Under the pieces are notes generated by a model. That model did not search any database. It was not told the DNA's origin and saw nothing but the letters and a program-made list of their open reading frames with translations. Below are positions 1 through 64,000 of a stretch of DNA of 64,000 bases, piece by piece. Made by a program: the position numbers and the translations under genes. Each line of letters begins with the position of its first letter. Within the stretch, counting starts at the first letter, position 1. This stretch comes from Pocillopora damicornis (Eukaryota). Location: positions 372,001 through 436,000 of the forward strand of contig NW_020845389.1 of NCBI RefSeq assembly GCF_003704095.1, read 5' to 3'.

Positions 1-1
1 G

Positions 2-127
2 TTCCCTCGTTTGGCTTACATGAAAAATCAGTATGCATTTAATCAGAAAAGACACCAAGTACCGGTGTCGCGATTCAATAATCCACGACGATTTGGACTG
101 AAGAAGAAACGAAACACCATTCACTAA
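2..127 (+). other. possible 3' coding end of an upstream gene (FPRLAYMKNQYAFNQKRHQVPVSRFNNPRRFGLKKKRNTIH*)
   Basis: Open frame from the window edge to TAA at 125-127, with an AATAAA near 696. I recognise no homology. Confidence 0.2.
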
Positions 128-2150
128 CAGACATTGAGTGCTGGCTTGTCTATAATAGGCCTCGATGGTTATGCTCGACGATGGCTTTGGCTGAGAGAAC
201 AAAGATCTAGAGAAAGAGAAAGGTTCCTGGACAGGAGAGGTGCAAAGTTGACTGAAAAGATCGTAGAGGTCTTGTACAATGACTTTATATGCGGATACAA
301 ACCTTGTCTACTGAGACTGGTTTCTAGGGATAAGACATATCTGGGGATACAGCATGTTGACAATTTCCTATTGCAATTTTGAATTATAGCATTATTACAT
401 ATTAGAATTATTTAACACTAGCCATACATATATTGCACTATAAAGCGTTACCAAAGGATATAGGCTTTATCATGTACATATCGCTTTATATATTATTACT
501 TCAGCACATAACATGCCATGCATATATTCCACCAATATTTACATGTTTCCTCGTGTACATACTAAATACTACTTTAAGTACTATCGTTGGTTTGCAGCAA
601 ACTGTAATTAAACCTTTACCCAGTGAGTCTGGCTTCTTCCAGTCTGGTTTCTGGTTCAGAAACAGTTAGAACTGACGAGCAACTTGAGGAAAACAAATAA
701 AAATCACACTTTTCAGTAGACTTAGCTATGCTTCACAGACTGTAAATTAATGCACAGAGATAATCAGATAATAAACATGGTATTTTTCAATTGAGATGAG
801 CTGAGTTGTAAATCACATTGATTTCGCACCTGTAATTGATGCTATCTAAGAAAAACTCAAAGTTAAGGTTCCCGATATCTCTAACCTCCTCGTATCTTGG
901 CCCGGTGAAATAATTCGAGATACATACCCAGAGTTTGCGACATCACGTACAAAAATCAGTGGCGGCACACAGATACAACTCTATGGCGTTACCCGTTTGT
1001 GTCAATAACCTCTTTATCAACTGAAATATGTAAAGTTACATGTCTGAACTTATTCTTACGTCTTAAAATTTGCGAAACCTATAAAAAAAGTTTTAGCCCC
1101 GTAAACAAGTTTATCCAGGAGCCTCAATAATCAGTTAACCTTTCCTTGAGGAACGTGGAGTCAAACAATTGACAAAATCATAAGAGCACTTGCCCAATAA
1201 AATAGCAAAAAAGTAAAATTCAGCAAAAGGTGCCCCAGGCCCAAATGAAATAAAGACAGTCCCTAGCTCCAAGTTGAGCTTTCCGCGGGAAAACGCGAAA
1301 AACCAAGTCACGTTTGGATTTCTGTTTTGTATCTCATTGGCTGACAAGATGGCTGCATTTTCCTCGACCAATCACAGAGGGAGTTAAAGCAAAATCAGAG
1401 AAATCCCACATAACTTTCAACCCGTGCAAGCAAACCTCAAATAATTTCAATGATCAGAGATAGAGGACTTTCCTTTAAATTTTTAATTTCAAACTTTGTC
1501 TCTGACAATCACTTGCCAGGCAACAAGAACGAACTCTCTACCTTCCTATAATACAACTATTACTCTAGACATAATGCTCTTACATAGCAACTTGCAAATA
1601 CAAAACATTTTTAAAGTGAAGCATTCTTAGGAAGCCAAAACTCAAAACTAATTAATTTCTCCTAATCAACGAGTGCCATATATTTTAAAAAATCTTATGC
1701 TCTATATTCTCTAAGTTCTTTCAGTTACTCTTGTCGAGAACTGCACTTTAAACTCATACCAGTAAGTTGCTGAGTTTTGGTTAAAAATGCAATTTCTAAC
1801 AATCTCAATCGAAATTTACACATAATACAACATATGGTTCCAACAAAACTCCATTGAGCCGAAAAGGGAGGTAACCAATAACGTCTTAGTCGAGGGCAAA
1901 GCTAAAGGGGGCCTGAGGGTAAGGGATACCCACCCACATAACAGATACAAAGGAAACTTGTTTAACTACTACGCTTTCAAACCATAGTACTTCCAACTAA
2001 AACAAACCTAATCCTAAAGGCAGATGAAAATGACCAAGAACCAAACCATCAAAACAAAAATTGCTGAAAATGGAATAAAACAGATTTAAGAATTTTGATG
2101 TTGATCCTGTGGACGCAGATCCCAACTGTGCTCACATTGTAGCTGGCTCT

Positions 2151-9673
<7,523 letters not shown>

Positions 9674-9815
9674 TTTGAAATAACTGTTTCTTTTGCCCTT
9701 TGCGCTCCGAGGAAAAAAATTATCTATCTCCTCAGTTATCGCCCAGTTTCATAACTATATATGGGGTAATAATAATTGCTCAGATGAATGTTTGTACCGT
9801 TGGAAAGCAAAACTC

Positions 9816-9868
9816 TTCCGGGAAAACTAGTACCATTTGTAGCATGACGTCACCTTCGTGATGATTGG
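9816..9868. promoter_or_regulatory. putative lifeguard proximal promoter motifs: STAT GAS site, CRE and CCAAT box
   Basis: TTCCGGGAA at 9816-9824, TGACGTCA at 9845-9852 and ATTGG at 9864-9868, all 140-200 bp upstream of ATG 9673. Confidence 0.4.
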
Positions 9869-10359
9869 ACAGTGTTGATAAGCAGGGCTGATGGGAAAGT
9901 TAGTTCCAGTCGAGTGACTGAGTATCCAAAGTACTCATGACTTATTCATCAATACACAAGACACGTCTGTGCTATGATTGGCTTTGCTCAAATAATTTCG
10001 TGGTGCGCCTCAATTCACGTGAGGAAACCCGACCGCAGTTAGCTGGTGGATTTCTCTAGGAAGACTGGAATCTTAACTAAGTAACATTTATTAGCACTAT
10101 ATGCCTCATTCAGTGTAATTCCTACCTAGAACAATAGAATAATTTTTCTAAGGACCTAAGGCTAATCTTGTCAAACAGAAGGCATCATGAAACCAACCTC
10201 ATTGCTAGGTCAGCTAGAAATACAACACTGTTAATATTCCTATTGCTACAGTCAAAGAAGTTTGACAGTACTTTTTATTAATTCGCAGTGTATTTAAATG
10301 TTTGAACAATTTTTGGTAACTCTCTGAGAGGAGCTCTACTTCTCAGCGAATTTCTATTC

Positions 10360-13300
10360 CTAAAAGTAATCGATATGGTAACGGCCAGGGTTAATTTTCA
10401 ACAGATTAGCGAGACTCTCCTTGCCAACATCGGTGATCTGATTAGAGCTCAAATCCACTGTAGTTACCTTACATGTTTCCGTCTGTAAGGCTTGACATAG
10501 AGTGTCAACACCGACATCAGTGATCTGATTAAGACTAAGATCCAGTGTCTTCACCTTACAAACAGCTTTTTGTAAAGCTTGACACAGACTGACAACTCCG
10601 GCATCAGTGATCTGATTGAAACTCAAATTGAGTGTGGTTATGCCACATGTTTCTGTCTGTAATGCGTGACACAGACTGACAACACCAGCATCTGTGATCT
10701 GATTACCACTTAGAACCAGTTTTGGTAATTTACTTGTTGCGGTCTGCAGTACCTGACATAGACTAGAAACACCGTCATCAGTGATCTGATTACCACTCAG
10801 ATCCAGCGAAATTGCTCTGCATGTTGCTTTCTGCTGCTCACAGATTGAATTATTCCTGCCCGACTCTCCTTCTGCATTCAATTTACTCATAATATCCAAA
10901 AGAAAAGATACTGTAGTGCAACCCGTATCAGTCACATTCCTGAAAACAATTGTGCCTTTGCGATCACAGAATTCATGGAAGCGCTTCTTTATGACACTTT
11001 TGGCAAACTCTTTGTCTTCGTACTCCATCAGACAATAAGCTGTTAGAAGCTTCCTCCTGAAAAAGTATTCAGTGCTGAATCCATTAAGTATTTGTTCCAT
11101 AAGTGTGTGGTCTTTCTGCTTTGACAGAATACCGGACATGTATTGTAGTACCACTGATGAAACATTTCCAGGAGGAATCTCTTTCCTCTTTACAAACCAA
11201 CGAGCCGCTAGGTACTCTTGGAGAGTCAGGTGGGTGAAGCAAAAATATTTCGTCGTTTCAGAAAAAGATTTTCTGAAAGGAGGACCGCAATGAAGAAGAC
11301 CACTTGCGCTCAAACTTTCAACTTCCTCTAGACCAAACATTTTCACATCCTCTTTGGCGAATAGAAACTTCTTCTCCAGGAGCAATAGGGCAGCAAGCTC
11401 TGATAGTTTATCCAAAGTTTCCTCGTGAGACAGTCCCTTCTTTTTGTTGTGCTTTCTCACAAACATGTTTACCACTTCATAGTAAAGGTCACTTGTTTTC
11501 ACAGGAAGGGTATCACTGCTCGTTGATTCCGTTAGAATGTACTCAAAGTAGGAACACATCAGGAAACAAAGCACAGGAATGTGGGCAAAGCTGACAAGAT
11601 TGGCGTTCTTTGTCATGTGGTCCAGTACTGTGTTTTTCAATCGCTCGTTTCCCCTGAAATACTTCTCAATATATTCCTTCACCTGCGGTTCAAAAAATCC
11701 TGTAATTTCAACGTATCGATCAAAGTCAATTTCATCTTTTATTTTGTCAGATTCCTCGGGTCTTGACGTTACCATGACAACAGAACCTCTCAAGATTCTT
11801 CCTTTGATGAGTTTGGCACACAGTGCGGCTACTGGCATCTTCTCTCGGGCGTTGTTTGGAAATTCCTCATCCAAATCGCTAGCGATGAAATCTTGCTTTG
11901 AATACTCGTCATACCCGTCGATGACGATCAAAACTTCTGCCGGATGACCAACCATGTACTCAAACAAAGAATCGTCAATATTTGAGTGGTCATCTAACAC
12001 TGACGATCGGTTCAGGACTCCTCTCAAGTTGACAGGAGTGTCTTTAAGTAAATCCAGCTGACGAAAGGTCAGTAAGTATGCGAACTTTAAGTCGGGAATG
12101 TTTGTTCCCGAGGGAAACTGAAATAATTTGCCGTCGGCCCAATCTCGTATCAACTTCTGACAAAAGAGAGTTTTACCGATGCCTGCCTTTCCAGTGAGGA
12201 GAATGGATTGAGGATTCTTCTCATTGCCATCGGTTGAAGTGAATATTTCTTGGCAATGCTTGACTGGTTTTCCTCTTATTTGACCGTATTGGCGAAGATG
12301 CTTCTTTCTTTCCATGTTATGGTCTTCAACGGGTTTTCTTCCATGTTGAATGAGAATATTTGTGAAAATGTCATCTGTTTTCACATTTTTCTTGGTTTGA
12401 GAAGCGAGACGGCAGAACTCAGTTTGGCTTATTATTGATTCCTTCAATGCGTTCGTATATGCCGTTACAGCTGAAAAGAGAATCCAGAGCCTGTCTTAAC
12501 TTTGATTAACAAATTATTTTAGTACATTAAATGGCTTTTACCTTAAAGTGACGGTGTTAACATTTGTATTCCGACCGTCCAGGTGAGAGTAGTCCATCCA
12601 AGTTACTTGACCCTGGTGATAACTTCCGTTAAGATTGTGAAGACGTCACTCATTGCTTCTGACAACAATCCCTACCAAGACTACTCTCACCGGGACGATC
12701 AGATTACACCTTCTTAAGTATTAATTGGAGTAGTATTGGATATTAGATATTGAATCATTTGTTCACTCTTCTCTTTTACGTGAAGAATGGCTTCTCGCAC
12801 ACAGGGTTTAAATTTATCGAAATGTTTACCCAGTCTGAAACTCTTCTGACTCCTGACAAAGTAGAGGAAGCCCAAAATTTGAGGCCATGTATCTCTTTGA
12901 TTTGTGTTGTTACGTTCCCTTAAAAGAAAACGTCGTCAGTTTAGAGGCGACTTGGTTCATCGGCGAAGGCTTCCTTTCATTGACAGGCAGAAGAGAGAAG
13001 AAAAAGTGCCCCACCTCCTGTAACCTTTTGCAAAGGTTTGAATTTGACAAGTGTTTTTGGAACAAAGAAACATCCAGGCCATGTAGTTGATGGAAATTTG
13101 AGTCTATCGATCCTCCCTATGCTCCTTATCTTTACTACAAAAATCATATCTTTTCGCATACCTTCAGCTCCTATTTCCCTTTTGGCATTCGCCATGGCCT
13201 CCTTTAATTCGTCCAACTTCCTATCAAACTCGCCGAACTCTTTCATCATTTTATCCAGTTTTTCAGTCATGCTGGCCTCATCTTTAACCCACTGTTCAAG

Positions 13301-13876
13301 GAGCTCTTTGTAGTGTTCCTCAAAATCACTGTCAATACATTGACTTTTCAAGTCATCGATAGCACCTTGGTAACCTTCCCCTCCAGTTCTCACTAGTGCA
13401 CCCTGGATGTCCTTCCAGTACTGATTGAACGTTGCGTCGTCAATCGAGGCCTCGCTAGCATGACTATGAACGGTGTTTCTATAGCACTTGATGCGAACGA
13501 TATCTGCCTCGAGGGATGTGTCATCTGGTGGAGGAAGTGTATCCCAGCCAGTAGCCGGAGGATTAAGACCACAAAGATTCCGCAGCAGAACCATCAGGGT
13601 ACTGATATCAAAATGCTGTGATGAAACTGAAGATTTGACGGCGGGATACAGTTTTTGCCATTGCAAACAACTAAGGACTTTCTTCTTTCGAAGTATTTGC
13701 AGAACGGAATGCACTGAAGGACTTGACAAAACTGTGTCCAAATTTCCTGGTGGACGCTTCTCGTCGAATATCTTTCTTAAGACATGTGATCCGACATCCA
13801 CCAGAAGCCTGCACAGCCGAGCATAATTAGTTGTCTCTTTCGAGGAATGAAACGACTGTTCCATTGCAGAGGCCAT
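10360..13876 (-). CDS. NLR-family protein: DZIP3-like HEPN domain, coiled coil, NACHT and 5 LRRs; 2 coding exons, 941 aa
   Basis: Exons 13876-13162 (donor G|gtatgc) and 12470-10360 (acceptor ttttcag) join in frame over 2826 nt. HEPN: NYARLCRLLVDVG, FDISTLMVLLRN, PPATGWD, RIKCYRNTVHSH. NACHT: Walker A GKAGIGKT, Walker B IVIDGYDE, VTSRP, FTHLTLQEYLAA. LRR: LSxNQITDxGV. Confidence 0.92.
10400..10810 (-). repeat. 87-bp coding tandem repeat (five 29-aa RI-like LRRs)
   Basis: GTGATCTGATT recurs at 10433, 10520, 10607, 10694 and 10781, an exact 87-bp period. Confidence 0.92.
12578..12712 (+). mobile_element. degenerate Penelope-like terminal-repeat fragment in the NLR intron
   Basis: ccctggtgataacttccgttaagattgtgaagacgtc resembles a decayed CTGAnGA...GAAACGTC hammerhead. 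It is flanked by the inverted ggtgagagtagtc/gactactctcacc. Confidence 0.4.
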
Positions 13877-16800
13877 CAAATAAGACTGGTTTCTAATATA
13901 AATAGAGAAGAGATTTAAAAAACAGTACTTACATTGCCTCCCACTTCATATCGCATGAGAAAGGTTTCACCTTTTTGAAGGTCAAGAGCAAACTACGCTA
14001 CATTTCGAGTTCGCTACATGTACGCTACATTGAACATCGAGTTCGCTACTCGCGTGACACACGTACCACAATCTCTCCGGGAACAACATGAATAACGGCC
14101 CTCACTGAATAATGTCTCATAATTTTATCTATGAACTAAATCTATACCTGGAATAAGAGTAAGTGGAGCGAGCGAAAGTGAAGCGAACTTGAACGTAGAG
14201 AACTCAGCGAACTGTAACCGGCGTAAATTATTTTGATTTGTTCTTACTTAAGAGGACAGACACATAGATGGCGTCACCATTAGCAAATGCTTGCTTTTAT
14301 ATCGCATAATTTAAAACAAACAGATTTTATGTTGTTGTGGGTCGTACAGTAATACACCTTAGAAAAAAATTAAAAATTACTTCAGTGCAAACTCTATCCC
14401 TAAGAATAGTTTGTATCCTTGTTTGATTACTAGTCAGCAGTTAGTTATACCAGCCGTGCAAACTTTGAAAGAGTGCTATCAGTTTGTTTTGGGTCAGAGC
14501 GGGTGTGTTTGAACCATGTCAAAATAATTTATTATGAGACTCAGTTTGACTCAGTGCACATCAGTAGCAGCACGACGACCGAACAAAAAATTATTTCAGC
14601 TCATTGTGTAAAAATCCTTATAAAAATGTTTTCTTTCGTTTTCTTCATCACATCTTCTAGCGTTACTTAAGTAATCGAAAACATAATCTGATAGAACTCA
14701 TATGTTAACCGATGGAAATTTGAGATGATTCGGACTGTTTTCAACTAAGAACCAAATATTGCAACTGTTTTCAATGTCATAGAAAGAAAAACAAATTAAA
14801 GCATAAATCACATCAGACAAGTCTTCACGTTTGTGTCCACAGGTTTACAACGACAAATTGGTCCAAAATATTTTAGGACTATACTGTCGCGAAAGACTGT
14901 ATTCAAGTCGTAACTCTGGTTATTTTCTTCTCCGAAAGCAAAAATTAGGAGGCAGACTCACAATTAATTAATACTACACAGTTACAAGAGGAAAATTCAT
15001 CGAAGCCTTTTTAGGAAGATTTAGGAGTAAAAGGTAACGCTATAAATGTATGGGCCACGAATCCTACCTCAAAGCTGCCTCTCAACGAAAAATGCTCGTC
15101 TGCGCGACAGGGAAAGATCGATGGTCTCAGTAGCGTGTAAACACTGGCTAATATTCCTCAGTTGTGATCTGTTTCATTGATCTCAGAAAACACTCTGACA
15201 ACCAATTCGATAACAGTTGATTTTTAAAATTTGGTCATCTCTCCCTGAAGTAAACTAATAAGCTTAAGTAGGCAGAGTTCATAACCAAATAAAACAAAGT
15301 CGGTATGAATTATTTATTCCGCTTTCGAAAGCTCAACCCTTTTCGCTCTATAAATAGCCTCTGTCATCATCATTTGAATATTCATATACCTCATCGTTAG
15401 CAGAATAGAAAATGCATCAAACTGGTTTTCTATATTTCGAGTGCAACATTGAACCGATCTAATCTTAGGTCAAAGTAGCCCTTCTCAGAATTTTTAAACT
15501 ATAGAAGTGATGTAAAATAAAAAAAGAATACGTGTATCTATGCTTGACTAGATATGCATCTTCTGGCATTGATCGACCTGAAAATTGATCTATTACCTTT
15601 CACTTGCATGGTCCGTTCTTGGATCACGAAATCTGGCCTGGATTTACTAAGACGGACCCTTTTACTAGAGGAAAGAAAATCGGGTTGTTAGGCAAAGTTA
15701 CGTAGGGTAGAAATATCTATCGCTGCCTTGATACAGTTAGGGGTTTTCCAATTTGTTTACATGCTGTTGCATTTTCTAATATCACTTTCGAAAACCCTAA
15801 ACTCCCTCAGGCTCCGCAAACTGATGCTAAATGGGTGACTGAATCAACATAAAAATATATGGACACACATGGACACGTGGTTATGCCAGTTTAATTTCTT
15901 CGCCAAGATATAAACGCTCTAAGTTACACTTCACTTTTGCATCTCAATAACAGAATGTGACTTCCGATTCGTTCACAGCTTAATTCTAGAAATTTCTCTG
16001 CCGTGGCCTGAAACAGAAAATCACCAATACAAACATATTTTGATGTCAAATGACGTAAACAGAATTATAAAGGCGTAGCATTTCCGTTTCGAAACCCTTA
16101 CGTTCGCCCCTTCCTTTAAAAACGGTCCACGTCACTAAATGACCCACACATCAGGTAATTACCCATCTGACTCAAGATAAAAAAAAATCGCTGATTTACA
16201 ATGATGAACAACAAAAAGAATCAGTCCTTCCGTTGTTGAAGATTTTGTCAATTTCTATACCCTAAATTTTAGTGCTACATTATCATTGGGCAGAATGCTT
16301 ATCGTTCTCGCGACATCTACTTGAAGTGGCGAAAATATTATAGATCTGTAATATTTGCGGCGTAGCGTAACCAGGAAGGCTCTCGTTGGTCGAGGATTGC
16401 GCGCGCTTTCCTCTGAGGGGAATACTGCCTTAGCTCATTAACTCGTCAAGGTGGAACTAAGAAACGAAGGCCTCTAACTTATTGTTCTGATATCACACTC
16501 AGCGCGCGCATACTTGAACCTGGCTATTCCATGCGTTGGATCTGTAATGGCCATATGCGTTCGATTTTTACTGTAGAAAATTAGTTGTTTATATCTCGCT
16601 AAAACTTAATCAACACACATTTCGCTTCATATCAAGTCCACGACAGTTTGATAAACAGCGGGTTTTTTCTATTATTTTCCGCCTAGGATGCGATTGTCAG
16701 TCATCGAAAAATTACTTTTATCGTAAATGAAGGACAAAGTTTCCGAATCGCTCTAACGTAAGTGTTTTTGAATCGAAAAGGGAAAAAGCTAACAAAGCAG

Positions 16801-17228
16801 AACACACGAACAAATTCGCTATTTTAGGACCACAGTTTCTAGTTATGATTACGAGCCAAAACGTGGAACGCGTCGAACATGAGTAGTAGTCGACGAAGAT
16901 CAATTCAAATGTCTCATTTTCGGTCCGAGTTATTTGGACTTAAAGTAGTCTGTTCTTGGCTGGTCTAAGTTGATCCCCTATACCCACTTAACTATTTCCC
17001 TCACCATCCACCGAGCCACGAAAAAAATAATGAGAACGACAATTCCTGTCTATCAAAGAGGCTAACCCATTAAGCAAACTTTTACTAGAAAAAGACTCAC
17101 CAGATAGTTTAAAAAAAGGGAAAAAAAAAGATAACCTTGGATTTGTTTAATATGTGCTTTCCTAGAAGGAAAATACATCAAAAAGGTGATTGACTATTGG
17201 AGGAAAAGGGGTTTTCCCAAATTAGTTA

Positions 17229-20200
17229 CTACGGATCGTCACCAAAATGTTGTTGCACATGATCCTCGAAATTTCTCTGACCATAACTTTCAGGAAAAAA
17301 CTTTTCACACATTGGACATATTTTGCCGACTACAGGAGTTGCACCAATGAAATCCTCCTCATCGATAATTTCAATATCACTCTCTCCAGTCCCCGTGTTC
17401 TCGGCCAAAAATGTTCCCATGGGAACTGCCCTTCCTTCGGCTCCATCCGAAGAAGCCCTCGAGATCGGAGATAAATATTTTTCTTTACTCAACCTTCGAC
17501 CAAAGCCAGTAGCTCCAATTTCATCTTGATCATTAAGTCGGTGGTATTCTGATGCTTCTTGTACGGCTTGAACGGGAACGCTTAGAGGGGCATCTTCAGC
17601 GACTAACCGTTCGAAATTTCCCACTTGTTCGAATCGATGCCTTTCGGTAAATGTCATCTCTCCCTCCTGTGGCCATCTAGTGCGGGTTTCTGTTGAATAT
17701 TCCGAAGATTCAGCTCCAGCTGGCCTGGCTTGCGAAGTTTTGATTAATTTCATGAAATCTTCAGTTGTTTTTTCAGTAAGCTCTGCCAGTTTTTGCAAGC
17801 TATTATTTTGTGAATTCAAGTGTTCTCGAACTTTTTTCATTTCCAGTACATGTTCTTGGGCTGTAGACAACATGGTCTCTACTCTCTTCTGAAGTACAGC
17901 ATCTGTTTTTGTTGGCAAGGCTGTTCTTTTTGTAGAGGCTTCTTCTGGTTTTGAAGCTTGTGGACATAAAGGAAAATAAACAAACTTTAGACAAAGAATA
18001 TATCGTAAATATCGCTCCCTTGCTTTGCCCTATTAAATTGAATAAATGTAAACTTATTTTATCAGAAAAGTCTGAGTGAAAGAGAGACTGGATGAAGTCA
18101 AAGTCTAGCAAAGCTGCCGACTAAGTCGACTAGAACCACAATTCGAAATGCTGAGGTGAGACCCTGAACAAACACAAAACCAAAAATGAATCCGGAGAAA
18201 CCCCATCAGATTCTTTCAATGATGGCTAGAGTCGGAGTTGAACCAGATTACACGAGTCGAGTAAGAGGAGACAATGATAGTCCGCCATTTTGAAAACCGT
18301 GAGGGGCTTGGGAGAAGGTTTACGGACTTGCAAAACATCGTAGCAAGGCGCTTACGGTCCACAGCAGGCGCAGAAACGCCAAACAAACAAATCTGAACAC
18401 TTGATTGCCACAGAAAGCGCTTTACCACGATCTCTCGTTTTATTCTTCCTATTTTCTTAGATAAGTTTCTGATATAAATACAAACGTAACAACTCTACCT
18501 TCAGTCACTCCGCCGGCTTCTGCTTCCTTCCTCTGTTCCTTGGTTCGTAATTCTTTATTTTGAACCATTACCTCCTTAAATATCTTGTAAAACCGATTCA
18601 GTTCCTGTGCCTGATCTTCAATTTTATGTTTCAATAATATAGCCTCCGCTTCAGCATTTTTCCGTCCTCCATCTGACAGTTCACATCCCCCTGTACGAGA
18701 TACCACTGCTCCTGTTTTGTTCGCGTTATTTCCTCTAGTTCTTCCCTGTATTGTAACAGTTATATATCCTTCCGACTTTTCCTCAATCCACTTTTTGAGA
18801 TTATCCCTATCCACTATGATAATCCATAGCCGGTTATTTTCTTCCTTAACTTCTAAACCCATGGTTTTCAACTCCTCGCCTAAATCTGTATATTTTTTTC
18901 CTTCTTGCTTTTCTTCCTTTCCGGAGGTCGACTCAGACGAAGCACCACCTTTGGCCTAAACAATTGAGTTAATAAAATAAATAAAACCAATGACGAACAG
19001 ACAAGGAGAAAATAAAATATTTTCAATAGAATATCTAGTTCTGCATCGATAGCGAACTAAAACACTTACTTACTTATCGATTACTTTGTCTACAGAGTGA
19101 ATGAGTAAATAACTAGCCAATGTGAAAAATTTTTAGAAGAAGTTTTGAGAAAAATTATGAAAGGTTTTTAAATTGATTTGTCTTCTTATCCGTGGAAACT
19201 AAAATTACAATGCAAGGCTGAGTCTGACAGACCTTCCGACAGACATGCCATCAAAAACTAATGACAGACATGCCATCAGACAGACCTTCTGGCAGAAATG
19301 ATTTCAGACAGACCTCCAGGCAGAGAAACATGAAATTAGACAACCAGATACTCAAGTAGTTACAGAGTGTCAGACAATGTTCAACATACAGAAAATTAGG
19401 CAGACTAAGAGTGACACACAGGTAATCAAAATAGTAACTATGTGATTGGTTATGACTGCCAGAAATGGAACCCTGGCATCAAAATCCAGCAACAAAATCA
19501 AGACAGACAGATGAAGAGAAATTCAAAGAAACAACAGGAACCACACACTCACATAAATTGACTGATGAATGAAAGGATACATGTATAAGTAACCTCTACC
19601 CTCTGTTTCTGAACATAAAGATTGTGATGAAAAAAAAAGGTATTGAAATTACACACCTGCATAGTGTCTCCTTGTGTTTGTTTCTGAGAAAGCTGTAATT
19701 CTTGTATCGTCCTCTTCAATTTTTCATTCTCTCCAAATTTTTCTTCAAAAGCAAGATAGCTGTTATGTAAATGACTCAAGAGAGCATCTCTTTCTTTATA
19801 CACTTGTTCATGAGATCCTTTTCTATCTCTCTGTTTTGATTTTGCTGTTAGCTCAGATACCTTTGCCTCAGCCCCATGTAAACGCTTCTCAACAGTACGA
19901 AATGCTGATGAGGAGATATTTGAGAAAGAAAAATTTTAATCCTTACAAATGTAATAAATTACATTTTGCTGAGGAAACTAAGAGGTTATTAAACAGGGTG
20001 CACTTGTAATGAAGTGAGGTGCATCATTATCATTTGAATTAAAGGAAGCATACATCGATTAAAAACAAAGTTTGAACAGAATGTTAGTGCCACTATCCCA
20101 ATAATAACAATAATTTGATACCCAACTCTGGGAAAACCAACTAACAAAAAGATACAAAGATGAAAAGGATCTCACTGAAAAACTTCCTAAAAACTTATGT

Positions 20201-33700: not shown

Positions 33701-35487
33701 TGGCAAAGAAAACAAGAACGAAACACAAATTTTTATTTCATACCAAATTTTCAAAGCTTAAATTATAAGCAATGTATGAAGTACAGTGTAAAGAATTGAT
33801 TTTTTTACCTTGGGAGTGAATGGATTAATACATACAGAAAATAGTGATAAATAATAATATTTTTCTTGTACCAAAGTGTGTCCTTGATGTATCCTCTTCA
33901 GGACTGGCTGGCTCAGACTTGACATCAGTTGCATCACCTGAGATATGAACAAATACTTAAATGTAAAAACAGTTATGTCTGGTTTCCCAGATCAGTCAAT
34001 TTTGACTTTGCAAGAGTCTGAACTCCTGAGAATGAAGTGATAAGAAAACATCACGGCTTATGGGAAAACAGGACCATCTGTTTTCACAAGGAACAGAACA
34101 TAATTGTTTTGTTGTACATCCATAGAATGAGAACCAAACAAATGAGCATCAACAAATACACAACTTTCTTTCTCTGATAGATGCAAATATGTGACAAGTA
34201 CATCATGAAAATTACCTAATATCAAATATAGACAAGACACAACCAAAGGTCAAAGAAAGTATTTCTTGTTTGCCCATAATAGGGAAAAAGCACTAATCCT
34301 CACAGGTGGACTGTACTTGAATAAAATACAGATGAAGAACTGAGTTTGAAACCTTTCCTCTCAAGTACTAGCTAGGTACTACCACTGATTAAGCTACAAA
34401 GCCAAAAGCTAACAGCAAGGAGAACTTCTTTAGGTTTTCCTTTCTCCTTTCTTTCTTTTAAGGTTGGTTTCACTGGCTGGAAAAATCCTGAATGGTCAGG
34501 GATTTCATTGTCTTCCCACCATCCCAGAGTTTAAAGACTTATTAAAATTAAAAATTGAAGACATCCCCTACTGCCTGGGTCAGAGACAAATTTGAAAAAT
34601 CAGGAGCATTTCTATTTTCCCAACATGTCCCAGATTTCTGCAACGATTGAGGGTTTATGAAAACTCCTATTTTTACCATAATGGGGATATTGGCCTAAGT
34701 TTTAGCTCACTATCAATCCCCTTGGCTCCATTATCCTTGAGTCACAAATAAAATGGCATCTGTATTCCATCAAGACAAACATCTGGCGATCTCCTGATAA
34801 TTATGTTTGCAACATCTGTGACGTTAGGAAAACAGTGAAATCACCAATGGCCTGGGATTTTCCCCACATAAGAAAACTAGCCTTCACTTCTTGCCCACTA
34901 ACCATTCCCTGAAATCTCCAATGCTTTCATAAAAAGAATTAACGAAAAATCAAATCAACAAAGTAATTAAATAGGTAGCTTACCTGGGTCATCATAAAGC
35001 TGGTCGGGGCCCCCTGGAATAACCGTCACAAGCTGAAAGAAAGGGATGGTTTACTTCAGACATAAGCTGTGTTTCTGATCCTCATATCAAATAAACAATG
35101 CTTGCGCACCGTGCAAAAATTGATCTACACGCACATATATGTACTCTGGTTTATATTTAGAATACAAGCTACTGAGATCATGGAAGTCTTCAACGACAGG
35201 AAAAACGTACTTCTTAAACAAAGAATACGGACAAAGGAATTTAAGGAAAAGGAAAATTAAGGAATTCCTCCTAAGTATAAATGGACATGAGTGAGCCACA
35301 TGACTTTCTGAGTCGATCGATCGCAAAAGGAAAATGATGCTACGGTGAATGAAGTGTTCCCTAGTCAGCAGAAAAATGAAACACCACTAAGAAAAGTCCT
35401 TAATGAGAGAAAGATCCCACACAAATCAATCTTGAACTAAGATTCGCTAACCTGGTGATTCGTAGGCCAGTCCTCGTCCTCGGCCAT
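30735..35487 (-). CDS. MLX: Max-like protein X (bHLH-Zip), 10 exons, 237 aa
   Basis: Exons 35487-35452, 35032-34984, 33937-33872, 33000-32906, 32802-32703, 32223-32124, 32007-31971, 31492-31445, 31261-31145 and 30800-30735 join in frame over 714 nt. bHLH-Zip: HSAAEQKRRDAIRKGYDDLQTIVPTC, KLSKAIILQKSIEYI, LRKEVMALKIMKTNYEQI. DCD motif: LSACIFSWLEEYCKPQ. Confidence 0.95.
31633..31938. mobile_element. piggyBac-type MITE with an internal ~110-bp tandem duplication
   Basis: TTAA-CCCTT...AAAGGG-TTAA ends. The block GCTGACAAG...GCAATCAGGAGCT...TTTCCTTTTTTCTCATGA occurs twice. Confidence 0.75.
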
Positions 35488-35730
35488 TTTGAGTCCTTAC
35501 CACCTACCGGATGTGATTGCATTTCCCGTATGTAAGTGGAGGTTTACAGAGCCTTGTGGGTTTGCTCCTCCCAGAACATTGCCTGATTTGGTAAAAAAAG
35601 CTGCACAGACAATCAGCTGAAGACTGGTTGGAGTACTTCGTATATTTTACGCTTGTCACAGCGTTGTTCGTCAGTGTGGTCTGTGAATAACGAAGAAAAC
35701 ACTAATTTGTTTCATCGAAGACGTGCCAAA

Positions 35731-38700
35731 ATGAATCCATCTTGTGCCCGCTGTAAAAAGACCGTCTATCCAATGGAAAAGCTGAATTGCTTGGATAAGG
35801 TGGAGTAAACTCATTCCATCCCATGTTGGCAGTGAGAGCGTGGGGTTCGCTCGTTATAAGGCTTCGCGATGTTGGCGTGTTTTGTTCTGACATCTTGCTT
35901 CTGTTTCTGCTTTTTCAGTATTGGCACAAAGGATGTTTTTCTTGCGAAGTTTGTAAAATGACGTTAACGATGAAGAATTATAAGGGGTACAGCAAGCTAC
36001 CCTACTGTTCAGCGTAAGTCAGTAAAACTGTAGTTAATTATCTAGAGTCCTGCCACAGCGATTTCCGTCTGAATATTGTTACGCATGCATTTCACATTTG
36101 CATAGAAATAAGCGTTAAGACTCCCTGTGTCTACAAAACGGTTATCAATCGTGAACCATTTGTTACTTCAGGTTAATTGCAATCACCAACTGCGCTAGCT
36201 AGTTGTCACGACCAAAAATCTCTGGATTTTCGATTTTTCTTCCTCTTGAACAGTCGCTACGTGCTAATAGTTAACTGAATGATTTAGCGTCGAAAATCCA
36301 TTGCATTTAGAATATAATGCTTCTTCCCTCAATTAAAGTCACTTTCGAAATATTCAACGGTTACTATCCTTCTTCCTTAGTCCAGTATCGTTCAAGACTG
36401 AATTGTTTGTACGTTCTTTGAATATTCTCGGATCGTGTGCATTATTTTGCCACAGTATGGAGTATGTGAATAATAAAGCTAATCTATTTGACATTGCACA
36501 AATCTGCCTGTTATTGAAAACGCTGTAGCGATAGAGTAGATTGGAATCTCAATTGCGATAGCTAGATTTGCTCTCGTCAAATCGTTACACCCTGTGATTT
36601 CTATTTTTTTTGATTTCATGTTGAGGTGAAAGGTGAAACTTCTGCAGAAACTTCTATTCAGCTCACTCCTGTTAAGTTTTGTTTAAAATCAAATGAATAT
36701 CGTCAGAAATAAATTAAAGTTTTCGTCAAGAAGGTGATGAAAAATATCTGTTCATTTGTTCGTACAGTATTGATTGTACACAGTCCTCGCCACGTTATCA
36801 TGGCTGTCGGAGAGACTTTTTTGTTTATGTCTGTTGTTCCTCTGTTTTGATTAATTAGTAATGGTTCCCTCGGTCGAAAGAATTAGTAATTAGCTGTAAT
36901 CCTTGTTCGTTATCTGTAAATTGTTCCCCCTGTTTTTGTTTACACAAATTGCTGATTAAAATTTCCCTTCCAAGGGTTCATTGAAATACATTTTAAAAAA
37001 AATTATGGAATTTTTGTCCATGGGTGTGAGACATTTACATGTGCTTTGCATGGTTGGTGTTGTGTCATGTAATTTCACAGAAATTCCACCTTTTTGAGGA
37101 AAACTTGAAAATGGGAAGGACTACTATTTGTTGCTTATTTTAATGTTTGATTTTACTGGTTTGGCACTTTACAACTCAAGAAAGATGTTAACATTGATTA
37201 TCATGGTGAAATACAAGCCTGAGGCTATTTTTCGTTTTCCAATCATTTTTAACTGTTCTCCCAACTTTGTAAGTGAGTTTTTACACAGCAGATCAAAAAA
37301 GCACAGCCTGTGAAAAGCTCATTTATCTTGTAGCAAACATTACCTTTTCTGTAGACCACATCCCTTTTTTCTATATGTTGCTATTGTAGAGATTAAGAAG
37401 GGAAAACAGGTGTTTGGGCCTGTAGCCCCTAGTTTTTAATAGTAATGTCATGCCAAATGGTATGGGCCATTGCAGATGCAAAGTTGGTAAGCTGGGGGAA
37501 AGGGAACATGGGTATTTTTGTTAGTGATATAACTCAGTTACACAGTATCCTACTGGTAGCAAAAGAATGAAAAAGTTTTATTTACGTGTCACTGAAAGAA
37601 AACAAACTGAACAAGTGTCCTGTTCAGGTGAAGAGCAATCAATGCATGATACAGTACTTATGAACTTAAGGTGTATACATCCTTCCTCAGTTGAAACAAT
37701 CTTGTTTAGTAATTGTAACCTAATGACATGGGAGACTCGAATTAATGTTTAAATTTTCTAATGGATTATTTAAACAATCGTTTGCCAAAGTGAATGTTGT
37801 TGAATAATCCTGAGACAAAATCAAGGGAATTATTCAACAATGTTTGCTGAGCCAGAGACAAATAATTATTTTAGTTTAATTGCTCGGGTGCTTTTGAATT
37901 CAATTGTAAATGCTGTAAATAAAGATAGCATTGGGCATATTTTATTACAATCACCTACCTATCAGATCATGTGCATCTCTATAATCAGGTGAGCAATTAT
38001 ACTAAATCATTTTAACAATTGTCAGAGTTGCAAATATTCTTCTTCATCAATGTCCACAAAATATCCTGGGCCAAATGTCGTGGATTGCCTCGCTTTCTCT
38101 TTTAAAATGATTTGAATATGCTTTTCAGGCACTACCCCACTACAAAATTTACAGCAGTGGCTGACACACCAGAAAACCTACGGCTGGCTTCAAATACAAA
38201 GAAACAGAGCAATGTGAGTTGACTTTGTTTGCTAATGAAAAGGGGATAAGTCTCTAAAAAAACTGTGAGGCATGCTGGTGGGGAGTACAACAAGATAATT
38301 TTGTTGTAATCAACTGAGTTGATAATGTTAATTGGCCACTGTAAAGAATTTCGAAGTTGGTGTTTAAAGCATTAGCCCTTCATTAGAGAAAAGGCTGTTT
38401 GCATGCATTCAGGGAAATTTGGTGAATTGCTTTAAGGTCATCCTGTGAAGGACTAACATCCTGTCTTAATGGATGAGCAAAATTCCCTTTACCTCTATGC
38501 CAACAAAATTGGGATAAGAACTCGGTGTCTTGCAATAAGGATTGGAGTAAGAGGGATTTTTCTTGGGAGATTTTGGAGAAACAAGCCATAGGTAAACACT
38601 GCTTTGTTCAATTGAAGTACCATGTGCTTTGCTATCACTTACCCTGCAAGAACATACACTGCTGCTGCTTGTGGAACACCAAGGCTCTTATGTGAATCAT

Positions 38701-40722
38701 GCAGTAAGGGGCTAGTAAGGGTCTCTTGTGCATCACTCTTTCTATCAATCTTTCAGATTCAATATCACAAGGACTTTGAAGCTCAAAAAGGGCATTACAC
38801 ACCAGTGGCTGATGATGCAGAGACAAAGAGGGCTCAGGAGAGCAACAGGATTGCAAGCCAGATAGCGTACACTCAACACTCTTCAGGACAGAGTCGTCTT
38901 GGCATTCAACAACGTAGCCAGGAAGGTATGTTTTTTTTTGAGTTGTGGGTAGATGTTTCCAAGTTCAAAAAATGGCAAAATATGTAGGATGAAAAAGTGG
39001 CTGGTTTGGGATAACTGGGCTCTGAATGCTATTGTCTAGTAGAAAAGATATAAATCTATGCCTGACTAACCTAAGAAGTAGTGAAATAAGTGAAATAAAA
39101 GGTTGTTTTGAGCCACTTGTATATATGGTAATCAGGAAGTTTAGTAGCCTGGCATATAGACAAGATGATATTGACTCTATGTGACTCTTAAAAGTTCACT
39201 TTGTCTTAATTCTACTTTGTAACAGTGTTGATTTAAATGTCATACAAAAATTGCAATTTCATTAAAAAGCAGTTTGTTTGGAAATGACCTGGTTAATTAT
39301 ATTTTGGCAAATAACTGTTTCTTGCAAGGTTAGTTTTAATCCTATCACTCCTAAGAGTGACAAGCATCCAATATCTCTTCTCACTATCAATGTTGAATCA
39401 AGCATTATGATCACAAGAGGAAAGGAAATGATTGCCATTTGAAGAAGTTAAACAAATTCTCCTTTTCAGCCTCTGAGGAAATAAACATATGCTGATGTTA
39501 GGGTGTAAAGTGTTGAAGTGAATGGGTAAAGTTCTGATATAATAAGTCATGATAGAATCAGTTTTTAAGTGAGAAGAATAAGTATTTGGCTGAAATTTTC
39601 TCTTAATCCATCTAATGTACCCAAGCAAAGCTACAATTTCTGGCATCTTGACTCAGCTGTTAAACCTTCCTTTGCATTATTAGAAGTGAGACAAATTCAG
39701 ACTCAGCGGCGCATGTCTCAAGAGCATCCAATGGCAGCAGATCATTCATATCAACCTCCACCACAAGCGTATGTGCCAGAACCTTCACCACCAGCACCAA
39801 ATCCTGCTCCAGTATCAAGTGGAAAGGTTAATGTTTTTCTGAAGAAATAGCTTGGTGCTGGGTTCTTTGCTAGAAAGCATAATCATGTAGTCTTGTAAAA
39901 GTAAAACAGAGCAATGACATTGGGCAATCAGATTGAAATAAAGTACCAAAAGGAGCCATTGACTGGGTTTTCATGAGGTGGTGGAAAAAGTTCAGATTTT
40001 GTGTCAGCTACTTTGTTAACTGTGAACAGTTTTGAACTGGTTCTAACATTAATGTCTGTGTAAAAAAGTTACTCAGGTATGCCTCAGAATTCTGGAAATC
40101 ACATCTCAGAGAGTTTCACCCTTTTCAAATTTTTCCAGGGGAGTATGTTCTTTATGCTCTCCCACCCCCCCTAGAAGGATCTATTACATTTGTAATGTTA
40201 ACCCTGCACTGAGAGTTTGTGGTAAATAACAGAGGAAAAACTGGAATTGAAGGAAACACAAATTAATATGTTACATTCAGAATTGGTTTTGTATCTGATT
40301 TGTTGAGAGCATGGGGCAAGTTTTTCTCTACCTTCTCAAAACTGGATTGCTTTTCATGCTCACCAGAAAATTGTTATAATGGTTATCAGTTATGCAAAGT
40401 TCATTTCCATAACTTCTGATTCTTGTGGAAATTTTACCAATGATGCTTGAAACACCTTATAGAATTGGGTCTTGAATTTATTGAATTACTGATATGTTGC
40501 AATGAGACCTAGCAACACAAACTGATCAAATTTGCATTTTTCCTCTGACAGAAATATGTGGCTCTGTATGACTACACGGCAGCAGATGATGACGAGGTCA
40601 GTTTTATGGAAGGCGACTTGGTCAGTGATGTTACAGTGATTGACGATGGGTGGATGGAGGGACGAGTGGAAAGAACAGGAGAGTATGGAATGCTGCCTTC
40701 AAATTACGTTGAGTCAATTTGA
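35731..40722 (+). CDS. LASP1: LIM and SH3 domain protein (LASP1/nebulette-like): LIM, 2 nebulin repeats, SH3; 6 exons, 243 aa
   Basis: Exons 35731-35799, 35919-36013, 38129-38213, 38757-38925, 39684-39826 and 40552-40722 join in frame over 732 nt. LIM: [35 protein letters not shown]. Nebulin: [19 protein letters not shown]3: [17 protein letters not shown]...GWMEG...GMLPSNYVE. Confidence 0.96.
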
Positions 40723-43700
40723 TGAAGAGATGTAGCTTTATTTTGCCTTTGAGCCAGATTGTTAGTTGCATTTGTTAGGAAAATAAATTAAATAGTGTGT
40801 TGGACTTTTGTTAAGGGTGACGTCAGTAGAATTTTCTTGACTAACATGATAATATTGATGACTCATTTGGTGCTCGAGCCTTTTACCCAAGATATTTCAA
40901 AGTTGTCACAAATAGGAAATTAGCCATGTGAAAAATTAAATTCACCATAAAAGTTTAATATTACTAACTCAGTTAAGAAACATTCTATAGTACTGAACTA
41001 AGAAAATAGTAGACAAGCGTGAAATTGATTACACCAGAAGAAATATGAATGTAACTTTGCAGTGGTTCAAAGATCATGCATTATTACTCAAACTGATTCT
41101 CCTCCATTCTTAATGGAAGGTAACATTATAAATGTGGTGATGGCTTGGGCAGTGAGTGTGAGCTTTTGTATGTTCATGTTTGTTGATCTGTTTGAAGAAT
41201 TGACTGAAAGCAGATGGGTGGAACCCTATTTCTTAGATCTGTGTTCTGTGTAAGCCATAAGATGCTGTAATTTTATGGGTGTCTACAGAAAGAGTAACTA
41301 CTGAGAGAAATTCATATACTTCATTTGAGATATTCCTAGGTATCAAACAGTAAGAGAAATACATCTAGGTACATGTAGGGTAGAATTCATGCCATATGGA
41401 ACATGAGCCCCAAACTGGTGTTATCGCATGTACCATAAGAGCTTTGGCTTGCTAAAAGTTGAAGCAGTTTTTTAGGGGAAAAATTTCCTTAATATTTATC
41501 ATTAAAAGGTGGTAACTTTTGCTTCATGTGAAAGGTGAAACATTTTGTTTTCTATTAATTTTGAAACCTGCTAACAACTGAACAACAAATCCAAATCCAC
41601 TTAGGCATCAGTTGATTTGAAGTGGGAAAGTCAGCCATCACAAAATGAATTGGCTGCTAGAGATTTCAAGTAAGACATTTCAGTGTCTGCCACTCAGGCC
41701 TGTTTTTCCTTCACTGTGCTGGCATAAGTGTCCATATCAATCAAAAATTTTTCAATCAGTATGCATGTGCTTGCACTTATACTTGCTTTGAGGCAGTTTT
41801 TGCTGGGGAATGAGCACTTTTATGCATTTTCTTTTATCAGTAGTGCAAACAGGTCTTCCAACTGAAGGTTCAAGACAAATCACTTGCAACAAAGAAAGTA
41901 AAAGGTCTTGACTCAGTTAAAGCTGATGCCCAGATACAAACATCAATCAGGGATTTTTTGTCCACTGTTTGCTTTTTTTTAAAAATAAAGTTAACTCTAT
42001 GTTTACATTTAGTATGGTAGTTTTCTGTAAATCACCACTAAATACTTAATTTAGACTCTAGGGGATAGGTGCTGTCCACACCAATCTAACCAGCATTATT
42101 TCAGGAATGTTCTTTCATTTTTTTCCTTTGAATAATCTCCTATTCTGTATTGCCTAAACGTTTTTCTTATCACAATTTTCTCCTTGTGGGAACATTTTTG
42201 ATAAGTGTAGTATTACTGCAGTTGAATGATCATGTTCTTGTATGATATCCAAAAATAGTTTTCCGTTTTGCATGTAAATCCATACATGTTGAACCTTTAG
42301 TTTGGTTATTTTGTCTCTCGTTGAGCGCTCTTTGACTGGCTGTCGTGGAATCAACACCAAAGTGGACAATGAGGAGAAAGAAAGATATTCTAAGGAGCCA
42401 ATGAGATATCAAAGTAAACTAAAGAAAACTACTATAAGTGCGGGAAAACGCGAATGATTAACGATTGGCCGAATTTCATTTTGCCTAATCATCGGACGTG
42501 GAGAAGCAGAAGCCGTTCAATTCTGCTTTACTTTTAATATTCAGTAGAAATTTGCTCCAAGACAAGAAATTGGCTTTTGGGCAGAAATTAAAACTTTCAG
42601 CAAATAACAGTGTTCTCCTTTTCAGGCAGTAACCGGTAACACTTACCGCCTGTAGTACCTCTTATTACCGTTTAAAATTGCTTGGAATTCTTGAAAATTC
42701 AACAAGTAAAAGGATCGCTTTACCGGTTTGAAAATTTATTTTACCTGTCATGCGTAAAATAAGGGAGAACACTGAAATAAATGCAGGGTTAGTACGGGTC
42801 CTGGAAAGCGTAGAAAGTTTTCAGAATTTTCATGAGAGGAAATATATGTAAGACAGTAAGGAGAATTGAGTTTGAAATCTTGGTAATGAGAGGGTTTAAG
42901 GTGATAATCGAAGCCGTGGAAAAATCAATCTTAGTCCTTGAAAAGCCGTGGAAAAGTTCTTCAAATTTGTTTCTGAAAATGGGTATAAACCCTGTTAATG
43001 ATCATTTACGGTGGAGCCCTTGGGGTTTTTTTAGTAGATTACAGGTTAACGTGACAAATCTAAATCGTGCCCCTAAATTCTTAAACTTCCCCACCAAGCT
43101 TCAGAGTTGAAGAAGTCGTTAAGTGGAAACTCTTTTTACAGGTGATACATGTGGTACCCGGCTGCTTTCCCCTTAAGCCCTCCCTCCCTCCCTCCCCAGC
43201 CCTTTCCCCTCCTCACCGCCCTAATTCTTCTTGTAATCTGAAATTGAGCCCCAGGACTACTCTACAATAAAGGCTCGGTTACTTTGTCTCCTCGTCGAAG
43301 AGGGTACCGAAGAAGATCGAAGATGCCGTTACGATATCTTCTCAGGTTAGTCTTGAAGTCCTTTTACCAGTGTTAAGTTTGTTCTGTGGTAGAAGTTTCC
43401 AGTTTACCATTGTAATCAAGTCGTGGTACAACTTAAATAATCGTAAGGAAATTTCATCACATGATGTTGAAACGTACACTGTACAGTGACAGAGTGAACC
43501 TTAAGCTGGAAACGTCAGCTTTGGCTAAGCTGCAGAATACCTTGCAACTCATTTTACATGTCACTGAATAGGAATAACGTTCATTGTATTGTGCCTCGAT
43601 CTTCAAAGCCTCCCGACACATGTAAATGAGGTGGACCAAAGTGGCAGGGTATTCTGCAGTTGCTCTCCCGTTCGTTACTTTAAAATTCTAAGTCACTTTT

Positions 43701-43733
43701 CTGGGGTGTTATTTGCAAATTGATTTTGTTTCC

Positions 43734-45267
43734 ATGTTTTATAGTTTTCTGGCCAATGAACAAGTCGTTGAAAGAGTAAGTAATGAACCTATGAAACTTA
43801 TTGAGACAAAGCAGTCTTAAGTGCTGAATGCATCATGCATTCAGCACTTAAGAAAACATTCACTCGAACATGATTAACTAAATCTTGTTCGAGTGAGTGC
43901 TTTAACACAAATGTTAAAGGCTTTAAAAATTTTTTAATCCACCTTTCCATTATCATTTATTCTCATAGTTTGGTTGTATCAACTTAGTTGATAATCATAA
44001 TGTGAATTGATCATGGTTAAGAGTTTCTGAAGCTGACATTTTGAGTGTTAGCCCTTAGTTAGAGGGAGAGTCTGATGCAAAGGGCTAATGCTCAAAACGT
44101 CAGCTTTACTGTGGTTGAGTTACATTATCAACTCAGTGGATAAAAACAAAATTATCTTGTAATACCCCCTACAGATGCAGCACAACAGTTTCTGTCAAAA
44201 CTTGAACCATTTTATTTTACACTGCCTTAATCTAAACCTACACAAATGCTTTTTCATTATTTTGTGAATATTCTTTTTTTTTTTTATTTTGTACATTAAA
44301 TTGTACAATTGTATTTTGCCTTTCTTTTGAGAGAATGAATTCAAATAGATATTCAGAATGTTATTTTTGCAAAGATCAATAGTATTTGGACTTACCTAGT
44401 GACCTTTTTTTTTTAATGATCACCCTCTAATTTACAAGATGAAATTTAAAATGTATTTGTTATTTACAACAGTCATAATTTTAAGGTCTTTAAACAGGAA
44501 GTAAATGCTTGACTAATTAAGGTTTGCTGTTGTTGACAGCTTGCTAATTCATACCCCATTCGTCGTCTGGCTCAGCTGACACATTACACCTACAGACAGG
44601 TAACACTGTGGGGTAAGTTTGTAATTAAGACTTTCATTCTCTGGTGTGACTTAGGAATTTATCTGTAAAATAGAGCCTGTTAAAGTTCCTGGTTGTTTGA
44701 AAGGTGGGTAACACCATCCTCTGGAGAAATCACCTTCTGTTGGATAGCGCAGTATGTTTTATTAACACCTATCTGCTGAATAGCAATTTATCCATCCTTT
44801 GTGCAAATCAAGTTAAGGTGTTAACTTAGTAACATGGAGCAAAATGGTAAATAACAAGATAGCAGTAGCAGTAGCCCAATTTCATTTTGTTAATAGTTCA
44901 CTAGTAAAAGCCTCAGAATTTTAAGGAGCCATGCTAGTCAGGAATAAATCAATTGTTGTTATTTAATTGTGATTATTATGAGGATCATCATTACAGCTTG
45001 AGAACCAATCTGCTTTCACATCAAAAATGAAATCATTAGCCCTCTAAATTAAATCAGAAATAATTCAGTCCCAACTCAAATACAAGAATCTATTTATTTT
45101 TGTTAATAGGTAATGATGCTCTTGATAAAGCTGTCAAATCTAGGGAGGCTCCAGAAAATGTTAAGAAAAACAGCCAGATGTCAAACAGAGTTGTCTCCTT
45201 CTCAAGGAATTTTTTCAAAAATGTTCAGGAAGAGATAGATAAGATCCAACAGAAACCAAGACAGTGA
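43734..45267 (+). CDS. NCBP2AS2: NCBP2AS2-like small protein, 3 exons, 90 aa (missed by the ORF track)
   Basis: Exons 43734-43775, 44540-44612 and 45110-45267 join in frame over 273 nt: MFYSFLANEQVVERLANSYPIRRLAQLTHYTYRQVTLWGNDALDKAVKSREAPENVKKNSQMSNRVVSFSRNFFKNVQEEIDKIQQKPRQ. QVVERLANSYPIRRLAQLT matches the recalled human QLVERLSESRPIRRAAQLT. Confidence 0.85.
43975..44205. mobile_element. degenerate Penelope-like copy with back-to-back hammerhead remnants
   Basis: agctgacattttgagtgttagccctt...ctgatgcaaagggctaatgctcaaaacgtcagct, with the same tail as the 21260 copy. Confidence 0.6.
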
Positions 45268-46520
45268 CATCATCACCTGTCCATTGGTAGTCTTGTGTGA
45301 AATCTTGAGGAGGTTAACCTTTTACCTTTTTGTTCTAGAACAAAATGGAGAAAGTTAGGAACTTATGAGATGGTTGTTTAAAAGTGACAGGGTGCAAAGA
45401 AAATTGATGTTTCAGCTTGCCCTATGGAACCATTTCCAGCTAGCCCTAAACCTCTTCATACCAGCCTTTCTTCATCTGCAGACAAAAAAGTGTCAATCTT
45501 TTACTTGCCCTTTAAGCAAGTAATATATTAAATTCATCAGATCAAGCGGAAGATCAGCTTGCCTTGGGCTAATGGTCAAGACTCTCTCTGCATGCTGCTT
45601 GAACCCTGCATTGTGGGTTATTTTCCAGTTGTTTCAACTTGCAAGACCATGGGACCAAAGAAATGTGAACAGACAAAAGGAAATTTAAGTTCCCTTTTTC
45701 CAGAGGATATTATTAAACTTCAAAAGAATCATTTGAAAAATATATGTAAATGCAAAGAGGAGCATGATAATGTTAATTTTTGGATGTTGCTAACCTTTGA
45801 AAACTGGTTTTCAACAGACAAGCCTAACCTTACTGAACCACTAGTGAAATGAAGGGATATTTTTTTTTACCATTGATGTTTGTTTTCTTGTCTTAAAATT
45901 TTTCTGGGCTGGAATGTTCAGTACAGATGATGGCCAAAGTCAAAATGCCCTTGCAGACTCCAACATACCGTAAGTGGAAAATTTTCTTTTGCTGCAAATT
46001 CTTATGTGGTAAAACTGGGGTTTTTAACTCTTACAGGTGGAACCATTAGATAAGATTATAAAGGAGCCTATAGGAAGTTGACAAGAAAAAATAATACCCG
46101 TTGACTATGTTAATGTTTAAGATATTTTGTGTAAATATTGATGCATATCTGAATCTTTGAATTGCAAAGTGGATTACAAGTGGCTAGATATCAAAATGGT
46201 CTAATCCTTATCATGTCACGGTTTCCTAAATAGTTTTCCTCAGAAAATTCACACAAGATACTGTCATACTATCAAGTACATGCGTAGAACGATGTTGTAT
46301 TTCTCAGACTGCATAAGAACAATTTTGTCAGCCACCTTCATTGTTTTTCAGATCATAAACATGACTGTGGTAGCAATGTACAGATAACCAGGTCCAAATT
46401 GCAAAAATATACGTAAAGGTTAAAAGATGCATATCTCACTGGAAATCATGAAAGTGATCTCCTTGGAAGCCTTTCTCACAACATGCTCCCAGAGAGCATG
46501 GTGCACGACAACCCAAATGA

Positions 46521-46719
46521 ATGAAGGGGGTTAGTTTCTAAAGAAACTGTGGTGCTGTGTTGATGGGAGAGTATAACAGGGTAATTTAGTATTATCAACT
46601 GAGTTGATGACAATAAGTGGCCACTGTAAAGGGTTTTAAAGGGAAAAAGGTGATGAAGGGTTAATGCTTGAAATGTCAGCTTTGAAACTCTTTATGATGG
46701 CCAATTTATGTTATCGACT
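46521..46719. mobile_element. Penelope-like insertion with a degenerate hammerhead
   Basis: 12-bp TSD CAACCCAAATGA at 46509-46520 and 46720-46731; contains gtgatgaagggttaatgcttgaaatgtcagc. Confidence 0.7.
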
Positions 46720-46848
46720 CAACCCAAATGACAGCTCAGTTACCTTACTCACAACATGCCCCTGCAGAGCATAACCCATGACCACCCAAATGACAGCTGC
46801 TGAGGAAACTGACATGAAAACCGTGTCAAATACTTCATCTTCTTTTAA

Positions 46849-47052
46849 CCCTTTGACTCCTAAGAGTGACTAACATTTAATTTCTCCCTACAATATCACT
46901 CCTGAGTCACACTCTAAGGTCACGAGAATAAAGGAAATGATCACCAACTAAAGAAGCTCTTGATTGTTAAACAAGTTCTCCTTGTCTGCAAGTTGAGAAA
47001 CATGTAGAGGACAGTATGGAGAATATGCATACTCATGTTAGGGTGTAAAGGG
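46849..47052. mobile_element. piggyBac-type MITE (204 bp)
   Basis: TTAA at 46845-46848 and 47053-47056, with CCCTTT...AAAGGG termini. Confidence 0.85.
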
Positions 47053-47446
47053 TTAACTGAACATCTATCATACCACTGTATGCAATGTGAGGGTAAACAA
47101 CAACAAAATAGTATTGTGTCTCTCGGAAAGCATGGCATCCTATGGTATCAGGTTGAATAGCTGGTACTAATGCCCACTTAGCATTCACTTGAACTCACAA
47201 TAAAGATGAGAACAGTAAATGATAGTTTTCTTTGATCAGACAAACACACTAAACTAATAAGTTGTGAGTGGCCATGTCTTCAAATTTAACTTTCAGTTGC
47301 ACTTACAACATTTAACAGATAGTTTCCAACTAACTGAACCAACCCTGCCCTTGTTTGAATTTCAAACTAAAGCAATGGTAATTTGTTATAGAACTATGTA
47401 TTTCCTTTTTTGCAATTGTTTAGCAAGTGGCTGGGTGATGTGAGGT

Positions 47447-59743: not shown

Positions 59744-61457
59744 TACTTAAGCCCGATAATGATGTCAGGGGTTTTGCTCACAAGCATGTTGTTGCCTGTT
59801 CTTGGCTGATGGATAGAAAAATAAAAAAAAATGATGGTCCTTTTCAAACAAAACAAAACCGCTCTTTTTAGAGAGTCGAAGGTGACACAAGGCTCTAAGT
59901 TTGTTTTGATTGGTGCGAAGTGGTCGACCCGGGCGTTATGAATTGTTCAGTATTCAAATGCATTGGGATTCAGTTGAGTTTATAGCTTGCAACATTCGGC
60001 GTGCTTGAAAATTTAATCAAATATTTCATTTGGTTTAATCGAGCCGGTGTACCAAAAGCAACTCACAACGAAAAGAAATTTTCATTTTCATTTTATGTTT
60101 TTGTTTGTGGAATGATACTATCTAATAAATTACTTAGGGAAACGTCAAATCCATTTGGGGGTAGTTATTGGAAACCTATAGTGGTTGTTATATCAAATAA
60201 TACGCACTGCGTGGTGTACCGCATTGGTGATGTTTTTTGACTTGTTAAGTGGAAGAATGCCTGAAGGCAGAGTTGATTTCCTGAGAGACGGTAAACACTC
60301 AAACGTGTGATTTTACAGTTTCTTTGAAATAAATGGTGCTTTTATTTTTTGTTTTGTTATTTTCAAGGCTTGTCTCTTTTCCTGCAAAACAAAAATTGAA
60401 AAACTAAAAGCGGGGTAAAATTTTAGCAATTTCATATCAAATTCATCATAATTAAAAAAGGCCCCTAAAAGGTGTTATTTACGCAAGTTAACCTTTCTCC
60501 TGAGAGCACTTTGATCAAAATTGTTTTCGCAGCCGTCAAGACAACACAAATACGCCGGAAAACGTCTACCCAATAAACGGTAAAATTCAAATTTTAAGGT
60601 GATGAAATAAAATTGAAACCAACTTACAAACGGCGTGTGATTGATTTCTTACCCTCTGCACTGAAAAAAATTAGTCAGTAGAACAAGCAATTTTAGCCTC
60701 CTGGCGAGTGCAAGTAATTGCACGCGTGTGTAGCATGTGGTGAGGGAGACGCTCGTCTTCTCGCTTAACCCACGCATGATTCATCCCTTTCGTGATTCAT
60801 CCCTGAAAAAGGAACTGCGCTTTAAGAGAAACAGGCAACAGGGGTTCATATCTCTTTTTACAAGACTTTATTTCTTCCACTAAATCTCATCTGTCTTTTG
60901 GGTTGTTATTTTACATTTTCATTGTTCGTCTCCTACACTTTCCGCTTTATTCGAACACAACGAAAAGCCACAAATAGATTACACCAGCATTTGATTTTCG
61001 TTCTGTCTTCCTACAGAGGCGGAAAAAGTCGCGAAGTAAGACATATCCTAATAGAAATAAATATGAGCGTAAAGAAAATGGCAAATAAAGAAATCATGTA
61101 TCGAAAGATAAAATCAAAGTCATCTCCAAGAGTGGAATACAAATACATCTTGAGGAGACTATGCTGGTTTTCAGTGCTGGAAGCAACTTCTGTTTTCCTT
61201 TATTTACGGCAGTGGTCGGTTACGACTGAGCCAAAACGTTAATTTTAGGAGCCACCATTGGCATCTTATAAACTAACTAATAAATAAAGCTGTGTTCACA
61301 ACAAAACTACGTCTTGGCAAAGGCGTTCTCGAGAAGCTTGCGCAACCGGAAGTGAAGTGTCAAAAAAGAAAAAATCCAGTAGTCTTCCATTATCCGTTAA
61401 CGTCTCAAAAATATCAACACTCGCGTTCCCTAAAGATCGAGAAGTTACCCTCTCTTA

Positions 61458-61766
61458 GGCTCTATATGGTCTCTCTTACCCGAGACAACCCTCCCTCGAG
61501 ACAACTTAACGGAGCGTTTATATGAAGTTTTGAGTTGTGACAGCTGTTCCCTTAAAAGTCTCTCTAAAATTGTATGCCGACTCTTCTCAGTTAAGAGCGC
61601 CGAAGTATTTATATAAGAAAAGGGTGTCTCGCCTCCCGAGACGACTTCACAATTTTTTCGTGTAAATGATTGGTTGAATTTTTCAAAGAAGTAAGCGGAA
61701 AGTTAGCCCTGCCAGGATAACTCGAGGAAAAGTTGTCTCGGGTACCCGAGACCATAAAAATGGGCC
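61458..61766. mobile_element. MITE-like element with ~35-bp imperfect TIRs
   Basis: TATGGTCTC...TACCCGAGACAAC pairs with GTTGTCTCGGGTACCCGAGACCATA. Confidence 0.55.
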
Positions 61767-62491
61767 CCAACAACCTTAACACTCACTTATAGTAGATACA
61801 CCTGATTTATCTCGTATCCAGATCCAACCTTGTAACCGTAACTGAAATGCTTACTCGTGGAAGGTCTGGGCACGAGACTTATTAACACCTGACAGCTCAG
61901 TGAAAATGAAATAACCATTTTAACTACATAGACAGCTACGAGAATTCAGACAACGAGCTCAAGATTATCAAATCGAGAGTTTTACCTTCATCTCGCGATA
62001 CGCTTGTTATTCAGTTCATCGCAGTTGGAGTATTGAGGCGTGTCGTTCAAGCTTGGCAGAGATAATTAAAAATGTTTCCCTATTACCTAACTAATCATTT
62101 GCTTAATGGATAAAGAATCTTCGTAGAAAAAATACAATACTGCGATTTTGAGACTATTCATTCCCATCCCTAACGATAAATACAAAATAGGGTTCCTTCC
62201 TATGTTTTAATAATAACAATAATAATAATTCCTTGAGGTTACCAAGTCTTCGAAGTGACTTGATATCGAGAAGGACTTAAAATCAGACATCTTGCAAAAG
62301 AAAAAATGGCTGTACGAGGCCACTGGACCAATCAGTGGCGAATTCCCCACGACACCTTGAAGCAATTGACAGCTTTTAAAGATGAGCCGATTGAATTCCG
62401 ATTGAATTCCGATTGAGTTCCGATTGATTCCGACCATTTGCTGGTACGGTAACGAATACGATGAATAGAAGAAGGAAGTACGCCAGCAGTG

Positions 62492-63351
62492 TCACGTTAT
62501 TGGTTGGTGTTTGTTCTCTTCTTCCTCCTTTTGCCGCGCCTGCCGTTCTTTCTCTAACTCACACCAGCGGTTCTTGTTGGATTCTGCGCCATCAAGGAGA
62601 GGTCGAATCTTTGGGTTGAATGTAGCCAAGCACTGAAAAGGGAAACAACGAGTCAAGGAATGTAACTCCCCGCTTCACTTATTAACCATTTAGCCCCTTA
62701 TATCAGTCTGCTTATTCTCCATACCTTTCTTTAAACAATTCCTTTGGCACTGACAAGAGAATTTGTATATCGATCGAGAGCTTTTTTCGTTTAGCGATCA
62801 TTTCCTTTATTCTATGACCTTAATGTTGGATTAAGGAGTGATATTATACGGATAATTTCGATGCCAGTCACTCTTTGGGATTAAGGCTTAACAAGTGCTC
62901 AAATCACACGCGTCAAATATTTTTTCTAGAGTCCCTCTCCAAACTTAACAAAAATGTGTTTATTCGTTGACAAAGCAAGACTGTTAATTTGCATTACCAA
63001 TCTAAATTTTAGTAAACTACGAGGATTCCTTTCTCCATGGTCTATTTTTCTCCCTATGCCTTTTTCTACCCTGAATAGAACTGATCAAACTTTCATCTTT
63101 TTTTTGGTTTTTGAAAAAGATCTGGTACATATGGTGGTAACCAACTACTTAAATGAAGTTTGAAGACAGTGACATTGACAGAGGGGTGACTTAAACCTTT
63201 CAAGCCTGCAACAACGTAACCATGCATGAGTTCGGACAACATATTCATAATGACATGCGCCGCATACCTTGAAGACGGGAATTCCTGTCGTTTCGAAGAA
63301 CTGCACCTGGAGTGCAGGTAGTTCGTCGACCTTTTGCCTGTCCATGAGGGC
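62492..63351 (-). CDS. last two exons of a class I 3',5'-cyclic nucleotide phosphodiesterase (PDE11/PDE5-like); gene extends past the window
   Basis: Exons 63351-63268 (ALMDRQKVDELPALQVQFFETTGIPVFK) and 62632-62492 (CLATFNPKIRPLLDGAESNKNRWCELEKERQARQKEEEENKHQPIT*), both phase 0 GT-AG. They match the PDE catalytic C-terminus: DR..DELP.LQ..F with the invariant Gln and clamp Phe, then N...W. Confidence 0.85.
62686..62887. mobile_element. diverged piggyBac-type MITE in the PDE intron
   Basis: TTAA-flanked; body similar to the 31633 and 46849 copies. Confidence 0.65.
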
Positions 63352-63482
63352 CTACAAAGACAAATGGTTATTATCAACGGTGAACGGTTTGCATTTGAGT
63401 ATGGCAAGTAATCTGGGTATGGCAAGTAATCAAGATTTTCCGGCAAACATTAGTCGCGGGCCATTGCCGATTAAATTTATAT

Positions 63483-63737
63483 AGGCGATGGCTTTAAGGT
63501 CAGTGCGCTGGACTCAGGGTCGAGAGGTCTGGGTTCGAGACCTGGCAGGGTCATTTTGTTGTGTTTCTTGTCAAGGAAGCCTAGTGAAATGCTGGGGGGG
63601 GAGGGGTAACCTTAAGATTGACTAGCATCCCGTCCAGCGGGGAGAAGTAATTGTTACATACTTCTGGTCGCTTCATGCTAAGGAAATCGGGATGAACTCC
63701 GGCTTCTTGAGCCACTTGGGTTTAAGTACAGACTTTT
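63483..63737 (+). mobile_element. tRNA-derived SINE
   Basis: tRNA-like head with A box TGGCTTTAAGG and B box GGTTCGAGACC, a non-tRNA body (GACTAGCATCCCGTCCAG, GCTTCATGCTA) and a T-rich end. Confidence 0.75.
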
Positions 63738-64000
63738 TCTTCAACTAGTGATGAAAATAGCGGTTTCTGTAATTAATCTTTGCCTTCGATTCACCAGAGA
63801 ACTGACTCACGGCTTGAATCTTGGCAAATCGTTTACTCTGCTTTTTTTAACAAGGCATACAGTTTTGAAAATATAATTGTTGCGGACTTCACAAGTGAGG
63901 GCATCCAAAGTAGACTTCAGTTAACATTAAATATAGGAGAAGATGTACAAAATACTATATAAATTGCCCAAAATAAACGTGATTGTTGGCATACTACGTG

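Follow-up and report, generated by a model that had tools for sequence, protein, structure and literature searches.

The window analyzed here, a 64-kb stretch of DNA from Pocillopora damicornis, carries on its minus strand a gene with one noncoding 5' exon and two coding exons. Minus-strand open reading frames lie at 12977-13879 and 10360-12447. The gene is a singleton within the window rather than part of a tandem array, and its upstream neighbor ends in an autophagy-receptor zinc finger. The locus is, with near certainty, a gene that is transcribed, spliced, and maintained by selection, and its product is a 941-aa invertebrate NLR composed of a DZIP3-type HEPN domain, a helix, a NACHT domain, and LRRs. 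Its exons, intron, and untranslated regions are placed as follows.

15068-15099, minus strand: 3' end of the noncoding 5' exon, from the loose ends of RNA contigs; donor CTTTGAG/gtagga after 15068
13162-13892, minus strand: first coding exon, from RNA and the Stylophora alignment; acceptor tatattag at 13893/13894
12471-13161, minus strand: intron of 691 nt, GT..AG, phase 1, from the RNA junction; separates the HEPN-helix module from the NACHT-LRR module
10360-12470, minus strand: second coding exon, encoding aa 239-941 and the stop codon (10362-10360); linker, NACHT, helical/winged-helix region, and LRRs
9800-10359, minus strand: 3' untranslated region of at least 560 nt, over which RNA contigs X1, X5, and X8 are continuous (9800-11263)

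Gene structure and expression

Translation starts at the ATG at 13876-13874, and the coding part of the first coding exon (13876-13162) supplies aa 1-238 and the first base of codon 239. The combined coding length of 715 + 2,111 = 2,826 nt yields 941 codons and a stop, free of internal stop codons. The intron uses a canonical donor (GAAG/gtatgc after 13162) and acceptor (ttttcag/CT before 12470), and the resulting 12470/13162 junction was present in RNA contigs X1, X5, X8, and X13, which derive from polyA or oligo-dT libraries of four studies. The 691 nt skipped in these contigs end in CT..AC on the plus strand, which is GT..AG on the gene strand, and RNA depth across them was near zero. The gene was represented in every RNA library examined. 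Both the intact 941-aa frame and the splicing of its two exons, proposed in the original prediction from the genomic sequence, were upheld.

At the 5' end, the portions of contigs X1 and X8 that extend beyond 13894 match the window once and exactly, at 15070-15099. The exon reaches further upstream, for 242 nt or more in one of the RNA contigs, and is untranslated because a TGA occurs in frame 5 codons ahead of its junction. Two other gene models were considered and rejected. Coding exons further upstream and a 38-nt intron at a GTAAGT near 13932 are both incompatible with the RNA, which joins 13893/4 to 15068, with the same in-frame TGA, and with the Stylophora counterpart, which starts at the same methionine. 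At the other end, the length of the 3' untranslated region is a lower bound because the RNA contigs continue beyond 9800.

Domain architecture

Pfam searches, run on the two coding exons separately, together with motif searches and structure prediction, gave the following protein features.

13307-13747, minus strand: DZIP3/hRUL138-like HEPN domain, aa 44-190 (Pfam PF18738)
13460-13480, minus strand: candidate RNase motif R133-N134-T-V-H-S-H139 (R-x5-H), from the sequence and a paralog alignment
13166-13330, minus strand: long single alpha-helix, aa 183-237 (55 residues), probably a coiled-coil stalk that joins HEPN to NACHT (AlphaFold)
11653-12204, minus strand: NACHT NTPase domain (Pfam PF05729, E = 6.7e-27)
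12169-12192, minus strand: Walker A motif, GKAGIGKT
11905-11931, minus strand: Walker B motif, LIVIDGYDE
11758-11778, minus strand: sensor-1 motif, VMVTSRP
10390-10834, minus strand: five ribonuclease-inhibitor-type LRRs (LxLSxNQITDxG, 29-aa period; LRR_6, E = 1.6e-27, 5 stretches)

The HEPN_DZIP3 profile matched at 201.8 bits against a cut-off of 27 (E = 5.4e-60), covering model positions 1-144 of 144, and a scan of the whole genome placed the same domain at C2024:385310-385750. Downstream of NACHT, in the expected order, the regions matching NOD2_WH (21.6 bits) and NLRC4_HD2 (18.9 bits) fell below their Pfam cut-offs of 23.1 and 33.1, respectively. The LRRs, whose tandem period is 87 nt over 10428-10834, presumably form the sensor or autoinhibitory part of the protein. 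All of the anatomy that had been read from the letters was recovered by these searches: the DZIP3-like HEPN domain, the RNTVHSH motif exactly where it had been placed (aa 133-139), the intact Walker A and B motifs, and the LRRs. The coiled coil that had also been proposed corresponds to the predicted helix described below. An intact frame, a used splice junction, and this combination of domains and motifs cannot together be due to chance.

Predicted structure of the HEPN domain and the helix

AlphaFold models of the HEPN region reached pLDDT values of 89.2 and 88.3, and the domain-only model (pTM 0.83) was all-helical. When this model was compared with 48,161 chains using VIA-align, the best match was Csm6 (4rgp_B; Z 8.0, rmsd 3.4, 115 residues aligned), followed by AbiF (8vz6_B; Z 7.4, 155 aligned). 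Lower matches included another Csm6 (Z 6.9), a Cas13 HEPN domain (Z 6.5), SeCsm6 (Z 6.1), and a chain of 5yep (Z 5.7), which we take to be the HEPN toxin SO_3166. By VIA-align's own scale, Z values of 6 to 8 are middling for helical bundles. Foldseek returned no match with an E-value below 0.5 in the PDB for either HEPN model, and phmmer against PDB sequences found nothing relevant and no solved relative; hence, the evidence for the fold is that of VIA-align alone. DZIP3, Swt1, and AbiD/F have been described as structural neighbors of Cas13 HEPN domains (PMC12165695).

The helix at aa 183-237 was predicted with pLDDT values of 74 to 97 in 10-residue blocks and matched many solved dimeric and tetrameric coiled coils at a Z of about 6.4 (VIA-align).

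Conservation of the R-x5-H motif

Among 60 aligned HEPN_DZIP3 copies from this genome, whose overall identity is as low as 35%, the arginine was kept in 58, the asparagine in 59, and the histidine in all 60. In alignments A1 and A2, H139 was invariant and R133 and N134 were at least 90% conserved, and the R-N-x4-H motif was kept in 54/54 alignable homologues from other corals and one clam. The nearer histidine, H137 (RNTVH, R-x3-H), was rejected as the catalytic residue, given that most paralogs have Y and the Stylophora ortholog has Q at this position, whereas H139 is invariant. Such strong conservation of catalytic-type residues over some 60 paralogs favors an enzymatic over a degenerate HEPN domain, but it would also be expected of a motif that merely binds RNA.

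Relatives, family size, and selection

The gene has a counterpart in Stylophora, a protein of the same length (941 aa), annotated as "NLRP12-like" (P0009). It begins at the same methionine and aligns without gaps, at 81% identity over aa 1-238 and at 84% identity between its residues 240-941 and the second coding exon. At least 90 HEPN_DZIP3 matches were found in the 234-Mb Pocillopora damicornis genome, some of them fragments or interrupted by stop codons. The HEPN-helix module also heads AIG1 GTPase, TPR, B-box/filamin/NHL, and WD40 scaffolds, and its occurrence on diverse immune-type scaffolds is the behavior expected of an effector cassette. Apparent sister genes lacking HEPN (the closest NACHT-LRR matches, P0001-P0008, without PF18738) were rejected as such, these being single-exon calls on metagenome scaffolds that start just before NACHT; on one Tara scaffold (L061), the HEPN exon was called as a separate 299-aa gene.

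Selection was gauged from in-genome paralogs and RNA-contig variants. Compared with its nine closest paralogs in the genome, the HEPN core had a dN/dS of 0.11-0.32. Among the RNA-contig variants listed, 25 fell inside the coding exons (15 synonymous and 10 nonsynonymous), leaving R133, N134, and H139 untouched; a further 23 RNA-contig differences lay beyond those listed. That the gene might be a decaying or nonfunctional copy, as the broken members of its expanded family could suggest, is very improbable in view of its intact 941-codon frame, the canonical splice sites used in RNA, its complete NTPase and HEPN motifs, the excess of synonymous changes among the listed variants, and the gap-free Stylophora counterpart.

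Discussion

The gene is a member of the anthozoan and bivalve DZIP3-HEPN-NACHT-LRR class and differs from it in nothing substantive. Common to both are an N-terminal PF18738 domain with Rx4-6H and an asparagine after the arginine, a central NACHT domain, C-terminal LRRs, and a large lineage-specific expansion. The R-x5-H spacing is that of most coral copies, whereas pearl oyster copies mostly have Rx4H. Further particulars of this gene are the 55-residue helix after HEPN, a set of only five LRRs, and its singleton locus.

Neither the class nor the idea of sensing followed by RNA cleavage is novel. [quoted passage not shown]" A survey of cnidarians by Emery (2021; PMC8260672) found HEPN_DZIP3-NACHT to be the commonest non-LRR NACHT partnership in most species covered, with 17-83 genes per anthozoan genome, and the class has also been counted in corals (Noel 2023, PMC10236652), in the pearl oyster, a bivalve (Takeuchi 2022, PMC9646362), and in nine invertebrate taxa (PMC8662601). 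The original prediction stands in its anatomy (HEPN with R-x5-H, helix, NACHT, LRRs, frame, and splicing) and overstates its novelty, since both the class and the RNase L analogy have been in print since 2013. Its reading of the gene product as a single-protein sense-and-cleave-RNA module has partial support.

Four better-known systems offer points of comparison. With RNase L and Ire1, the shared logic proposed here is that dimerization or oligomerization, triggered by the sensor part, brings two HEPN domains together as an active RNase against cellular and viral RNA. In those proteins, however, the HEPN (KEN) domain is C-terminal, after a kinase or pseudokinase, and is accompanied by neither a STAND NTPase nor LRRs, whereas here HEPN is N-terminal and no kinase or KEN-type family appeared among the Pfam matches of the protein at E ≤ 0.1. 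The relation is one of analogy and of remote kinship within the superfamily; the coral protein is not a member of their group. Bacterial STAND antiphage proteins (Avs, bNACHT) share the order of effector enzyme, STAND NTPase, and repeat sensor; they are activated by oligomerization and include HEPN among their effector types, and bacterial HEPN-STAND fusions have been noted (PMC3710099). They differ in being prokaryotic, in using other HEPN families, and in having mostly TPR-like sensors rather than ribonuclease-inhibitor-type LRRs. The HEPN domains of Csm6/Csx1, AbiF/AbiD, and Cas13, which gave the best structural matches and have Rx4-6H in common with the coral domain, are activated by cyclic oligoadenylate through CARF, by noncoding RNA, or by crRNA, and their sequence identity to it is only 6-12%. 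Vertebrate NLRP and NLRC proteins share NACHT and ribonuclease-inhibitor-type LRRs, with weak NOD2_WH and NLRC4_HD2 matches here; the coral protein lacks PYD and CARD and carries a putative enzyme at its N terminus in place of their death-fold adaptor.

A ligand-gated, oligomerization-activated RNase, its catalysis being putative, is the most likely mechanism, to which we assign a probability of roughly 0.5. In such a mechanism, the LRRs would hold the NACHT switch closed until a cytosolic ligand, or the loss of a guarded host factor, opened it. Nucleotide exchange would then lead to NACHT oligomerization, bringing the 55-residue helices and the N-terminal HEPN domains into pairs. R133, N134, and H139 of two protomers could in this way jointly build an RNase site that needs no metal, on the pattern of RNase L, Ire1, and Csm6, and the cutting of viral and/or host RNA would result in translation arrest or death of the infected cell. 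Of these elements, we infer ligand gating, oligomerization (from the NLR family only), the pairing of HEPN domains, RNase activity, and a role in immunity. Alternatively, the helix may make the protein a constitutive dimer, with allosteric regulation instead of induced proximity.

A different possibility is that HEPN has no nuclease function here and is an RNA-binding sensor, or a homotypic adaptor that recruits other HEPN_DZIP3 proteins (stand-alone, TPR-, AIG1-, or TRIM-like), or an aid to recognition of an RNA ligand. We regard this as the less probable account, though one to be taken seriously. Human DZIP3 is an RNA-binding E3 ligase and is not known to be a nuclease, which counts against the RNase reading. 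The N-terminal placement of the domain on many different scaffolds is adaptor-like, the abundance of genomic copies means that potential partners are many, HEPN-NLRs have been suggested to be cytoplasmic RNA sensors (PMC8662601), and the domain has been termed "RNA-binding" (PMC10236652). In addition, the literature searched contained no report of RNase activity for any DZIP3-family HEPN, in agreement with the original prediction, which knew of no demonstrated activity. Against the nonnuclease account, the near-invariance of R, N, and H among paralogs that are otherwise only 35-75% identical is what characterizes active HEPN RNases, and inactive HEPN lineages, such as the inactive version of Swt1, are marked as no longer having the motif or as retaining only part of it (PMC3710099).

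The protein might instead serve RNA processing or the stress response, as a housekeeping or regulatory factor, rather than pathogen sensing. Being a singleton in the window and having a counterpart of equal length, 81-84% identical, in another genus, it appears evolutionarily stable rather than a member of a fast-turnover array, and none of the RNA libraries, all of which contained it, was selected for immune challenge. Such a role is nonetheless improbable, as innate immunity is where a NACHT-LRR architecture and a lineage-specific expansion of the whole family (PMC8260672) are typically seen, and the zinc finger of the upstream neighbor also speaks against it.

The RNase mechanism can be extended to the family, at a level of confidence just short of even. 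In this extension, DZIP3-type HEPN would be a true oligomerization-gated RNase, so that the NLR executes the response itself and represents a metazoan counterpart of bacterial Avs-type STAND proteins. The HEPN-helix exon with its phase-1 intron would perhaps be a portable cassette that corals have shuffled onto NACHT, AIG1-GTPase, TPR, and TRIM-like scaffolds.

In sum, the value of this gene is that of a well-validated candidate and not of a discovery, as the idea and the gene class were already published. This copy is a convenient test case, being compact at 941 aa, with an RNA-confirmed structure, expression in many samples, and a Stylophora counterpart of equal length. To our knowledge, all functionally characterized animal NLRs signal through adaptor domains (PYD, CARD, BIR). 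If an HEPN-headed NLR cuts RNA directly, an enzyme-effector logic would be common to animals and bacterial STAND defense proteins, and the response would be executed without the recruitment of caspases or kinases. The size of the family, which with at least 90 HEPN_DZIP3 matches in this genome is among the largest immune gene expansions of reef corals, would then be explained as well.

Gene structure and expression

On the minus strand of this AT-rich animal DNA (G+C of about 37% over the whole window), two long open reading frames (12977–13879 and 10360–12447) correspond to the coding exons of the gene. Sequence reading places the start ATG at 13876, a donor (GAAG/gtatgc) after 13162, and an acceptor (ttttcag/CT) before 12470. 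The coding parts of 715 and 2,111 nt meet in phase 1 to give 2,826 nt, that is, 941 codons plus a stop with no internal stop codon, and so the intact 941-residue frame of the original prediction stands.

RNA contigs on the locus came from four poly(A)/oligo-dT libraries, each from a different study, and in all four a contig joined 12470 directly to 13162. The 691 nt skipped in RNA end in CT..AC on the plus strand, equivalent to GT..AG on the strand of the gene, and the contigs covered the whole coding sequence and left the intron almost empty. An additional 5' exon lies upstream of the first coding exon: contigs of two runs depart from the genome at 13894, and their continuation matches the window once, at 15070–15099, with a donor (GAG/gtagga) immediately after the match. 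An in-frame TGA five codons before its junction with the first coding exon shows that the 5' exon is noncoding and that translation starts from the ATG at 13876.

Database searches were run on each exon separately. The closest named protein was P0009 of Stylophora pistillata, a 941-residue "NACHT, LRR and PYD domains-containing protein 12-like" bearing PF18738, NACHT, and LRR. Exon 1 matched its residues 1–238 (81% identity) and exon 2 its residues 240–941 (84% identity), both without gaps, with residue 239 falling on the split codon. Two independent lines, the Stylophora protein and the RNA contigs, thus confirm both the existence of the gene and its proposed splicing.

Shortly after the stop codon, at 10288–10290 in the 3' untranslated region, the RNA contigs have 4 nt that the assembly lacks (TGCA in three runs, TATT in the fourth), through either a polymorphic indel or a difference in the assembly. 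A Tara Pacific metagenome scaffold (L061, 4,027 bp) holds the two-exon gene of another individual at about 99% protein identity, split by automatic annotation into a 299-residue HEPN "gene" and a 676-residue NACHT-LRR "gene." Prokaryote-style gene calling with such splits makes counts of HEPN-NLRs too low.

Other features were noted in the window:

17229–17918, minus strand: upstream gene ending in an "autophagy receptor zinc finger-C2H2" (PF18112, E = 2.2e-9), a type present in CALCOCO2/TAX1BP1-type receptors
23041–23325, plus strand: tandem repeat whose periods of 18, 50, and 154 nt are nested in one another (matches up to 93%); it lies in a 153-residue ORF (22920–23381) that has no credible Pfam match and is probably repeat generated
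55713–56804, plus strand: intronless 363-residue ORF, a rhodopsin-family GPCR (7tm_1, E = 1e-45)

One RNA contig of 2,884 nt (library X1, record 7) contains the spliced junction into the first coding exon and about 2.78 kb more from farther upstream, which, if colinear with the genome (15068–17845), would extend back into the last exon of the upstream gene. Such a contig could reflect overlapping untranslated regions, read-through transcription, or an assembly merge.

Domains and conservation of the candidate RNase motif

The domains proposed from sequence were borne out by profile searches. Exon 1 matched Pfam HEPN_DZIP3 over all 144 model positions (residues 44–190; 201.8 bits, E = 5.4e-60), and exon 2 matched NACHT (E = 6.7e-27) and five LRR_6 repeats (E = 1.6e-27). 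The R-x5-H motif RNTVHSH occupies residues 133–139 (window 13480–13460), as predicted, and Walker A (GKAGIGKT), Walker B (LIVIDGYDE), and sensor-1 (VMVTSRP) are all intact. Every element of the original observation is therefore confirmed, now with support at the RNA level.

A six-frame profile scan of the P. damicornis assembly (234,350,878 bp, 4,393 contigs) returned at least 90 HEPN_DZIP3 matches, of which about 60 were near full length; many were clustered, and the studied copy was the only one in the 64-kb window. Dense clusters on both strands lie at C1045 (364–494 kb), C4043 (69–103 kb), C612 (34–84 kb), C2182 (276–320 kb), and C3384 (16–46 kb). Some clustered copies sit in single ORFs of 950–1,670 residues, making intronless HEPN-STAND genes; others are exons of 220–300 residues like the studied one, and a few have stop codons.

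When 60 paralogous HEPN exons were extracted from the genome and aligned, 58 retained R133, 59 retained N134, and every one retained H139, with overall identity to the studied copy falling as low as 35%. YRNTVYGH (R-x5-H) is the reading in most paralogs; in one subfamily the spacing is R-x4-H. In place of the first histidine of RNTVHSH, most paralogs have tyrosine and the Stylophora protein has glutamine; given this variability, H139 is the relevant residue. The same pattern appeared in each of the 54 homologues that could be aligned, which came from Stylophora, other Pocillopora species, Oculina, Montipora, and the clam Mercenaria. The HEPN core, compared with its nine closest paralogs, had a dN/dS of 0.11–0.32. 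Among 25 listed RNA-contig variants within the coding exons (23 further differences fall outside this listing), 15 were synonymous and 10 nonsynonymous, with none in the motif. Such a pattern agrees with a maintained active site, and it would agree as well with a maintained RNA-binding site.

Predicted fold

A search of PDB sequences found no sequence-related solved structure for the HEPN exon. AlphaFold models based on alignments of the paralogs were confident (residues 1–238, pLDDT 89.2, pTM 0.76; residues 10–185, pLDDT 88.3, pTM 0.83) and predict an all-helical HEPN domain followed by one 55-residue helix (183–237); in structural comparison the modeled helix matches many solved coiled coils, in keeping with the coiled coil proposed originally. 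Foldseek with the HEPN models gave nothing significant. VIA-align, run exhaustively over 48,161 chains with the model of the domain alone, gave the following HEPN matches.

HEPN matches of the domain-only model in VIA-align
Rank 1: 4rgp_B, Csm6 of S. mutans; Z 8.0, rmsd 3.4, 115 aligned
Rank 2: 8vz6_B, PbAbiF; Z 7.4, 155 aligned
Rank 4: 6tug_A, Csm6 of E. italicus; Z 6.9, 113 aligned
Rank 9: 6vrc_A, Cas13 residues 911–1067; Z 6.5, 101 aligned
Rank 23: 5yjc_B, Csm6 of S. epidermidis; Z 6.1, 122 aligned
Rank 46: 5yep_B, SO_3166-SO_3165 pair (taken by us as its HEPN toxin chain); Z 5.7, 97 aligned

Because these Z values fall in the range that VIA-align terms "middling" for helical bundles, the predicted fold is consistent with HEPN and not decisive alone. 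DZIP3, Swt1, and AbiD/F have been independently reported as structural neighbors of Cas13 HEPN domains (PMC12165695).

Discussion

The best-supported reading of the protein is an RNase governed by a STAND switch. The parts list and its conservation come from the present data, and for each dynamic step we infer from the families concerned. Ligand would relieve autoinhibition by the LRRs, and the NACHT domains would then oligomerize, bringing helices and HEPN domains into pairs whose composite R/N/H site may cut RNA in the manner of RNase L, Ire1, and Csm6. Because of the long helix, a variant is also considered in which the protein would already be dimeric and allosterically regulated.

In the main rival reading, the HEPN domain cuts nothing and serves to bind RNA or other HEPN domains. 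The HEPN-helix module also forms the N-terminal part of AIG1-GTPase, TPR, B-box/filamin/NHL, and WD40 proteins, and its presence on such varied scaffolds fits an adaptor and, equally, an effector cassette. Sensing and RNA cleavage by a single protein, as originally proposed, is reasonable but unproven, and is already in print as a hypothesis.

The HEPN-NACHT-LRR class itself is already known. Anantharaman et al. (2013) listed the motif of the DZIP3/hRUL138 HEPN family as "mostly conserved" and described the family as fused to CARD, NACHT, DEATH, and LRR and expanded in Nematostella and oyster. They also proposed, on the analogy of RNase L, that RNA is degraded by the CXorf38 HEPN family, which is joined to NACHT and DEATH (PMC3710099). 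In 9 of 15 cnidarians surveyed, including P. damicornis, NACHT was paired with HEPN_DZIP3 more often than with any other non-LRR domain, with 17–83 HEPN_DZIP3-NACHT proteins in anthozoan genomes (Emery et al., 2021; PMC8260672), and the association recurs in Porites and Pocillopora (Noel et al., 2023; PMC10236652). More than 50 such proteins, with Rx4-6H logos, were found in pearl oyster (Takeuchi et al., 2022; PMC9646362), and the TIAMMAt paper, which recorded HEPN-NLRs in nine invertebrate taxa, called for molecular studies (PMC8662601). HEPN has also been viewed as an RNase effector in metazoan immune expansions (Kaur et al., 2021; PMC8195603). In agreement with the original prediction, no account of a DZIP3-type HEPN, or of an animal HEPN-NACHT protein, acting as an RNase appeared in the literature searched. 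The gene will be no surprise to the specialist, and it offers a clean, compact, and expressed candidate for biochemical testing.
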